This document shows positions 1-64,000 of a DNA stretch of 64,000 bases, one piece after another (positions within the stretch are counted from its first letter, which is position 1; each line of letters starts with the position of its first letter). Origin of the DNA: an uncultured delta proteobacterium (GTDB taxonomy: Bacteria > Myxococcota_A > Polyangia > Polyangiales > Polyangiaceae); contig CAWJCS010000006.1 of the NCBI GenBank assembly GCA_963841435.1, positions 1,312,001 through 1,376,000 on the forward strand, given 5' to 3'. A model generated the notes under the pieces. That model saw only the letters and a program-made list of their open reading frames with translations, was not told the DNA's origin and searched no databases. The translations under genes and the position numbers were made by a program.

Positions 1-1268
1 TCACCGTCTCCCGGCTCAGCCCGGTCCTGGTCGAGTTCAACGTCGAGATCGACAAACAGCGCGTGAGCGAGGAGGTCGAGAAGGCCTACTCGAACGTGGC
101 GCGCAACGCGAAGGTGAGAGGCTTCCGGCCCGGCAAGGCGCCACGCCGCGTGCTCTCGCACGTGTACGGGCCGCGCATCGCCAGTGACGTTGCCGAGCGC
201 CTCGTCGAGGAAACGTATCCGCAGGCGGTGACGGGTCAGAACCTGCAGCCCGTCGGCTCGCCGGCGATCGAGCGCAAGACGCTGCTCGAGGATCAGCCGT
301 TTTCCTACAAGGTGCGCGTCGAGGTGCTGCCGGCGATCGAGAGCGTGTCGTACGAGGGGCTCACGGCCAAGCGCACGAAGCCCGTCGTCACCGACGAGCA
401 AGTGAAGGCGGAGCTCGATCGTCTGCGCGAGGGGCATGCGACGCTCGAGGAGCCGAAGGAAGCGCGTGGCGCCGCGAGTGGCGACGTCGTGACGCTCGAT
501 TTCCAGGTCGAGGTGGACGGCGAAATCGTCGCCGACGCAGGCGCGACGGACTTTCGCGTGCAAGTCGGCCGCGGCCAGCTGCTCACCGTCATCGACGACG
601 CCCTCGTGGGCCTGAAGGTGGGCGAGCAGAAGACCGTCGAGGTCGACATGCCGGCCGGGCACCCGCACAAGAAGCTCCGCGGCAAGAAGGCGATGTTCCA
701 GGTGACGCTGAAGGCGCTGAAGGAGCGCGTGCTTCCGGCGGCCGACGACGAGTTCGCAAAAGATCTCGGCGAGTTCGAGACCCTCGCCGCCCTCGAGCAG
801 GGTTTGCGCGAGCGTCTCGAGAAGCAGGCGACCGAAGCGAGCGAGAACGCGCTTGCCGAGCAGCTCGTCGTCGAGCTCTGCAAGGCGAACCCGGTGGCCG
901 TGCCGCCATCGCTCGTCGAACGCCAGATGCGCATCACCGAGCAGGAGATCCTCGCGCGCGCCCGGGCGCAGGGTGGTCAGGCGTCAGGGCTCGGCGAAGA
1001 GCTCAAGCAGAAGGTGCGGGCCGACAGCGAGCTCAAGGTGCAGGCTGGCCTTTTGATGGCCGAGGTCGCCAAGAAGGAAGCTCTCAAGATTGGCGACGAA
1101 GAAATCGAAAAAGGGCTCGCCGAGCTCGCCGAGCAATCGGGGAAAAACCTCGCGAAGCTCCGGGTCGAGTACCGCGAGCCGCAGAAGCGCGAGATGCTGA
1201 TCGGGATGATTTTGGAAAATAAGGTGCTGGACATCATCCAGGCTAAGGCCAAGATCGAGGAAGACTGA
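1..1268 (+). CDS. tig: Trigger factor (5' end outside window)
   Basis: GFRPGKAP ribosome-binding signature and FKBP-like middle domain; frame is open to the window edge ([17 protein letters not shown]); lies upstream of clpP-clpX-lon. Confidence 0.95.
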
Positions 1269-1279
1269 GGTCACCCGCC

Positions 1280-1951
1280 ATGACGCGTCGCCCCGAAACC
1301 CGCACCCAAGCCTTGCACCTGCTCGAAAGCCGAGCGGGCGCCGACCGTATCCAGGACAACGTCATCTACCCGCACGTCGTCGAGACGACGCACCGCGGCG
1401 AGCGCACCTGGGACATTTTCAGCCGCCTCCTGAAGGACCGCATCGTGTTCCTCGGCAGCGGCGTGGACGACGATGTCGCCAACATCCTCATCGCCCAGTT
1501 CTTGTTCCTCGAGAGCGAGGACCCCGATAAGGACATCCAGCTTTACATCAACTCGCCGGGCGGCGTCGTCACGGCGGGCCTGGCCATCTACGACACCATG
1601 CAACACGTTCGGTGCCCCGTGAGCACGATCTGCATCGGTCAGGCCGCCAGCATGGCCGCCGTGCTGCTCGGCGCCGGGCTAAAGGGGCGCCGCTTCGCCC
1701 TCCCGAACGCCCGCATCATGATCCACCAGCCGCTCGGCGGCGCGCGGGGTCAGGCGACTGACATCGAGATCCAGGCCCGCGAGATCCGGCACATCAAGGA
1801 CGTGCTCACCGACATCCTCGTCCACTCCACGGGTAAGGCCAAGGCGGACGTGACCCGGGACATCGACCGCGACTTTTACATGGGCCCCGGTCAGGCGAAG
1901 GAATATGGTTTGATTGACGAGATCTTCGAGCCCAAGAAGAAGGGCGGTTGA
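1280..1951 (+). CDS. clpP: ATP-dependent Clp protease proteolytic subunit
   Basis: [27 protein letters not shown] (catalytic Ser), RIMIHQP (His). Confidence 0.98.
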
Positions 1952-2117
1952 GCAGCCCCCCGCGGGTTGTGGGGCCGGTCACCCGGCTGACCCCGGGTGG
2001 TAAGCCTGGATCCGCCCCGTTCGGGGTACCGGTCCCCTTACCCTTCCCGTATGCTGGACGTAAAACTGGGCAGACAAGCCGCTAACGTGCGGGCCAGGTT
2101 CGGAAAAACGTGAGGCC

Positions 2118-2133
2118 CGGCACGCCGGTGGCT
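2118..2133 (+). promoter_or_regulatory. Possible sigma-54 -24/-12 element upstream of clpX
   Basis: CGGCACGCCGGTGGCT fits GG-N10-GC with a GGCACG core, about 60 nt before clpX; the -12 part is imperfect. Confidence 0.3.
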
Positions 2134-2194
2134 TGCCCGGGACGGGCTGGAGCCATAGAATTTCCCGGGCAGCCCGCCCTGCCGCGAGGACGAA

Positions 2195-3448
2195 GTGGAG
2201 AGAAGGCGCGACGAAAATAACGGTAATCTTTGCTGCTCCTTCTGCGGGAAATCGCAGAAGGAAGTGAAGAAGCTCATCGCGGGCCCCACCGTCTACATTT
2301 GTGACGAGTGCATCGCGCTCTGCAACGACATCATCGCGGAGGAGGTCGAGAAGGACGAGCCCTCTGCGGGCGCCGACCCCACGCCGAAGCCCGCCGAGAT
2401 CAAGTCGATCCTCGACGACTACGTGGTCGGGCAGGACCGCGCCAAGAAGATCCTCGCGGTCGCCGTCCACAATCACTACAAGCGCATCAACTCGAAGATC
2501 GCAACGGACGACGTCGAGCTCGGCAAGAGCAACATCCTTTTGCTCGGCCCCACCGGTAGCGGCAAGACGCTACTTGCTCAGACGCTCGCGAAGATCCTCA
2601 AGGTCCCGTTTGCGATCGCCGACGCGACGACGCTCACCGAGGCCGGCTACGTCGGTGAGGACGTCGAGAACATCATCGTTCAGCTGCTGCAAAACGCCGA
2701 TCACGATGTCGAGCGGGCCCAGCGTGGCATCGTCTACATCGACGAAATCGACAAGATTTCCCGCAAGAGCGACAACCCCTCCATCACGCGCGACGTATCG
2801 GGGGAGGGCGTTCAGCAGGCGCTCCTGAAGATCATCGAGGGCACGATCGCCAACGTGCCGCCCAAGGGTGGGCGCAAGCACCCGCAGCAAGACTTCTTGC
2901 AGGTCGACACGAGCAACATCCTGTTCATCTGTGGCGGCGCCTTCGTCGGTCTCGATGGAATCATCCAGCGCCGCATCGGTCAGAGCCGGCTCGGCTTCGG
3001 TGCCGAGATCAAGGGCAAGGCCGAGCTTCGCCTCGGCGAGCTGCTCTCGCACGTGCAGCCGGAGGATCTGCTCAAGTTCGGCCTCATCCCCGAGTTCATC
3101 GGGCGCCTGCCCGTCATCGCCACGCTCCACGAGCTCAGCGAGGAAGCGCTCATCGACATCCTCACCAAGCCGAAGAACAGCTTGGTGAAGCAGTTTCACA
3201 AGCTCTTCGAGATGGATGGCGTGAAGCTCAAGTTCGCGAAGGGCGCCCTGCAGGCGATCGCTCGTAAGGCCCTGGCGCGCGAGAGCGGAGCGCGCGGTCT
3301 TCGCGCCATCATGGAAGAGGCCATGCTCGACGTCATGTACGACGTGCCGTCGAAGCAGGGCATCAAGGAGGTGGTCGTCAACGAAGAAGCCATCCTCCAG
3401 GGCGATCCGCCCCTCATCGTCTATCACAAGGAAGCCGGCGTCGGCTGA
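2195..3448 (+). CDS. clpX: Clp protease ATP-binding subunit ClpX
   Basis: CSFCGKSQ...ICDEC zinc finger, GPTGSGKT Walker A, YIDEIDK Walker B, RKH loop, LGF loop. Confidence 0.98.
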
Positions 3449-3485
3449 GCGGGCGGCAGGCGTCGCGGCCTCGGGCCGTGGCGAC

Positions 3486-6029
3486 GTGTCGCGCGCAGAG
3501 CCGCCCGAGAACGAGCCAAAGGCGAGCATGAGCGACATGTTCTTCCGCAACGATCCCAACGAAAAAGGTGCCGCGCCGCGGCGTACGCTGCCGGCGCTGC
3601 CGCTTCGCGACATCATCGTGTTCCCGCACATGGTGTCGCAGCTCTTCGTGGGGCGCGACAAGAGCATCGCCGCGCTCGACGAGGCGATGAGTCGCGACAA
3701 GGACATCTTCCTCGCCGCCCAGAAGAACGCAAAGACCAACGACCCGACGCCCGACGACATCTACGGCGTCGGCACCATCGGCACGATCGTCCAGCTTTTG
3801 CGCCTCGCCGACGGCACCGTGAAGGTGCTCGTCGAAGGGCGGCAGCGCGCGCGCGTGCGGCGCTACCTCGAGACGAACGACTATTTCCTCGCCGAGATCG
3901 AGGACCTTCCCGAGCGCACCGAGGCTGACGTCGAGGTCGAGGCGCTGATCCGCAGCGTGCAGAGCACCTTCGAGGTCTACGTCAAGCTCAACAAGAAGGT
4001 ACAGCCGGAAGTGCTGATGAGCGTCCAGAGTGTCGAGGACGGCTCGAAGCTCAGCGACACCATCGCCGCGAACCTACCGACCATCAAGCTCGCCGATCGC
4101 CAGGGCCTGCTCGAGATGGACGAGCCGAAGAAGAGACTAGAGCGCCTGTACGAGCTCATGCAGGCCGAGATCGAGATCCTGCAGGTAGAAAAGAAGATCC
4201 GCTCCCGCGTCAAGAAGCAGATGGAGAAGACGCAGAAGGAGTACTACCTGAACGAGCAGATGCAGGCGATCCAGAAGGAGCTCGGGGGCGGGGAGCGGGA
4301 CGAGTTCAAGAACGAGATTCAGGAGATCGAGGAGCAGCTCAAGCAGAAGCGGATGAGCGAGGAGGCGCAGGCCAAGGTGCGAAAGGAGCTGAAGAAGCTC
4401 AAGCTCATGCACCCGACCTCCGCCGAGGCAACCGTCGTCCGCAACTACATCGACTGGATCCTGGCTCTGCCGTGGATGGAGAAGACGGAGGAGCGCTTCG
4501 ATGTCGTCGAGGCCGAGCGCATCCTCGACGAGGACCACTACGGGCTGAAAAAGTGCAAGGAGCGCATCGTCGAGTACCTCGCGGTTCAGGCGCTCACCAA
4601 GCAGCTGCGTGGGCCGATTTTGTGCCTCGTGGGGCCGCCCGGCGTCGGCAAGACGAGCATCGCGAAGAGCATCGCGCGCGCCACGGGCCGCAAATTCGTG
4701 CGCCTCGCGCTCGGCGGCGTGCGTGACGAGGCGGAGATCCGCGGCCACCGGCGCACCTACATCGGCGCGCTACCCGGCAAGATCGTGCAGAGCCTCAAGA
4801 AGGTGGCGACGAACAACCCCGTGTTCTTGCTCGACGAGATCGACAAGATGAGCACGGACTTCCGCGGCGACCCCGCCGCCGCGTTGCTCGAGGTGCTCGA
4901 CCCGGAGCAGAACGCGACCTTCAACGATCACTATCTCGACCTCGACTACGATCTTTCGAGCGTGATGTTCATCACGACGGCGAACACGCTCGGCGGCATC
5001 CCGGTCCCCCTGCAGGACCGGCTCGAGATCATCCAGCTCTCCTCGTACACGGAGTTCGAGAAGCTCAACATCGCACAGCGCTACCTCGTGCCCCGGCAGC
5101 GCACCGAGTGCGGCCTCGGCGAGGCCGACCTCACCTTCACGGAAAGCGCGATCCGCACGATCATTCACCACTACACGCGCGAGGCCGGCGTCCGCTCGCT
5201 CGAGCGCGAAATTGCCAGCGTTTGTCGCAAGGCCGCGCTCAAGGTCGTCAAGGAAGGCAAGGGCCACTCGCTCGACGTGAAGGCCGCCGACGTGCCGAGC
5301 TACCTCGGCGTCCCGCGCCAGCGCATCGGCAAGAAGGACGAGGCCGATCAGGTGGGCCTCACCCACGGCCTCAGCGTGTCGGAGCACGGCGGCGACATTC
5401 TCGATTGCGAGGTGAGCGTCGTTCCCGGCAAGGGCAAGCTCGTCATCACGGGCCTGCTCGAGAAGGGCATGGAGGAGAGCGCCCAGGCCGCGATGAGCTA
5501 CATCCGCTCGCGCGGCGGCGCGCTCCAGCTCGAGCCCGACTTCTATCAGAAGATCGACGTGCACGTGCACTTCCCGGACTTCGTCCGCAAGGACGGGCCG
5601 AGCGCCGGCGTCACCATGGCGACGAGCATCGCGAGCGCGCTCACGCGTCTGCCCGTGCGCAGCGACGTCGCGATGACCGGAGAGATCACGCTGCGCGGGC
5701 GCGTGATGCCCATCGGCGGGCTCAAGGAAAAGCTCTTGGCTGCGCACCGCAACCGCATCACCACCGTGCTGATCCCTCTCGAAAACCGTAAAGATTTGAA
5801 GGAGATCCCGCGGCGCGTGCTCCGGGCCCTGCGCATCGTCCTCGTCTCGCACATGGATGACGTGCTGCGCGAGGCCGTGCGCTTGCCGGACCCGGATCGG
5901 TTGTTCGGCCAGCGCAAGCCCCTCATCGAGTACCGCTTCGGTGAGCTCTTCGAGGGCGATCCTGAGGGTGAGGGTCCCGCGATGCCTCCGGAAGAGCCAC
6001 CTCCGGCGCAGCCGGGCCTGTCGTCTTGA
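3486..6029 (+). CDS. lon: Lon protease (start may be ATG 3528)
   Basis: [11 protein letters not shown]-domain, [23 protein letters not shown] (Ser) and IGGLKEK (Lys) dyad. Confidence 0.98.
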
Positions 6030-6068
6030 CCTCGGGCCGGGCGCGCAGCGTCCGGCAGCCACGCCCTG

Positions 6069-6448
6069 GTGTGGGCGAGCGCGTTCTCGGTCGTGCTCGC
6101 CGCGATGGCGTCGTGCGACGGCGGACCGCGCGGCGACGACGATGACGACGCGCCCGGCGGCGAGACGAGCACGGGTGGTGCGGTCCGTGGATGCCCTGTG
6201 CGAATCCGCGCGCGCCGCAGTCGCCCGGAGTGAGCGGCACCCTCAACACCACGAATGCCGTCTGCTTCTTCATAGACGAGACCATCAACGGCTGGGGCTG
6301 CTCGAGCTTTGGGGCTCGCACGGTGTCCGCCAACGGAACGCGCATGACATGCGGTCAGGTCCCGATGCCCGCCAAGGTGGACGGGGGCTACTACTTCGAA
6401 GTCAGCGAAGGAGAGCCGAGCTACGCGTCTTTCTACTGGTGGCAATAG
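6069..6448 (+). CDS. Frameshifted putative lipoprotein with C-terminal CBM64-like carbohydrate-binding domain; start uncertain
   Basis: One frame gives VWASAFSVVLAAMASC plus an acidic linker; after a shift near 6180 ORF 6191-6448 gives an aromatic-rich module (INGWGCSSF...PAKVDGGYYF...YASFYWW). Confidence 0.5.
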
Positions 6449-6555
6449 CCGCGACGACGGCTGCGGCGCGCCCGCGACGTGCCCCATCTCACGACCATGA
6501 GGACGTCGCGCGGGCAGGCGATGGTATCGCCGTCGCTCACGGGAAGGCCCGCGCG

Positions 6556-6906
6556 TCACCCGAACGTATCGCCGTCATATCCCCAGAGGTGGCCCTGGGC
6601 GTCGGCAAACTCGATGTAGATGCGCCCGCCCGGCACACCGAGCGCCTTCGACAAGCGCGTGCAGATTTCCCCCGAAAGCTTCTTGGCGAGCTCGGGCGAG
6701 AAGCGCCCGACGTTCTTTACCTCGACGTAGGCAGACGGCTCGCTGCTCCCGGCGAACGTCATCGCGGCAACGGGCTCGAACGCCGTCATGACGTACGACT
6801 CCGGCTTCCGGAGCTCTTTCGCGAGCAGCTTCGACAGGTCGGCGAGCAACGAGCCGCGGGCCTCGTCCTTCGGGCTGACGGATGACGTGATCTTCACGAG
6901 GGGCAT
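6556..6906 (-). CDS. MIF-family (phenylpyruvate) tautomerase
   Basis: N-terminal MP (catalytic Pro1), KPESYVM, MTFAGSSEP, RIYIEF, WGYDGDTF. Confidence 0.92.
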   Translation of the reverse strand: MPLVKITSSVSPKDEARGSLLADLSKLLAKELRKPESYVMTAFEPVAAMTFAGSSEPSAYVEVKNVGRFSPELAKKLSGEICTRLSKALGVPGGRIYIEFADAQGHLWGYDGDTFG

Positions 6907-7023
6907 GAGGCTGTTCTCTCCGCGCCGCGCGAATGCGGCGCCTTCGGTGCCCCGAGGCTAACCAATCCGCGCCTCAGCGGTCACGCCGCGGGCGCCAGGG
7001 CCGCAGGGAGGTGGTCGGTCGAG

Positions 7024-8868
7024 CTAGCTTCCCGTTTCGCGGCGAACGAGGACCGCGGGGTCGCGCGGATCCGGACGCCGTGTCGCCCGCTCGAAGGACG
7101 CGGCGACTCCCGTGGCCACGTCAACCAACGAGAAGCTCGGCGCGAGCTGGATCGCCCCGATATCGGTGCCTCGGATATTGCCGCGCCGGCAGAGCATCGG
7201 CAGGAGGCGGCGCGCATCGGCGCCCTGGGCTTCGCCCCAGGAGACGCGAAAGCGGACCCAGCCGTCGCTGGTGTCGCGTGCTGGCTCGCGGCCTTCAGTT
7301 GTGTGGGACCCGGCGGTCGGTCGAGCACCGCGTAGCCGCTCATGAGCGCGGTCGTTGCGGGGCTGGGGGATCGGGCGAGCGCTGCGTGCCGCGTCGCGCG
7401 GATGAGCGCTGCGTGCCGCGTCGCGCGGATGAGCGTTGCGTGCCGCGCTGCGCGGATGGGCGTTGCGCTCGATCCAGGGCTTTGCCCCCTTTTTCCCGGC
7501 TGGGGGCGGCTCGAAGCGGGTGATCTCGCGCGGCTCGGTGACCGTCGTGCGCTGCGTTCGCTCGATGAGCTGCGCGAGCGCCCGTTCCGCCCGGCCGGCG
7601 GCAACGAGCTCCTTTGCCAGACGGAGCGCTCGCGTCTCCACCGCGCGCTCGCTGTCTGCGAGCACGCCGTCGGCACTCGGTTCCCCGCCGAGCTCGGCGA
7701 GCAACCGGTCGTCCTCGGCTCGGGCGATCTGCTCGGCTGAGGGGATCGGCTCGAAGCGGTGCTGCACGCCCGCCCGCTTGAGGAGCGCTGACAGCCGGGG
7801 CATCCCGGCCGGCTGCACCATGATGGAGCTCTTGCCCTTCTGGCCGGCGCGGCCCGTGCGCCCACTCCTGTGCGTGTACGTGTCGGCGTCGTTCGGCGGC
7901 TCGAGCTGAACGACGCGCGCGATGGCCCGATGGTCGATGCCGCGCGCCGCGACGTCGGTGGCGACGAGAACTTGCATTTTGCCCTGCTTGAAGGCGGAAA
8001 GCGCGCGGTGGCGCGCGTCTTGATCCATCTCGCCCGAGAGCGCCCCGACGGCAAAACCAGCAGCATCGAGCTCGTCGCACACGCGCGCTACGTCGGCCCG
8101 CGTGCGGGCGAAGGCGAGCACCTGCTCGGTCGGCGCCGCGAGCAGCAGGTTCACGAGCGCGCTGACGCGCTCGTTGGGCTTCACGAGGTGGACGACGTGG
8201 TCGATGTCGGAGTTGGCGGAGCCGAGCGGCGTCCCCTGAACGTACGCGGGGTTTTCTTGTACGCGCTGCGCGAGCGCCTCGACGTCGCGTGGGAACGTTG
8301 CGGAGACGAGGTGCGTCCGATGACCTGCCGGAGAAAGCGCGAGAATCGCTTCGAGGTCTTCGCGAAAGCCGAGGTCGAGCATGCGATCGGCTTCGTCGAG
8401 CACGATGGCCCCCGCGCGCCCGAGGTCGATGGCACCCCGGCGCAGATGATCGAGCAGCCGGCCCGGCGTTCCGACCACGATGCCGGGCCCGCGCGAAAGA
8501 ACGCGATACTCGTCCCGGACGCTCGAGCCTCCCGTCACCGACGCGACGAGCACGCGGCTATTCGCATAGAGCCAGGCAAGCTCGCCCTCGACCTGCTTGG
8601 CAAGCTCACGCGTTGGAGCCACGACCAAGGCGAGGGGGCGCGCGATGCCGTCCTTCGGCTTTGGCACCGCCTCGACGGCGTGGCGAACGGCGAACCCGAT
8701 CGCGAGGGTCTTGCCCGAGCCGGTCTGCGAGCTGATGCGAAGGTCACGCCCGGCGAGCGCCGGATCGAGCACTGCCTCCTGCACGGTCGTGAGGGTCGCG
8801 TACCCTCTGTCGGCGAGGGCGCGTGATAGCTCGGGACCGAGAACCTCGAAGGGGTCGAAAGGCAACAT
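7024..8868 (-). CDS. DEAD-box RNA helicase with C-terminal DbpA-type RNA-binding domain (DeaD/CsdA-like)
   Basis: QTGSGKT, PTRELA, TPGR, DEAD, SAT, ARGID, HRSGRTGRAG; C-terminal LCRRGNIRGTDIGAI. Confidence 0.93.
   Translation of the reverse strand: MLPFDPFEVLGPELSRALADRGYATLTTVQEAVLDPALAGRDLRISSQTGSGKTLAIGFAVRHAVEAVPKPKDGIARPLALVVAPTRELAKQVEGELAWLYANSRVLVASVTGGSSVRDEYRVLSRGPGIVVGTPGRLLDHLRRGAIDLGRAGAIVLDEADRMLDLGFREDLEAILALSPAGHRTHLVSATFPRDVEALAQRVQENPAYVQGTPLGSANSDIDHVVHLVKPNERVSALVNLLLAAPTEQVLAFARTRADVARVCDELDAAGFAVGALSGEMDQDARHRALSAFKQGKMQVLVATDVAARGIDHRAIARVVQLEPPNDADTYTHRSGRTGRAGQKGKSSIMVQPAGMPRLSALLKRAGVQHRFEPIPSAEQIARAEDDRLLAELGGEPSADGVLADSERAVETRALRLAKELVAAGRAERALAQLIERTQRTTVTEPREITRFEPPPAGKKGAKPWIERNAHPRSAARNAHPRDAARSAHPRDAARSARPIPQPRNDRAHERLRGARPTAGSHTTEGREPARDTSDGWVRFRVSWGEAQGADARRLLPMLCRRGNIRGTDIGAIQLAPSFSLVDVATGVAASFERATRRPDPRDPAVLVRRETGS
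7377..7467. repeat. 27-bp tandem repeat, about 3.4 copies, inside the helicase gene
   Basis: GAGCGCTGCGTGCCGCGTCGCGCGGAT units at 7377, 7404, 7431 and a partial at 7458; encode R(N/S)AHPR(S/D)AA. Confidence 0.9.
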
Positions 8869-8942
8869 GGGGGCCGGCCCCTATATCATCTGCTGCGAGA
8901 ATCGCCCGTCGGGGGCGCGAAGCGCGCAGAAACGGCCCGAGG

Positions 8943-9200
8943 CTAGTGACCGCAGGGCTTCTCGCTCGCCGCGTCGCCGATGACCCGGGCGAGCGCATCC
9001 CTCATGGATGCATCGTCGTCGAAGACCTGCAGGTCGTCGTCCATCACGTCGCTCACCCGGCCCATGAGCTCGTCCAGAGCATCTTCGTCGTCCGGATCGA
9101 CCTCCCCCAAATCCCAAGTCGCCCCGCAGGTCTCGCACTGCCCGAGCGCCTCTAGCCTCACGGCAAGGGTGGTCGCTGCTTCCGTCTGAACGTCCGCCAT
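8943..9200 (-). CDS. Small acidic hypothetical protein with CxxC
   Basis: MADVQTE...CETC...KPCGH with GC3-rich codons; start re-picked at ATG 9200. Confidence 0.6.
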   Translation of the reverse strand: MADVQTEAATTLAVRLEALGQCETCGATWDLGEVDPDDEDALDELMGRVSDVMDDDLQVFDDDASMRDALARVIGDAASEKPCGH

Positions 9201-9502
9201 GCGGGTGCGACTCCCCCGGGTGCGCGGCGCTGTCAAATGGAGCCCGGTCGGGAGCCGAGAAAGGCGGACGAACGTGCCTGTCTGACCCGCGGGTCCACCG
9301 CCGCGACCGGTGTCTTTCGAGAAATCGATCGACGCGGTGGCAAGCTCCGCCGGTTGCTCGAGAAACGAAACCTGCGCGAAGGTCGGAGAGCGCGCCATGT
9401 CTACATGCGCGATTGGCGCGAGCTCATGTCGGGATCTCGCCCCGAAATGCTGCTGCCGCCGCGCCGCGTTGTAAGCGCCCGGCGGCGAGGTATGCTTTGG
9501 GA

Positions 9503-11554
9503 ATGGTGGAAGATGGGAGATGGGCGGCAGGTTCGAGCCGTTGGGCGTGGATTTCGCTGGTCCTCGTCGCCACGGGCTGCGTGGACCCGCTGGATGTCGT
9601 CGGGGTGGAGGAGACCGTCACGCAGACACAGAAGAACGACCCGCTCGCCGACGACCGGCTCGACGACAAGCACCCCGCTTACGACGCGTTGAGAACGGTC
9701 GAGGAAGATTTCGAGGGCTGCGGGGTCACGTTGAACAAGAGCGCGAGCGTCACGCGCCTCACGCTGCAATCGAACGGCGCCAGCGATAACGCGCTGCGAG
9801 GCAAGATCTTTCCGAATCGCGACGCCGCGCGCGCCGCGCTCGGGGGCGCCCCCACGCTTCCGACCATCGAAGTCGTCAACGGTGCGCTGAAGCCGTTCAA
9901 CGACGGTCTCTATGCTGCCGTGGAGCTCGCCGCCGAACGCGGTGACGCCGCGACCGTCAACAAGCAGGCCCTCTTCACCGCCTTGCTGACGGAGCTCCTC
10001 GCGCGCTCGCAAAATGGGAGCCAGGCCGAGAAGCCGCAGGCGCTCGCCGCAGCGAAGCACGTTGCGACGGCGCTCACACTCTCGGGAGACCTCGCGAGCG
10101 CTCCGGCGGATGTCGCTGCCGACGCCGACGAAGCCGCGACACGCTTCCGCGCGGCTGGCATCTTTGCCAAACCCATCGGGTTTTACACGTGGACCCCCGA
10201 GCTCGAAACCATCTTCACGCGCGATCGCTGGCTCCAGAGCCGTTACATCCCCGGTGCCACGGTCACTGACCCGCCGTTTGGCGGCCTCGCCGAGCTCGGG
10301 CTCGTCGTCGGAACGCCAGGGGCGCTTTCCGACGCGTACCGCAAGACGCTCGAGCTCTACGCTGGGCTCACCGATCCCTTCTTCGACAGAACGCCCTTCG
10401 ATCTCTCGCCGTTCGTGCCCGACGCGGCGGCGCTCGCGGATCTATCGAACGTGGAGCAACGCTTCGCCGACACCTTGCCGGTCGACTACCCGGGGTATCC
10501 CTTCTGCAATCCCGGTGTTGCCGCCATGCCTGCCTCGGAGAGCGCGGAAAATCGCATGATGCGAAGGCTCCTGTGTGGCGAAATGTTGATCGACGGTGAG
10601 ACCCTCATCGACGGCCTCATCCGCACCATCCAGAGCGGCGAGCTCGATCTCACGCCGCGTGAGGACTCCGGCTTTTACGACCAACAGCTCTTCGTGCTCG
10701 AAACACTGCTCGTTCCCGACAAGGCAAGCGAGTCGCAGCACCTCTTGCTCACCCGGGCGTACAAGGAAAAGCTGGTCGAGACGTTCAAGTCGCTCCTCAT
10801 CCAGTCCCGCGAGACGCACGCGAAGCAGGTGGCGATCGTCAACGCGGTCTCTTTGTCGTACCAGCCGCCACCCACCGAGTTCACGATTTACCCGAAGCTC
10901 GTCGTCGAGCCGTTCCCGACGTTTTACCTGCGCACGGCGCGTGCGTACCGCTTTCTCCAGGGCGTGCTCGACGCTGCGCTCGGGACGGACTTTGCGAAGA
11001 CGACGGCACGGCTCATCGAGGACGGCACCCGCAGCGACCTCTCGATCGGCGAGGAGCTGGCCGAAAAGGAGCAGCTGCTCTACGGGCTCCACGCGCTCGC
11101 GGCCGACTCGATCGGCATGGCGCCCGAGCTCGGTGCCGACGAGCTCGCCGATTTCCCGCTGGATGCCGCGCGCACGGCCGCGAACGCCTGGCTCGTGCAC
11201 GTGGCGAGCGATTCCGACGTTGGACGCGACCCGCGCGTGAGCCTGCCGGTCGCGCTCGAGACGGATGCCGAAACCAACGTTGACTACGCGATTTACTGGA
11301 TCGTAGCCGGGGTGAAGATCATCCACCTCCACGCAAGTTTCTCGGATGCGCGGCGGCCGGAGGTCGTAAAAGTGCCGCCCAACTGTATTCACAAGGGCTG
11401 GTCTGCGTTCGAGCCGTACATGTTGGTGGAGCAAACGATCCAAGCGCGCCGCCGCGCTGACCTGCCGCCGCTCACGCGCGGAGAGCTGCGCGCCCTGTGC
11501 GACGAGCACGACGACGCCGAGTCCATCAAGGCGGCCTTCGAGACGGCCCCGTGA
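9503..11554 (+). CDS. Large lipoprotein, DUF3160-like
   Basis: Lipobox LVATGC; KPIGFYTW...IFTRDRWLQ, RETHAKQ and VEPFPTFY resemble DUF3160 motifs. Confidence 0.55.
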   Translation: MVEDGRWAAGSSRWAWISLVLVATGCVDPLDVVGVEETVTQTQKNDPLADDRLDDKHPAYDALRTVEEDFEGCGVTLNKSASVTRLTLQSNGASDNALRGKIFPNRDAARAALGGAPTLPTIEVVNGALKPFNDGLYAAVELAAERGDAATVNKQALFTALLTELLARSQNGSQAEKPQALAAAKHVATALTLSGDLASAPADVAADADEAATRFRAAGIFAKPIGFYTWTPELETIFTRDRWLQSRYIPGATVTDPPFGGLAELGLVVGTPGALSDAYRKTLELYAGLTDPFFDRTPFDLSPFVPDAAALADLSNVEQRFADTLPVDYPGYPFCNPGVAAMPASESAENRMMRRLLCGEMLIDGETLIDGLIRTIQSGELDLTPREDSGFYDQQLFVLETLLVPDKASESQHLLLTRAYKEKLVETFKSLLIQSRETHAKQVAIVNAVSLSYQPPPTEFTIYPKLVVEPFPTFYLRTARAYRFLQGVLDAALGTDFAKTTARLIEDGTRSDLSIGEELAEKEQLLYGLHALAADSIGMAPELGADELADFPLDAARTAANAWLVHVASDSDVGRDPRVSLPVALETDAETNVDYAIYWIVAGVKIIHLHASFSDARRPEVVKVPPNCIHKGWSAFEPYMLVEQTIQARRRADLPPLTRGELRALCDEHDDAESIKAAFETAP

Positions 11555-12222
11555 GTCGCTCGCTCCCCGCGCGGGCGGCATTTTGCGGCCTGCTGGGCGG
11601 CGGCTGCTCCTTCGGATCGTTCCAGACGGCGCACACGCAAGCACCCGCAACCGTCAGCGTCACCGCCGGCGCGACCAACGTGATGAACGCCATCGACGAC
11701 CAGGCCGGGCGTGATCTGAGCACGAACGTCGGCGGCCAGCTCGGGGTGCGCGTCGGCGTTGCAGACCGTGTCGACGTGGGCCTCGGCAGCTTCTTCCAGA
11801 CCGGAGGGCGCGCGGACGCCAAGATCAACGTGCTCGACCCGCGCGGCCGAGTCGCCATCGCGCCCCGCCTCGGCGTCGGTTACCAGTGGGCGCACCAGAT
11901 CTATATGCTCGAAGGGGGCGCCATCGCCAGTGTCCGCGCCCAAGAGTGGCTCGAACCGTACCTCGGGCTCTCCTTCGCCAACCACTGGATCGAGAGCTAC
12001 GAGGCACTGGAGCCGCTTCCTCAGAATGCCGTCGGCAAGAGCGGCAGCGGTGACGGCTTGCTCCAGCTCTCGCTCGGGGTCGAGCTCGCCGCCTCGCGCT
12101 ACTTCGCGGTGCTCGCCGAATACGGCCACTGGTTCGTGCTCAACGACGACCCGGGCGATCACTTCCGCTTCGTCGCGACGAACATCCTCGGGATCGCAGT
12201 GAGGGTGGGGCGGGTGCAGTAG
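11551..12222 (+). CDS. Putative outer-membrane beta-barrel lipoprotein
   Basis: GTG overlaps the upstream stop (GTGA); LLGGGC lipobox-like, then FQTA; alternating amphipathic beta strands. Confidence 0.6.
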   Translation: MSRSLPARAAFCGLLGGGCSFGSFQTAHTQAPATVSVTAGATNVMNAIDDQAGRDLSTNVGGQLGVRVGVADRVDVGLGSFFQTGGRADAKINVLDPRGRVAIAPRLGVGYQWAHQIYMLEGGAIASVRAQEWLEPYLGLSFANHWIESYEALEPLPQNAVGKSGSGDGLLQLSLGVELAASRYFAVLAEYGHWFVLNDDPGDHFRFVATNILGIAVRVGRVQ

Positions 12223-12257
12223 CGGCGCGCGGGAAGCCGCTCGGCATCTCGCCTGGG

Positions 12258-12329
12258 TGGGCAGGACAGGTTTCGAACCTGCGACATCCGGCTTGTAAGG
12301 CCAGCGCTCTACCGCTGAGCTACCTGCCC
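12258..12329 (-). tRNA. trnV: tRNA-Val (anticodon UAC)
   Basis: Reverse complement GGGCAGGTAGCTCAGCGGTAGAGCGCTGGCCTTACAAGCCGGATGTCGCAGGTTCGAAACCTGTCCTGCCCA folds as a cloverleaf with anticodon loop CTTACAA and T-loop GTTCGAA. Confidence 0.96.
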
Positions 12330-12416
12330 GAAAAGGGGACGCTGGAGGCTAGCAGCCCGCGAGGGCGTCGTCGCGTCCGTCGTAACGTCATCGCGAGCAG
12401 AGGGCCGCAAGCCGCG

Positions 12417-12662
12417 CTAGCGCGGTTTGCCGACGTCCTGTTGCTCGCGGTCGATCTCGTCGAGGACGGCGCGTGGATCGCGCCGTTTGCGGCGACCATC
12501 GGCGAGGGCTACGACGAAGAGGACGATGGCCGCGACTCCAAAGGAGAACGCCCAGGCTGCGCCGAGCGTCCCGGCCACCATGCAGAAAAAAAGCGCGCCG
12601 CCCGCGAGGCCGAGCAGGCCGCTCCGCTTTCCGTGCGGCCCTGGCATGATGTGCGAGCGCAT
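12417..12662 (-). CDS. Small two-TM membrane protein
   Basis: Two hydrophobic segments followed by a charged tail. Confidence 0.6.
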   Translation of the reverse strand: MRSHIMPGPHGKRSGLLGLAGGALFFCMVAGTLGAAWAFSFGVAAIVLFVVALADGRRKRRDPRAVLDEIDREQQDVGKPR

Positions 12663-12683
12663 GGCGGGATTCTACCCCACTGG

Positions 12684-12893
12684 CTACCGCTGGTTTCGGC
12701 GTGCCTGGATCAAGCGGAAGATGGCCATGCTGCACGTCAGGACGCCGAGGACGAGCAAGCTCATCGGCACCACGCGGGGGACCCGCGCTGCGAGCAGGAA
12801 ACCAAAGACGGCGAGCACGAGCATTACCTGTCCGATTCGGAGCAGGGTGCGCATGGAACGGATGAGCTCTTCGGGGGCTTCGGGGTCGGCCAC
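12684..12893 (-). CDS. Small two-TM membrane protein
   Basis: Two hydrophobic segments; GGAGG-like RBS upstream on the minus strand. Confidence 0.6.
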   Translation of the reverse strand: MADPEAPEELIRSMRTLLRIGQVMLVLAVFGFLLAARVPRVVPMSLLVLGVLTCSMAIFRLIQARRNQR

Positions 12894-12983
12894 GGGGCGA
12901 CTCTACCTCCTCCTCGGCGGTCTGGGGGCCGTGACGCGGCGGGTCGGGGGCCCTAGGTTCCAGAGCGTGGCAGAGGACGCGGC

Positions 12984-14342
12984 ATGAAGCTTCGCCGGCA
13001 CGTGGTCGTCGTGGGCGGCGGTTTTGGTGGGCTCGCCGCCACCAAGGCGCTTCGTCGGGCGCCCGTCCACGTCACCCTCCTCGACAAGTCGAACCACTAC
13101 CTGTTCCAGCCGCTGCTCTACCAGGTGGCCATGGCGGGGCTCTCGCCGGCGGAGGTCGCCGTGCCGATCCGCAGCATCCTGAGTCGGCAGAAGAACGCCA
13201 TGGTGCTGCTCGCGGAGGTGACGGGCGTGGACCTCGCGGCGAAGAAAGTGAAAATCAGCGACGGTCCGGATCTGGACTACGAATATCTCGTGCTCGCTCC
13301 GGGCGCGCGCACGTCCTACTTTTCACACGACGAGTGGGAGAGCGTCGCCCCCGGGCTGAAGGATCTCGACGACGCCGTGGAGATCCGCCGGCGCGTGCTC
13401 GTCGCGTTCGAAGCGGCGGAGCGCGAAGCGGACCCGGCGCGACAGCGGCGGCACCTCACGTTCGTGGTCATCGGCGGCGGACCCACGGGTGTGGAGCTCG
13501 CCGGAGCGATTGCGGAGCTTGCGACGTTCGTGCTCGCGCGCGACTTTCGCAATATCCGCCCCGATGCGACGCGCGTCGTGCTCGTCGAAGGCGGCGAGCG
13601 CATCCTCGGCGGGTTCGACTCAATTCTTGCGGCGCGTGCGAGGGAGAGCCTCGAGGCGATGGGCGTCGAGGTCCGCACCGGCACGCGCATCACGCACATC
13701 GATGCCGAGGGCGCAACGTGCGGTAACGCGCGGATCGAAGCGACCACGGTGCTCTGGGCCGCGGGCGTCCGGGCCGCGTCGCTCGGCGCGTCGCTCGGCG
13801 TCCCCGTCGATCGCTCGGGGCGCATCCCCGTCCTCGAGGATTGCAGTATTCCCGGCTACCCGAACGTCTTCTGCATCGGTGACGCAGCGGCCTTCACCGA
13901 GCCGGGCGACGACCAGCTCCTGCCCGGCGTGAGCCCCGTCGCCATGCAACAGGGCCGCTTCGTCGCGCGGCAGATCGACCTCGGCCTCCGAGGCCTGCCC
14001 CGCGAGCGCTTTCACTACCGCGATAAGGGCGTCATGGCGACGATTGGGCGCAGCCGTGCCGTTGCCCGCATCGGCGGCCTGCGCCTCTCCGGCTTCGTCG
14101 CGTGGGCAGCATGGCTCGTGCTCCACATCGTCTATCTGATCGACTTTCGCAATCGCATCCTGGTGCTGATCGACTGGGCCTGGTCGTACCTCACCTACCA
14201 GCGCGGCTCGCGGCTCATCACCGGCCATCGGCTGCACGCCGGCTCGCCCGAGGCTCACGCCGCCACACGGCCACGGGCAGCGAGTGCCGCGGAAACCGCG
14301 GGTGCCCCGGGCCCGGAGCGGCGGAGCCAGCCGAGCCCCTGA
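12984..14342 (+). CDS. ndh: Type II NADH:quinone oxidoreductase
   Basis: GGGFGG, FQPLLYQVA, GGGPTGVELAG, WAAGV, AMQQG, KGVMATIGR. Confidence 0.92.
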   Translation: MKLRRHVVVVGGGFGGLAATKALRRAPVHVTLLDKSNHYLFQPLLYQVAMAGLSPAEVAVPIRSILSRQKNAMVLLAEVTGVDLAAKKVKISDGPDLDYEYLVLAPGARTSYFSHDEWESVAPGLKDLDDAVEIRRRVLVAFEAAEREADPARQRRHLTFVVIGGGPTGVELAGAIAELATFVLARDFRNIRPDATRVVLVEGGERILGGFDSILAARARESLEAMGVEVRTGTRITHIDAEGATCGNARIEATTVLWAAGVRAASLGASLGVPVDRSGRIPVLEDCSIPGYPNVFCIGDAAAFTEPGDDQLLPGVSPVAMQQGRFVARQIDLGLRGLPRERFHYRDKGVMATIGRSRAVARIGGLRLSGFVAWAAWLVLHIVYLIDFRNRILVLIDWAWSYLTYQRGSRLITGHRLHAGSPEAHAATRPRAASAAETAGAPGPERRSQPSP

Positions 14343-14449
14343 GCGTACGCTGACGAGCAGCATGGGCTCAGTCTCCGGGGGGCGCGTGGGCTGCTGGCGA
14401 ACCGGGCCGTTCGCGCGCCGCGCGATCGCCTCGATCATGAAAGCGCGCG

Positions 14450-15988
14450 TCAGTCGTCGCCGAAGTGGATGCCCTGGGCCAGCGGGAGATCGGTGCCGTA
14501 GTTCACCGTGTTCGTCGCGCGCCGCATGTAGGCTTTCCAGGCGTCCGAGCCGGATTCGCGGCCGCCGCCCGTGTCCTTCTCGCCGCCGAACGCGCCACCG
14601 ATCTCGGCGCCGCTCGTGCCGATGTTGACGTTGGCGATGCCGCAATCGGAGCCCGAGGCCGCGCAGAAGCGCTCCGCCTCGCGCACGTCGTCGGTGAAGA
14701 TGGCGCTGGCGAGCCCCTGACGCACGCCGTTCTGCAGGTCGATCGCCTCGTCGAGCGTTCGATAGGGGAAAAAATAGAGGATGGGCGCGAAGGTTTCCTC
14801 GCCGACGATGGGCGTCGCGGGATCGATCTCGACGAGCGCCGGACGCACGTAGGCGCCGCCCTGGGGCACGGCGTCCGTCACGACCTCCCCGCCATGCACG
14901 GTGGCCCCGGCGCTGCGCGAAAGCTCGAGCGCGCGCTGCATCGCGTCGAGCGCTCGCCGGTCGATGAGCGGCCCCATCAGCGTGCTGGGCTCGCGTGGAT
15001 CGCCGATGCGGACGCCGCGGGCCGCGTCGAGCAGGCGCCCGCGCAGGGCAGGGAGCACGCTTTCGTGCGCGATGAGGCGCCGGAGCGAGGTGCAGCGCTG
15101 CCCGGACGTGCCGACCCACGAAAACAGCGCCGAGCGCGTCGCAAGATCGAGGCGCGCGCTCGGCGCGACGATCATGGCGTTGTTCCCGCCGAGCTCGAGC
15201 AGTGTGCGCCCGAGCCGCGCGGCCACGACCTCCCCGACGCGCCGCCCCATGCGCACCGATCCCGTCGCCGAAACGAGCGGGACGGCCTCCGAGCGTGCGA
15301 GCACCTCACCGACCGAAGCATCGCCGATCACCACGGAAAAGAGGCCGTCCGGCACCTCCGGCGTCTCGCGCGCGGCGCGCCCGAGCAGCGCGTGGCAAGC
15401 GAGCGCCGAGAGCGGCGCCTTCTCCGACGGCTTCCACAGCACCGGATCGCCCGCGACCAGCGCGAGCGCGGTGTTCCAGGCCCAGACGGCGACGGGAAAG
15501 TTGAACGCCGTGATCACGGCGACGGGGCCGAGCGGGTGCCATTGCTCGGTGAGACGGTGATGGGGCCGCTCGCTCGCGATGGTGAGCCCATAGAGCTGCC
15601 GGCCGAGACCGACCGCGAAGTCGGCGATGTCGATCATCTCCTGGACCTCGCCGCGGGCCTCCGCGACGATTTTGCCGACCTCGTGGGTGACGACGGTGGC
15701 AAGATCGCTCTGGTGCTCGCGCAAGAGCGCGGCGAAGCGCCGCAAAAGCTCGGCGCGGCGCGGCGCTGGAACCAGGCGCCAGCTCGAGAAAGCGCGGCCT
15801 GCGCGCTCGACGGTGCGGTGTGCCTGCTCCGGTGTCGCCATGCGGCCCGAGGCGATCGCCTGGCCGTCGATGGGCGAGCGCACGACGAGCTCGCCGCCCT
15901 GACCCGGTTCGGCGTCGCCGCCGCTGGAAACGCCGGGTAGCGTGCTTGCCACGCCGAGCCGCGATAGGGCCGCCGACAGCGCGCTCAC
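14450..15988 (-). CDS. amaB: ALDH7-type aldehyde dehydrogenase (piperideine-6-carboxylate / aminoadipate-semialdehyde dehydrogenase)
   Basis: GEVQEMIDI, TAFNFPVAVW, LELGGNNA, GQRCTS, GAEIGGAFGGEK.TGGGRESGSDAWK; GTG start overlaps the upstream stop. Confidence 0.9.
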   Translation of the reverse strand: MSALSAALSRLGVASTLPGVSSGGDAEPGQGGELVVRSPIDGQAIASGRMATPEQAHRTVERAGRAFSSWRLVPAPRRAELLRRFAALLREHQSDLATVVTHEVGKIVAEARGEVQEMIDIADFAVGLGRQLYGLTIASERPHHRLTEQWHPLGPVAVITAFNFPVAVWAWNTALALVAGDPVLWKPSEKAPLSALACHALLGRAARETPEVPDGLFSVVIGDASVGEVLARSEAVPLVSATGSVRMGRRVGEVVAARLGRTLLELGGNNAMIVAPSARLDLATRSALFSWVGTSGQRCTSLRRLIAHESVLPALRGRLLDAARGVRIGDPREPSTLMGPLIDRRALDAMQRALELSRSAGATVHGGEVVTDAVPQGGAYVRPALVEIDPATPIVGEETFAPILYFFPYRTLDEAIDLQNGVRQGLASAIFTDDVREAERFCAASGSDCGIANVNIGTSGAEIGGAFGGEKDTGGGRESGSDAWKAYMRRATNTVNYGTDLPLAQGIHFGDD

Positions 15989-17124
15989 GTGAGCTCTCCT
16001 CCGAAGTCGATGCTCGCGAGCGAAAATTCGCTCCTCGTGCTCGACCGGTAGTGCTCGCCGAAGCGGTTCGCGAGGAAGGCTTCGAGGCTCACCGACTCCT
16101 GCTTGACGAAGCCCTGCGCCTGCAGCTGCCCGGCACGAAATAGATCCACCATCACGCAGACCCCGGCCGCCGTGGTGAGCTGGATCGCGCTCCAGCTCTG
16201 GCCCGCGATCGTCTGGCTGTAGATTTTTCGAGCGTCGCTCACCTGCACGAGCATGCCGTTCTTCCAGCCCGTGACCGTGCAGAAGACCACCACGACGTCC
16301 TGAAACGTGACGGGCACGGCCCGCTCGAGGATCTCCTTCAGGAGCTCGCGCGACTCGCCGAGCCTGAGCTCGCTCAGCAAGAACGACATGTAGTCGCGGT
16401 GACCCTGGTAGCGGATGGTCTTGTAGTTGAGCTCCCGCACGCGGCCTTCGAGCGATTCGCACAGCGTGCCGAGACCACCCGACGTGTTGAAGGCCTCGTA
16501 GCGCACGCCGTCGATCGAGAAGTGCTCGAGCCCCTCGAGTGGCAAGACCTCGCGGATGCGCCCCTCGTGAATGGCCTCGCAGGGGTTGAGGTACTCGTTG
16601 ATGAGCCCGTCGGTGGACCAGGTGAGGTTGTATTTGAGGACGTTCGACGGAAACTGGGGCAGGGCGCCCACGCGCATGAACACGCGATCGAGGCGGTCGA
16701 AGCCGCGCGTGAGGTCGTTGGCGGCGACGGACACGAAGCCGGGGGCGAGCCCGCATTGTGGCATGAAGACCTGACCCGGCCGGGCGTGCTCGGCGACAGC
16801 CCGGACGCGCCGCGTGGTCTCGCGATCTTCGGTGAGGTCGAAGTAGCTCGCGCCGACCTCGGCGCAGATCTCGGCAACGCGAGGATTGTGGGCGTACGAG
16901 AGCGCCGAAACCACGATGTCTTCCGCGCCGATCGCGAGCTTCAAGGCGCCCGCGTCCGCGGCGTCGAGCTTCTGGGGCGCAGAGGCCGGCACGCGCGACG
17001 CGAGCAACGCGAGCGCTGCGTCGTCGCGATCGCCCACGCGCACGGCGTAGTCGCCCGAGGCCGACAGGAGGTTGGCGATGGTGCGGCCGATTTTGCCCGC
17101 GCCGAGGATGAGCACACGTTTCAT
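15985..17124 (-). CDS. Saccharopine dehydrogenase family / lysine 6-dehydrogenase-like
   Basis: GAGKIG, YFDLTED, QCGLAPG, RVGALP, YNLTWSTDGLINEY, EAFNTSGG, YKTIRY.GH. Confidence 0.88.
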   Translation of the reverse strand: MKRVLILGAGKIGRTIANLLSASGDYAVRVGDRDDAALALLASRVPASAPQKLDAADAGALKLAIGAEDIVVSALSYAHNPRVAEICAEVGASYFDLTEDRETTRRVRAVAEHARPGQVFMPQCGLAPGFVSVAANDLTRGFDRLDRVFMRVGALPQFPSNVLKYNLTWSTDGLINEYLNPCEAIHEGRIREVLPLEGLEHFSIDGVRYEAFNTSGGLGTLCESLEGRVRELNYKTIRYQGHRDYMSFLLSELRLGESRELLKEILERAVPVTFQDVVVVFCTVTGWKNGMLVQVSDARKIYSQTIAGQSWSAIQLTTAAGVCVMVDLFRAGQLQAQGFVKQESVSLEAFLANRFGEHYRSSTRSEFSLASIDFGGELT

Positions 17125-17324
17125 GGCGCTGTCGCGGAGCGTTCCGCCCCGGCTGTCCGGTGCAGACGACCGCGCTTTAATCAAGTTTGGGGTCCAGGGC
17201 GCAGAGCGCAACCCCTCGCGAGCCGAAGCTTCGGTTTGTCGTGGTGAAGGGTGCGACAAGGTGCCCCGCCGGCGCTTCGCCCTGCGCCTTGTTGGGGAGG
17301 CCGTCGTCGGACAAACTTTGGCTC

Positions 17325-18719
17325 ATGGCCGACTCGAACGACGTGGCGTTCTCGCCGGAGCCGTCGGCCGCGCGCGTCGTCGGCGAGCTTCTGACGCGCT
17401 TCAGCGACGGCTCGGCGGCGGCGCGAGCGCTTGCCGCGCATCTTCTCGAGTCGGCAGGCACGCGCCTTTGCGATGTCGTGGAGGTGCTGTCGGTCGCGGG
17501 GGACGGCGAGCTCCGCCGTTCGCTCGTCGCGCAGGGATTTCGGACGCTGCCGAGCGAAGGGCTCGTGAGCGGCGCGGAGCTCTTCGAGCACCCGCGGGCG
17601 CTCCTGCCGCTCGTCGAGCTTCGACCGTACGGCAAGGCGCGCGCGTCCGTGCGCGTGGATTCGCTGCCCGACTTTCTCGAGGCCAGTGGCGCCAGGCCGC
17701 TCGAGCTCGAGGGGGACGCGGGGGCGCTGGTCCGGCGCGCGCTCGTCGCGAGCGAGGGCGAATCCGAGCTTTTCGTGCACGAGCGCTGGGGCGCGCGAAA
17801 GCTCGTGACGGTGCGCGACGCGGTTTCGCGGGGGCCGGGCGTTGCCGCACGCGAGAAGCACCTCGAAGCGTTCCGGCTCAGACCACGGCCGCTCGCTGAC
17901 CCGGAGGCAACCTTTCGCGCCGCGGCGCTACTCGTGCGCGCCGCCCAGCGCGATCTCGGCGAGGCGGTGGCGTGCGAGGTGTTCTTCGAGGCCGAGCGTC
18001 GCTACTACGTTCGGCGCAATCGCGCGGCGCGCGTCCAGCTCGCACGACAGGACGCGCTCGGAGCCGGCTTTCACAATCGCGATCATCATACCTACCGGTC
18101 GAGCCGCGCGGCGTTCGCGGCGCTGGTTGGCACGCTCGAACTCGTGGGGCTTCGCTGCCGGGAGCGCTTCTACGCCGGACACGAAGCGGGCTGGGGCGCG
18201 CAGGTGATGGAGCATCCGGAGCTCGGCATCTGCGTGTTCGCCGATGTCGATCTGAGCCCCAGCGAGATCAACGGCGATTTCGCGCACCGCGGGCTCGAGC
18301 CTCGCGACGAGCTCGGCACGGTCGGGCTCTGGTGCGAGCTGCACGGCGAAGCGTTCGGTGCCGCGGGGCTTCACCACCTCGAGTGCCAGTTCGATTTTTC
18401 GCGCGCGCGGGCGCTCCTCGAGGCGGACGGCGTCGGCGTGATGCCGCCCTTCACGGATTTTTCCCATTTGAAACAAGCCTTCACCCGCGGGGAGCTCTGG
18501 CCGCTGGCCGCCGACCGGCTCGAGCGCGCCCGGGCCGCGGGGTGGCTTTCGGCCGAGGCGGCCGAGCGCCTCGCGCGCGAAGGGTCGCTCGGGTCGCATT
18601 TCGAGCTGCTCGAGCGCAACGACGGCTACAAGGGCTTCAACCAGGCGGGCATCAACCGCATCATCCAGGCGACGGATCCACGCCGCGCCGAAGCGCCGCT
18701 CGCCGCCCAGGCTTCCTGA
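17325..18719 (+). CDS. VOC/HPPD-like fold protein, putative Fe(II) dioxygenase
   Basis: DHHTYRSSR, GLHHLE and FELLERNDGYKGF resemble the His/His/Glu motifs of HPPD- and DUF1338-type enzymes. Confidence 0.6.
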   Translation: MADSNDVAFSPEPSAARVVGELLTRFSDGSAAARALAAHLLESAGTRLCDVVEVLSVAGDGELRRSLVAQGFRTLPSEGLVSGAELFEHPRALLPLVELRPYGKARASVRVDSLPDFLEASGARPLELEGDAGALVRRALVASEGESELFVHERWGARKLVTVRDAVSRGPGVAAREKHLEAFRLRPRPLADPEATFRAAALLVRAAQRDLGEAVACEVFFEAERRYYVRRNRAARVQLARQDALGAGFHNRDHHTYRSSRAAFAALVGTLELVGLRCRERFYAGHEAGWGAQVMEHPELGICVFADVDLSPSEINGDFAHRGLEPRDELGTVGLWCELHGEAFGAAGLHHLECQFDFSRARALLEADGVGVMPPFTDFSHLKQAFTRGELWPLAADRLERARAAGWLSAEAAERLAREGSLGSHFELLERNDGYKGFNQAGINRIIQATDPRRAEAPLAAQAS

Positions 18720-18773
18720 GCGACCCGTTGTTTTGCCCCGTGCGGGCGGCAGGCTAGGCTCGGGCCGCACAGC

Positions 18774-19499
18774 ATGATGGCCGTGTCAGACGAGCGTTCG
18801 CGCGCCTACTACGACGATTTTTCCGAGGGCTACGAGCGCGAGCGGCACCACGGCTACCACGCGTTGCTCGACGCGCTCGAGATTGAGGTGGCCGAGCCGT
18901 TCGTCCGGGGGCGCGACGTGCTCGAGGTGGGGTGCGGCACGGGGCTCATTCTCGCGCGTCTCGCGCGGGTGGCACGGCGCGCCGAGGGCGTGGACCTGTC
19001 GCCCGGCATGCTCAAGCTCGCTCGTGAGCGCGGGCTCGACGTGAAGGAGGGCAGCGCGACCGAGCTACCGTACCAGGACGCTTCGTTCGATACCGTGGCA
19101 AGCTTCAAGGTGCTCGCGCACGTGCCCGAGATTGGCCAGGCGCTCGGCGAGATGGCGCGCGTCTGTCGCCCCGGCGGGCACGTGCTCGCCGAGCTCTACA
19201 ACCCGCTCAGCCTGCGCTACCTCGCGAAGAAGATCGCCGGGCCCGGCAAGATCTCCGACGGTCGAACGGAGGCGGACGTGTACACGCGCTGGGACAGCCC
19301 CTTCAAGCTGCGCGCCCTCATGCCGCCGACGCTAAAGCTCGTCGATGTGCGCGGGATCCGCATCGTGACGCCCGCAGCGTTCGTGCACAAAATTCCGCTG
19401 CTCGGGGCCGCGTTGCCGCGCCTCGAACGGCTCGCCATGGCGACGCCGCTGCGCTACTTCGGCGGCTTTCTCGTCGCGGTCGCCGTCCGCCGCGGCTAG
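18774..19499 (+). CDS. Class I SAM-dependent methyltransferase
   Basis: VLEVGCGTG, GVDLSPGML, LPYQDASFD, CRPGG. Confidence 0.92.
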   Translation: MMAVSDERSRAYYDDFSEGYERERHHGYHALLDALEIEVAEPFVRGRDVLEVGCGTGLILARLARVARRAEGVDLSPGMLKLARERGLDVKEGSATELPYQDASFDTVASFKVLAHVPEIGQALGEMARVCRPGGHVLAELYNPLSLRYLAKKIAGPGKISDGRTEADVYTRWDSPFKLRALMPPTLKLVDVRGIRIVTPAAFVHKIPLLGAALPRLERLAMATPLRYFGGFLVAVAVRRG

Positions 19500-19534
19500 T
19501 GGCGGGTTCGGCGCACTCGCTGCTCGATGGCGCG

Positions 19535-19765
19535 TCAGCGTCGTCGCCGCGGACGCAGCGCGCGCTCGATCGCCGCGCACGCCTCGGCGGGCGTCTCGCA
19601 GAACGCTGCGGCGTGGCCGTCCCCCTCGCTTTCGGTGCCCGTGAGGCACCCGCCGATCGCCTCGCGCTCGAGGAACGTCTTCAGATGCTCGTCGAAGTGC
19701 GCCGCGGTCTTCTCTGCCGTTGGCCCGAAAAAATCCCAGAGATAGGTGGTTCGGGCTTCGGTCAC
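19535..19765 (-). CDS. Small hypothetical protein
   Basis: YLWDFFGPTAEKTAAHFDEHL; GTG start; follows the cytochrome-rhodanese gene on the same strand. Confidence 0.6.
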   Translation of the reverse strand: MTEARTTYLWDFFGPTAEKTAAHFDEHLKTFLEREAIGGCLTGTESEGDGHAAAFCETPAEACAAIERALRPRRRR

Positions 19766-19796
19766 GCGGTACCTCGGGGTGTGGGCGCCGAAAGCG

Positions 19797-20915
19797 CTAC
19801 TTTGCCGTGCCCGTGAGCGGGTAGCCGCGCGTCTTCCACTCGAGGATGCCCTCGTCGAGCACGGCCGTGTGCTTGTACCCACGGGACCTGAGCGCGCTCA
19901 CGACCTCGCCGGAGGCGTGATGCGGACACGCGCAGTACGCGATCACCCAGGTGCCGTCGTTCGGAATGCGCGAGAGCTGCTCGGCCGCGTAGTACGGCAC
20001 GGAGATCGCCCCCGGAATGTGGAAAAGCTCCCAGTCGGCCGGTGAGCGCGCATCGATGATCACCATGCGCCGCCGCTGGTCGAGGGCCTTCTTCACCTCG
20101 GCCGCCGGCACGTAGCGGTCGTCGCGCATCGTGAACTTTGGCGCGGTGCCCTTGGGGTTGATCACGATGGGCAGGTTTGCGGGGATCGTCGGCGCCGTCG
20201 GGTGAGCGTCCGCGCTCCCGGGGGCCTTGCTCCTGAGCCACGCGATCACGTCCTCGATCTGGCCCGGGTTGAGCTTCTCGGCGAAGGACGGCATCGGCGT
20301 CGGCGGTCGGCCGTGGACGATGGCGAAGCGCAGAAAGTCCGGCGAAGCCGCACGCAAGAACTCCGGGTTGTAGAGGGTCAGCGCGGTCTTTCGCTCGGTC
20401 TCCGTGCCGTGGCACGTCTCGCACTCCGCCGCGTAGACGGCTCGACCGAGCTCGGCGTTGCCTTGCACGCTCGACTTCGGAAGCGGGTGAGCAGGGGGCC
20501 CTTTCTGCCTGAGGAAGCCGACGAGGCGTGCGATGTCGGCGTCGTCGAGCGGTCCGCCACGGACCTTGCCGTAGGCTCCCATTGCCGTGGCGGGGCGTCC
20601 GAGGCGGATGGCGCTGGCGATGAACGCGTCGTCGACGCTCTCGAGAAAGGTCTCGGTCACGAGTGACGGCGCGTTGTCGGCGGCGTAGCCCGTGGCGTCC
20701 TTGCCGTGGCAAAGAGCGCAGTAGCGTTGGTAGAGCGCTTCGCCCGACTCCTTGGTCGCCGCGGGAGTGGGGGCGGATGCCGAAGGCGGGCCCGTGAGCG
20801 TGGGGGCCGTCGACGGGGCCCGTGAGGGTGCGCCCTCGGGGCTCGAGCGGCGGGCACAGCTCGCGGCGAGCCCGAGCGTCAGAAGGAAGGTGAGGACTGT
20901 CGAAGGGAGGCGCAT
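19797..20915 (-). CDS. Lipoprotein: diheme cytochrome c fused to a rhodanese domain
   Basis: Lipobox LAASC; CALCH and CETCH, each with a distal Met; IIDARS...HIPGA...YCAC...LDEGILEW. Confidence 0.88.
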   Translation of the reverse strand: MRLPSTVLTFLLTLGLAASCARRSSPEGAPSRAPSTAPTLTGPPSASAPTPAATKESGEALYQRYCALCHGKDATGYAADNAPSLVTETFLESVDDAFIASAIRLGRPATAMGAYGKVRGGPLDDADIARLVGFLRQKGPPAHPLPKSSVQGNAELGRAVYAAECETCHGTETERKTALTLYNPEFLRAASPDFLRFAIVHGRPPTPMPSFAEKLNPGQIEDVIAWLRSKAPGSADAHPTAPTIPANLPIVINPKGTAPKFTMRDDRYVPAAEVKKALDQRRRMVIIDARSPADWELFHIPGAISVPYYAAEQLSRIPNDGTWVIAYCACPHHASGEVVSALRSRGYKHTAVLDEGILEWKTRGYPLTGTAK

Positions 20916-21014
20916 GAAATGAGGGCGGTCGAAAGGGACTCTGGGGCTGCCCGTCGTGGCCGACACGTGGGAGGTCCTGTATAATCCCATCCGTTCGTCT
21001 AGCCGAGCCCGCCC

Positions 21015-21221
21015 ATGGGAACCCTGAGCCCCGTCCACTGGATCGTCGCCGCCGTGGTGATCCTGTTGCTTTTCGGCCCGAAAACGCTGTCGCGTGTCGG
21101 GCGAACGGCCGGGCGTGGAGTGCGGTCGGTGAACAACCTGAAAAAGAGCTTCACCGAGGCCCCCCAGAAGCTCATCGAGGACGTGAAGCGCATCGAGCCA
21201 CCCGGAGACGGGGGCGACTGA
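21015..21221 (+). CDS. tatA: TatA/E twin-arginine translocase subunit
   Basis: HWIVAAVVILLLFGPK TM with FG hinge, then an amphipathic helix. Confidence 0.8.
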   Translation: MGTLSPVHWIVAAVVILLLFGPKTLSRVGRTAGRGVRSVNNLKKSFTEAPQKLIEDVKRIEPPGDGGD

Positions 21222-21230
21222 AGCGGGGCG

Positions 21231-22091
21231 TCAGGGGACCTCGCGCACGGCGACGCGGTCCCGGTCGAGCGTCGTTTCCCCGCGCTCCACGAAGGCCGGA
21301 TTGTCGACCACGACCGAGCCCTTCGCTTCGAGCGCGCAGGTCAACCGATGGATCGTGCCGGTGCCCGAGTAGGCGCACTGCCTCGCCCCGCGAAAGTCCA
21401 TGCGCAGCGGGTGCGGCGTTTCGAGCGTCACCTCAATCTCGTATTTTCCGGGCGGTAGCGCGACCTCGAGGCGCTTGCCACCGCGCAGCGCCGCGATCTC
21501 GGGCGAGAGCGTGCGCACCACGCGCGTCGCGAAGCGATGCTCCACCTCGCCGGCGCGCACGATGACGTCCGTCGTGCCGACGGCTACGGGAACGAGCGAG
21601 CGTCCGTCAACGCGAAGCGGCTGGCGGTTCGTCGTCGAAATCAGGATGGGAACGTCGGAGAGCTCCTTGCCGTCGGCGGAGAACGCGCGCACGCCGAGCG
21701 GTGGCGGCGGCGCCTTCGTGAGATCGAAGCCGGGCACGTCGCCGACCTCGAGCCGAGCGACGAGACGGCAATGCAGTGGCGCGCTCCCCTCGATGCCCTG
21801 CACCGAGGCGGTGATGGTCGCGTCACCCGTCTTCTTGCACGCGACCGCGCCGTCACCGGTCGGGGCCGCGACGGCGGGCGCCCGCGAGCCGAGCGTGTAC
21901 GCTTCGGGAGCGAGCGTCGTCGTCGTCACGCCGTGCGTCGCCCGCACGAGCGGCCGGACGGCGGCGTGGTTCGTGACGAGCTCCGGCAGCTCGAGGCGCA
22001 CGCGCTCGGGTGGCGGCTCGCGCCGACAGGCGGCGAGCGCCGCGAGCCCGAGCGCGAGGGAGCCCCCGCGGATGGCGGCTGGCCGAGTCAC
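21231..22091 (-). CDS. Hypothetical lipoprotein with Ig-like domains
   Basis: LAALAAC lipobox; GDATITASV and GTTDVIVRA beta motifs. Confidence 0.65.
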   Translation of the reverse strand: MTRPAAIRGGSLALGLAALAACRREPPPERVRLELPELVTNHAAVRPLVRATHGVTTTTLAPEAYTLGSRAPAVAAPTGDGAVACKKTGDATITASVQGIEGSAPLHCRLVARLEVGDVPGFDLTKAPPPPLGVRAFSADGKELSDVPILISTTNRQPLRVDGRSLVPVAVGTTDVIVRAGEVEHRFATRVVRTLSPEIAALRGGKRLEVALPPGKYEIEVTLETPHPLRMDFRGARQCAYSGTGTIHRLTCALEAKGSVVVDNPAFVERGETTLDRDRVAVREVP

Positions 22092-22160
22092 TGCGGCCGA
22101 GCCTACCCCGACGCGCGCCCCGCCGCAGGGGGTGAGCGACGACGTGCTCGGCTCGCGGGA

Positions 22161-22520
22161 TCAGCCCCGACGGCGGGCGGCGCTGCGCCGTTCCTCGGCG
22201 TCGGTCGGGCGCGGACCGATGCGTCGAAAGCGGATGGCGGCGGCTTCGACGAGGGGCGCGGCGCGCGTGGCGCTCGGGATCAGCCGGACGAGTCGGTTGG
22301 TCGCGTCCTCGGCCTGGGTCCACGCCGAGCGGTGCCCGACGGTGTCCGGCGCCGTACGTCGCGAGAGCTCGAGCGACCGTGCGAGCATTTTGCCGATCTC
22401 GGCGAGCTCTCCAAGGTCGGGCTCCGAGGCGCCTTCGCGCTTCTTCGCGGCGTAGAGAGCGCGCGTGATACCGAGCAGGTCGCGCACGGCCTCGCGTGGG
22501 AGCGGATCGGAGCGCGACAT
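22161..22520 (-). CDS. Hypothetical helical protein
   Basis: Coding-like ORF with amphipathic helices. Confidence 0.6.
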   Translation of the reverse strand: MSRSDPLPREAVRDLLGITRALYAAKKREGASEPDLGELAEIGKMLARSLELSRRTAPDTVGHRSAWTQAEDATNRLVRLIPSATRAAPLVEAAAIRFRRIGPRPTDAEERRSAARRRG

Positions 22521-22645
22521 CGTCCCAGGGTGGCCGGCGCCGCGCCGGCGTCAATCGCCACGTCCGACCCCGGTCCGACGGGCGTCTCGGTGCTTCGTGC
22601 GTCGCCGGTCCGCGCCGGGCGCGCGACGGTCGGCCCGCTGCCCGG

Positions 22646-23224
22646 CTACTCCCGAAAGGGCGAGTGGCTGAGCTGGATCGGCGCGCTGAGCTCCGCGTCC
22701 GCGCCATCACCGTAGCGCACGCGAAGGGTGATCTCGACGTGTCCGAGCGCGCGCATGGCGTCTCCCGGCAAGGCGAGCACGACCTCGCCGTTCGAGGGAT
22801 CCTGGAACACCAGGCGTTCCCGGTGCGCTCGCTCCCCGCTCGCAGCATCGACGGAGTCGAACACGAGCGTCACGGGGACGTTCGAACGGAGCGGGGTGCG
22901 CAAGGTGACGATTGTCATGTGCTCACCGGGGGCGCTCGTACATTGCACGCTGTCGCCCGGGAGGAGGTCGTAGCGCCTCAGCACCGCGCCCGCGCGCTCG
23001 AGTCGCTCGACGAAGCCCCGATTGACGACAACGTCGACGAGGCCCCGGCGAATTGCCCCGGCGACGCTGGCTTCGAGCGCTTCGAGCCAGGCGAGCATTT
23101 CGGCGCAGGACGAGCACGAGAAATAGTGGTCCTCGAGGGATTGTTCGCGCTCCGCGTCGAGCTCGCCGCGTCGGTACGAAAAGAGATCTTCGAGCAGTAC
23201 GGGGCTCGTGCAGGGCTCGGTCAT
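22646..23224 (-). CDS. Zinc-finger (ZAS, zf-HC2) anti-sigma factor
   Basis: GELD...EDHYFSCSSC (HxxxCxxC); ATGA overlap with the ECF sigma gene; no TM segment. Confidence 0.82.
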   Translation of the reverse strand: MTEPCTSPVLLEDLFSYRRGELDAEREQSLEDHYFSCSSCAEMLAWLEALEASVAGAIRRGLVDVVVNRGFVERLERAGAVLRRYDLLPGDSVQCTSAPGEHMTIVTLRTPLRSNVPVTLVFDSVDAASGERAHRERLVFQDPSNGEVVLALPGDAMRALGHVEITLRVRYGDGADAELSAPIQLSHSPFRE

Positions 23225-23784
23225 GAAGCCTCCGGTCGGCGCTCGAAGCACTCGCGCAGCGCCGCGAGTGCCCGGTGGCGCATCACGCGCACGTTGCCGA
23301 CGCTGACGCCCACCGAGGTCGCGACCTCGGCGGCGCTGAGCTCCTCGAACACGCTCAACACGACCACGCTGCGGTCGCGGTCGGCGAGCTCTTGCAAGCA
23401 CAGAGCGACACGCCGCACGTCGAGGGCGGCGGGCGTGGAAGGCTCGTGCCACGGCTCGTCGCCCTCGGAAAGCGGCCCGAGGCGAGCTTCCTTGCGGCGC
23501 ATGGCGAGAGCCACGTGTCGCGCAGACCCCAAGATGAACGAAGCGACGTGCTCGGCGTCGTGGATCTCCCGGGCCCTGAGCTTTTCGAGCACGAGCATCA
23601 GCACGCGTTGCGAAAGCTCGCTCGCAGCGTCCGTGTCGCGCAGATGTCTTAGGCCGTAGGAACGCACGCGTGGCCCGAAGCGCCGGCAGAGCTCGGCCTC
23701 GGCCTCGGCGGCCCCGGTTGCCCGCTCGAGCACCGTTCGCGCGAGCGTCGCGTCGCTCGGCTCGCCGGGCAGCGGGCGGCTCAT
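23221..23784 (-). CDS. ECF sigma-70 factor
   Basis: Region 2 (DAASELSQRVLM) and region 4 (LADRDRSVVVL...LSAAEVA...GNVRVMRHRAL); start re-picked at MSRPLP. Confidence 0.88.
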   Translation of the reverse strand: MSRPLPGEPSDATLARTVLERATGAAEAEAELCRRFGPRVRSYGLRHLRDTDAASELSQRVLMLVLEKLRAREIHDAEHVASFILGSARHVALAMRRKEARLGPLSEGDEPWHEPSTPAALDVRRVALCLQELADRDRSVVVLSVFEELSAAEVATSVGVSVGNVRVMRHRALAALRECFERRPEAS

Positions 23785-23873
23785 CCGGACTCCACTACCC
23801 CCTAGCCTTGCGCGCCACAAGCGCGTCGGGCAAGGGGGTAGCGGAGCCGCCGAAGGGCGAGCAGCGTCGAGCA

Positions 23874-24725
23874 TCAGCTGGCTTGCTTGATGAGGTCCTC
23901 GAACGCCGACTGGTCGGGACCCTGGAACGGCGTGCCGCCGGGGGCGCGGTTGACGTTCTCGGTGAGCGCCTCCACGAGAGCGCGGGCAGGCGGCAGGTGC
24001 GCGCTCAGGATCGTCTGCGGTGCGAGCTCGGCCACGGAGCGCGTCGCTTGCTCGAGGGCATCCTGGCGCACGCTGTGGATCCAGGGCGAATCCAGGGCGA
24101 GCCACCGCATCATCCCCTCGCGGAGCGAGGAGGACGGAATGTCGTTCGCGGACTCCGTCGGCGACGGGACGAGCCCACCGAAGTAGTCCGAGCTGAACAG
24201 CGTCCGCGTCGAGGCGTCCCAGACCATCGTGGTCTCGGGTGCGTCGAAGCAGGGCGGCCGCGCGACGAGGAGCTTCCGATCGCCCACGTCGAGAGTTTGT
24301 CCGGGGTTTAGCAGGAGGAAGCGTTCGGGGGGAACCTGTCGTGCGAAGCCGAGCTTGGCCATGCCGAGGAAGGTCGTGACGATGCGAGCCTTGGGCGCCC
24401 GGACCAGGAGCTCGTCGAGACACCCCACGTGGTCGCCGTCGGCGTGCGTGAGATAAATGTAACGGAGTGACGCCGGATCGATGAGGCTCTCGATGGCCGG
24501 AAGCATCAGGCCCTTCATGCCGATGATCCCCGCATCGACGAGCACGGGCTCGCGCGAGCGCAAAAGGAACGCGTTGATCGCGATGTAGCCGAGGTTCGGG
24601 ATCGGGGCGAACGTTCCGAGCTGATCGACGCCGGGTGCGACGTTCTTCTGTGTTTCGATGATGGGCTCAGTCAAGACGATGACCTCCTGTTGGGGAGCAG
24701 CAACGCTCACGAGGGAGTGCGCCAC
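23874..24725 (-). CDS. MBL-fold metallo-hydrolase (flavodiiron/ODP-like, no flavodoxin domain)
   Basis: THADGDH, LFSSDYFG, ILSAH. Confidence 0.85.
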   Translation of the reverse strand: MAHSLVSVAAPQQEVIVLTEPIIETQKNVAPGVDQLGTFAPIPNLGYIAINAFLLRSREPVLVDAGIIGMKGLMLPAIESLIDPASLRYIYLTHADGDHVGCLDELLVRAPKARIVTTFLGMAKLGFARQVPPERFLLLNPGQTLDVGDRKLLVARPPCFDAPETTMVWDASTRTLFSSDYFGGLVPSPTESANDIPSSSLREGMMRWLALDSPWIHSVRQDALEQATRSVAELAPQTILSAHLPPARALVEALTENVNRAPGGTPFQGPDQSAFEDLIKQAS

Positions 24726-24791
24726 CCCCGCCCGGCGTTACGCATCTTTCTCGAAAACGGCCTGGGGGCCGGGGAGGGCCCCGCGCGGGCC

Positions 24792-25574
24792 TCAGCGTGC
24801 GTCGGCCAGGCTTTCGACGAGCAGTCGAGCGAGGCGATCCGCGAAGCTCCGAACACCCTCGGCGTGGCTCACGAGGTCCTGGCGGATCTCGAGCTCCACG
24901 TGCACGAGGCCCCGCGCCTCGGCGTGCTCGATGATGCCGTAGTCGGTGAGTGCGTCGGCCGCGTACGGCTGGTTGTCGCCGACGACGAGCCCGGGCTCGC
25001 GGCGCAGGCGCTCGAGCATGGGCGTTGCGAGGCGTGCGTCGCGATGGTGGAGCACGCCGGCGTGCCAGGGCCGGGACACGCCGCGGTAGCTCGGCGTAAA
25101 GGTGTGCAAGAGGACGATGACCGTCGGCGCTCCGCGCGCGGCTCGCACGTCGAGCTCTTGGGTGATGCGCGCGTGGTACGGCTCGAAGACCTCGCGCACA
25201 CGGGCGGCCCTCGCTCCGGCCGTCAGACTTCGGTTACCCGGGATCTCGGTGTCCTCGCTCTTTTTGGCAATCGAATCCGCGTGGTCGGGGCGCCGGTTGC
25301 AGTCGACGACGAGCCGCGAATAGCCCTGCAAAATGAGCCATGCGCCCAGCCGCGGCGCGAGCTCGCGCGCGACGTCGGCCGCGCCGATGTCCCAGGCGAT
25401 GTGGCGCTCGAGGTCGCGTTCCGCGAGCCCGAGCGAGCCGAGCGCCCGGGGGATGCGCCGCGACGCATGATCGCACACGACGAGCCACGGCGAGTCAGCG
25501 ACGCCGTCGATGACCTCGAACGGTGGCGGATCGTCCGGGCCGAGGAGCACGCTGGTTTGGCTCGAGAGCGCCAC
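24792..25574 (-). CDS. N-formylglutamate amidohydrolase family
   Basis: CDHAS, HIAWDIGA, YSRLVVDCNR, HTFTP, GDNQPY, EIRQDL. Confidence 0.92.
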   Translation of the reverse strand: MALSSQTSVLLGPDDPPPFEVIDGVADSPWLVVCDHASRRIPRALGSLGLAERDLERHIAWDIGAADVARELAPRLGAWLILQGYSRLVVDCNRRPDHADSIAKKSEDTEIPGNRSLTAGARAARVREVFEPYHARITQELDVRAARGAPTVIVLLHTFTPSYRGVSRPWHAGVLHHRDARLATPMLERLRREPGLVVGDNQPYAADALTDYGIIEHAEARGLVHVELEIRQDLVSHAEGVRSFADRLARLLVESLADAR

Positions 25575-25647
25575 GGTGGTGGAACAAAGCCACGGAGCGC
25601 GCGGTGAGTCGAGTGGGTCGCACGAGAGCGCGTGCGACCCGCCGATT

Positions 25648-26667
25648 TCACGAACGGAACGTCTTCGGCATCCGGCGGTAGCTGAACACGGAGTAGCCGA
25701 CGACGAGCAACATGCCCGGGATCCACCACGCCAGCATCGTGCGCAGCATGCGATCGTCGGCGGCGGCGCGCGCGAGCTCGAGGTGGTAATTGGCGTTCCG
25801 CGCCGCCAGGGCATGCGGAAAGACGGCGAAAGCCGCGCTCACGACGCCGAGGAACAGCTGGGCGCCCGACGCCAGGAAGGCCAAGAGCGGCCGGGGCCGG
25901 AGCAGCAGGCGCGCCGCGACCAGCGCCGCGAACGTGAAGAGCGGCAAGAGCGAGCCGGCCGGGTAGCGCGCGAGGTTCACGCGGATCTGCGGTTGCACCT
26001 CGGGCGTGACGCCGGCCGTGGCGAGCGCGAGCACGAGCGCGGGCACGAAAGCAAAACTTGCGACGCGCCGCGCGCGAGTGGCGAGCTCTGCCTCGGTCTT
26101 GAGCGCGAGCCACGCCGCGCCGTGAAAGGCGAGGAACGAGAGCGCCGTCGCCGCGACGAGCAGGGTGTACCAGTCGAGGATCCCGGTCTCGGCTCCGACG
26201 CGAAAGTCGGTCCAGAGGGGTTCCATGAAATTCCCCGTTTCGCGGAGCGGGACGCCGCGCACGAGATTGCCGACGGCGGCGCCGAAGAGCACGGCGAGCA
26301 GCCCGCTCGAGGCGCTATAGGCGACATCCCAGAATTTCAGCCACATCGCGTCGTGGAGCTGATGGCGGAGCTCGATGCCGAGCGCGCGAAACACCAAAAG
26401 CCAGAGCACGATCATGAGCGGCAGATAGAAGCCCGAGAAGACGACGGCATAGAGCAAGGGAAACGCCGCGAACAGCGTGCCACCCGCTGCGATGAGCCAG
26501 ACCTCGTTGCCGTCCCACACCGGCGCGATCGTCTCGAGCAGCGTCGTGCGCTCCTTCTCCGTGCGCCCCACGACGAAGTGGAGCAACCCGGCTCCGAAAT
26601 CGAAGCCGTCGAGCGCGACGTAGACGCCCAGCATGATGACGAGCAGCCAGAACCAGAGCTCGGCCAT
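25648..26667 (-). CDS. cydB: Cytochrome bd oxidase subunit II
   Basis: LDGFDFGAG, PVWDGNEVWL; start overlaps the cydA stop. Confidence 0.95.
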   Translation of the reverse strand: MAELWFWLLVIMLGVYVALDGFDFGAGLLHFVVGRTEKERTTLLETIAPVWDGNEVWLIAAGGTLFAAFPLLYAVVFSGFYLPLMIVLWLLVFRALGIELRHQLHDAMWLKFWDVAYSASSGLLAVLFGAAVGNLVRGVPLRETGNFMEPLWTDFRVGAETGILDWYTLLVAATALSFLAFHGAAWLALKTEAELATRARRVASFAFVPALVLALATAGVTPEVQPQIRVNLARYPAGSLLPLFTFAALVAARLLLRPRPLLAFLASGAQLFLGVVSAAFAVFPHALAARNANYHLELARAAADDRMLRTMLAWWIPGMLLVVGYSVFSYRRMPKTFRS

Positions 26668-27980
26668 CACTTCGGCCCCTCCGCGACGATGCGCGTGACC
26701 AAAAAGAAGTAGAGCAACGACAGGAGCGAGTAGAGCCCCATGAAGCCGAGCAGCGAAAACAGCGTGGTTCCCGAGGAAATGTGCGCCGAGGAGCCGTCTT
26801 TCGTGAGCATGAGGCCGTGCACGAGCCAGGGCTGGCGGCCAAGCTCCGCTGTCATCCAGCCGGCCGTGTTGGCGACGAAGGGCAGGGGAAAGACCAGCAT
26901 CAGGAGCCAGAGCAGCGGGCGATTGTCGAAGAGCTTGCCGCGGAACAGGAGAAGCACGCTGAGCCCCATCACGCCGATGAAGATCGTCCCGAGGCCGGCC
27001 ATGACGTGATACGCGTAGTAGAGAAGCGGTACGTTGTCGGGCCAGCTGTCGCGCGGAAATTCGGCGAGCCCGCGGATTTCGGTGTTCCAGCGCTGATGCG
27101 TGAGAAAGCTCAGCACCTTCGGCAAGACGATGGGGTTGTCGAGCGTGAGCGTGTCCGGGTTCGGCTGGCCGATGAGCGTGAGGCCCGCCCCGCGCTCCGT
27201 GTGAAAGTGGCCTTCCATGGCCGCGAACGTCACTGGTTGCCGGTCGAGCACGAGCTTTGCTTGCGTGTCACCGCTCGGGAAGGCGGCGGCGAGCGCCGAG
27301 ATCGCCCCCGCGATCACGCTGACGCGCAGGCATTTCTTGGCGACGGCCACGTGGGCCCCGCGCAAGAGATAAAAGGCCATGGTTCCGCTCATCACGAACG
27401 AGCCCGTGATGAGCGCGCCGACCATGGTGTGCGCGTACTGGGCGAGGGCCCACGGGCTCGTGAGCAGCGCCGAGAGGCCCGTGATCTGGACGATACCGCG
27501 CTCGTCGAGCGTGGCCCCGTAGGGAGCCTGCATGAAGGCATTCACGCACACGATGAAGAAGCCACTGAGCCAGGTGCCGACCCAGAGCGCGATCGCCGCG
27601 AGCCAATGCCCGACGGGGCTCAGTCGCGTTTCGCCGTACACGAGGAGGTAGAGAAACGACGATTCCAGGAAGAACGCGAAGACGCCCTCCATGGCGAGCG
27701 CCTGCGCCATGGCGCCGCCCGTGGCCGCCGAAAAACGCGACCAGTTCGTGCCGAACTGAAACTCGAGCGGGATCCCCGTCACGACGCCCATGACGAACGA
27801 GATCGCGAAGATGCGCGTCCAGAAGCGCACGGCGGCGTCGTAGTCCGCGTCGTCCCAGCGCAGCGCGAGCGTCTTCAGCACGACGATGAGCAGTGCGAGG
27901 CCCATCGTGAGCTGGGGAAACAGGTAGTGATAGGTGACCGTGAACGCGAACTGCAGGCGATGCAGCGTCAAGGATTCCAT
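26667..27980 (-). CDS. cydA: Cytochrome bd oxidase subunit I (short Q-loop)
   Basis: YHYLF, EFQFGTNW, FFLES, GWMTAELGRQPW. Confidence 0.95.
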   Translation of the reverse strand: MESLTLHRLQFAFTVTYHYLFPQLTMGLALLIVVLKTLALRWDDADYDAAVRFWTRIFAISFVMGVVTGIPLEFQFGTNWSRFSAATGGAMAQALAMEGVFAFFLESSFLYLLVYGETRLSPVGHWLAAIALWVGTWLSGFFIVCVNAFMQAPYGATLDERGIVQITGLSALLTSPWALAQYAHTMVGALITGSFVMSGTMAFYLLRGAHVAVAKKCLRVSVIAGAISALAAAFPSGDTQAKLVLDRQPVTFAAMEGHFHTERGAGLTLIGQPNPDTLTLDNPIVLPKVLSFLTHQRWNTEIRGLAEFPRDSWPDNVPLLYYAYHVMAGLGTIFIGVMGLSVLLLFRGKLFDNRPLLWLLMLVFPLPFVANTAGWMTAELGRQPWLVHGLMLTKDGSSAHISSGTTLFSLLGFMGLYSLLSLLYFFLVTRIVAEGPK

Positions 27981-28139
27981 CTGGCCACGCGGCGCCGAGC
28001 GCCCCGACCTTTTTTCGGGCGACCCGTGCGCCCCGTCAAGCGCCGATCGCCCCCGAGCTCACCGATTTCACCCGGGAGCGCAAGCTCGAGGTTGCCGGCG
28101 GCCGTCGAGCGCGTTTCGCGCCGAGGCCCGGCGTGTCAG

Positions 28140-28328
28140 TCAGCTCGCGACAGGGGGCGAGACATCATAGGCGCGGCGCAGCTCGACGAGCGGGCGATCC
28201 TTGTCCCGGAAGACGTCGTAGCCGTCGCTGAAGTCAACCTTGCAGGCCGCGCCGCGCTGGAGCGCAATGAGCACGGCCGGCACGTCGAAAAGGCCTTGGT
28301 ACCCCTTCGCGGCCGGCGTGATGCGCAT
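28140..28328 (-). CDS. 62-aa hypothetical protein
   Basis: MRITPAAKGYQGLFD... with strong GC3 codon bias; just downstream of a sigma-54 motif. Confidence 0.5.
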   Translation of the reverse strand: MRITPAAKGYQGLFDVPAVLIALQRGAACKVDFSDGYDVFRDKDRPLVELRRAYDVSPPVAS

Positions 28329-28364
28329 GCCGAGATGAAAAGGAGGTCCATGAATCGAGGAGGA

Positions 28365-28380
28365 TGCAGAGTGTGTGCCA
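28365..28380 (-). promoter_or_regulatory. Sigma-54 (-24/-12) promoter motif
   Basis: Minus strand TGGCACACACTCTGCA is close to the TGGCAC-N5-TTGC consensus; intergenic. Confidence 0.6.
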
Positions 28381-28486
28381 GGCGGCGCTCTCGAGAAAGG
28401 CCCTCGAGAAAAGGCCGGGTGTGAGGCGCGCGTCCGGACACTCGTCCGACGTCGGAGCGGGTGTCCGAGCAAAGATGGGCGAAGCG

Positions 28487-30211
28487 TCAGCCCTCGCGTG
28501 GTCTCGCGGAATCACGGAGGTGTCGCAGCAGTCCGAGCGTGTTGCCGAGGAACTCCCGCAGCTCCTCGAGATCCTGGTCAGGCGCCTTGGAGAGAGCCAG
28601 GACGGCGACCCCGAGCGCCTGGTCGAAGGCGACGAGGGGCATCAGCGCGAGCACCCGCCCGGCGTTTTCCAAAAGCGGATGCTGCGGCAGGGTTTCGAGC
28701 GAAAGCGGCGTCGCCGTTGCGACTTGCCCGCCGGGCCCGAAGCCGAACGCGAGCTGCCCGCCGCCCGTGGCGTCGCCCGGCCGGTCGAACGTTGCGACGA
28801 GGCACGCATCGACGCCGAACTCCACGAGCCGTTCGGCCGCCACGCGAGACAGCGCCGCCGCGCCGTCGAACAGGGAGTCACGAACGGCAGCCTCGAAGTG
28901 TCGCTGACGCTCGCGAGCACTACGAACGCGCCTGCGGCTCGTTTCCTCGCTGGAGACGCTCGCGATCACGCGTGCCTCGTGCAGCGCATCTTCGAGGCGG
29001 TCGCGCGCTTCCGGGGTGCCCGCCACGCAGGGCAGCGACTGACGCCGCAGCGCCGTGAGAACGTCCTGAATCACGATGCCGTCGACGGGTGCGCGCTCGA
29101 GCTTCAGCAAAGCGAGCTCGAGCGCCCGGTGAAAGCTCGCAGAATCGCTGCCGCGCAGCTCCGCGATGAGCGCGTCGAGCAGGCGTTCCTCCCAGCCCGC
29201 GCCCGCCGGCCCCAAGCGGCCGGCCGCCGCCCGCGACACCTCGGCCAAAATCACCTGACGCCGCTGCACGAACGACGCTTCGAGACTGCGGCTCGGCGTG
29301 AAGCCCAGGGACGCCGCCAGACCGAGCTGGCTCCCCGCGCAGCCGCAGGAGCCTCGTACGACGAGCGTCGTCGGGAGCAACTGGGACACGAAGGGTCGTC
29401 CCTGGCTCAGCTCGGACACTCCCTCGACCCCACGCCGGCCGAGCTGCTCCATCGGCTGACGCGCTGTCGTGAGCGCCGGTCGCGTGAAGCGCGCGGAGTC
29501 CAGATCGTCGAAGCCGGTGACGGCAATCTCGCGTGGTACCTCGATGTGGCGCCGGCCGAGCTCCTCCAGGACACCGAGCGCCGTGTAGTCGTTCGCGCAG
29601 ACGATCGCGTCGAGCGCGGGTGGCTTGAGGCGACGCCCGTCGAGGAGCACGCGCACGGCTTCCACGCCACTCTGTCGGTAAAAGGTGCCCTCGACAGAAA
29701 GCTCTGGATCGTAAGTCAGCCCAGCTTCGGCGAGCGCTTCTTGGTACGCCTCGAAGCGTGTCTCGGCTTCCGCGCTCCCCGCCGGCCCCCGCACGAACGC
29801 GATGCGGCGCCGCCCATGCTCGCCGGCGAGGTGCGCCACGATCTCGCGAATGCCGCGCCGGTTGTCCACCTCGATGCAGACGTGACCGGCGAGCGGGACG
29901 CCGATGCACGTGACGGGCAGGTCGCCGTAGCGCCCGAGCCACGGTGCGAGCGCGGCGGGCCCGACGGCGCTCCCGATCACGCTCAGGACGGCGACGATCC
30001 CGCTCGTGTTTCCGGGGCCCAAAAGGTCGAAGACCACGTTGCGCGCGCGCGACGCGGGCGAGCCGTCGCCGACGCGCCCTCCCACGACACAGAGAATCGA
30101 CGCGCCGACGTCGCGCGCCGCGGAGAGCGCGCCACGCAAGACGCCGACCTCGTACTCGTTGTCGAGCGTCTCGAGCAAGAGCGCAATAGGGAGCGCCGAC
30201 CTGACGGACAC
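28487..30211 (-). CDS. LacI-type sugar-binding domain protein with no HTH and no recognisable output domain
   Basis: VDNRRG, HGRRRIAFVRGP, AIVCANDYTALG, VTGFDD, PALTTARQP, RGSCGC. Confidence 0.8.
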   Translation of the reverse strand: MSVRSALPIALLLETLDNEYEVGVLRGALSAARDVGASILCVVGGRVGDGSPASRARNVVFDLLGPGNTSGIVAVLSVIGSAVGPAALAPWLGRYGDLPVTCIGVPLAGHVCIEVDNRRGIREIVAHLAGEHGRRRIAFVRGPAGSAEAETRFEAYQEALAEAGLTYDPELSVEGTFYRQSGVEAVRVLLDGRRLKPPALDAIVCANDYTALGVLEELGRRHIEVPREIAVTGFDDLDSARFTRPALTTARQPMEQLGRRGVEGVSELSQGRPFVSQLLPTTLVVRGSCGCAGSQLGLAASLGFTPSRSLEASFVQRRQVILAEVSRAAAGRLGPAGAGWEERLLDALIAELRGSDSASFHRALELALLKLERAPVDGIVIQDVLTALRRQSLPCVAGTPEARDRLEDALHEARVIASVSSEETSRRRVRSARERQRHFEAAVRDSLFDGAAALSRVAAERLVEFGVDACLVATFDRPGDATGGGQLAFGFGPGGQVATATPLSLETLPQHPLLENAGRVLALMPLVAFDQALGVAVLALSKAPDQDLEELREFLGNTLGLLRHLRDSARPREG

Positions 30212-30275
30212 CCCGGCATCCTAGGTCCCCGCGCTGCCGCCGACAAATCGCCCGAATCGGCGCGAGTCCCGCGCG

Positions 30276-32096
30276 CTACCCCGGCTGGGCGCCCGCCGAG
30301 GGCGCGCGGGTCCTGTTCGCGCGCCGCGCACTCTCCGCGCGCTCCTTTACGCCGAGCAACATGCGTCGATCCATGGCGAAGCCCACCGGTTCGAGCAGCG
30401 TCGGGCCGAACGCCAGGCGCGTCGCAATGTCGTCGGAGCACGCCGCTCGGTAGCGGCTCACGAGCCGTGAGCGCGCCTCGCCGAGGGGCTCCACGAAAAA
30501 GAGCCAACTGACGGCGGCCCAGGGCCTTGCGTGGGCGCGCGCTTCGTCGTCGGCGTGCGATGCCGCCACGAAGTAGTGCCCCGGCGAGACCGCGACGATT
30601 TCCAAGTGCGGTGCCTGCGGGTCCGGATGCAGCAGCAACGATTGCCCCACCCTAAGCCGCCATTCCGGGTGGATCGTTTCCGCGTTCGCGATCTTGCAGC
30701 CCACGACGTTTTCGAGAAATTGGTAGCTGTAGAACCCGGCGCGGTCGGCACCGACCTGTGCCACCCATGCCCACACGTCATCGGCAGGTGCGTCGATCTC
30801 GACGCCGTGCGTCCAGCTCCAGCGCGGCTCGGCGACGATGGAGTCACCCGGGTACGCGCGCTCGGCGGCCGTCTCGTCGAGCCCCCAGTGCCGACGGGCA
30901 CGACGCAGGAAGGGCGAGAGGAGGGCCGCAAGGATGATGGCCACGCCGCCCGCGCCTTCGAGCACGTCGCGGAGATCGTCACGCGAAAGGGTTCCCTCGG
31001 CTCGCGCCTTGAGGTTTCTCAGCATCTCGGTCTGCGTGAAGGCGTGGACGGGGCGGATCCACATCGCATGCAGGCGTCCGCTCGTGGGAAATGCCGCTCG
31101 TGCGCGAACGTGCAACCGCGTTGACGTAGCGTCGAGCGGCTCGAGCACGAAGGCCCACGTGACTTGCCAGAACTCCGCGGGCCGGGCCATGGCGAACGGC
31201 ACCTGCTTCTTCGGGCCTGCGTCGAACAGGCCGCCGAGGACGAGCGCACGCGACGGCTCGATCCGTAGCACCTCGAACCCTTCGTCTCCTTCCGGCTCCG
31301 CAGGTAGTACCTGGCCGATTTGGATGTCCTGGAGCTCCGGATGCACCTCACGTGCGCTGCGCACGCCGGCATTGTCGAGCATGTCGTACGAGTAGAAACC
31401 GGCCCGTCGGCAACCGAGCTGGACGAGCCACGGCCAGATGCGCTCGGGTGGCGCCGCGATCGTGATGCCGTGCGTCAGCTGCGCGGCTGCGTCCGGCAGG
31501 AGGTCGTCGCCGTCGAGTGGGCGCTCGTTCTCTCGGCTTTCGGGGGTGCCGAGCTCGTGCGCGAGAGAAGCGAGCATTGTCCGCCGGATGAAGTGCGACC
31601 CCGGGCCGATCACGCGGAAGTAGCGCCGGAACTTCCGCCATGCTTCTTCGTCCGTCGCGTCGATGCGCACCTCGAACTCGACGCGCGAGCCATGCTCACC
31701 CCGCGGCTCGATCCGGATGGCCCAGGCGACTTTGACGAAGTCCGGCTCCTCGAAGGCGGCGAAGCGTTCGGCGTCGGGGACGTGCACGAACGGGATTTCG
31801 AGGTGCCACACCTTGCCGATGGCGCCCACGGCCACCTCGTGCGGGGGTTCCTCGCCGAGGATCTGGAAGCCGGGCTTGTCGGGCGACGATACGATGTCGT
31901 CGAGGCAGAGACGCACTTCTTCGTTCCTTCCGCGCAAGCGGTCGGGAAGGGTGCGGACTGCGAACAGCGCTCGAACGAGTGGCGAACGCCCCAGATTGCC
32001 GTGGCGCAAGAGCTCCCAGACGCGCTCCGGCGGCGCAGCGAGGTCGGCGTGGTCGATCTCGGCGAGGCGAGGCGTCGCGAGCAGCTTCTCGAGCAT
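30276..32096 (-). CDS. Multi-domain SRPBCC/START-like protein with internal duplication
   Basis: Three APPERVW-like starts; two copies of HG(I/V)xIxAP...W.W..Q.G..RAGFYSY. Confidence 0.7.
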   Translation of the reverse strand: MLEKLLATPRLAEIDHADLAAPPERVWELLRHGNLGRSPLVRALFAVRTLPDRLRGRNEEVRLCLDDIVSSPDKPGFQILGEEPPHEVAVGAIGKVWHLEIPFVHVPDAERFAAFEEPDFVKVAWAIRIEPRGEHGSRVEFEVRIDATDEEAWRKFRRYFRVIGPGSHFIRRTMLASLAHELGTPESRENERPLDGDDLLPDAAAQLTHGITIAAPPERIWPWLVQLGCRRAGFYSYDMLDNAGVRSAREVHPELQDIQIGQVLPAEPEGDEGFEVLRIEPSRALVLGGLFDAGPKKQVPFAMARPAEFWQVTWAFVLEPLDATSTRLHVRARAAFPTSGRLHAMWIRPVHAFTQTEMLRNLKARAEGTLSRDDLRDVLEGAGGVAIILAALLSPFLRRARRHWGLDETAAERAYPGDSIVAEPRWSWTHGVEIDAPADDVWAWVAQVGADRAGFYSYQFLENVVGCKIANAETIHPEWRLRVGQSLLLHPDPQAPHLEIVAVSPGHYFVAASHADDEARAHARPWAAVSWLFFVEPLGEARSRLVSRYRAACSDDIATRLAFGPTLLEPVGFAMDRRMLLGVKERAESARRANRTRAPSAGAQPG

Positions 32097-32293
32097 GATG
32101 CCGCCCAGGGGTCGCAAGAGCCGTGCCGCCGGCGCAGCCCGACGCAGGGCTTGCTCGTCCCGAGCGCTCCGTGGCGCTGTCCGCTTCGACGCTTCGCGAA
32201 TTGGACCGCCAGCGCGTAAGACCTGCGTTCGACGCTTGCCCCGGCGCAAGACGTGCAGAAGAAGCGCTCACCGCACTGTGCGCGTGAGTGCGC

Positions 32294-32791
32294 TCACTCC
32301 TTTCTGATCGCCCGCCAATCCTCGCGCAAGCGCAGGTGCAAGGCGGGGTCGGGCGCGCCGACACCGAGGCGTGCGAGCACGGCGAACGGCTCGTCGACGA
32401 GCTCGGTGGGCACCGCCTGGGTGAGCATCTGCGCGCCCAGCATGGCGGTCTGCAGGGCCATCCGGTAGACCGGATTGAGCCGCACGGCGATGTAGAGACG
32501 GCTCGGTCGAGTCGTGATCTCGGTTCGCCGCGCCGAGAACACGGCGCGTGCCTCGCGCGACAGGCTCGTCAACGAGCGCCAATCGTGGACGATCGTCGGA
32601 GGCGCAGAGCCCTGGGTTTGGCCGAGCCACAGGAAGAGGTCGATCAACGCGTGCGCGTCGTCTGCACCCACGGTGGGCCCCAGGGTTTGCGTCACGACGG
32701 CGCCTCGCTCCGGAAACACCCACGCGCGCCCGCTCGGAGAAAAGGCGATGCCCTCGGGCCAGGCATGCGCGGCGTCTTGGGCTAAAAGCAA
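32294..32791 (-). CDS. STAS/SEC14 (SpoIIAA-like) hypothetical protein
   Basis: IVHDWRSLTSLSREAR...NPVYRMAL pattern. Confidence 0.5.
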   Translation of the reverse strand: MLLAQDAAHAWPEGIAFSPSGRAWVFPERGAVVTQTLGPTVGADDAHALIDLFLWLGQTQGSAPPTIVHDWRSLTSLSREARAVFSARRTEITTRPSRLYIAVRLNPVYRMALQTAMLGAQMLTQAVPTELVDEPFAVLARLGVGAPDPALHLRLREDWRAIRKE

Positions 32792-32876
32792 GGGTAGCCC
32801 CCGAATATACCACGGAAAACGGCGCCTTTTCCCCGGGGCTTTGTCCCGAACCCGCCTTCCTCGGAGATAGACGATT

Positions 32877-33617
32877 TCAGAAGTAGACGAACATGCCGGC
32901 CTGCAGCCCGAGGTCGGTCGTCTTCACGTCGGTCTTGGTCGTGACCTCCTGACCCATGCCGTTCAGCGTCGTCACCTTGTCGGACCCGCTGAGACCGATG
33001 TCGAAGATGGGCGCGACCTGAAACCCCACGTGTGGAACCGGGGTGATCACGAACGGCACCTCGAGCGTGAGCGCCAACGCGTTCGAGCTCGAATTGGGGT
33101 AGCCGTCGGTGTCCTCGCTGCCGCTGTGGACGAAGGTGATGCCACCGCGCGGCCAGATGCCGAGCATCGGTGTGAACATGAACGCGTAGCCCACGCGCGG
33201 AGCGAGCAGGAACCCGTTGGCGGTGCCCGTGTCCTGGGTTACGGACTGGCCGCCGCCCTCCTGTTTGACGCTTCCGGAGACATGGAAGTAGCCGATCGAG
33301 CCACCGACGCCGAGGCCGTTGATCACGAAGTAGTCGAAGGAAATCCTCGGGACCGCGTACCCGGTCGTGATGGGGCCGGTCGCATTCACGAGCAGGTTGA
33401 CGTTCGTGTACTTGTTCGTCGTCGTCACGTTGACGCCGCCGACGACGTTGTCCTGGCTCCGCGAAGTGAACACGATGCCGAATAGGCGCTCAGCGCCCAC
33501 GGCGAACTGGCCCTTCGAGCCGAACCCTGTTCCCGCTTCCTGGGCCGACGCGGTCCCCGCCCAACCGAGCCCCAAACCCAACACCAAGAACGCTCCGACC
33601 CTCATCGATGGACTCAT
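32877..33617 (-). CDS. Outer-membrane beta-barrel protein
   Basis: Signal peptide ending ASA-Q, amphipathic strands, C-terminal YF. Confidence 0.8.
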   Translation of the reverse strand: MSPSMRVGAFLVLGLGLGWAGTASAQEAGTGFGSKGQFAVGAERLFGIVFTSRSQDNVVGGVNVTTTNKYTNVNLLVNATGPITTGYAVPRISFDYFVINGLGVGGSIGYFHVSGSVKQEGGGQSVTQDTGTANGFLLAPRVGYAFMFTPMLGIWPRGGITFVHSGSEDTDGYPNSSSNALALTLEVPFVITPVPHVGFQVAPIFDIGLSGSDKVTTLNGMGQEVTTKTDVKTTDLGLQAGMFVYF

Positions 33618-33833
33618 ATGGATCTCCCTTTTGCGCTCTCTCGGGAGCGCTTCCGAGGTTCGTCGTGGAAACGACCGACCGGCGCATCCTACTCCGATCC
33701 TCGGACGGAGGTGCGTGTAGGTGCGGATGTAATGCCGTCCGGCCGCGGCGCCATCCAGGGCTGAAACGGCCGCAAAGCGTGGCGAGCTCGCGCGAGGCGC
33801 GCACGGTTCGGCGTCTCCGCTACCCTCTGACGC

Positions 33834-35258
33834 ATGCCGCTGAACGACGCCACGGCCCGCTGGGTTGACGAGGAGTACGAGCAATCGATCGTTCCGACCC
33901 TTTGCGAGTACGTCGCGATCCCGAACAAGTCGCCGTTCTTCGAGCGCGACTGGCGTGCGACCGGCCACATGGAGCGTGCCGTCGAGCTGCTCTCGGGCTG
34001 GGCGAGGGCGCGGCTGCCAGAGGGTGCGACGCTCGAGGTGGTGCGGCTCGGGGAGCGCACGCCCGTCATCCTGATCGATGTCCCTGGCAGTCCCGGTGGG
34101 GGCGGCGGGAGCGTGCTCTTGTACGGCCACCTCGACAAGCAGCCCGAGATGACGGGATGGCGGGCGGGTCTCGGCCCGTGGACACCAGTGCGCGAGGGAG
34201 AGCGCCTTTACGGGCGCGGCGTCGCCGACGACGGCTACGCGATCTTCGCGGCGCTGACCGCAGTGAACGCCGTGTGCCGCGACGGGCTGCCGCACGCGCG
34301 CTCGCTCATTCTCATCGAAGCCTGTGAGGAATCGGGCAGCGGGGATCTGCCAGCCTACGTCGAGCATCTCATGCCGAAGCTCGACGCGCTGTCGCTCGTC
34401 GTGTGCCTGGATTCCGGCTGCGCGAGCTACGATGCGCTCTGGGCAACGACGTCGCTTCGCGGGATCGTGCTCGGAACGCTCGAGGTGTCGCTGTTGCGAG
34501 AAGGCGTGCACTCGGGCGACGGCACGGGCGTCATCGCGGCGAGCGAGCGCGTGATGCGGGTCCTCCTGGATCGACTCGAGGAGAGCCGCACGGGCGTCGT
34601 ACTCCTGCCGGAGCTCTCGACGCCCATCCCAGCCGCACGCAGGCTTCAGGCGGAACGCGCCGCGGAGGTGCTCGGTGCCGAGGTCTGGAACAAGTTCCCC
34701 GTGCAGCCCGGGGTCGAGCCCGTGACGAAAGACGCAGCGGAGCTGATCCTCAACCGGACCTGGCGCGCCGGTCTCGCGGTGACGGCGGCCGAGGGCTTTC
34801 CGTCGCCCGAGAGCGCCGGCAACGTGCTGCGGCCCCTCACCAAGCTCATGCTGTCGATCCGCATCCCGCCGCGCGTGGATCCTGCGGTGGCGGCGCGCGC
34901 CGTGCAGACGGCCGTCGAGCGCGAGCCACCGTACGGCGCGAAGGTCACCTGGACCCCGATGGGGGCCGTCGCTGGCTGGGATGCTCCGGAGCTCTCGCCC
35001 TGGCTCGAGCGCGCGCTCGACGAGAGCTCGCTCCGCCGCTTCGGCAAACCCGCCTTTTACATGGGCGAGGGCGGCTCGATCCCTTTCATGCACATGCTCG
35101 GCCAGGCCTTCCCGAGCGCCGAGTTTTGCATCACCGGCGTGCTCGGGCCCGGCTCGAACGCCCACGGGCCCAACGAATTTTTGCATCTTCCGACGGCGAA
35201 GAAGCTAACACTCTGTGTGGCCGATGTGCTCGCAGCGCATGCCACGCGCGCGGGCTGA
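33834..35258 (+). CDS. M20 family metallopeptidase (dipeptidase-like)
   Basis: YGHLDKQP, GRGVADDG, EACEESGS, GEGGSIP, NAHGPNE. Confidence 0.93.
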   Translation: MPLNDATARWVDEEYEQSIVPTLCEYVAIPNKSPFFERDWRATGHMERAVELLSGWARARLPEGATLEVVRLGERTPVILIDVPGSPGGGGGSVLLYGHLDKQPEMTGWRAGLGPWTPVREGERLYGRGVADDGYAIFAALTAVNAVCRDGLPHARSLILIEACEESGSGDLPAYVEHLMPKLDALSLVVCLDSGCASYDALWATTSLRGIVLGTLEVSLLREGVHSGDGTGVIAASERVMRVLLDRLEESRTGVVLLPELSTPIPAARRLQAERAAEVLGAEVWNKFPVQPGVEPVTKDAAELILNRTWRAGLAVTAAEGFPSPESAGNVLRPLTKLMLSIRIPPRVDPAVAARAVQTAVEREPPYGAKVTWTPMGAVAGWDAPELSPWLERALDESSLRRFGKPAFYMGEGGSIPFMHMLGQAFPSAEFCITGVLGPGSNAHGPNEFLHLPTAKKLTLCVADVLAAHATRAG

Positions 35259-35263
35259 CGAGC

Positions 35264-35986
35264 TCACTCGCTCCGCGTGCCGTCGATGCGATAGCGCGCG
35301 AGGTCGAGGTGAAAGTGGTTTCGGTGCAGGGAGTCGAACGCGGGCGTGATGACGACCGAAAAGACGTCCTCGTCGTAGAGTCGATGCGAAAGCGCGTCGA
35401 GAAAGCGAGCTTGCGTGCGACGGGGCTCGCGGTCGAACCGTCCGAAGCTCCCGAGGACCGAGATCCGCCTGCCGTCTTCGAGAACGAAGCTTTCGATGTC
35501 GATGGCGTTCGCGTAGCTGTGTTCGCTCACCCAGTCGGGAAAGCGCGCCATCTTGCGGCAATTGTAGGTGCCGAGGTGGGCGATCCGGACGACGCGCTTG
35601 CCGAAGACCCGGCGCGCCTCCTCTTCGAGCACGTGCTCGAAGCGTGAGAGGGCGAGTGCCATGCCGCAGCTCAGGACCAGCGACGAGCCGTAGCGGATTT
35701 TCTCGGGTCCGCTGCGGTAGACGACGGCCTGTGACGCGCCGCAGGAGGGCACGCCGTGGCGGCCGGGCCGGACGGGCAGGGAAGCGCGCTCGAATTTCAC
35801 GCCAGCCGCCGCGAGCTGGTCCTCGCAGCCCGCGATCTCTTCGGGCGGGGCGACGACGAAATCGTTGTCCGGATCGTGGTCGGCCATGGGCCGGGCGACG
35901 GTGAACACTTCGTCCCGAGCGGCCGCGGGAGCACCGGGTGCGAGCCCGAGCACCGCGATTCCTGCGGCTGCGAAAAGCGGCGTCAT
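35264..35986 (-). CDS. Extensin-like C-terminal family secreted protein
   Basis: GTYNCR, SEHSYANAIDI, HRNHFHLD. Confidence 0.85.
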   Translation of the reverse strand: MTPLFAAAGIAVLGLAPGAPAAARDEVFTVARPMADHDPDNDFVVAPPEEIAGCEDQLAAAGVKFERASLPVRPGRHGVPSCGASQAVVYRSGPEKIRYGSSLVLSCGMALALSRFEHVLEEEARRVFGKRVVRIAHLGTYNCRKMARFPDWVSEHSYANAIDIESFVLEDGRRISVLGSFGRFDREPRRTQARFLDALSHRLYDEDVFSVVITPAFDSLHRNHFHLDLARYRIDGTRSE

Positions 35987-36289
35987 CCATCGCTTGGCAG
36001 CGAACGGGGTGGTCACTCGACGTTCGACGGGGCGAGCGTGCGGGAGCTTCGAAAGCACGGATTTTTCCCGGAAGGCTGACACTCCCGTCGCCGGTTTTCT
36101 TGGGTGGCGCGAGCCGTGCAGCGACGACGACGCGAGCCGCGGCTGCGCCGTGCCACGCGGCCAAGCGGTTGACCCATCAGGATGCATCACGCAATATTGT
36201 GGCGATGACGGAACATCGATGGCGGCTTGTGCCGGCGCCGCTACCGCGCGAAGAAATCACGCGGACCCGCCGGGCGGGGATAGTGTCGT

Positions 36290-37912
36290 ATGCGACGAGC
36301 CATCGTTTCTGCATTCTTGTTCGCGAGCGCGTGGGGTACGGCGTGCAGCAGCGAGAACGGCACGTCGGATCCGGGCGCCGGGAGCGCGGGTCTTCCTGCC
36401 GCGGGCTCGAACGGGAGCGGTGCCGGCGGCGCAACGGCTGGTAGCGCTACGGTCGGCGGTAGCTCGGGCTCTGGAGGCTCGGGCGGCGGTGTGGAGCAGG
36501 GTGGCAGCAGCGGGCAAGCCGTTGGCGGTGCCGGCGGCGACACGGCGGCGAGCGGCGGTTCGGGGGGAGCGTCCGCGGGTTCGTCGGGTGACGGTGGCAA
36601 CGCTGGGGCGGCCAAAGGTGGCATGGCGGGCGGGGCGAGCGGCAGCGCCGGTGACGCGCCCGTGAGCTGCGATGCCGGCGAAAAGCCCGCGATCGGCGGG
36701 CTCGGCATCGAAACCGCGCTCACGAGCAGCGAGCTCGTGGGGATGACGTACGCGGTTCAGCCGCCCGACTCGGACGACTGGTACCTCGTCGAGCAGCGCG
36801 GGCGGATTGTCGTGTTCGCCGACGGTGCCCTCCGCCCGACGCCGTTTTTCGACGTGCGCGCTCAGATCACGCTCGATGCCTCCTACGACGAGCGCGGCCT
36901 CCACTCCATTGCCTTCCCGCCCGACTTCGCGACGAGCGGCCTTTTTTACATCGTCATGACGCCGACGAGCGGCGCGAACGCGAACCGCGATCTCGTGCTC
37001 GAACACCGGCTCTCGACCAGTGACCCCTACGTTGCGGACATGACGCCCGTTCGCGAGATCCTGAGTCTCGAGGGCGCGCCCACGAGCGTGGGCATGTTTG
37101 CCAACCTGCACAACGCCTACACGGCGAAGTTCGGCCCGGACGGCATGCTCTACGTTGGCATGGGTGATGGCGGCGGAAGCTGCAACGACAACCCTGGGTT
37201 CGAAGACCGGCCGCAGGACATTGCGTCGCCGAACGGCAAGCTGTTGCGCCTCGATCCTTCCGCCGACGCGCCCTACGGCGCGGCCGACAACCCGTTCGTC
37301 AACGACGGTGACCCGCGGGTGCTCCACTACGGCCTGAGAAATCCCTTCCGCTTCGGCTGGGACGCGGTGACGGGCGACCTTTACATCGGCGACGTGGGTC
37401 AGGACACGCACGAGGAGCTCGACGTGGCGCCCGCCGGCGCCAAGGGCCTGAACTTCGGCTGGGCGAGCGAGGAAGGCGACGAAGCGACCTGTCCGGGGCG
37501 CGCGTTGCGCGACGGCGCGACGGTGACCCCGCCCATCTTCTTCACCTCTCACGGCGGTGGCAGCGGGCTCGCCCCGGCGTGCTCGGCGTCGCCGTTCTGC
37601 GACTACAGCGCGATCGTCGCCGGTGCGGTGTACCGCGGGACCGGGCTTCCGGCCCTACAGGGCGTGTACCTGTTCGGTGACTGGGCCGGCGACAACCTGG
37701 CGGCGCTCTATCACTGCGGGGATCAGACCTCCGACGTGACGGTCATCGACTACGTTCGGGACGCGAACCTTCCCGACGACGGGTACCTCGTGAAGGTCGG
37801 CACCAACGTGCCGGATCTCGACTCGCTGACGGCCATCGTGGAGGATCACGCGCGCGAGCTCTACCTCGTCGTCAACGGCAACAGCTTGCTCAAGATCGTG
37901 CCCGCGCCGTGA
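36290..37912 (+). CDS. PQQ-dependent sugar dehydrogenase (GSDH family) lipoprotein
   Basis: Lipobox GTAC, Gly/Ser linker, ERGLHSIAF, FGPDGMLYVGMGDGG, YGLRNPFR, GDVGQ. Confidence 0.9.
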   Translation: MRRAIVSAFLFASAWGTACSSENGTSDPGAGSAGLPAAGSNGSGAGGATAGSATVGGSSGSGGSGGGVEQGGSSGQAVGGAGGDTAASGGSGGASAGSSGDGGNAGAAKGGMAGGASGSAGDAPVSCDAGEKPAIGGLGIETALTSSELVGMTYAVQPPDSDDWYLVEQRGRIVVFADGALRPTPFFDVRAQITLDASYDERGLHSIAFPPDFATSGLFYIVMTPTSGANANRDLVLEHRLSTSDPYVADMTPVREILSLEGAPTSVGMFANLHNAYTAKFGPDGMLYVGMGDGGGSCNDNPGFEDRPQDIASPNGKLLRLDPSADAPYGAADNPFVNDGDPRVLHYGLRNPFRFGWDAVTGDLYIGDVGQDTHEELDVAPAGAKGLNFGWASEEGDEATCPGRALRDGATVTPPIFFTSHGGGSGLAPACSASPFCDYSAIVAGAVYRGTGLPALQGVYLFGDWAGDNLAALYHCGDQTSDVTVIDYVRDANLPDDGYLVKVGTNVPDLDSLTAIVEDHARELYLVVNGNSLLKIVPAP

Positions 37913-39024
37913 CACCGAGTTCGCGCCGACACCACTTCCGAACGGCCCTGCTCCTCGCGCTCTCGGCCTGTGGTGGGCAGGACCCGGGGGCGCGGGCCGG
38001 CGGAAACGCGGGCCCGGTTTGCCGCGATTTCGTGAAACCGAGCGACTGCTCGATCCCCTCGGGCGCGGTGCTTCCGGGGGAGCTTCGCTGCACGGGGCTG
38101 TACGCGGACTTCGAGGCTCGCGAGCTCTCGTGTGGTGTCCAAGCGTACACGCCGACCTTCGTGCTCTGGTCCGACGGCGCCGTGAAGCAACGCTACGTGT
38201 CCCTGCCGGAAGGCTCGACGATCGACGTGAGCGAGCCGGACGCCTTCGTCTACCCGGTGGGCACTCGCTTCTGGAAGGAGTTCGCGCTCGAAGCGCCGAT
38301 GGGCCTCCGTCGCGCGGAGACGCGGCTGCTCGAAAAGAGCGAGGCCGGCTGGATCTACACGACGTACGTTTGGTCCGCCGATCAGACGACCGCCGTGCAG
38401 ACCAACGACGGCGTGCCGAACCTCGACGAAACCGGACACACCGTGCCCTCGCGCGTGCAATGTAAGGAATGCCACGCGGGGCGCGCCGATTACGTGCTCG
38501 GCTGGGACGCCTTGATGCTCGGCGATGGCGCGACCGGCCTCAACCTCGCCACGCTCGAGCAGCGTGGACTTCTCACGTGGAACGGTCAGGCAACCGGCGC
38601 GCCGAGCCCGCTTTCTCTCACGGTCCCGGGCGAGGACGCGGATCGCGCGGCGCTCGGCTACCTGCACGCGAACTGCGGCGTGAGCTGCCACAACGGCACG
38701 TCGCCGGCCCTCGCGCGCGAGACCGGTTTCTTCACCCGACTCGACGCCGGGACGCTCGCGAGCGTCGCAGCGACGGCGGTCGTCACGACGGGGACCGGTC
38801 GTCCGCCGAGCCCCAATGCCCCCCTTGGCGGTCTGCCCGAGCCCGACGGCGGGTTCTTCGATCTCGTGCCGGCCAATCCGGAGCAGAGCTTGCTCCTCGC
38901 GCGCATGAAGGTGCGCGGCATCGATGCCCAGATGCCTCGCGTCGCGACGAACGTGGTCAACCCAGCGGGTGTCGAAGCCGTGGAGGCGTGGATCCTGGGG
39001 CTGACCCGCGAACGGGGATTCTGA
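37909..39024 (+). CDS. SO2930-like diheme c-type cytochrome lipoprotein
   Basis: LSAC lipobox, LWSDGAVKQR, YPVGT..KEF, ETRLL, CKECH, NCGVSCH, QMP. Confidence 0.78.
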   Translation: MTPSSRRHHFRTALLLALSACGGQDPGARAGGNAGPVCRDFVKPSDCSIPSGAVLPGELRCTGLYADFEARELSCGVQAYTPTFVLWSDGAVKQRYVSLPEGSTIDVSEPDAFVYPVGTRFWKEFALEAPMGLRRAETRLLEKSEAGWIYTTYVWSADQTTAVQTNDGVPNLDETGHTVPSRVQCKECHAGRADYVLGWDALMLGDGATGLNLATLEQRGLLTWNGQATGAPSPLSLTVPGEDADRAALGYLHANCGVSCHNGTSPALARETGFFTRLDAGTLASVAATAVVTTGTGRPPSPNAPLGGLPEPDGGFFDLVPANPEQSLLLARMKVRGIDAQMPRVATNVVNPAGVEAVEAWILGLTRERGF

Positions 39025-39151
39025 GGCGGGCCCTACGGACAGCGTGGGCCGAGGATCGTGCCGGCCGCGAGTCGCCCGTCGAGGACCCAGACCGCCGGAT
39101 TGAGCGGGCGCAACGCCGAGCACTCCGAGACGTTCGCGTTTCGTCGTGCGT

Positions 39152-40573
39152 TCAGCGTCGCCGGCGGCGCCAGAGCCCGGCTGCTGCGAGCACCAGGGAA
39201 AGCAGCGCCGAGTGCGACGCCCCGCGCGTGCGGACGCTGCATGTTCCGCACCCGCCGGCGTCCGCGGCGCCGGTCATCGGTGCCGCGCTGCTGGCCCCTG
39301 CGCTGCCGCTCGGCGTGCCCCCGGTCGCGGCGGCACCCGCCGACGCCGCGGAAGCTCCTGCCGCCGAGCCGCCCACGCCGCCCACGCCGCCCACGCCGCT
39401 CGCGCCGCCGACTCCGCCGCCGGCCGCGCCGCCGGAGCTTGCACCCGCTGTCGCGCTTCCGCCCGCGCCAGCGCCGCCGCTTGCCGAAGCGCCTGCGCCA
39501 CCACTCGCGCTGCCGGCCGCGCCCATGCCACCGGACCCGGCGCCTGCGGCGGCCGCACCGCTCGTGCCCGCTTCGCCTGCCGTGCCGGCGCCGCTCCCAC
39601 CCGCGCCTCCGCGGCCGGCCGTTGTGACCGTGATGGACACCGGCGCCGACGTGGCGGACGCTCCCGTCGCGTCGGTTGCGTTGGCGGTTAACGTGTACGA
39701 ACCGGGGGCAGCATCGGTCCACCTTGCCGTGAACGGCGACTGTGCCGTCGTCGCGAGCGACGTGGCTCCCTGTAAAAACTCGACCGACGCGATGGGCACC
39801 GTGCCCCCCGATGCCGTGGCGGCAAGGTCAACGAGCGGGCCCGCCACGGAGGCGCCCGCTACGGGGGTCGTGAGGGCGACGTCGGGCACTCGCAGCAGGC
39901 CGTCGTGCATCACCTGGGCCACGACGACGTACCCTGCATCGTTGGGGTGCACGCCGTCGGTGAAATTCTCGGGGTGCGCGGCCGTCGGCGCGTCGAGATC
40001 GATGGTCGGCAGTCCCTTCTGCATCGCCACCTGTTGGATCACGGGGTCTATCTCGTCGTGGATGATCGTGCCGCTGATGTCGAACCCGTTCGAAAATGCC
40101 GCCAACGGGAGCGCCAGGTAAACCACGGGGTGCGTTGACAACCCCGTGAAATGGTCGGCCATGGCCGAAAGGTCGGTCATGAACGCCGCGGCGCGCGTGC
40201 CGCCATTGACCATCCAGTTGTACGACTTCGAGTCGTTCGTGCCGAGCATGATGATCACGTTAACGACGGCACTCGCGCCCGCGCCGGACACGAAGCTCGT
40301 CGCGGCCGTGTACTCGCTCTGGTTCACGTAGGGTAAGTCCCCCGCGCTCAGCAGCGTGGCGCCCGAGTGTCCGAAATTTTGCACGACGACGCCCGAGCCG
40401 AAGAGCGCCTGGAGATCGGCCGGGTACGTTTTCGTGCCCGACGACGAGCCGACCCCCGCCGTGATGCTGTCACCGACGCACGCGACGTGAGTCGGCATGC
40501 GAGGCTCGGCGAGGGCAGGGGTGGCCGAAAGCACGGCCAGCGCGAGCGGCCCGACGATGCGACGAAGGGTCAT
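39152..40573 (-). CDS. GDSL/SGNH esterase + Ig-like domain + Gly linker + MYXO-CTERM
   Basis: GDSIT, MLGTNDS, DGVHPN; GSYTLTANATD; tail GGCGTCSV...LLSLVLAAAGLWRRRRR. Confidence 0.9.
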   Translation of the reverse strand: MTLRRIVGPLALAVLSATPALAEPRMPTHVACVGDSITAGVGSSSGTKTYPADLQALFGSGVVVQNFGHSGATLLSAGDLPYVNQSEYTAATSFVSGAGASAVVNVIIMLGTNDSKSYNWMVNGGTRAAAFMTDLSAMADHFTGLSTHPVVYLALPLAAFSNGFDISGTIIHDEIDPVIQQVAMQKGLPTIDLDAPTAAHPENFTDGVHPNDAGYVVVAQVMHDGLLRVPDVALTTPVAGASVAGPLVDLAATASGGTVPIASVEFLQGATSLATTAQSPFTARWTDAAPGSYTLTANATDATGASATSAPVSITVTTAGRGGAGGSGAGTAGEAGTSGAAAAGAGSGGMGAAGSASGGAGASASGGAGAGGSATAGASSGGAAGGGVGGASGVGGVGGVGGSAAGASAASAGAAATGGTPSGSAGASSAAPMTGAADAGGCGTCSVRTRGASHSALLSLVLAAAGLWRRRRR

Positions 40574-40596
40574 GGTTGGGACGCTCGGGTCATACG

Positions 40597-40745
40597 TCAC
40601 CGTGGTCGCAGATCAAGAGCGGCATCGAAGCTGGTGACTTTTTGCTGGTTCAGTTCGGTCACAACGACGAAACCCACGATTGCCCCCGCTACGTGAGCAC
40701 CGCCGACTACGAGATCGACCTCGGCATCATGGCGGACACTGAAAT
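40597..40745 (+). pseudogene. Fragment of a rhamnogalacturonan-acetylesterase-type SGNH hydrolase
   Basis: WSQIKSGIEAGDFLLVQFGHNDE (block III) with no GDS and no DxxH motif. Confidence 0.6.
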
Positions 40746-40836
40746 AGACGGCGCTCAGCGTGCGTGCAGCCGCGGGGCTCGGCAGGCTGTTCGCCATCAA
40801 CGTCGCACCGGGCGGCTCGCGCGCTATAAGTCCGCG

Positions 40837-41031
40837 ATGTCGGACTCGATGCGCGGACCTCTTTTTTGCCCTTGGTGCGGCGAGCCCGCCGACATCCACA
40901 TCGACGAGGGCGCCGGCAGCCACCAAGAATACGTCGAGGACTGCGCCGTGTGCTGTCACCCGTGCGTCATCACCGTCGAGCCCGCCGACGACGAGGACGA
41001 CCCGCCCGTCGTGGGCATTGAGCGGGAATAG
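40837..41031 (+). CDS. CPXCG-motif cysteine-rich protein
   Basis: CPWCGE...QEYVEDCAVCCHP. Confidence 0.9.
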   Translation: MSDSMRGPLFCPWCGEPADIHIDEGAGSHQEYVEDCAVCCHPCVITVEPADDEDDPPVVGIERE

Positions 41032-41039
41032 GGCGTCGC

Positions 41040-41294
41040 TCAAAGCTGGGAAGAACGCGCCGAAGCTGGCTCCCGAGCGATCGAAAGCGCGATGGCACCC
41101 ACCGACCGTGTCCGCTCGGCGCGCCCGCGTGCCGCACTTTCGAGCTGAGTGGCTCTTTCCTGGGCGCGCGCGCGGACGACCAAGATCGCAGCGGTAGCGG
41201 CTCCTGCGAGCACCACGGCCCCCAAAAGGACCCAGAAGATCGGCCGCGCTCCGGCCGCTCGGGTCGGCAGGTTCCCGGCGGGTTCCGGCCCCAT
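41040..41294 (-). CDS. Small single-TM hypothetical protein
   Basis: One hydrophobic helix, IFWVLLGAVVLAGAATAAILVV. Confidence 0.4.
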   Translation of the reverse strand: MGPEPAGNLPTRAAGARPIFWVLLGAVVLAGAATAAILVVRARAQERATQLESAARGRAERTRSVGAIALSIAREPASARSSQL

Positions 41295-41432
41295 GAGCCC
41301 ATAGTCTCGCTCGGCGGCGACTCCTCACGCAAGTCTAGCCTTCGCCCCGCCTCCGACGACAGCCTCCACGCGTCAGGCCGGGCAGAATCCGGTGCTGATC
41401 GCGCTAGGGTGTCCGCACAAAGGAGCCACGCC

Positions 41433-42257
41433 ATGAACAGCGAAGCCTGGTCGTCCACGGTGAGTCCGCGACTCGAGCGCATGAGCGAGACCCTGGGTCT
41501 CTCGCCAGGCGTACTCGAAGCGCTCTTGATCTTGGTCTTCGGCTTGCTCGCCGCGCTCGTCCTCGGGCGCGTCGCGCGGCGCCTCGCCGGCCGCGGCGCG
41601 CGCCTGATCGCGGGTCTTTACCACTCGGCGCGCGATCTGCCGGACACGAGCCGCATCGAGCACGCCGTGGGGCGCTCCGTGTACTGGCTCGTGGTCGTGT
41701 GCGCGGCCATGGCCGCCACCGAAACCTTGGGCCTGCCGGTCGTGACCACCTGGCTCTCCGGCGTCGCGACCTTCGTGCCCCGCGTGGCAGTGGCGATCTT
41801 CATCGTCGCGCTCGGCGTCGTGGCGGCGCGGGTAGCGCGCCAGGTGGTTCAGGGCGCGGCCGCGTCTGCCCGGCTTCCGGCGGCCGAGCGGCTGGGACGC
41901 GTGACGGAGCTGGTGCTCCTGGTCTCGACGGCGCTCATCGCCATCGAGCAACTGGGAATCGAGATCTCGTTCCTGAAGACGGCGCTCCTGCTCTGCTTGG
42001 GCGCGCTGCTCGCCGGGGCCGCGCTCGCGTTCGGGCTCGGCGGGCGCGAGCTCGTGGCGAACATCCTGGCGGCGCACTACGTGCACAAGCTCTACCAGGT
42101 GGGCCAGACCGTGCGCATCGACGACGCCGAGGGACGCATCGTGCGCTTCACCGAGACGAGCGTGGTGCTCGACGGACCGGACGGTCAGATCGCGGTGCCG
42201 GCCCGGCGCTTTTCGGACCTACGCTCCACGCTGGTCGGCGCGGCGAGGCCGTCGTGA
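41433..42257 (+). CDS. MscS/CmpX-like mechanosensitive channel family protein
   Basis: AGGAG RBS; TM helices; ALAFGLGGRELVANILA...YQVGQTVRI..EGRI. Confidence 0.8.
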   Translation: MNSEAWSSTVSPRLERMSETLGLSPGVLEALLILVFGLLAALVLGRVARRLAGRGARLIAGLYHSARDLPDTSRIEHAVGRSVYWLVVVCAAMAATETLGLPVVTTWLSGVATFVPRVAVAIFIVALGVVAARVARQVVQGAAASARLPAAERLGRVTELVLLVSTALIAIEQLGIEISFLKTALLLCLGALLAGAALAFGLGGRELVANILAAHYVHKLYQVGQTVRIDDAEGRIVRFTETSVVLDGPDGQIAVPARRFSDLRSTLVGAARPS

Positions 42258-43102
42258 TCGCCGAGGAGACCCTGGTGCGGGCGTTTGCCGAGGAAACGCC
42301 CGAGGAAGTCGCGCGGATCTTCGAGCGTCTGCCGGCGTCCGATGGCGCGCACCTGCTCGAGGTGCTCGGTGTGGAGCGGGCCTGTCTGGTGCTCGCGGCG
42401 GCCGATCCCGGCGCCACGGCCCGTGCGCTCCGGGGTTTGCCAGCCGATGCGGCCCGTGCGCTCCTCGCGGAGCTCGATCCACGCGCGGCGGTGGAGGCGC
42501 TCCGACAGCTCGACGGCGCCGAGCGCGACACGCTTTTCGCCGCGCTCTCCGCCGAGCGGCGGGCGCTATTCTCCAGCCTCACGAGCTACCCGATCGACAC
42601 CGCCGCCGGCCGCGTCGATCCGCGCGCACCTGCGCTGTTCGAGGACCTCACGGCGAGCGAGGTGCTCGAGCGGCTCGCCGACCACCCGGGTCGAGCGCTC
42701 CACTACGTCTACGCCGTCGACCACCAGCGCCACCTGACGGGCGTCGCCAACCTGCGCGAGCTCATGGCCGCCAATCCCCGGACACCGCTTGCGTCCTTCA
42801 TGACCCGGAACCCGAGCGCGCTCCGGGCCGGTGACGGCCTCATTCTGGTCGTGCGCCACCCCGGCTGGCGTGAGCACCACGCGCTTCCGGTCGTGGACGG
42901 GGCGGGCCGCTACCTGGGCGCCCTGCGCTACTCCACTTTCCGCGCGATCGAGAGCGAGCTCGGGCGGGCCGGAGCCGATCCTGACGCTAGCCAGGCGGCG
43001 GGGGCGCTCGCCGAGCTCTGCGCGATCGGGGTCTCCGCCGTCGCACGCGTGGCGGCCGCGGCGCTGAGCGCCGAGAGGTCGGGCGAAGGAGCGCGCCGAT
43101 GA
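42254..43102 (+). CDS. MgtE N-terminal + CBS domain protein without a TM domain
   Basis: GTGA overlap; helical repeats, YPIDTAAG, YVYAVD, LPVVD. Confidence 0.8.
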   Translation: MIAEETLVRAFAEETPEEVARIFERLPASDGAHLLEVLGVERACLVLAAADPGATARALRGLPADAARALLAELDPRAAVEALRQLDGAERDTLFAALSAERRALFSSLTSYPIDTAAGRVDPRAPALFEDLTASEVLERLADHPGRALHYVYAVDHQRHLTGVANLRELMAANPRTPLASFMTRNPSALRAGDGLILVVRHPGWREHHALPVVDGAGRYLGALRYSTFRAIESELGRAGADPDASQAAGALAELCAIGVSAVARVAAAALSAERSGEGARR

Positions 43103-44403
43103 CACTCGCCTTCTCGAGCCTCGTGACCGCGTACCTGGTCCACCATCCCGCGGACGCCGCGCGCGCCCTCGCCCGGCACGACGCGAGCGAGACCGGAGCG
43201 CTGCTCGACGAGGTGAGCACGGAGGCGGCCCTTTCCGTGCTCGGGCACATGAGCGGCAACGACGCGGCCCGCGCGCTCGCCGAGCTCCCGGACGAGCGCG
43301 CCCGGACGTTGCTGGTCGCCGCCGATTTCGTACGCGTCGCGGGCCTTCTCGCGCACCTCGCTCCGAGCGAGCGAGAGCGGCTGCTCGCTCTCTTGCCGCC
43401 GGCCACGGCGCGCAACGTGAGCGAGGCCCTCGCGTTTCCTCCGGGCACCGCCGGGGAGCTCATGGACCCGCGCGTGGTGACGTTTCACGAGGCGACGACC
43501 GTCAACGAAGCGCTCGTGCGCGTGCGAAGGCTCGCGGGAAGCCGCGGCGACGATCTCCTGCTCACGGACGACGACGGTCACCTGAGCGGCGTGGTTCCGC
43601 TCCGCGCCCTGGTCGCGGCATCCGGCGACGCCCGGCTCGCGGCTGTCGCCGACCGGGGTCGTCCCTCCGTGCACGTGATGGCAGGGCGCGACGAAGTGGT
43701 GGAGCTCCTGCGCGGAAACCCCGCGACGAGCTTGCCCGTGGTCAACCTCGAGGGGCGCGTGATTGGCGTCTTGCGTCACGAGGGCCTCGTGGAAGCGGCG
43801 CGCCAGGCGGCCACCGACGATTTGCAGCAGATGGTCGGCGCCGGCAAGGAGGAGCGAGCGCTCTCGCCCGCGCTCTTCGCCGTGAAGAGCCGCCTGCCGT
43901 GGCTTTTGATCAATCTCGCGACCGGCTTCCTCGCGGCCTCGGTGGTGGGCCTCTTCGATGCGACCATCGCCCGGATCACGGCGCTCGCGGTGCTGATGCC
44001 CGTGGTGGCCGGTCAGGCCGGCAACACCGGCGCCCAGGCCCTGGCCGTGACGATCCGCGGTCTGTCGCTGCGCGAGATCCGCGTCGGGCACTTTCCGCGC
44101 GTGCTCGCCAAGGAGACACTGACCGCGGCCGTCAACGGTGTCGCGATCGCTCTGGTTACCGCGGCCGGCACCTACTTCTGGAGCCACAGCGCGCCGCTCG
44201 CGCTCGTCATCGGCGTCTCGATGGTCGGCTCGATGGTGATCGCGGCGATCGCGGGCGCAGCCGTGCCCGTGGTGTTGACGGCTCTCGAGCGCGACCCGGC
44301 GACGGCTTCCTCGATCATCCTCACCACCGTCACCGACGTGACCGGCTTCTCGAGCTTCCTCGGCTTCGCGAGCCTGCTCTCGAGCCAGATCGCTCCGAGC
44401 TAG
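43099..44403 (+). CDS. mgtE: Magnesium transporter MgtE
   Basis: TAGELMD, RLPWLLINL, AGQAGNTGAQ, DPATAS..LTTVTD (pore Asp). Confidence 0.92.
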   Translation: MTLAFSSLVTAYLVHHPADAARALARHDASETGALLDEVSTEAALSVLGHMSGNDAARALAELPDERARTLLVAADFVRVAGLLAHLAPSERERLLALLPPATARNVSEALAFPPGTAGELMDPRVVTFHEATTVNEALVRVRRLAGSRGDDLLLTDDDGHLSGVVPLRALVAASGDARLAAVADRGRPSVHVMAGRDEVVELLRGNPATSLPVVNLEGRVIGVLRHEGLVEAARQAATDDLQQMVGAGKEERALSPALFAVKSRLPWLLINLATGFLAASVVGLFDATIARITALAVLMPVVAGQAGNTGAQALAVTIRGLSLREIRVGHFPRVLAKETLTAAVNGVAIALVTAAGTYFWSHSAPLALVIGVSMVGSMVIAAIAGAAVPVVLTALERDPATASSIILTTVTDVTGFSSFLGFASLLSSQIAPS

Positions 44404-44434
44404 GCTGGCGTCGCTCTCTACCCCGTGACTCTGC

Positions 44435-45448
44435 TCAGCTCGGCGTGAGGACGGCGCGGAAGCGGACCTTGCTCTCTACCACCTTGAGGAAAGCCTCCTC
44501 CGCCTTCTCCAAGGGGAAGACCTCCGTGCGGGGTTTGATGCCGCAAAGAGCGCTGAACTTCATGGTGTCTTCCGAGTCGATCGAGGTGCCGCTGGGCCAG
44601 CCCTGAATGCGCTTGCCGCTGAGGAGCGGGAGGGCGGAGATAGTGAGCGGCTCGTGCGGGGCGGCGACGATGAGCAGGGTGCCGCGCGGCTTGATGCCGG
44701 TGAGGGTGCTCGCAATGGCGTCGGCGTGTGGCGCGGTGGCGAGGACCAGATCCGCCCCGCCGAGCTTTTGCAGGCCTTCAGCCGCCGAAACCTTGCTGGT
44801 ATCGATGTATTCGTGGGCGCCGAGCTCGCGAGCGAGCGCTTCCTTGCTGGCGCCGTGCGAGAGCGCGATGGTGCGCATGCCCATGTGAGCGGCGAACTGG
44901 ATGCCGAGGTGCCCGAGGCCGCCGATGCCTTGGACCGCGACCGTGTCCCCCGGGCGAATGCCGCTGTTGCGCAAAGAGTTGTAGGTGGTGACGCCGGCAC
45001 AGAGCAACGGCCCCGCGTCGATGGGATCCAGTCCTTCTGGTATGCGTGCCAGGGACTCGGCCGGCACGACGGCGTACTCCGCGTAGCCGCCGTCGTGGCT
45101 GAGACCAGTGGTGCGGCCGCGCGCGCAGTTGAGGAAAAGACCGCGGCGACACCAGTCACAGACGAAACAATGGCCACCGTGCCACCCAACACCGACGCGG
45201 TCGCCCTCCTTGAAGGCCGTGACGCCTGAACCGATCGCGTCGATCTTTCCGGCGATCTCGTGGCCGGGAATGCGCGGTAGCTCCAGCCCGGGAAAATGGC
45301 CGCCGCGAGCGACGGCGTCGCTGTGACAGACGCCGCACGCTTCCACCTTCACGCGCACCTGCCCCGCGTCCGGCGTAGGAATGGGGCGCTCCCCGACCTC
45401 GAACGGCGCCCCTGCCTTGACGACCATCACCGCTTTCATCTTTGCCAT
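44435..45448 (-). CDS. Zn-dependent alcohol dehydrogenase
   Basis: CGVCHSD, GHE, CFVCDWC...C, GIGGLG. Confidence 0.93.
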   Translation of the reverse strand: MAKMKAVMVVKAGAPFEVGERPIPTPDAGQVRVKVEACGVCHSDAVARGGHFPGLELPRIPGHEIAGKIDAIGSGVTAFKEGDRVGVGWHGGHCFVCDWCRRGLFLNCARGRTTGLSHDGGYAEYAVVPAESLARIPEGLDPIDAGPLLCAGVTTYNSLRNSGIRPGDTVAVQGIGGLGHLGIQFAAHMGMRTIALSHGASKEALARELGAHEYIDTSKVSAAEGLQKLGGADLVLATAPHADAIASTLTGIKPRGTLLIVAAPHEPLTISALPLLSGKRIQGWPSGTSIDSEDTMKFSALCGIKPRTEVFPLEKAEEAFLKVVESKVRFRAVLTPS

Positions 45449-45549
45449 GCGACTTGCTCCCTTCCTCGCCACGGCACTGCCATGGCCTTCGCGTGCCGGG
45501 TTGTGGGGCATCGTCCCACGGATCGCAAGCCCCGAACGAGCGCCGAACC

Positions 45550-45825
45550 TCAGTCGTCGAGCACCTCGAATGCCTGATTCAGCTTCGCCGCCAGATACGT
45601 CGAGCCCTCGGGATGGTCGGGATGCACCTTCTTCATCAGGCTTCGGTAGCGGTTCAGGATCTCCTGCTTCGACGCTCCCTCTTCGACCCCCAGCACCTCG
45701 AGAGCCTCGGCGCGCGTCATGCGACCGCGCCCTGGACCGCGATCGACCGCCGAAACGCGCGACACGGCGCGCAGCACGAGCGCGACGGCGAAGACGACCA
45801 AAAGCAAGAAACTCAGGCGGACCAT
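45550..45825 (-). CDS. Small membrane-anchored J-domain protein
   Basis: N-terminal TM; MTRAEALEVLG...HPD...LNQAFEVL. Confidence 0.88.
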   Translation of the reverse strand: MVRLSFLLLVVFAVALVLRAVSRVSAVDRGPGRGRMTRAEALEVLGVEEGASKQEILNRYRSLMKKVHPDHPEGSTYLAAKLNQAFEVLDD

Positions 45826-46034
45826 AGAGCACCCTTAGCGCAGGATGACGCCGAGACCGCTTGTTCCCGCGCGCCGCCGCTCCGCCTGGTCAGTCCCCCG
45901 ACGGGCATTCCGTGGAGCTCCTTCAGCGAGGTGAGTCCCTGCCGCCGCGCGAGCCATGGCTGTCCATGAAAAACCAGGGCAGCTGGTAGGCGCCGGCCCG
46001 CATCGGACCGCCGCGACCGGTCGAGCCGTCGCCG

Positions 46035-46691
46035 TCAGCTCGAAAGGCCGCCGAGGCCGAGTGCCTCGAGGCACTCCGAAAGCTCGCTCGGCAGCGGGGC
46101 GTGCACTTCGAGTGAGCCGTCGTCATCGAGCGGGAGGCGGAGGCGGCTCGCGTGCAATCCGAGGCGATGAAAGCCGTAGCGCTCGCGAAAGTGGCGATTG
46201 ATGTCCCCCTTGCCGTAGCGCACGTCTCCGATCAGGGGGTGGCTGATGTGCTTCATGTGCCGCCGGATCTGGTGGAGTCGGCCCGTCAGCGGCTCGACAC
46301 GGAGCAGGCTGACGCGCTCGACGGTCGAGGTGCCGAGTCGCACGAAGCGAGTCCGAGCTTCCACCCGCGGGCCACCCTCGGCGCGCGGCACGGGCGAATC
46401 GGTGAGGCCCCGTTCGGCGGTGTGCCCTCTCGTCAGCGCGAGGTACTGCTTTTCCACGCGTCCGGAGGCCCACGCCTCGCCCAGGATCGCGGCGTGCTCC
46501 CTGTCGAGCGCGAACACGAGGACACCCGACGTCGCGCGATCGAGCCGGTGGACGGGGTACACCCAACGTCCGGCGATCTCTCGAGCGAGCGAAAGGGCCG
46601 TCTCGCGATCGTTGTCCCATCCGCGGTGGACCAGCAGACCCGCCGGCTTATCGACGACCAAGAGGCGGGTGTCCCGATACAAGATCTTCAA
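46035..46691 (-). CDS. RluA/TruC-family pseudouridine synthase (start approximate)
   Basis: DKPAGLLVH, HRLDRATSG, TGRLHQIRRH, HPLIGD..YG, LHA. Confidence 0.9.
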   Translation of the reverse strand: MKILYRDTRLLVVDKPAGLLVHRGWDNDRETALSLAREIAGRWVYPVHRLDRATSGVLVFALDREHAAILGEAWASGRVEKQYLALTRGHTAERGLTDSPVPRAEGGPRVEARTRFVRLGTSTVERVSLLRVEPLTGRLHQIRRHMKHISHPLIGDVRYGKGDINRHFRERYGFHRLGLHASRLRLPLDDDGSLEVHAPLPSELSECLEALGLGGLSS

Positions 46692-46734
46692 GCGTACCCC
46701 GGACCACTCGGCTCGCGCCGTCGCCCTCGTCGCG

Positions 46735-47118
46735 TTAGCCGCCGGAAGGACCGCCGCCGATCCAGTCACCTTCGAGGGGCAATCCGGCGTCCTCCCAGTC
46801 GATCAAACCGCCGGCGTAGCGGCGTACGTTCGTGTACCCGTGGTCAACGAGCCGCCGGTACGCGGCGAGGCTCGCGAGGCACTGTGGGTTCGAGCAATAG
46901 ACGACGATGTCCTCGTCCTTCGCTAGCCCCTCCAGCATCTCGCCGACGGTGTTGAAATGGATGGACCCCGGAATGTGCTTGGCGGCGAAAGCCCATTCAC
47001 CGAGCGCCATCACGAGCTTGAAACGATCACCGCGTGCGATTTTTTCCTTTAGCTCTTCGCGAGCGATCGTGAAAACGGGCTGATCGGAAAGGACGGGGCC
47101 TGCAAGCGGACTTGGCAT
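46735..47118 (-). CDS. Rhodanese-like domain protein
   Basis: HIPGS, VVYCS, YAGGLIDWEDAGLP. Confidence 0.88.
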   Translation of the reverse strand: MPSPLAGPVLSDQPVFTIAREELKEKIARGDRFKLVMALGEWAFAAKHIPGSIHFNTVGEMLEGLAKDEDIVVYCSNPQCLASLAAYRRLVDHGYTNVRRYAGGLIDWEDAGLPLEGDWIGGGPSGG

Positions 47119-47720
47119 GATTCCTCGAGACGCCGCGACGCTAGCACCAACGTCGCGACCCTCCAGGTGACCCGGCGTCGTCGAGCGCCCGACCGGCGTG
47201 CACCCGCGCCGCGCGCTCGAATGGCTCGTGGAGCGGGCTCGAGCTGAAGATTGCGGCTCCGCGGCGACGCCGCGCCGAACGAGGCCCGGCCCAGTGACCT
47301 GTCACCATCGATGGTTTGGCGGAGCGCTACGAGCTCCAGAGGGGGGCTTCCTCTCGGACACGCCGGCGGACAATCCACGTGACGCGACCTTGCCGGCTCG
47401 CACTATGCAGACGGGCAGGCCATCCACGCCATGATGTTCGAGGGGAAGGCGCTCAGCGTGGGGCGGTCGGGCAATCGTACCTGGGCGGCAAATTTCAGTG
47501 GGTTGCGCCAGGTGAAGTTGCATTTTCGCGGCACGCTCGAAGGCTAGCGATCCCGAGCGGCCGGTCGGGTAGCGGCTGCCGGCTGCGGGAGTCCCCGGCT
47601 CGACCGACAGCTAGCGCGGGCGCAAAAAACGCGGTCACCGTACCAGCGGTCCCCCGGCCGGGCCCGCCCTTCACGCGCGCTTCGCGACGCCTAGCCCCGT
47701 TCCGTCCCGTCGCCGCGGGA

Positions 47721-47758
47721 CGCACCGGACGGGGACGCGCGCACCGGACGGGGACGCG
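47721..47758. repeat. 19-bp tandem direct repeat x2
   Basis: CGCACCGGACGGGGACGCG at 47721 and 47740. Confidence 0.85.
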
Positions 47759-47971
47759 CGAGACGAACGGTGCTATGTTCCGCGCGATCGTACTCGCCGC
47801 CTTCGTCCGCCCCGTACGGGCACTGCCAATCTGGGCGTAGCGCACGAGGTTGCCGATCATCGTTCATCGACGTTCGTGCTGACACAACAGTCCCCAAGGG
47901 ACCGCTGGCGGCTCGAGCGCACGTATGTGCGATCCCCTCAACGGCCGACTTGGCCAGCACTCGGAGTCTCG

Positions 47972-49000
47972 ATGGACCTGCTCACCGCACTCGACCCTCG
48001 CACAGAATACTCATCTTCCCAGCTGCAGCTCATCGTCGGAGCCTGGGTGCTCGCGACGCCCTTCGAACGGAAGGCGAAGGTCTCGATCGTCAACGGTGAC
48101 ATCGAAGAAGCCGACTACGACAAGCGCTCCGTCTACTCGTTTCTCTACTCGCTCTATCGCACGATGGGCACCACCCAGACCGTGGGGGGCGAGCCCTACG
48201 AATTTACCTTCAACACCTGGGGGTACACGTGGCCGGCAGCGTGGGGGATCAGGCCGACGACGGAAACGGATCCCGAGCGCTTCGGGAAAAACGCCTACAC
48301 GGGGCTCTTCCACTTCGATGCCGTGACGAAATACCTCGCGGAGCGCGAAGGGCGCGTGCACGTCGTCGAGATGGGTTGCGGCACGGGCGCTGGTGCTCAC
48401 CACGTCGTCAGAAACACGCTGCCCCACTGCACCTACGAGGCTTTCGACATGCAGGAGGCCGCCATCCGGACGTGTCGGCGCAAATTCATCCCGGCCACCG
48501 AGGGCCGCCTCAAGGCCACCCGTGCCGACTGCACCGAGCTGCCCGTCGAGGAAGGCGTCGCCGACCTCGTCGTGGTTTGCGAGACCCACGTGACGGAGAT
48601 GGCAGGGCAGGTCACCGACGAGGACCGAAAGTTCTTCCACACCGCTCACCGCCTTCTCAAGACGGGGGGCATGCTCGTCTGGGGCAACGCGATCCCGGAC
48701 GACACCTGGCAGCCCTGCCTCGATTTTCTGAAGTCGCTCGGGATGTCGGTCGTCAACGTGTGCAACGTCACGGACGAGGCCATTGCGGCGCGCGTGGAAG
48801 ACAAGGGGCGCGCCGACGCGTACGTCAACGGCGTCCTCCAGCGCATGTGGGGCTTCAAGATCCCGCGGTTCGGCACGAAGAAGCGCATCGAGGCGCGGCA
48901 GGCGATGCTGAACTTCTACCGCAACCCCGGGACGCGGCTCTTCGACCGGATGGTCGAGCGGGTGGACACCTACAAGGTCGTCTGCCTGAAAAAGACCTAG
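47972..49000 (+). CDS. Class I SAM-dependent methyltransferase (Rv2952/Mtf2-like O-methyltransferase)
   Basis: FTFNTWGY, VVEMGCGTGAGA, ADCTELP...DLVVVCETH, RLLKTGG. Confidence 0.75.
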   Translation: MDLLTALDPRTEYSSSQLQLIVGAWVLATPFERKAKVSIVNGDIEEADYDKRSVYSFLYSLYRTMGTTQTVGGEPYEFTFNTWGYTWPAAWGIRPTTETDPERFGKNAYTGLFHFDAVTKYLAEREGRVHVVEMGCGTGAGAHHVVRNTLPHCTYEAFDMQEAAIRTCRRKFIPATEGRLKATRADCTELPVEEGVADLVVVCETHVTEMAGQVTDEDRKFFHTAHRLLKTGGMLVWGNAIPDDTWQPCLDFLKSLGMSVVNVCNVTDEAIAARVEDKGRADAYVNGVLQRMWGFKIPRFGTKKRIEARQAMLNFYRNPGTRLFDRMVERVDTYKVVCLKKT

Positions 49001-49073
49001 CCGTCCCCGGCTCCCAGGCGTGCACGACTCGGCGCTGCCCGAGTCGTGCGCGACTGATCATCGCTCGGGTGGG

Positions 49074-50001
49074 TCAGGACGAGGGCTTCTGTGCCGGCAG
49101 CGGAAGGTCGGCGAGGGCGGCCGCGCGCGAGCGGAACGTCCAGAAGACGAAGGCGCCTGCGAACGCCAGGAACAGCGCGCAGAGTGCCGGCAGGTTGAAG
49201 ATCTCGCTGCCGCCAATCAGCCGGATGAGCGGGTAGGCGACGACCATCAGGCACGCGCCGCCGAAGCCGATTCGCAGATCGTCGGGGGACAGGAGTGGAC
49301 CGGCGGCGGCCGCGGGTGCAGCGGTCAGCGGCTTTGCCATCCAGTGCTCGATGGGCTTCACGTGAAGCGCGAGCAGGAAGCCAATCGACATGAGACACCA
49401 GATGGCCGGCATCTCGTCCTTGTTCGAACGTCATGAAGAACGCCGGCAGAGGCCCCACGAGGAGATGATAGACGGTCCAGCGCCAGGAACCGTAGAACAG
49501 CGGCAGAAAGAAGGCCGGGATGAAATAGCAGAGGAAGCTACTATCGACCGCGTTGAGATAGAGCCTCCAGGCAATGTGCCAATCACCGTGGAAGCTACAG
49601 GTGTTCGTTCCGCAGAGCGGGACGACGCTCGGATCGCAGAGCCATTCCGCGTTCGGCACGTAGAGCTTCGACAGCATCGCCGTCGCGCCCAGCCCGCAGA
49701 CCAGAAATACCCACGGGCGGATGCGGCGCGCTTTCGTTGCGGGGATGAACGACAGGGCCAGAAGGTTGATGAAGAAGGGCTGAAACGCGATGTGCGCGTA
49801 GCTAATCCGCGTGAGCCAGCGGTTCGAGGGCAGGCCGCACTGATCGATGACGAGATAGGTGGCCGCCTGCAGAAGCTCCATCGCCGTGAAGTACAGGACC
49901 GTGCCCCAGCGTCCCGTCGGGCTCCCTTTCGAACGCGCCCATAGGGCTCCGGACACGCCCAGGGTGGCGACGGCCAAGCTTGCTTCACCCGACCAGCACA
50001 T
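49074..50001 (-). CDS. DUF5765-like membrane protein, frameshifted near 49428
   Basis: MCWSGEAS, MELLQA.TY.VIDQC, HIAFQPFF, WHIAW; removing one base gives MTSNKDEMPAIWCL and joins ORF 49074-49412. Confidence 0.75.
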
Positions 50002-50336
50002 CGCTTACGCGGACTCCACGTGCCGGCCCATGGCAGCGAGGCGTGCGACGGCGCGAGCGTGCCCTACGAATCGGGCGCGGTGCGTTTCGAGGGGCCGGGG
50101 GTGGGTCATCGGGTGGTCCCGCGTATCACGGGAAGGCCCGTGGGGGGCGTTCCGCGACGACGGTACGGCCGTCATCGCGGAGTTTTCATCGAATCAGGGC
50201 GTTCGCTCGCGTGGGCGGGGCGACCAAGGTGCCGCACGCGGGAGCCGCCGAGCCTCCGGCCGAGCCTTTCGCAGCCATGGGGCCACGCCCCGCGTCCACT
50301 CGAGCGCGCGACCGAATCGCGCTCGGCGGTGGCGTG

Positions 50337-50849
50337 TCAGCGCGCCGCGACTTGGAGGGTGGCGCGCTCGTTGAGCGTTTCCCTGATGGTGCGGGCCGCG
50401 TGGGCGAGCGCCGTGGCCTCCGGAGCGGTGCCAGCGCGCTTGCGGACCTCGCCGGCAAGCCAGGTCGCGCCCTCCTCGATGGAGCTGAACACGCCCATCG
50501 GATACGATGGGCGCGCGGCGAGCTGCAGGAGCGACAGGACCGCGCGCATTGCCGCCCCGCGGAACCCGGTGCCCTCGACCACCTGCGCGGCGGCTACCAT
50601 CGACGAGCCCGCGAGGCCCTGCCGGATGTACTTTCGCGCCTCGTCGGACGGAGGGCTGCAATCGCTCGAAACGATGAGCAGCGCCCCGGTGCGCTGGCCG
50701 CTCGCTTTGGAGAGATTCTCCAGCTCCGAGACGATGTGCTGCATCACCTCGTGCGTCGGAGCCTCCCGCGAGACGATGATTTCGACGTTTTCGAACCAGG
50801 CGATGGTGTGAGCGCCGTCGTTGAAGCGGTCGATTGCCTTCGTTCCCAT
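50337..50849 (-). CDS. STAS/SEC14-like small protein
   Basis: PPSDEAR...AQVVEGTGFRGAAMRAVL...VFSSIEEGATWL. Confidence 0.65.
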   Translation of the reverse strand: MGTKAIDRFNDGAHTIAWFENVEIIVSREAPTHEVMQHIVSELENLSKASGQRTGALLIVSSDCSPPSDEARKYIRQGLAGSSMVAAAQVVEGTGFRGAAMRAVLSLLQLAARPSYPMGVFSSIEEGATWLAGEVRKRAGTAPEATALAHAARTIRETLNERATLQVAAR

Positions 50850-51036
50850 GCGCGGTAGATGCACGCGCCCCGAATTGATTCGTTGTGCTGTTGCCACGAT
50901 ACCCCAGACCCACCTTAGGACCAGGAGCCGGCACACGGGAAGCAGAACCAGATCTCGATCCCAAGATTGGTAGGGTAGAAGACCACATCGTGCGCACGGG
51001 TGAGCGCGGGTGTCCGACCACGCTCACCCGTGCTCG

Positions 51037-52635
51037 TTAGCCGATGTCGCGGGTACGCTCTTCTGCGGCGATCGGCGAAAAACCAGAGAAACGCGGCGGG
51101 GGCAGCGTCCGCGACGCGCGGACGAACGTCTGTCCTTGGGCTTCGCGCAGCGACAGCGAGTACTGCTCTTCCGCGTTGTCGAACACCGTGTCGATGATCG
51201 CCGCGATCTCGCGATGCTGAGCAATCGTCGGCGACTCGGCGAGGAAGGCGGCGTCGGCGCCCGGATCGAGCGCGAGCTCGGCTGGGTGGGCGAGGTGGTG
51301 CCGGTTCGCCCAGTAGTCGAGGGTGACGCCGTCTTCGGCTTCGACCGCGGCCGCGAGTGGCTCGGTGCACGCGAACAGGGGTTCCCCAGTCGCTTCGAGC
51401 GACTTCATCAGCCACCAGCGAACCAGGGGGTGCTCGTTTCTGAACGCGAAGTGTTTCACCTTCGCCATGTTTCGGCGGTGTGTCTCGGTCTGGGGCGTCA
51501 AGAAGTAGAAGCCGATGGCCTCTCCCGCGTCCCAGCCGAGCAGGCGATCCATCCCGAGTGCCTGCCAGTCGCGGAGGTAGAGAGCCCCGTGGCTCGCCAG
51601 GCGATCCGCCCAACGGGTGATGGCCTCTTCGAGGGGTGAGCTTGGCGCCGGGTAGCGCAGCACCAGCTCGTTGAAGTCTCGGTAGCCGGCGATGTCGATG
51701 CCCCAGATGGCCATGAAGCCCCGCAGCCGGTCGCGCGGGGACACCGCTCCGTCCTCGCGCAGCCACGCGAGCAACGGATGGCGCTCGAGCTGAGCCACGC
51801 GGCGACGCAGCCTGCTCACCAACAGGGACTGCGTCGCGGTAGGGGGCGGAGCCGTGGGGGGCGTGGGCGGAGCGCTGCGGTCGCGCAACGGCGCCGTCGC
51901 GTCGAGAAACTCGCCTTCGAGATCCCGGACGAGCGCGTCATAGCTCTGCGCTCGCCTGCCGTATTCGTGGACGTCGTCGAGCACGCGGAGGAACCGGTCG
52001 AAGACGCGCTGGACGACGAGCGTGGCGGCGCTCACTTGCTCGTCGTTCAGGATGGACGCCGCGAGCTCGGTCTCGTCGGTATGAAGATGTCCGGTCTCGC
52101 GATCGCGATGGTATTGCCCGAAGTAGTCGTGCGGTACGCCACGCTCGCGCGATAGCCGCGTCGCGATCGGCGCGGTGTGCCCGAAGAATACGTCACCGCA
52201 GATCTCGACCGCCTCCATCATAGGGAAGCGCACGAGCGGATCCGGGTGCTTGACCGACATCTCGAGTAGCTCCATGCCGAAGCGGCGCACCGTTTCGGTG
52301 CCGTCGGCGTGGAACATCCACCACAGCATCTTGCCTGGCGTCCACGACCCGATTTCGCCGAGCGCGAGGGTCGTCCAGTTCTCGTAAAAGAGCAGCGAGT
52401 GCGTGCGGTCCTCCTCGGTGTGCTCGTTGATTGCGCGCTCCAGGGAATTCTGGGGCGCTTCGTAGCTCAAGAACCACTTGTTCAGGTCGGCGAAACCCAT
52501 GATGAAGTCGATCATCACGGGTGCAAACACGAAGCGCCGCTCCAACGGAACGGCATCCGAGTTCAGCCAGCCGAAAAACGGGTGCGCTGCAACGCGCGCC
52601 CTTCCACCACGTAGCTGTTGCCAAATACGTTTCAT
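51037..52635 (-). CDS. Tandem heme-oxygenase-like diiron oxidase (AetD-like), two domains
   Basis: Domain 1: HPFF, FADLN, INEHTEEDRTH, MEAVEICG, YHRDRETGH. Domain 2 repeats the pattern after a Pro/Thr linker. Confidence 0.75.
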   Translation of the reverse strand: MKRIWQQLRGGRARVAAHPFFGWLNSDAVPLERRFVFAPVMIDFIMGFADLNKWFLSYEAPQNSLERAINEHTEEDRTHSLLFYENWTTLALGEIGSWTPGKMLWWMFHADGTETVRRFGMELLEMSVKHPDPLVRFPMMEAVEICGDVFFGHTAPIATRLSRERGVPHDYFGQYHRDRETGHLHTDETELAASILNDEQVSAATLVVQRVFDRFLRVLDDVHEYGRRAQSYDALVRDLEGEFLDATAPLRDRSAPPTPPTAPPPTATQSLLVSRLRRRVAQLERHPLLAWLREDGAVSPRDRLRGFMAIWGIDIAGYRDFNELVLRYPAPSSPLEEAITRWADRLASHGALYLRDWQALGMDRLLGWDAGEAIGFYFLTPQTETHRRNMAKVKHFAFRNEHPLVRWWLMKSLEATGEPLFACTEPLAAAVEAEDGVTLDYWANRHHLAHPAELALDPGADAAFLAESPTIAQHREIAAIIDTVFDNAEEQYSLSLREAQGQTFVRASRTLPPPRFSGFSPIAAEERTRDIG

Positions 52636-52978
52636 TGGTCCCACGCCCTTTTCTGGTTTTTGTGCCCGCCCGCCCGTCTCGCGTGTCCCCGCGTACGGGC
52701 CGAGTGTCTGGACACTAGCCGAAGGCGGGTGTTCGAGGAAATGAATTTTCATCACCCTTCAGTGTCGTGGTCGTCGCGCGTGCTTGTCTCACAATGAGTC
52801 ACGCGCCGAACGTCATCTGCACGAAACCCCACGGCCACGACGCTTTGCGCCAACGAGATCGCGTCGCGCTTGCGCAACCAGTGAAGCGCCGCGACTGCTT
52901 GCCCAACCTGCGCAGTGCAGGGGCGCAGTCGAAGGGTGCGGTTGCGTTAACCCGTCTTTGGCGGGTCGGAAGTCCCGC

Positions 52979-54196
52979 CTACTGATCCATCATCTTCTGT
53001 TGGATCTGCCAGTCGGGATCCGTGCAGAGCGTGCACGCGGGGCCGTAGAACCACGAGCGTAGTGCGGTGTCACCCATGAGGTGGACACGCATCCAGGCGG
53101 TGACCGCTACTTCCACGGGGCCCGGCGTGGTGCCACGGAACGTGATCCAGTTCGCGTGGTCGGCGGTCAGGTAGGTCGCGAGCATGACCGGCTGGTTCGA
53201 GATGCCATTGAATGCCGACATCACCGTGCTGCAAGGGACGGTCGTATCCATGCCGCCGCAGAACAGGAACGCCGGGCCGTGCAGGTTGCGCTGATTGCTG
53301 GCGCCGCAGAGGGGCGCGATCGAGAGAACGTGGCTGTCACCGCCCGCCGTGGTGGTGGCGAAGCCACCCTGCGAATGGCCGGTCGCGCCGACGTGCATCG
53401 TATCGATGTGTTGGTAGAGCGGGCTCGCCGGGTCGTCGTTCTGCTCGAGCACCCACGTCACACCCGCGACCATGGGGGGAGGATCTCCCTGGGCCACGTT
53501 GGGGCTGTCGGATGCGATGACGACGAAGCCGTGCGACGCGAGATGGTTGAGGAGCACCTTGTACAGGCTCGGATTCGAGCCTGTGCCGTTGCCCCACGTC
53601 ACGACGGGATGGCAGCGCCCGCCGTCGCCGAGCTCCATCGGGCGGAACATGGTGAAGGCGACGGGCGCACCGCCGTCCGCTCCTTGTCCAGCTTGGGGGC
53701 CCACGTTCGTTTCCGTGACCGTGGCGAACGGGCCCGCTGCCGCCGGGTCTGCCGCGGGCCAGCCGCCCACCGTGCACGAGCCGCCGCTTGCGCCTGCGGC
53801 TCCGGCGGAGCCACCGGACGCGACACTGCCGGACGCGCCGCCGCTCGATTCACTCGCTCCGGCGCCAGCGCTGCCGCTAGCCCCCGCGCCGGAGCCACCG
53901 CTCGAGGAACCGGACGCACCCGTTCCCGCGCTTCCGGACGATGCGCCCGCCGCTCCCGCGGAACCGCCCGTCTCCGTCGTGCCACCGGAGCCAGCCCCGA
54001 CGCCGCCGCTGCCGGCGACGCTTCCCCCCGTGCTTCCCGACATACCGGCCGTGACCCCCGCGGAGCCTGCCGAGCCGCCCGACCCTCCCGAACCGCCAGC
54101 TCCGGCAACCTTGTCTCCGGAGGTCCCGCAGGCCCCGATGCTCATGCTGAGGACAGCGGCGGCAACGATGGTGACTCGCACGGCTTGGGTTCTCAT
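52979..54196 (-). CDS. Lipoprotein alpha/beta hydrolase, P. mendocina cutinase/lipase-like
   Basis: Lipobox IGAC, Gly/Ser linker, HPVVTWGNGTG, LASHGFVV, GHSQGG, GGMD, ADH, FYGPACTLC. Confidence 0.85.
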   Translation of the reverse strand: MRTQAVRVTIVAAAVLSMSIGACGTSGDKVAGAGGSGGSGGSAGSAGVTAGMSGSTGGSVAGSGGVGAGSGGTTETGGSAGAAGASSGSAGTGASGSSSGGSGAGASGSAGAGASESSGGASGSVASGGSAGAAGASGGSCTVGGWPAADPAAAGPFATVTETNVGPQAGQGADGGAPVAFTMFRPMELGDGGRCHPVVTWGNGTGSNPSLYKVLLNHLASHGFVVIASDSPNVAQGDPPPMVAGVTWVLEQNDDPASPLYQHIDTMHVGATGHSQGGFATTTAGGDSHVLSIAPLCGASNQRNLHGPAFLFCGGMDTTVPCSTVMSAFNGISNQPVMLATYLTADHANWITFRGTTPGPVEVAVTAWMRVHLMGDTALRSWFYGPACTLCTDPDWQIQQKMMDQ

Positions 54197-54326
54197 GGCT
54201 TCATCATGGTACCCGAGCCAGGCATCGACACTCAGGGAACGACCCGCTGGCCTCGAAGTGCGTCAGCGCGATAATTTTCAACCCGCTGCGGGGGCGCCGC
54301 GAGCGCGCTCGCCCGTGGCGTCGAGC

Positions 54327-55306
54327 CTAGCTCGGCGACAGCACGACATCGTCGATGCAGATGATCGTGGGCGGAGAGTGGCCTATCATGTCGAACGCGA
54401 TGCCGGCCTTCGAGTCGTTCACGGGGAAGGTGTACGAGAAGGTCGTGAGCGTGGCGGTCGGAGCGACCATGATTTGAAAATCCGTGGTGTAAGGCGACAC
54501 CGCCTGCCCGACTTTCGCGAGGATCGTCGCGTTGCCGGTGAGCGACATCTTGAAGGACAACGTGTAGTTGCCGGATAGCGGGATGGCGTCCGAGGAAAAT
54601 TGGGGCCAGCCGAGGATGATCCGCGAGTCGGTCGTCAGGAACTGCCCGCACCAGACACCGTCGGTGATCGTGTAATTGGCAGTCGCCCCGTTGGTGTTCC
54701 ACGACACGATGCCGTCGGAGAAATCGCCGTTCGTGATCAGGTTGGTGCCGCCGCTCCCGCCCGCCGCACCACCCGTGCCGGTTCCAGAGGTGCCACCCAG
54801 GGAACCTCCTGCATCGCCTCCCATACCGCCGCCGGTGTCCCCGCTGCTCCCTCCGGCGCCGCCGCCGCCGTCGGCGCCGCCGACGCCACCCGAGCCACCG
54901 GCGCTCACTCCGCCGGCATCTCCCGACCCGCCATCGCCTCCGGTCGAGCCCGTGCCGCCGTTGCCGCCGGTCGCGCTCGCGCCTCCATTCCCGCCGGTCG
55001 CGCTTGCGCCGCCGCGTTGCCGCCGTTGCCGCCGGTCATGCTAGCGCCGCCGCTGCCGCCCGTGGTGCTCGAGCCGCCGTCGCCACCCGTGGCGCTCGAG
55101 CCGTCCTCGCCGGCCATGGATCCACCAACGCTCGACCCTGCACTGCCCCCGAGGGTGCCGTCCGCACCGGCGTTCGACTCACCCCCATTCGAATCGCGAA
55201 AATCGTCGTCGTCGTCGGGCCGCTTGTTGCTCCCACAAGCACCTGCCGCCATCAGTGCCACCGTGCAGCCGATGGGCACCCACACCGCGAAGAGCCTCGA
55301 AGCCAT
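54327..55306 (-). CDS. Lipoprotein with CBM4/9-like domain, frameshifted near 55012
   Basis: Lipobox AGAC and Gly linker in one frame; NLITNGDFS...CIDDVVL in the next; adding one G restores the frame. Confidence 0.7.
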
Positions 55307-55357
55307 CGCTCAATTATCGCCCAGGCAGAACATCGGGGCCAGATCGGGTGCGCTGCG

Positions 55358-55834
55358 CTACGTCAACGATTGCAGGAGCCGCTCGAGGTACTCGGCGGCG
55401 CCCGGATCGCCTTCGCGCGGCGCCCAGGGCGCGAACTCCTTGTCGGTGCTCGGTTGCCAGGGACCGGGTTTCACCTCGAAGCAGACCGCGGTGTCGCTGA
55501 GGGCCGCGACGGTGTGCCAGAGCCCGGGCTCGATGTCGATTCCGATGACGCCGCCGTCTCCGAGCACGTTCGCTTCGACGATGCCCCCCGCGTCATCGAA
55601 CAGAAAGAATACGACCTGGCCTCGCAAGGCCACGAAGCTTTCGGATTTCGGCGGGTCCGAGTGGCGATGAGGTGCGCAATAAGTGCCTCGCGCGAACGCA
55701 TTCAGAAAGCGATGCGGGTTGTCCTCGAGACTCCGGTGAAAATTGTGGTTCTGTCGGAGCCGGGGCGAGCTGAGCGCCCGCTCGACGACCCCGTCGAGCA
55801 ACGACTGATCGATGAGCTGGACGTTGCGCGACAT
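55358..55834 (-). CDS. WbuC-family cupin metalloprotein
   Basis: SPRLRQNHNFH, PHRH, WHTV, FEVKPGP, FAPWAP.EG. Confidence 0.9.
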   Translation of the reverse strand: MSRNVQLIDQSLLDGVVERALSSPRLRQNHNFHRSLEDNPHRFLNAFARGTYCAPHRHSDPPKSESFVALRGQVVFFLFDDAGGIVEANVLGDGGVIGIDIEPGLWHTVAALSDTAVCFEVKPGPWQPSTDKEFAPWAPREGDPGAAEYLERLLQSLT

Positions 55835-55982
55835 CCCGCCAACGCTACCAGAATGTGCTTGGAAAGGAGGTCGCGCCGTCGTTCGGGTGGCGAAAGTCGC
55901 GGTGGACGCGGGCGGCGGTGGGGGTGCTCGTGCCACTGGGAGAGCGTGGCGACCTCGGTGGGGCCGTGATATCCTGTTGCGA

Positions 55983-56387
55983 ATGGTGGGTCTTTTGCCG
56001 TGCAGCGCTTGCGCACGTCACGTACGGCGCAACGAGCCGAGCTGCCCTTTCTGTGGAGCTTCGCTCGACTTCGGTGCGGCGGAGCCGACGCTCGTGCCCG
56101 CGCGGGGATCGAGCCGGGAAGAAGTGCTCGGGTTTGCGGGGCGCAAGCGCTGGGTCGCGTTGACGGCGTCGAGCGCGATGGTCGCGTGCTTCAGCGCGAC
56201 CCCCGTTTACGGCGCACCGGCTGATCCCAACTTCACGGGCTCCGGCGCGACGGGCGGTACGCCGGCCGCCGGCGGAGGCGGCAACACGACGGCGACGGGC
56301 GGTGGCTCGGGGAGTGCAGGGCTCGGAGGACAGGCGGCGGCAGGGGAGGGCGGCTTGGGCGGCGAAGGCGGCGAAGGCGGTCGCTGA
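55983..56387 (+). CDS. Zinc-ribbon + lipobox-like + PxYGxP protein
   Basis: LPCSACARHVR...CPFC, MVAC, PVYGAP, Gly-rich tail. Confidence 0.7.
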   Translation: MVGLLPCSACARHVRRNEPSCPFCGASLDFGAAEPTLVPARGSSREEVLGFAGRKRWVALTASSAMVACFSATPVYGAPADPNFTGSGATGGTPAAGGGGNTTATGGGSGSAGLGGQAAAGEGGLGGEGGEGGR

Positions 56388-56412
56388 GTCGCGAGCCGGC
56401 GCTCCGTTCGGA

Positions 56413-57498
56413 TCAGTAGAACGCCTCGCATGCGTCGGCCCCGGCGCCGCCCGCACCGGCGGCGCCGATGCCAGGTGCGAAAGCCGCGCCGTCGGTGCAC
56501 GGATAGCACTTTGCCGTCGCCGTGCAGCCCCTCTGCGGTTGCTCTCCTGCCTCGTAGCTCCACGCATAGCAGGGTCCGAAGGCAACATCGTCCGAAGCTC
56601 GAACGCCGATGAGCTCTTTGCTTTCGGCGCCGAACACGTAGGCGAGCTCCGAAAAAGACCACTCTTGCTCGACGACGATCTGCCCGCAGGCCTCGTAGGC
56701 GTCAACCGTTTGGAAGGTTCCGCACGTGGTCGTGAACTCGTCGACGGCTTCGGCGATCGTCGTCGGGCAAGCTTCGAACGTACAGTATTCCTCGAGGGTG
56801 ATCGTCACCGAGTCGTCGGGTACATCGCTGGGCACGCAGCTCAGGCACGCGGGCGGCGGCGTTCCCGCGCCGAACGTCGAATCGCCGCACACGGTGCACG
56901 GATCGAAGCGTGTTCCCATCGGGTTCGTCCCAGCCGTGATGTCGCCTTGGTCGTTCGCGCCCGAGAGGTCGCACGCCTCCGACAAGAGGTGCGACACGTA
57001 CCCCGACGCCGAAGCGTAGACGGGCCGTCCTTCGTAGTCGACCACGAGCCGGTACAGGTTCTCTCCTCCCTCACTCCACTCGTACACGAGGCCACCCGCG
57101 TACGTGTGCGTGAGCTCGACGTAGTCGAGGTCGTTCGAGCAATCGGTGGGGACGGGCATGCGCGCGGCGAGCTCATCGATCCCGAGCGTGCAGGAGAACT
57201 GGGCGCCGCCCTCGAGCACCCGGCACTCGCAGCTCGACGGCGACCCGGCATCGCCGCCAGTCGCTCCCGAGCCCGTTCCTCCGCTGCTGCCTCCCTGTGC
57301 CGCCGCACCGCCGCTGCCACCCGCGCCCCCGCGCCCCGCGGTCGAGGTGCCGCCGCCACCGCCCGTGCCGCCGGTCGCCCCTTGGCCGTGCCCGGCTTGC
57401 CCGTGCGTGATCGTCATGCTCTCCCCGCCGCAGCTCTGAAAGAGCAGGCTGCCCCCGGCCACCAGCGTCACCCACACCAACCTGCGTGCACCCTGCAT
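56413..57498 (-). CDS. Cys-rich acidic lipoprotein
   Basis: Lipobox-like FQSC, Gly linker, many Cys. Confidence 0.7.
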   Translation of the reverse strand: MQGARRLVWVTLVAGGSLLFQSCGGESMTITHGQAGHGQGATGGTGGGGGTSTAGRGGAGGSGGAAAQGGSSGGTGSGATGGDAGSPSSCECRVLEGGAQFSCTLGIDELAARMPVPTDCSNDLDYVELTHTYAGGLVYEWSEGGENLYRLVVDYEGRPVYASASGYVSHLLSEACDLSGANDQGDITAGTNPMGTRFDPCTVCGDSTFGAGTPPPACLSCVPSDVPDDSVTITLEEYCTFEACPTTIAEAVDEFTTTCGTFQTVDAYEACGQIVVEQEWSFSELAYVFGAESKELIGVRASDDVAFGPCYAWSYEAGEQPQRGCTATAKCYPCTDGAAFAPGIGAAGAGGAGADACEAFY

Positions 57499-57553
57499 CT
57501 GCTCCTCCGCTCCCTCGCCCAAGCTTGCTCTGGGCTCGGGGTGCACGCTAGGA

Positions 57554-58204
57554 CTAACGACTCGAGCGCGCGGCGCGTCGGCGCGTGTAGCGTCGCGCGA
57601 GGGCCGTGAGAGCGAGGAGCGCCGCCATGCCGGGCCAGATCCGATTGCGCGAGCGTAGCGTGCGCACGGCGCAACCGCCCTCGTCGCCCCCGTCCCGAGC
57701 GTGCACGGGCGCGGACGGCTCGCTTTCGTTGCCGGCGTCGTCGACGGCGACGAGCTCGAACACGGCGTCGAACGCCTTCTGGTCGCTGGGGCCCGGATCC
57801 GGAAAGCTGACGAACAATAGCCCACCCTCGAGCGGGACGAGCGCTTGCTCGGGCGCCGAAAACCCCGGTGGCGGTTTCCCGCCCACGAGATGGATCAGGT
57901 ACCCGAGCTGCTTCGCGGGCGTGCGGTCGTCCTGGCCCGGCTCGATCATGAAGTGGATCGAGCCGGACCCGTCGCAGCTGCTCGCTGCCGTCGCCACGCA
58001 ACCCGTGGTTCGTGGGCCGAAGCTGCGGCTCACGCCGGTGGTCACGACGGGCGGCTCGGGCGGTGTCACGTCGACCCCGACCTCCGAGGGCAAGATCTGG
58101 TGCACGTTGGGCCCCGATTCCGAGCACGCGCGCGCCGTCCCCGAAAATCGGAGCAAACAGAGCGCTCCGAGCAGCGTCCCGACGAATGCCCGCGCCACCA
58201 GCAT
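57554..58204 (-). CDS. Secreted protein with MYXO-CTERM tail
   Basis: Signal peptide ending ARA-C; AVDDAGNES; GGCAV...ALLALTALARR. Confidence 0.75.
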   Translation of the reverse strand: MLVARAFVGTLLGALCLLRFSGTARACSESGPNVHQILPSEVGVDVTPPEPPVVTTGVSRSFGPRTTGCVATAASSCDGSGSIHFMIEPGQDDRTPAKQLGYLIHLVGGKPPPGFSAPEQALVPLEGGLLFVSFPDPGPSDQKAFDAVFELVAVDDAGNESEPSAPVHARDGGDEGGCAVRTLRSRNRIWPGMAALLALTALARRYTRRRAARSSR

Positions 58205-58291
58205 GGCGGTCACGCTACTCCGGGAGTCGGCTCGTTGCCACGCCGACCTTGGAGATGGACAAGCGCTGTCGTGAGCGGCAGAATCTCCCTC

Positions 58292-59552
58292 ATGCATGGG
58301 TTGGGTCGTGGGAGGACCTGGGCTCCGTTGGTCGGCTCGCTGGCGTTCGGTGTGCTTGCGGCATGCGGCAGCAACGAGTCGGATGACGTGCCGAACGCGG
58401 CATCGGGCGGCAGCGGCGGGGGCGCCGGCACCTCGGGCTCGAGCGGGTCGGGTGTCGGTGGCGCGGCAGGCATCGGCGGCACGAGCGCCGGACAAGGCGG
58501 TGCCGCAACCGGCGGAATCCGGCGGAAATGCCGGCTCCAGCGGCGCGGGGGCCGCGGGCTCCGCGGGCACGGCAGGCCTGCCGATCGATCCTCAGCCGAC
58601 CTGCCCGTCGCCCGCCGTTGCGTGCAACGGCGCGTGTTTGGATCCGGGCGCTTCGGCGGGCGGCTGCACGTACCTCACGCAGGTGCAGCCGCTCGACGGG
58701 CTTGCCGCGAGCGACGGGGACGCGTTCGCGTCACTCGGTTTTCCGTTCGTTATCGGCGGGGAGACGCCACCCACGGGGCTCTATCGCATCGACGGGCAGT
58801 CGCTCGAGCTATTGCCTCTCGACACGACGATGGCGAGCGGGGCCACCCTGGTCGTGGTGGCAAGCGGAACCTCCTACTACATGAAACCTGGCACGTTTAC
58901 GGACGGGTTCATCCGCTCGGTCTCGACGAGCGGCGGCGATCCGAACGAGATCCTCACCGACATTCAGGACGGACGCGGCCTCTGGGTGCGGGGAGATCGG
59001 CTCTATTTTGCCGCCGCGCTGGATGCCGCCGCCCAAACCGACGTCTATTGGCTGCCGCTCGACGGCGCCGGCGACCCCGAGCCGACGGCACTCGTCAACA
59101 TTTCTCGGGGCAGGATGAACCGCGATGCTCTCGTGACGAGCTTCAACGGCAACATCGATACGGCGCCGTTGCCCGATCTGACCCCGAGAACTCGCGTGAT
59201 GGGCGACTTCGCGCTCCCCGACGGTCGTTGGTGGATCGACGACGACTACGTGTACTGGGTCGAGGACGGGAGCTACGAGCGGTCGCTGCTCACCGCGGTC
59301 GGGGCCACGGCGGAAGATGGCGAGCTCGTCACGACGCTTCCTCCCGAATTGAGCATCGACGCCGACGCAGGTCCCGAGCTTCTCTTGTCGGCCAGCCAAG
59401 CGACGGCGGTCGGCATCTTCACGATGCCCGTCTCGGGTGGGAGCCCCGAGCACGTCGGCACGCTCGGCAGCATGGGAGCCAAACCCGTCACCGCCGACGC
59501 GAGCTACGTGTATGTCGATACAGGTAGGGCGCTCATCAGGCTCGACCGGTAG
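58292..59552 (+). CDS. Lipoprotein with beta-propeller-like domain, frameshifted near 58516
   Basis: LAAC lipobox and Gly linker; an extra A in GGAATCC joins ORF 58296-59552 (DDDYVYW, DASYVY repeats). Confidence 0.7.
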
Positions 59553-59570
59553 CGCGTGCCCGCGGGCCCT

Positions 59571-59768
59571 TCAACGCCCGGTGTAGAGGATGCGCAGGCA
59601 TCGATCGCGTGACCACTTGGTATTCCGCTCCAAGCAGCGCTCGTAGGTGCGGGCCCATTGGTACCTGTCGAGCTTCGACGTCGGCGGCTTCGGCGGCACG
59701 GGACAGGCGTCGGCGGCGAGCGCCGGCAAGGCGAACGACAGAACCATCAGGGCGAGGGCGAGGCGCAT
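59571..59768 (-). CDS. Small secreted protein
   Basis: Signal peptide MRLALALMVLSFALPALA; three Cys in the mature part. Confidence 0.65.
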   Translation of the reverse strand: MRLALALMVLSFALPALAADACPVPPKPPTSKLDRYQWARTYERCLERNTKWSRDRCLRILYTGR

Positions 59769-59848
59769 GCCCCGGAGAATACCTCAACGCGTTTCGGCGG
59801 TCGCGCGCGTCGCCTCGTCGGGCGCCCCTGCGGCACGTCGTGGTACTA

Positions 59849-60772
59849 TTGTCCGTGCTCGCGTCGGTAGGACTTCGCGCCGTGGTCTTCGCGAGCGCTC
59901 TTTTCGCCTGGGGGTGCTCCGGTTCGGACGAGGGCAATGCGATCGTCAATGCGCACATCGCCTCGGCCGGCACCGACGAAACGTACGTCGCAGGCTACGA
60001 CGGGCTCGACCGAGGGTTCGTCAAGCACCTCGAGAACGGCGGTTGGGCGACCGTGTTCGAGACGCACGCCCCGCTCGACGGCGTGTGGGCGTTCGGGTCG
60101 GGGGCCGTCGTCGCGGTCGGCAGCTCGGGCGAGGTGGCCGTTCGCTCGGACGGCGCGTGGTCGAGCGAGCTCGTATCGAGTGACGCGGTCCTGACGGCCG
60201 TGTGGGGCTCGGCGCCCGACGAAGTGCTCGCGGTGGGGCTCGGCGGCGCCGTGTTTCGCTTCGACGGCTCCGCGTGGCGCGCCGAAGAGGTGCCGACGAC
60301 CGCCAACCTGCGCGGGATTTGGGGAAGCGGCGCCGACGACGTGTTCGTCGTGGGCGAGCGGGGAATGATCATGCGCTTCGATGGCTCCGGCTGGCGACTC
60401 GTCGAAAGTGGCACCACCGAGGACTTGAATGCGGTGTGGGGGGTGGATTCGACGCACGTCTTCGCGGTCGGGGGATCGGAGCTGACGCGTCGGCACGTCG
60501 TTCTGCGGTTCGACGGCGCCGCGTGGAACGTCGAGCGTACGGGGGCCCCGCACGCCTTGCTCGGCGTGGGTGGCACCGCCGCCAACGACGTGGTCGCCGT
60601 CGGAGCCGCTCGAAAGGGCGACGACATCACGTCCGCCCTGCTGCGGTTCGACGGCAGCGCCTGGCGAGTCACCGAGCCGGACTTGCACGAGTTTTTATGG
60701 GACGTGCTCGCGCTTCCGGGCGGCGACTGCATCGTCGTGGGGCCCGGCGACACGCTCACCTCCGTTCGGTGA
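59849..60772 (+). CDS. Lipoprotein with WG-repeat beta-propeller (start approximate)
   Basis: AWGC lipobox; repeats of L.(A/G)VWG...DVF(A/V)VG...RFDG..W. Confidence 0.8.
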   Translation: MSVLASVGLRAVVFASALFAWGCSGSDEGNAIVNAHIASAGTDETYVAGYDGLDRGFVKHLENGGWATVFETHAPLDGVWAFGSGAVVAVGSSGEVAVRSDGAWSSELVSSDAVLTAVWGSAPDEVLAVGLGGAVFRFDGSAWRAEEVPTTANLRGIWGSGADDVFVVGERGMIMRFDGSGWRLVESGTTEDLNAVWGVDSTHVFAVGGSELTRRHVVLRFDGAAWNVERTGAPHALLGVGGTAANDVVAVGAARKGDDITSALLRFDGSAWRVTEPDLHEFLWDVLALPGGDCIVVGPGDTLTSVR

Positions 60773-60824
60773 CGGCGTCGAGCCCCGAGCTCTTGCTGAT
60801 GCGTAGCCAGGGAACGCGCCCTCG

Positions 60825-61511
60825 TCAGAGGACCAGCACATAGCCGGCACGGACGAAAAGCTCCCAGGTCGAGAATCGGTAGGACTCGCGAGCGTCGAAG
60901 GCGGGCTGGTCGGGGACGTAGGCATGGCGCTCGAGCCATAGCCAGGCGTGGCTCACGTTGACCCCCACGAAGGCACCGAGGTACTTTCGGGGCATGAATC
61001 GGCCCGATAGGCCGGCGCCCAGATGAAATCCGAGGCCCGGCGGATAGTCCTCGTGGAAGGTTCGGTGCGACGGAGGGTCGAGCAGTCCGAGCGATGGGCC
61101 GAGGTCCACGCCGAAGCACGCCTCGATACGGTGGTCGTCGTCCGTCCAACGTCGGATCTCGGGCCCGATCGCCAGGTCGAAGCGCGTGCGGCCCTCATCG
61201 GCCAGGACGGACCAGTCGTCACGCCAGGTGCGGTAGCGGAGCGCCGCGACGAGGGCAAAGCTGCTCTCGCCGAGCGGATGGGAGTAGCCGAGCGACGCCC
61301 CCCATCCTCCCGAAGATCCTTGGGAGCCCCATTCGTCGCCGGCGATCGACAGGGTGTTGTACGTGGTCCCGAAGGCCCCGCCCAACAGAACCTGAGGTCG
61401 ATGCGGCGGGCCGCTCGACGCCGGGTCCTGCTGCGCAGCGGCGTGGCTCGTGTGCACGAGCGCAGCGAGCGCAACCGGGGCGATGGCGTGCGGCTTCAAT
61501 GAGGCGCGCAA
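60825..61511 (-). CDS. Outer-membrane beta-barrel protein
   Basis: Signal peptide ending AAA-Q; amphipathic strands ending VRAGYVLVL. Confidence 0.65.
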   Translation of the reverse strand: MRASLKPHAIAPVALAALVHTSHAAAQQDPASSGPPHRPQVLLGGAFGTTYNTLSIAGDEWGSQGSSGGWGASLGYSHPLGESSFALVAALRYRTWRDDWSVLADEGRTRFDLAIGPEIRRWTDDDHRIEACFGVDLGPSLGLLDPPSHRTFHEDYPPGLGFHLGAGLSGRFMPRKYLGAFVGVNVSHAWLWLERHAYVPDQPAFDARESYRFSTWELFVRAGYVLVL

Positions 61512-62413
61512 GCTCCCTTCGGCAGCGGACGCTCATAGTCCCAGGTCGTCGTGATCGGAGCCGGGTTGACGTAGAGCCGGTCACCCACGTCGTACAAAAA
61601 GGCGGTGGATTCGTCGTTCTGGTAGAAATGGTTGTCGTCCCCGGGCCAGTACACGACGACGGGGTCGAGGCCGGGAGCCGACAGCACGAGGGCACCGCAG
61701 TCTTCGCTCGCACTGATCGCCGTCCCTTTCCAGGGCTCGACGACAGCGCACGTGCCTGCGACGAAGTCCATACCCGAGAGCGCGGCTCTCGGATCGGCCT
61801 CCGCGGCCAGGCAGTCGATCGGCTCTGCCGGAACGTACCGCTCGATGACGATTGTCTCGCGCGTGTGGTTCATGAGGATCGGCAAGGCCGATTCACCGTC
61901 CTCCGGGATAGCCGTCGTGGCGACGCACGCCAATCCTCCGAGGGCGACCCCCATCCGGTCGTTCCACGTGGCTCGAGGGGACATGGTCCCGCCGCGCGGC
62001 GCGGCACTCATCAAACGAAACGCGACCGGCAGAACCGCGAGCGCCGTGAGATCGCTCGGGTCGCACCAGACGCGCGCCCGGATGCCCAGCGCCCCGAATA
62101 GCGCCTCCGCCGCATCGGCGGCTGGCCGGCTGAGCTGAATGAGCGAAAATCCGGCGGCCACGCTGCCGAGGATCGCGAGCCGCCCCGCATCGGTCCGTGC
62201 GCGGAGCGATGCCGCAAGGAGCAAGGGCAACACCAAGAGCCCCGCAAAGTCACTCAGCTTCCCGGTGAGCCACCCCGGCAGCCAGCCGCCGCCCTTGAGC
62301 ACGTGATCGTTCACGAGCAAGACCGCGAGCGAAATCCAGAACGGCGCCCCGAGACTCGAGGATGCGACCGACCCAACCCAGCGTAAGCGCTTGGAGTCGT
62401 TCGGCATGGCCAC
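61496..62413 (-). CDS. Membrane protein with NDH.LK...TGKLSDFAG domain plus soluble C-terminal domain
   Basis: LLVNDHVLKG...PGWLTGKLSDFAGL, DPSDL.AL. Confidence 0.7.
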   Translation of the reverse strand: MAMPNDSKRLRWVGSVASSSLGAPFWISLAVLLVNDHVLKGGGWLPGWLTGKLSDFAGLLVLPLLLAASLRARTDAGRLAILGSVAAGFSLIQLSRPAADAAEALFGALGIRARVWCDPSDLTALAVLPVAFRLMSAAPRGGTMSPRATWNDRMGVALGGLACVATTAIPEDGESALPILMNHTRETIVIERYVPAEPIDCLAAEADPRAALSGMDFVAGTCAVVEPWKGTAISASEDCGALVLSAPGLDPVVVYWPGDDNHFYQNDESTAFLYDVGDRLYVNPAPITTTWDYERPLPKGACAPH

Positions 62414-63034
62414 TCAGGGAAACGCGAGCGTCGCGACCGTGAGCTCGTCCCGTTGGTCGGGTGCTGCGCTCGGATGACCCGAGAAGCGCAGGATGCCGCT
62501 CGTCGGCGCGTCGGCGCCTTGCTCCCAGTCGAGGGCGACCACGAGCGACGAGTCGGCGTACGCTTCGACGTCGATGGGCAGATGCGACGCTACGTCGCCT
62601 TGCCATGTCCAGTCCGGCATGCCCGAAGGAGTCACGGCAGGCGGGGGATTCGCCGCGGGGCCTTCGGGTAGCGTGGCGTCGAGGATCGCTGAAACTTGCT
62701 CGTCGAGGCCACCATCGTCCGTCTGCAATGTGACGGTGCCGTAGGCGTAGACCCCCGGCACGCCGTTGCACGACCCAAAGATCGCCGGATCGTCGTCGTC
62801 GGCGACGGTCAGCGTGAGACCGGTCGTGCTGCCGGAAGCCCAGGTGAGGCTACCCTCGAAGGTTCCAAAGTACGGCGCGAGCAGCGCTTGCGCGTCGTGG
62901 CCGCGATAGCTTGCCCCAGGCTCGAGCGGGTGCTGCGTGCCATCGCAAGGTGGGGAAGACGAGCTTTCCTGTTCCGCGAGCGGGCAGGCGCTCAGCAAGG
63001 CGAGTGGCAACGCGAGGAGGACGAAACGGAACAT
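62414..63034 (-). CDS. Hypothetical lipoprotein
   Basis: MFRFVLLALPLALLSAC lipobox. Confidence 0.7.
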   Translation of the reverse strand: MFRFVLLALPLALLSACPLAEQESSSSPPCDGTQHPLEPGASYRGHDAQALLAPYFGTFEGSLTWASGSTTGLTLTVADDDDPAIFGSCNGVPGVYAYGTVTLQTDDGGLDEQVSAILDATLPEGPAANPPPAVTPSGMPDWTWQGDVASHLPIDVEAYADSSLVVALDWEQGADAPTSGILRFSGHPSAAPDQRDELTVATLAFP

Positions 63035-63254
63035 CCGCACCGATCCATGCCAGCGTCTGATCGTCATGGGCCCTCGAGCAAGCAACGGCCGTGCCTGTCC
63101 GTTCCTCGGGCAGAAGTCACCAACGGCAGGCTCCGCCGTGACATTCGGATCAGCCGGCTGGTCCGGCCCGCGTTCCGGTGCCGACTCCTCCGACCCCGGT
63201 GAAATGGCGCTGTTTGGGGCCTGCGGAAACCCTTTCCCAACGTAGGATGCGCCC

Positions 63255-64000
63255 ATGCGACTCGCCGAGCTCGTCGGCACTCTTTCGATGGCGGTCGACG
63301 CCGGTACCGGCGTACCCGATCATCATTCGCTGCGCGGCGCGATCCTCGCGGTGCGGCTCGCGCGCCTCGTGAGCTCGGACGACGAGATCGCTCGGCAGGC
63401 GTACTACCTGCCGTCTGCTCGCCATGGCGGGGTGCACGGCCGGGTCGGACATTTCCGCGCGCGCGTTCGGCGACGAGGTGGCGATCGGCACCGAAGCCTA
63501 CGGGCTCGATTACGGCAGCCCAGCCGAGATGCTGCCGGTCATGATGCGTCTGGTGCTTCGTGGCCGCGGCCCCTTGAGCGCCCTACGGGCTCTGGGGCGC
63601 TCGCTGAACAATCTCCCGAAGACCGTGGAAGTCGGTCGGGCACACTGCGAGGTGGCGACGCACCTGGCCGAGCGCTTCGGCTTCGATGAGCCTTTTCGGG
63701 CTGCGCTCTTCCAGGCTTTCGAGCGCTGGGACGGCAGCGGCAAGCCGCTCAAGCCAAGGGGCGAGGCGATCGCGTTGGGGATGCGCATTGCCCAGGTGGC
63801 GATCGATGCCAACATCGGCCACCGGTTGGGCGGCGTGGACGGCGCCGTGGCCCTCGTGCGCAAGCGCGCGAAGCGAGGCCTCGATCCCGAGCTCGTCGAG
63901 AGGTTCGCTGCGGCCGCCGCCGATGTCTGCGCGCCGCTCGGTGACCCGTCGCCCTGGGCGGCCGCGCTCGCCGCGGAACCGGAACCCCACCGAACCGTCG
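63255..64000 (+). CDS. HD-GYP-like domain regulator (3' end outside window), frameshifted near 63414
   Basis: MRLAELVGTLSMAVD; removing one T gives LLAMAGCTA...HCEVA...ERWDGSGKP...RIAQVA...LDPELV. Confidence 0.8.

Follow-up and report, generated by a model that had tools for sequence, protein, structure and literature searches.

Two genes assigned to lysine catabolism are located on the minus strand of the analyzed DNA (the window, 64,000 nucleotides in total), and a gene for a 464-aa protein is transcribed divergently from them. To our knowledge, the bacterial step after 2-oxoadipate is known only via HglS (DUF1338) or a dehydrogenase complex. The question raised by this locus is whether the 464-aa protein belongs to the pathway and which reaction it would catalyze.

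Organization of the lysine cassette

The locus comprised the following genes, domains, and predicted active-site residues:

14450..15989, minus strand: amaB, L-piperidine-6-carboxylate (2-aminoadipate semialdehyde) dehydrogenase, 513 aa (NF050084, Aldedh)
15985..17124, minus strand: lysine 6-dehydrogenase-like gene (LysDH), saccharopine-dehydrogenase family, 379 aa (Sacchrp_dh_NADP and Sacchrp_dh_C)
17125..17324, no strand: divergent intergenic region of 200 bp between the LysDH-amaB operon and the gene for the 464-aa protein (read from the sequence)
17325..18719, plus strand: 464-aa protein, unannotated two-domain HglS-like (DUF1338-like) VOC family (model and structural matches)
17325..17819, plus strand: N-terminal DUF1338-like VOC domain, residues about 1–165, probably non-catalytic
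17946..18698, plus strand: predicted C-terminal catalytic VOC domain, residues about 208–458
18084..18098, plus strand: H254-x3-R258 (DHHTYR), predicted first Fe ligand and distal-carboxylate Arg (aligns with DUF1338 DH..R)
18375..18377, plus strand: H351 (GLHHLE), predicted second Fe ligand (aligns with DUF1338 NH.T)
18603..18605, plus strand: E427 (FELLER), predicted Glu ligand (aligns with DUF1338 YEF..R)

The amaB translation (14450–16000, minus strand) scored 746.4 bits against the NF050084 equivalog, above its cut-off of 730, and contained an Aldedh domain (E 3.5e-124). The product of the LysDH-like gene included both the Sacchrp_dh_NADP (64 bits) and Sacchrp_dh_C (60.5 bits) domains, and no NCBIfam equivalog matched it; its best solved relative was 3abi (PH1688; E 6.9e-20), which we take to be a lysine dehydrogenase. 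We regard the gene at 15985–17124 as lysine 6-dehydrogenase-like, and epsilon-deamination of lysine is predicted for its product. The GTG start of amaB (15989) and the TGA stop of the LysDH-like gene overlap in the sequence GTGA; thus, the two genes are translationally coupled. The ATG of the 464-aa ORF lies at 17325 and the LysDH start at 17124. The sequence-only reading of this locus, which described a coupled pair on the minus strand and a divergent gene about 200 bp away with all of the motifs treated below, agreed with the sequence, coordinates included. The genes flanking the cassette in the window, encoding an NDH-2, a methyltransferase, and a cytochrome c-rhodanese fusion, have no tie to lysine metabolism.

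Fold and predicted active site of the 464-aa protein

Sequence searches with the 464-aa protein returned no Pfam, NCBIfam, or relevant PDB match. With E values up to 10, no Pfam family was found for either the 464-aa form or a 510-aa form; this included PF07063 (“HGLS”), the model of the HglS/DUF1338 family, whose gathering score was not reached. A strong match to DUF1338 would have left the function proposed in the sequence-only reading but removed its novelty; since there was none even at E 10, the novelty of the protein stands. The PDB search with the single sequence yielded only antibody chains (E above 0.6), and the profile search yielded Mini-RNase III (E 0.07). Matches in the ESM Atlas were unnamed clusters only, and a full-text literature search found no paper on the family. 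Clustering of the homologs at 90% identity gave at least 3603 groups, and at 50% at least 550. Naming and assaying the family would annotate thousands of “hypothetical” genes. No longer, fused forms were found, which is weak evidence.

The structure model of the protein (pLDDT 90.9, pTM 0.90) demonstrated a VOC fold, and its top structural matches were the HglS/DUF1338 structures, as the earlier proposal of a remote HglS relative had anticipated. The central VOC beta-sheet fold common to P. putida HglS (6w1g), rice FLO7 (6w1k), 3lho, 3iuz, and YdcJ (2rjb) was present in the model, with 13–17% identity between these solved structures and the 464-aa protein. HglS and FLO7 led the structural ranking by about 3 Z units. 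HMS and HPPD were next, with lower Z values and 11–20% identity, and no Pfam match placed the protein in their families. It also differs from HPPD and HMS in having the Arg of the dicarboxylate-binding HglS and in being encoded beside lysine genes rather than genes of aromatic catabolism. Whereas DUF1338 proteins have one domain, the 464-aa protein consists of two DUF1338-like domains in tandem, joined by a helical linker of roughly 80 residues. The N-terminal domain repeats the same fold in degenerate form and probably has a structural role, by analogy with the N-domain of HPPD. The 464-aa family is a large, unnamed, and very distant two-domain relative of HglS, and it would extend the intramolecular 2-oxoacid oxygenases (HglS, HPPD, and HMS) by a two-domain branch.

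The motifs DHHTYR (253–258), GLHHLE (348–353), FELLER (426–431), YKGF (435–438), and IIQAT (446–450) were mostly invariant across 24 homologs at 47–71% identity, which indicates that they did not arise by chance. Among 106 members with identities down to about 30%, H254 was conserved in 102, R258 in 98, H351 in 98, and E427 in 95. In the HglS study, the metal ligands are H70, H226, and E294, and R74 dictates the specificity for 2-oxoadipate by binding its distal carboxylate, the R74A variant being inactive (PMC7286885). Alignment of the C-terminal domain with DUF1338 by hhalign was co-linear, at E 0.0018 and a probability of only 14.8%; in it, H254 and R258 fall on the DH..R motif, H351 on NH.T, and E427 on YEF. 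The DUF1338 profile, in turn, places DH..R on His70/Arg74 of HglS and NH.T on His226, while E427, which lies on the last long strand of the C-terminal domain in the model (residues 421–431), was equated with Glu294 through the YEF motif rather than by direct alignment to 6w1g. The His-His-Glu triad, whose convergence the sequence-only reading had proposed as a check, was recovered at the level of profile alignment, and so was the Arg that HglS carries four positions past its first His. HMM scores were 10–18 bits. A first, shallow hhalign comparison with short-type DUF1338 gave a probability of 6.9%, and the long (YdcJ-type) alignment gave nothing (E 0.37). In addition, H255, H340, H350, and H425 are near-invariant in the 464-aa family and have no counterpart in DUF1338.

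Distribution and linkage to lysine genes

Linkage of the gene to lysine genes in other genomes, on which the sequence-only reading depended, was strong and extended over several phyla. LysDH adjoined the homolog in 38 of 80 loci, with LysDH orthologs 55–73% identical, and amaB was adjacent in 27 of 80; no other neighboring family occurred in more than 6 of the 80. Of the 38 linked loci, 34 shared the divergent layout seen in the window, and their tblastn matches were mostly 94–660 bp apart. Loci with LysDH as neighbor came from Polyangiaceae, Pirellulales, Planctomycetaceae, Gemmataceae, and Verrucomicrobiae. In Planctomycetota, Polyangiaceae, and Verrucomicrobiae, the conserved partner of LysDH and amaB is a family of its own that neither Pfam nor NCBIfam recognizes, and its characterization would fill in the lysine-degradation maps of these groups.

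In the phylum of the source genome, 3 of 251 genomes encoded the 464-aa protein, and the same three and no others had close LysDH orthologs, so that co-occurrence there was perfect. Of the 18 planctomycete carriers, 9 had LysDH; among the 233 non-carriers, 37 did (Fisher p 0.0015, the genomes being related and not independent). The other nine planctomycete carriers lacked both LysDH and amaB, and in five of them a class I/II aminotransferase gene was located directly upstream. The aminotransferase had been reported as missing from the window; this was correct, and its counterpart adjoins the homolog in that other clade. Among the 46 planctomycete genomes with LysDH, 34 contained neither the 464-aa protein nor PF07063. 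Exclusivity with DUF1338, which the earlier reading had proposed as a test, held in that no carrier possessed PF07063 (0/18 in Planctomycetota, 0/3 in the source phylum); however, only about 1.3 overlaps would be expected in Planctomycetota (Fisher p 0.63), and the absence therefore says little.

Proposed reaction and its alternatives

The reading that we consider probable is that the three genes form a lysine cassette in which the 464-aa protein acts like HglS, converting 2-oxoadipate to 2-hydroxyglutarate; the metal, substrate, product, and O2 dependence given here are those that we infer. Of the observations named in the sequence-only reading as refuting it, neither a non-VOC fold nor a lack of linkage to lysine genes in other genomes was encountered. 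LysDH would oxidize the epsilon-amine of L-lysine to yield 2-aminoadipate semialdehyde/P6C, AmaB would convert this to 2-aminoadipate, and an unlinked aminotransferase would form 2-oxoadipate. In the C-terminal VOC domain, H254, H351, and E427 would then coordinate Fe(II), to which 2-oxoadipate would bind as a chelate through its 2-oxo-carboxylate, with R258 gripping the distal carboxylate. With O2, decarboxylation and hydroxylation would produce 2-hydroxyglutarate, which a FAD-linked dehydrogenase could oxidize to 2-oxoglutarate. The source genome (95% complete) had no PF07063 match. For the aminotransferase step, the best score in it against NF005305 was 192 bits (cut-off 376); for the last step, GlcD-like FAD oxidases were present, as was a YdiJ-like protein at 482.6 bits (cut-off 1350). 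Several results count against this reading: the lack of a significant PF07063 match, the low hhalign probability and HMM scores, the planctomycete carriers that have neither LysDH nor amaB, the LysDH genomes that have neither the 464-aa protein nor PF07063, the extra His residues, and the gcdH linkage described below.

Alternatively, the protein may share the fold and the Fe(II)/2-oxoacid chemistry of HglS and differ in substrate or product, which we regard as rather unlikely. Examples are hydroxylation at another carbon, a product entering the glutaryl-/glutaconyl-CoA branch, or, where a genome lacks LysDH and amaB, another dicarboxylic 2-oxo acid supplied by the adjacent aminotransferase. 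The half of the planctomycete carriers that has neither lysine gene speaks for this alternative, as do the additional near-invariant His residues. HPPD and HMS illustrate that the hydroxylation site can shift within this fold (PMC7286885). In the nearest relatives (loci L002–L004), gcdH, encoding glutaryl-CoA dehydrogenase, follows the gene in an operon, with a gap of 4 bp in L004; its products matched GCDH structures in the PDB at E 1e-107 to 4e-129 and other acyl-CoA dehydrogenases at 3e-70 or weaker. This arrangement points to a glutaryl-CoA route, which HglS chemistry does not need, and hints at a product that feeds glutaryl-CoA dehydrogenase. However, the linkage is limited to one closely related clade (3 of 80 loci), and in the source genome a search found no family-III CoA transferase (PF02515) that would activate the free acid, while gcdH is unlinked to the 464-aa gene and its surroundings give no pathway clue. 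R258 also occupies the position of Arg74, the residue to which the HglS paper assigns 2-oxoadipate specificity (PMC7286885).

In the mammalian-type route, 2-oxoadipate is processed by the 2-oxoadipate dehydrogenase complex, a ThDP/lipoyl multi-enzyme that yields glutaryl-CoA, and then by glutaryl-CoA dehydrogenase. The proposed role of the 464-aa protein resembles this route in carrying 2-oxoadipate onward, and in L002–L004 also in the gcdH that follows, but no part of the protein resembles ThDP/lipoyl enzymes. It is unlikely, in our estimation, that the duplicated domain and the four extra His residues signify a new outcome from the Fe(II)/2-oxoacid start, feeding glutaryl-CoA dehydrogenase, or an O2-independent reaction; if true, either would be a new reaction in lysine catabolism. 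Taken by itself, an O2-independent VOC enzyme (isomerase, epimerase, or lyase) that would convert an intermediate derived from lysine and use its metal solely as a Lewis acid seems distinctly doubtful: the closest structural relatives are oxygenases, and the alignments suggest that the full 2-His-1-Glu triad and the Arg of the oxygenase are conserved. Moreover, the sampled carriers belong to Planctomycetota, Polyangiaceae, Bryobacterales, and Verrucomicrobiae and are mostly aerobes. It is very improbable that the protein takes no catalytic part in lysine breakdown, with an adjacency that is historical or a function as a sensor or binding protein. Adjacency was indeed missing in 24 of the 47 loci that extend 3 kb or more to either side, but complete genomes in which the genes are not adjacent (G251 and G253) carry LysDH elsewhere, the catalytic-type residues are near-invariant, and loci from different phyla share the divergent layout.

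The lysine-gene locus and its conservation

The 464-aa protein is encoded beside two lysine-catabolism genes, and the gene layout and each motif quoted in the sequence-only reading were found in the sequence:

14450-15989, minus strand: amaB, L-piperidine-6-carboxylate dehydrogenase gene (NF050084, 746.4 bits)
15985-17124, minus strand: LysDH, lysine 6-dehydrogenase-like gene of the saccharopine dehydrogenase family (379 aa; Sacchrp_dh_NADP and Sacchrp_dh_C)
17325-18719, plus strand: 464-aa ORF (ATG start at 17325, 200 bp from the LysDH start)

The amaB translation exceeded the 730-bit cut-off of NF050084, and the closest solved structure to the LysDH product was 3abi (E 6.9e-20). The GTG start of amaB shares bases with the TGA stop of the upstream LysDH gene (GTGA); thus, the two genes are translationally coupled. 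The genes flanking the cassette (NDH-2, a methyltransferase, and a cytochrome c-rhodanese fusion) have no relation to lysine metabolism. The fusion is a 413-aa ORF (19797-21038, minus strand) with two cytochrome c domains and a C-terminal rhodanese domain. A 713-aa ORF without a Pfam match is located at 9413-11554 (plus strand).

The linkage was analyzed in the 80 best homologous loci, taken from contigs of one genome per species. A tblastn search revealed a LysDH ortholog (55–73% identity) in the flanks of 38 loci and amaB in 27, so that the association with lysine genes also holds elsewhere. The window's divergent arrangement, with LysDH on the upstream side, recurred at 34 of the 38 linked loci, mostly at a distance of 94–660 bp. 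Where at least 3 kb was available on both sides (n = 47), LysDH was present in 22 loci and amaB in 18. Unbiased clustering of neighbors at the 80 loci showed every family beyond these two in six loci at most. On the tree of the 464-aa family (78 sequences, after exclusion of 14 loci whose matches were short or interrupted), the linked loci were scattered among Polyangiaceae, Pirellulales, Planctomycetaceae, Gemmataceae, and Verrucomicrobiae. The complete genomes G251 and G253, which lack the adjacency, carry LysDH elsewhere.

Two positions on the tree disagreed with the record labels. The protein of a contig labeled “uncultured Alcaligenaceae” (L021) was almost identical to a Gemmataceae one (L013; end branches 0 and 0.024), and that of a MAG labeled Candidatus Kuenenia (L032) clustered tightly with Planctomyces sp. 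SH-PL62 MAGs (L007, L018, and L034). Both labels are probably binning or labeling errors in public records.

Distribution of the cassette and of DUF1338 proteins

In its own phylum, the 464-aa protein was detected in 3/251 sampled genomes (G000, G029, and G085), and close LysDH orthologs (E 1e-124 or better) occurred in exactly the same three; three further LysDH matches were paralogs with 35–37% identity. These genes therefore behave as a single unit with a patchy distribution. Since the cassette was found in none of the other 18 genomes belonging to the window's family, these counts suggest horizontal acquisition of the whole cassette in this phylum. Among 251 sampled Planctomycetota genomes, 18 encoded the 464-aa protein (E 3.4e-131 or better) and 46 encoded LysDH. 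The co-occurrence, complete in the own phylum, was thus partial here: LysDH was present in 9/18 carriers vs. 37/233 non-carriers (Fisher p 0.0015, with relatives not independent), and the remaining nine carriers had neither LysDH nor amaB at the thresholds used.

The sequence-only reading had also proposed a test of mutual exclusivity with DUF1338 (PF07063), the family of hydroxyglutarate synthase (HglS). No PF07063 protein was found in the window's genome (95% complete), in five other carriers, or in the 18 planctomycete and three own-phylum carriers. However, PF07063 is itself rare (18/251 and 19/251 genomes), with an expectation of only about 1.3 overlaps for Planctomycetota (p 0.63); the absence fits displacement without demonstrating it. 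Of the 46 planctomycete LysDH genomes, nine encoded the 464-aa protein, three PF07063, none both, and 34 neither.

Three planctomycete genomes contained a distant paralog of about 400 aa (G261:C1:8634811-8635908, G351:C68:59132-60229, and G429:C1:4250994-4252073; E ~1e-70, profile positions 16-387), which seems to lack the C-terminal strand bearing the predicted Glu ligand. A full-length PF07063 protein (E ~1e-115) is also encoded in G261 and G429.

Fold and predicted active site of the 464-aa protein

Searches of Pfam and NCBIfam up to E 10 gave no family match for the 464-aa protein, and PDB sequences gave none with either the single sequence or a profile. At least 3603 homologs were present in a 90%-clustered collection (550 representatives at 50% identity). 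Among the 120 homologs listed, none had a Pfam domain and any name was “hypothetical”; ESM Atlas neighbors were likewise unnamed. Named carriers belong mainly to Planctomycetota, and also to Polyangiaceae, Bryobacterales, and Verrucomicrobiae. Longer, fused versions of the protein were not detected, but this negative is weak evidence. Full-text literature searches, at abstract level beyond PMC7286885, returned no description of such a two-domain HglS-like family.

An AlphaFold2 model from a 24-sequence alignment was confident (pLDDT 90.9, pTM 0.90). Its top Foldseek matches in the PDB were 4-hydroxyphenylpyruvate dioxygenase (HPPD) and hydroxymandelate synthase (E ~2e-9, with low TM scores). 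Structural matches, covering residues 208-458 only, scored 13.2 for hydroxymandelate synthase, 12.5 for YdcJ, and 12.4 each for Pseudomonas putida HglS and HPPD. Comparison of 106 family members with 45 short DUF1338 proteins by hhalign matched the N-domain (residues 15-101) to DUF1338 positions 3-96 (probability 91%, E 9.4e-7), and the C-domain to almost the entire DUF1338 protein, with E 0.0018 and a probability of just 14.8%. According to the model and these matches, the protein consists of two consecutive DUF1338-like VOC domains with a helical segment between them, a layout that recalls HPPD.

The C-domain alignment was co-linear and paired the following residues:

H254 and R258: DUF1338 motif DH..R
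H351: DUF1338 motif NH.T
E427 and R431: DUF1338 motif YEF..R
G437-F438: DUF1338 motif GF

Comparison of the DUF1338 profile with the PDB placed DH..R at HglS H70..R74 and NH.T at H226. As described in PMC7286885, His70, His226, and Glu294 are the HglS metal ligands, Arg74 forms a salt bridge to the distal carboxylate of 2-oxoadipate, the R74A variant is inactive, and the arginine is kept in >99% of bacterial homologs retaining the triad. In the 464-aa family, H254 was conserved in 102/106 sequences, R258 and H351 in 98/106 each, and E427 in 95/106. While the protein falls outside PF07063 by sequence criteria, its modeled fold and all four functional residues predict that it works like a member. 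Four further near-invariant histidines (H255, H340, H350, and H425) have no DUF1338 counterpart.

The equivalent histidine of the N-domain (17325-17819), residue 54 at the first ligand position, is Val in the 464-aa protein, so this domain is probably non-catalytic here; as the D-H is present at this position in 69/106 members, degeneration of the N-domain varies in extent within the family.

Predicted function and neighboring steps

The DUF1338-like VOC fold, the aligned residues, and the lysine-gene linkage support the earlier proposal of a remote HglS-type relative. The most likely reading, which we favor with some reserve, is that the 464-aa protein is an HglS-like Fe(II)/O2 2-oxoadipate dioxygenase-decarboxylase completing the LysDH-AmaB route. 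An enzyme of the same chemistry whose substrate or product differs is distinctly less probable. A VOC reaction independent of O2 appears improbable, and a protein with no catalytic role, set beside the conservation of H254, R258, H351, and E427, very improbable.

The 2-hydroxyglutarate formed by HglS is converted to 2-oxoglutarate, and glutaryl-CoA dehydrogenase (GcdH) is not required. The position of gcdH beside the 464-aa gene in some relatives is therefore a hint of a glutaryl-CoA branch. In the three closest Polyangiaceae relatives, a single clade (3/80 loci), a 396-aa acyl-CoA dehydrogenase gene lies 3' of the 464-aa gene, with a gap of 4 bp in L004:

L004:11391-12581, plus strand: gcdH ortholog (glutaryl-CoA dehydrogenase in the PDB, E 4e-129)
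L002:11389-12579: gcdH ortholog (PDB matches of the same type)
L003:2412-3602: gcdH ortholog (PDB matches of the same type)

The best PDB matches of the 396-aa protein were glutaryl-CoA dehydrogenases (E 4e-129 to 1e-107), with other acyl-CoA dehydrogenases at 3e-70 or weaker. The resulting cluster has four genes, amaB-LysDH on one side and the 464-aa gene with gcdH on the other. In the window's genome, gcdH is located elsewhere in uninformative surroundings, and no family-III CoA transferase was found.

As regards the step after 2-hydroxyglutarate, a candidate in the same genome is a YdiJ-like protein of up to 1149 aa (L109:2075-5524 on G000:C3, plus strand), with an FAD-oxidase part and a GlpC-like Fe-S part, whose top NCBIfam match was D-2-hydroxyglutarate dehydrogenase YdiJ at 482.6 bits, far below the 1350-bit cut-off. 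Two GlcD-like FAD oxidases of this genome could also oxidize 2-hydroxyglutarate.

Making a 2-oxo acid requires an aminotransferase, the step noted earlier as absent from the window. In another, planctomycete clade, it was found directly upstream of the homolog: five of the nine carriers without LysDH and amaB have a class I/II aminotransferase gene there on the same strand (NF005305, 477–495 bits; top PDB match 3ele). As these loci are close kin, they amount to roughly one or two independent observations:

L098:6786-7961, plus strand: class I/II aminotransferase (NF005305)
L094:9631-10857, minus strand: class I/II aminotransferase (NF005305)
L095:9456-10643, minus strand: class I/II aminotransferase (NF005305)
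L097:6180-7358, plus strand: class I/II aminotransferase (NF005305)
L100:6565-7755, plus strand: class I/II aminotransferase (NF005305)

Follow-up and report, generated by a model that had tools for sequence, protein, structure and literature searches.

The gene at 51037..52635 on the reverse strand of the window, by which we mean the whole 64,000-nucleotide stretch of DNA analyzed here, encodes a 532-amino acid protein (P0001; coordinates from the ORF and its translation, stop codon included) that is probably a heme-oxygenase-like dimetal oxidase (HDO) of the AetD type in the form of a fused pseudo-homodimer, with one diiron site and one site that retains only the Fe1 half. The reading frame upstream of the start stays open to a GTG at 52755. 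The homologues begin at the Met chosen in a preliminary description of this DNA, and of 55 aligned sequences at least 90% have M1. Among 99 word-index matches, 95 are 486–640 amino acids long and span at least 89% of the tandem protein. The preliminary description had proposed two homologous domains, and the translation and hhalign agree: the two halves of the 55-sequence alignment match each other with a probability of 100% and an E of 9.5e-50 over 228 columns at 27% identity. The internal repeat is far beyond chance. All of the motifs quoted in that description can be located, HTEEDRTH (residues 72–79), MEAVEICG (140–147), and YHRDRETGH (175–183) in domain 1, APPTPPTAPPPT (255–266) in the linker, and DRLASH (344–349), KSLEATG (411–417), and RHHLAHPAE (445–453) in domain 2.

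The Pro/Ala/Thr-rich linker that contains APPTPPTAPPPT covers residues 247–266 (51838..51897, reverse strand). The relatives examined also have a linker, but of unconserved sequence, with a mean consensus fraction of 0.29 versus 0.62 for domain 1 and 0.56 for domain 2. The full-length structure model has a pLDDT of 92.2 and a pTM of 0.91. The C-terminal tail (residues 513–532; 51040..51099, reverse strand) is probably disordered, as judged from the model and the alignment: pLDDT is below 50 for residues 517–532, and the mean consensus fraction of residues 500–532 is 0.23. A Pfam scan of the protein returned no family at E up to 10, so Haem_oxygenas_2 (PF14518) was unmatched, and an NCBIfam scan gave a chance-level match only (E 0.1). 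The tandem relatives are likewise annotated solely as hypothetical proteins, with no Pfam or NCBIfam family.

Domain 1 (residues 1–246; 51898..52635, reverse strand) contains the full ligand set of an AetD-type diiron site. In a phmmer search with the tandem protein, AetD chains are the sole PDB sequences under E 0.05; domain 1 matches 8ji2, 8zvg, and 8twn with E 2.4e-11 over query residues 1–229, and the AetD motifs quoted in the preliminary description (HTQEDAKH, IEAMETAG, and SHVEVETGH) are visible in this alignment. The predicted fold is also closest to that of AetD (VIA-align Z 23.4, rmsd 1.7 Å over 226–228 residues; next family Z 12.9), at 22–24% identity. HDOs carry a 3-His/3-carboxylate (or 3H/4C) ligand set on their three core helices. 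In AetD, Fe1 is ligated by H79, H172, and E176 together with the substrate N and O, and Fe2 by D76, E140, E176, and H179 (PMC10654658), while Y167 from core alpha-3 hydrogen bonds to the substrate carboxylate and aromatic residues stack on the side chain (PMC10654658; PMC11611611). The 3-His/3-carboxylate set of domain 1, namely, Asp76, His79, Glu144, His176, Glu180, and His183, corresponds to AetD D76, H79, E140, H172, E176, and H179. These ligands are conserved in 118–120 of 122 tandem proteins, with His183 at 98/122, and the carboxylate-binding Tyr171 (AetD Y167) is kept in 121/122. An aromatic pocket is formed by Phe44, Phe48, Phe150, and Phe215, where Phe44 occurs in 115/122 tandem proteins and Phe48 is invariant in the 55 sequences. 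The earlier assignment of this half as an AetD-like, heme-oxygenase-like domain stands, with its ligand set complete.

Domain 2 (residues 267–512; 51100..51837, reverse strand) is a diverged AetD-type domain. As a single sequence it matches AetD with a phmmer E of 0.002, and a profile of 22 domain 2 sequences does so with E 5.4e-16 over 217/239 positions. Modeled separately, it reaches a pLDDT of 91.9, and its predicted fold again lies nearest to that of AetD (Z 26.4, rmsd 2.1–2.5 Å over 225–234 residues; next family Z 14.8), at 16–17% identity. What distinguishes it is the metal site. From the 3-His/3-carboxylate set only His349, Glu414, and His446 are retained, so that the fold is present and the dimetal site is absent. 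The equivalent of Asp76 is Leu346 in 117/126 relatives, and position 453, the equivalent of AetD His179, is variable (Glu in 7/126, including this protein). With the Fe2 ligands lost, a diiron cluster cannot be built there. The residues of the Fe1/amino acid half-site, on the other hand, are kept: His349 in 114/126, His446 in 113/126, and Tyr441 in 120/126 sequences, with Glu (100/126) or Gln (17/126) at position 414. At position 450, the place of the bridging Glu in AetD, this protein has His; of the 126 sequences, 58 have His, 31 Glu, and 5 Asp. Not every member of the family would have a three-ligand mononuclear site, since 32/126 sequences lack all three of these residues at 450 and Gln stands at 414 in 17. 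In iron-free AetD, the substrate's amino acid part hydrogen bonds to exactly Y167, H79, and H172 (PMC11611611), and it is the match to these contacts that gives the domain 2 half-site its importance.

Taken across the relatives, domain 2 conserves the half of the AetD site that belongs to Fe1 rather than a novel arrangement of six ligands. The preliminary description was right that this second, homologous domain keeps the first His and the Glu, loses the Asp (His349, Glu414, and Leu346), and has an altered metal site; the HxxxHxxE that it read as a rewired ligand set is present in this protein but is not a family motif, as the counts above for positions 446, 450, and 453 show. In this protein, the surroundings of the former site also include His447 and Glu453 besides His349, Glu414, His446, and His450. 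Conserved residues peculiar to domain 2 include Asp314, Trp342, Trp408, and Arg445; Asp314 stands where the indole-stacking Phe44 sits in domain 1, which changes the pocket from aromatic to charged. Asp356 (125/126), Arg387 (124/126), and Trp408 (125/126) are nearly invariant. Domain 2 is under purifying selection, with dN/dS of 0.15–0.55 in 11/11 related pairs, which are kin and so not independent of one another.

Complex prediction for domain 1 with domain 2 gave a score of 0.91, and the best of three controls scored 0.00; the mark used is reached by 58/80 solved complexes and by 2/110 mismatched pairs. At least 98% of contacts are common to the runs, with a partner pLDDT of at least 88. The predicted interface is close to symmetric: counted by hand from the residue lists in the hhalign register of the two domains, 34 of the 37 domain 1 interface residues have n+270 equivalents in the domain 2 interface. 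It takes in residues 95–105, which match the AetD dimerization segment (T95/M96, aux alpha-3, and aux alpha-2; PMC11611611), and residues 90–104 are the stretch in which the two domains are most alike, with 7/15 consensus positions in common. AetD is a homodimer in solution (PMC10654658; PMC11611611). In the predicted packing, domain 2 meets domain 1 across a pseudo-twofold interface that, judged from residue lists, is like that of the AetD homodimer, and an AetD-type dimer appears to have been internalized. It may be that the complex score reflects memorization of the solved AetD homodimer by the model.

The tandem architecture is widespread. Domain 1 followed by domain 2 is found in 139/244 collected relatives, and so in at least 139 proteins, from Myxococcota and Actinomycetota, and at 21/21 genome loci the two domains lie in one frame. 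The domain 2 sequences (37/37) fall in one bipartition with a support of 1.0, for which the best explanation from these sequences would be a single duplication and fusion. The tandem proteins compared for half-site conservation are only 25–62% identical. Among 25 genomes of the same genus, the gene occurs in only one (G000). Domain 1 proteins that group with tandem domain 1 also exist, as do stand-alone and apparently complete domain 2 proteins (P0123, P0141, and P0143); they may belong to split gene pairs, and scans of the metagenome and genome contig sets for the P0143 locus found no relative. In P0125 and P0131 the tandem seems to be truncated or frameshifted. In the open full-text literature searched, we found no relevant report of tandem, fused, or duplicated HDOs, or of AetD with Sorangium. 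The arrangement is apparently undescribed yet widespread.

In the relatives, the gene keeps company that is missing here. A P450 gene lies directly upstream of the tandem gene at 17/21 genome loci and is absent from this window, and a methyltransferase gene accompanies the tandem gene in many relatives, which suggests a multistep pathway. This upstream P450 belongs to a generic type, CYP107-like and class I (best PDB match EryF, E 1.3e-46), and offers no clue to the substrate. No orthologue of it was found at E up to 1e-10 in this 95%-complete genome, whose three P450-family matches are all distant, one lying ∼1 Mb off on this contig and the remaining two elsewhere, on other contigs. The window genes scanned include no nearby tryptophan halogenase, tryptophanase, or P450, and no reductant or cosubstrate gene lies near the tandem gene in the window. 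The sole Trp_halogenase-family match in the genome is ∼1.35 Mb away, in keeping with the earlier remark that no halogenase is nearby. When 15 window genes were compared by tblastn with the 21 tandem loci, the neighbors considered as pathway partners (pseudouridine synthase, rhodanese, methyltransferase, DUF5765, PETase-like lipoprotein, CBM, DUF6016, ADH, MgtE, and others) showed no recurrence, and the window methyltransferase (47876–49000) does not match the one at the relatives' loci. As a biosynthetic locus, this window has no P450 or halogenase context, which, together with the single carrier (G000) among the 25 same-genus genomes, we count against the preferred reading.

The sole tested neighbor to recur is a small gene on the same strand, ∼100 nt after the tandem gene (50337..50936, reverse strand; 199 amino acids from a GTG, frame open to 51023). 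At L001 its counterpart comes immediately downstream (64% identity), and at L002 it lies one gene further (31%). On this sequence evidence it may be an operon partner, though in this subclade alone. Its DUF7793 match is subthreshold (E 0.013), and its leads in Atlas (0.83–0.90) have no common family, those to SpoIIAA-like/DUF7793 proteins scoring 0.83–0.85. The gene has no BLAST similarity to the DUF7793 gene near the L006 tandem gene.

What the analysis shows is that the two domains are homologous, how they are predicted to fold and pack, which ligands each keeps, and how selection acts; iron binding, an amino acid substrate, and any activity of domain 2, like the rest of the chemistry, are inferred. 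An ancestral single-domain, homodimeric enzyme would have been duplicated and fused once, after which domain 1 would have stayed a substrate-triggered diiron oxidase. Its substrate would be an α-amino acid, the side chain of which is probably aromatic or hydrophobic, and whose amine and carboxylate would chelate Fe1 while Tyr171 held the carboxylate and the Fe1/Fe2 pair activated O2. Domain 2 would keep the fold, the twofold-type interface, and the Fe1/amino acid half-site (His349, His446, Tyr441, Glu414, and His/Glu450), where one metal ion or a ligand is most likely bound, by analogy with the Fe1 site of FlcD, and it would also be the obligatory dimer partner of domain 1.

A somewhat unlikely alternative is that domain 2 is purely structural, a dimer half that stabilizes domain 1 and binds neither metal nor ligand. 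The loss of the Fe2 ligands at Leu346 and position 453, the likeness of the interface segment between the domains, and the predicted pseudosymmetric packing all suit a partner role, and Asp314 and Arg445 might fill and close the pocket in place of a bound ligand. Pseudo-enzymes, however, usually lose their active-site contact residues, and His349, His446, and Tyr441 are kept at 90–95%, close to the 97–99% found for the active-site ligands of domain 1. These buried His and Tyr residues could nevertheless be kept purely for structure. The opposite proposal, that both domains are catalytic, with the diiron domain 1 and an FlcD/HamA-type mononuclear non-heme iron domain 2 carrying out successive oxidations of one amino acid-derived substrate, strikes us as improbable. 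It draws on the His and Glu residues around the former site in this protein, on the P450 and methyltransferase genes beside many relatives, and on the existence of mononuclear HDOs, namely FlcD (PMC11363339) and HamA. It has against it the nonligating residues at position 450 in 32/126 sequences, the exchange of Phe44 for a charged Asp314, and the lack of a reductant or cosubstrate gene nearby in this window. A broader proposal, which we regard as doubtful, is a two-site HDO class in which diiron and mononuclear Fe1-type sites flank the internalized interface, either for successive oxidations of one amino acid-derived substrate or so that the domain 2 site, on taking up substrate or product, gates domain 1; alongside it, in most relatives, would work a translationally coupled P450 and methyltransferase, in an undescribed small-molecule pathway common to Sorangium and Pseudonocardia-type actinobacteria.

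Decay of a duplicate, or a recent chance fusion or assembly artifact, can be given almost no weight. Such an origin would fit the lower identity of domain 2 to AetD and the missing pathway context of the window. It is refuted by the number of relatives and genome loci that carry the tandem, by dN/dS below 1 in every pair, and by the invariant residues of domain 2's own; the preliminary description had held that unconserved domain 2 residues would indicate simple decay, and the key residues are 90–99% conserved. Returning to the fused pseudo-homodimer, the earlier reading survives in its ligand-complete domain 1 and altered domain 2 site, and fails in taking the rewired motif for a property of the family; its two-step chemistry or allosteric control would be candidate roles for domain 2.

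HDOs are a fast-growing superfamily with unusual chemistry that includes nitrile, alkyne, N-nitroso, and azetidine formation. Their dimetal members bind two Fe (or Fe/Mn) and, with O2, pass through a peroxo-diferric intermediate. To the best of our knowledge, the characterized HDOs covered in the cited literature are all homodimers with identical metal sites. The tandem proteins form a large, conserved family with a fused dimer and diverged sites, one with six ligands and the other an Fe1-only half-site. Such a family is a natural system for studying the role of the second subunit in the HDO dimer and, in a single polypeptide, stands naturally between dinuclear and mononuclear HDOs. The gene could also serve as a marker of an unexplored P450/tandem HDO/methyltransferase pathway in cultured Sorangium and Pseudonocardia strains; carriers of this cassette include Pseudonocardia hydrocarbonoxydans NBRC 14498 and Sorangium cellulosum So ce26.

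By sequence and predicted fold, the nearest known relative of both domains is AetD, the nitrile synthase of aetokthonotoxin biosynthesis (PDB 8JI2–8JI7 and 8TWN/8TWT/8TWW); other HDOs and heme oxygenases score Z 11–15. Its seven-helix heme-oxygenase-like fold is common to the models of both halves. Domain 1 shares with AetD the same six ligands, the H-H-E order for Fe1, the Tyr171/Y167 pair, and the stacking Phe44 and Phe48. At position 215, in the register of the phmmer alignment of domain 1 to AetD, it has Phe as in the AetD homologue and skatole synthase SktA (F214), versus the Ser in AetD that contacts the 7-Br (PMC13108848). AetD differs in being a homodimer of ∼240-amino acid subunits, whereas here two domains share one 532-amino acid chain and the second has no Fe2 ligands. 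In the AetD/SktA subfamily the enzyme acts on (halo)tryptophan and its gene clusters with a tryptophan halogenase, a clustering not found among the window genes scanned; the host of AetD is a cyanobacterium, whereas the present genome is high-GC and the closest homologues come from Polyangiaceae and Myxococcaceae MAGs.

UndA, BesC, HrmI, PolF, the SznF central domain, and CADD, diiron HDOs that act on amino acids or fatty acids, resemble the tandem protein in their superfamily fold, in following the 3-His/3-carboxylate logic, and in ligating the substrate to Fe1, but are much more distant (Z 11–15). They are homodimers in crystals (PMC11363339; PMC13108848), and in the open full-text literature searched we found no account of any of them as a tandem of two HDO domains. 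For domain 2, a further comparison is FlcD of fluopsin C biosynthesis (PDB 9B9M and 8W1Q), in which a mononuclear iron at the Fe1 site is bound by E181, H191, and H274 and the Fe2 position is occluded by an Arg (PMC11363339). Domain 2 is distant from FlcD (Z 14.2 versus 26.4 for AetD), lacks both the E-H-X-H-V-R motif of FlcD (PMC11363339) and its N-terminal domain, and has a diiron paralogue fused to it. FlcD is nonetheless a precedent for an HDO that keeps Fe1 alone, with two His and one carboxylate, while the Fe2 position is unusable; HamA is likewise a mononuclear HDO, described with a "2His-1Glu" site. A conserved Arg also stands at the former site in both proteins, R281 in FlcD and Arg445, adjoining His446, in domain 2. 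By this analogy, the resemblance to FlcD points to a possible way of working for domain 2, not to membership in the FlcD family.

The tandem gene occupies 51037..52635 on the minus strand, an open frame that encodes 532 amino acids from the ATG at 52635 and stays open 5′ of this codon as far as a GTG at 52755. At least 90% of 55 aligned homologues share the start Met chosen in the preliminary description, every motif quoted there was found at its place in the translated protein, and the codon-position GC (0.68/0.47/0.82) is what genuine genes typically show in this window (66-72% GC). No curated model for the protein was found in Pfam or NCBIfam. When the whole protein was searched against all PDB sequences with phmmer, chains of the nitrile synthase AetD (8ji2, 8zvg, 8twn) matched residues 1-229 at E 2.4e-11, and the first match after them had E 0.053; the AetD strings quoted in the preliminary description are visible in this alignment. 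The second half alone matches AetD at E 0.002 by sequence search, and a 22-sequence profile of it at E 5.4e-16 over 217 of 239 positions. Profile-profile comparison of half against half, from a 55-sequence alignment, gives a probability of 100% (E 9.5e-50, 228 columns, 27% identity), with a register of n to n+270 for n = 30 to ~183. The AlphaFold2 model of the whole protein, built from the 55-sequence alignment, has a pLDDT of 92.2 and a pTM of 0.91, and a model of domain 2 on its own has a pLDDT of 91.9. Both halves superpose best on AetD with VIA-align (domain 1, Z 23.4, rmsd 1.7 Å over 226-228 residues, with HrmI the second family at Z 12.9; domain 2, Z 26.4, rmsd 2.1-2.5 Å over 225-234 residues, with BesC second at Z 14.8), and Foldseek likewise ranks AetD entries at the top (E from 3.8e-6). 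The protein consists of two AetD-type domains that are copies of each other, domain 1 (residues 1-246) and domain 2 (267-512), with a linker (247-266) whose residues 255-266 read APPTPPTAPPPT and a tail (513-532).

In AetD, Fe1 is bound by H79, H172, E176, and the substrate amine and carboxylate, and Fe2 by D76, E140, E176, and H179; Y167 hydrogen-bonds the substrate carboxylate, and the indole is clamped by F44 and I146 (PMC10654658). The equivalent residues in domain 1 are Asp76, His79, Glu144, His176, Glu180, His183, Tyr171, Phe44, and Phe150. Counted over the near-complete domains of tandem proteins only (n = 122 for domain 1, n = 126 for domain 2), the ligands of domain 1 are D76 in 119, H79 in 119, E144 in 120, H176 in 119, E180 in 118, and H183 in 98, with the substrate contacts Y171 in 121 and F44 in 115. 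Domain 1 has the diiron ligands in full, the Tyr that binds the carboxylate, and a pocket lined by aromatic residues. It would bind two Fe(II), with an α-amino acid chelating Fe1, and O2 activation may proceed as in other substrate-triggered heme-oxygenase-like dimetal oxidases (HDOs; review PMC13108848). The pocket residues (Phe44, Phe48, Val143, for which the family consensus is Ile, Cys146, Phe150, and Phe215) point to a substrate whose side chain is aromatic or hydrophobic and carries no halogen; Phe215 is the counterpart of F214 in the skatole synthase homologue SktA, unlike S214 of AetD. At position 183 (AetD H179), Ala, Ser, Thr, or another residue stands in 24 of 122 tandem proteins, and because of this replacement some members may have a five-ligand site; the same position is non-His in only 2 of 56 single-domain relatives.

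That domain 2 retains the first His and the Glu and has lost the Asp, as the preliminary description stated, holds across the family (n = 126): H349 is present in 114, position 414 is Glu in 100 and Gln in 17, and the Asp76 equivalent is Leu in 117, with no acid among the residues listed there. Y441 (120) and H446 (113) are also conserved. The HxxxHxxE motif proposed for this domain is not a family trait, since its final Glu, at position 453, is found in only 7 of 126, and position 450 is His in 58, Glu in 31, and Asp in 5. In iron-free AetD the amino-acid end of the substrate is held by Y167, H79, and H172 (PMC11611611); the residues retained in domain 2 are exactly the counterparts of these three, and this set also comprises the exclusive Fe1 ligands. 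As read from residue conservation, domain 2 keeps an Fe1/amino-acid half-site without Fe2 ligands, and a diiron cluster would not be possible there. Its role may be catalytic, regulatory, or purely structural. Further near-invariant residues are peculiar to domain 2 (D314 in 118, D356 in 125, R387 in 124, R406 in 123, W408 in 125, and R445 in 117), D314 occupying the position of Phe44 in domain 1.

Simple decay of domain 2, which non-conserved residues would have indicated, does not describe these data. Mean consensus fractions of 0.62 and 0.56 in domains 1 and 2 compare with 0.29 in the linker and 0.23 in the tail. Over 11 pairs of related loci, which are kin and not independent, Nei-Gojobori dN/dS ranges from 0.15 to 0.40 in domain 1 and from 0.15 to 0.55 in domain 2, the latter being lower in the five Sorangium pairs and higher in the six actinobacterial pairs. 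Both domains are under purifying selection, and domain 2 is maintained. A FastTree analysis included 34 tandem proteins split by domain, 56 single-domain relatives, and 3 stand-alone domain-2 proteins, the 34 being drawn from 115 with both domains near-complete as 50%-identity representatives plus 12 chosen word-index homologues. A single branch (support 1.0) separates all 37 domain-2 sequences from the others, a topology that fits one ancient duplication and fusion.

The placement of the domains relative to each other is confidently predicted, given the pTM of 0.91 over 532 amino acids. Complex prediction of residues 1-246 with 267-512 scored 0.91 (best of three controls, 0.00), with contacts agreeing between runs in at least 98% and partner pLDDT at least 88; 58 of 80 solved complexes pass the score mark, as do 2 of 110 mismatched pairs, counts that are only approximate with our own alignment, and a pass may reflect the model's memory of a solved, similar complex. 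By hand count, 34 of the 37 interface residues of domain 1 have their n+270 equivalent among the 38 of domain 2. The AetD dimer interface is formed by aux α-2 and by the aux α-3 "dimerisation domain" around T95/M96 (PMC11611611), and the predicted interface includes the counterpart of this segment, 95-105 and 366-379, a likeness judged from residue lists. The same segment, LxLDxxLGW (90-104/360-374), shows the best consensus agreement between domains (7 of 15 positions). The two domains are confidently predicted to pack with pseudo-twofold symmetry, as an internal dimer.

Among word-index homologues, 95 of 99 are 486-640 aa long with at least 89% query coverage and 37-62% identity, and the few that carry a name are labelled "hypothetical protein" and come from Myxococcaceae or Polyangiaceae MAGs. 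An exhaustive search of representatives gave 397 proteins at E ≤1e-3, 55 of these at E ≤1e-30; those with a single domain, 225-260 aa long, match domain 1 alone. Sorting 244 relatives (the 99 plus 145 more) with HMMs of the two halves assigned both domains to 139, domain 1 alone to 84, domain 2 alone to 20 (largely fragments), and two domain-1 matches to 1. Three metagenomic proteins of 236-270 aa (P0123, P0141, P0143) are apparently complete stand-alone domain-2 types that retain Leu346, His349, Glu414, and Tyr441; their loci were not found. Some domain-1-only proteins, such as P0149, group with tandem domain 1, and the two kinds may be split, two-gene versions. A genome scan yielded 21 loci, in Polyangiaceae MAGs, five Sorangium chromosomes, Pseudonocardia and other actinobacterial genomes, and an Oligoflexus MAG, with both domains in a single frame at every one. 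The gene was not found in 24 other genomes of the same genus, 5 of which carry single-domain relatives, nor was there a match in 16 others of the order, several of these genomes being 63-88% complete.

An orthologous cytochrome P450 lies directly upstream at 17 of the 21 loci (L003-L006, L008-L017, L019-L021), with 54-88% identity to the L006 copy across phyla and a gap of 4-6 nt where coordinates were read (at L006, 4698-5951 then 5956-7440). A related SAM methyltransferase adjoins the tandem gene at 8 of 21 loci and a second P450 at the five Sorangium loci. Actinomycetota and Sorangium appear to share this arrangement as a conserved cassette, exemplified by L019 (4665-5963, 6001-7530, 7610-8488, 8365-9882). 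The upstream P450 is missing at the window, L001, L002, L007, and L018; it has no match at E ≤1e-10 in the window genome (7.78 Mb, 6 contigs, 95% complete), whose three P450-family genes all lie far from the tandem locus. So does its single Trp_halogenase-family match, in keeping with the earlier remark that no halogenase is nearby. The window looks like core chromosome, with tig-clpP-clpX-lon (3-6029), cytochrome bd oxidase, MgtE, and further housekeeping genes, and its tandem copy is without pathway context. The sole neighbor that recurs beside the tandem gene, at L001 (64% identity) and L002 (31%), is a 199-aa gene just downstream (50337-50936, minus strand) without family and with sub-threshold DUF7793 and SpoIIAA-like leads only. 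Upstream, a 405-aa gene (52979-54196, minus strand), not conserved beside the tandem gene at other loci, encodes a PETase-like/chlorophyllase-like α/β-hydrolase domain (PF12740, E 2.3e-12) with a GHSQGG motif, together with a signal/lipoprotein-like N-terminus and a long linker rich in Gly, Ser, and Ala. An ORF at 48997-50001 (minus strand) opens with a DUF5765 membrane domain (E 6.6e-33; residues 32-114 in the translation of 49431-50001), after which comes an Arg-rich, junk-like tail. Another frame, at 49074-49430, has a gene-like GC3 of 0.86; either a frameshift or a pair of overlapping calls could account for this. On another contig of the same genome, a 685-aa ORF (L023 88-2145, plus strand; G000:C5 ~26-28 kb) combines Trp_DMAT (tryptophan dimethylallyltransferase, E 1.3e-12) with a C-terminal heme-oxygenase-like domain (Haem_oxygenas_2, E 8.8e-6, just below the cut-off) and is followed by an FAD-binding oxidase gene; this second, unrelated HDO-type fusion may act on tryptophan or an indole.

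In the full-text literature searched, neither these proteins nor any tandem or fused HDO domains were found to be described. The SktA paper describes AetD-related homologues without known function and a sequence space dominated by cyanobacteria, with no mention of two-domain forms in its main-text passages. On the predicted structure, we rate the tandem protein as a fused, asymmetric HDO pseudo-dimer, of interest to HDO enzymologists. The evolutionary pattern is familiar, a homodimer gene being duplicated and fused and one site becoming degenerate. By analogy, the half-site of domain 2 probably binds one metal or a ligand, as FlcD holds a single iron, at the Fe1 site (PMC11363339).
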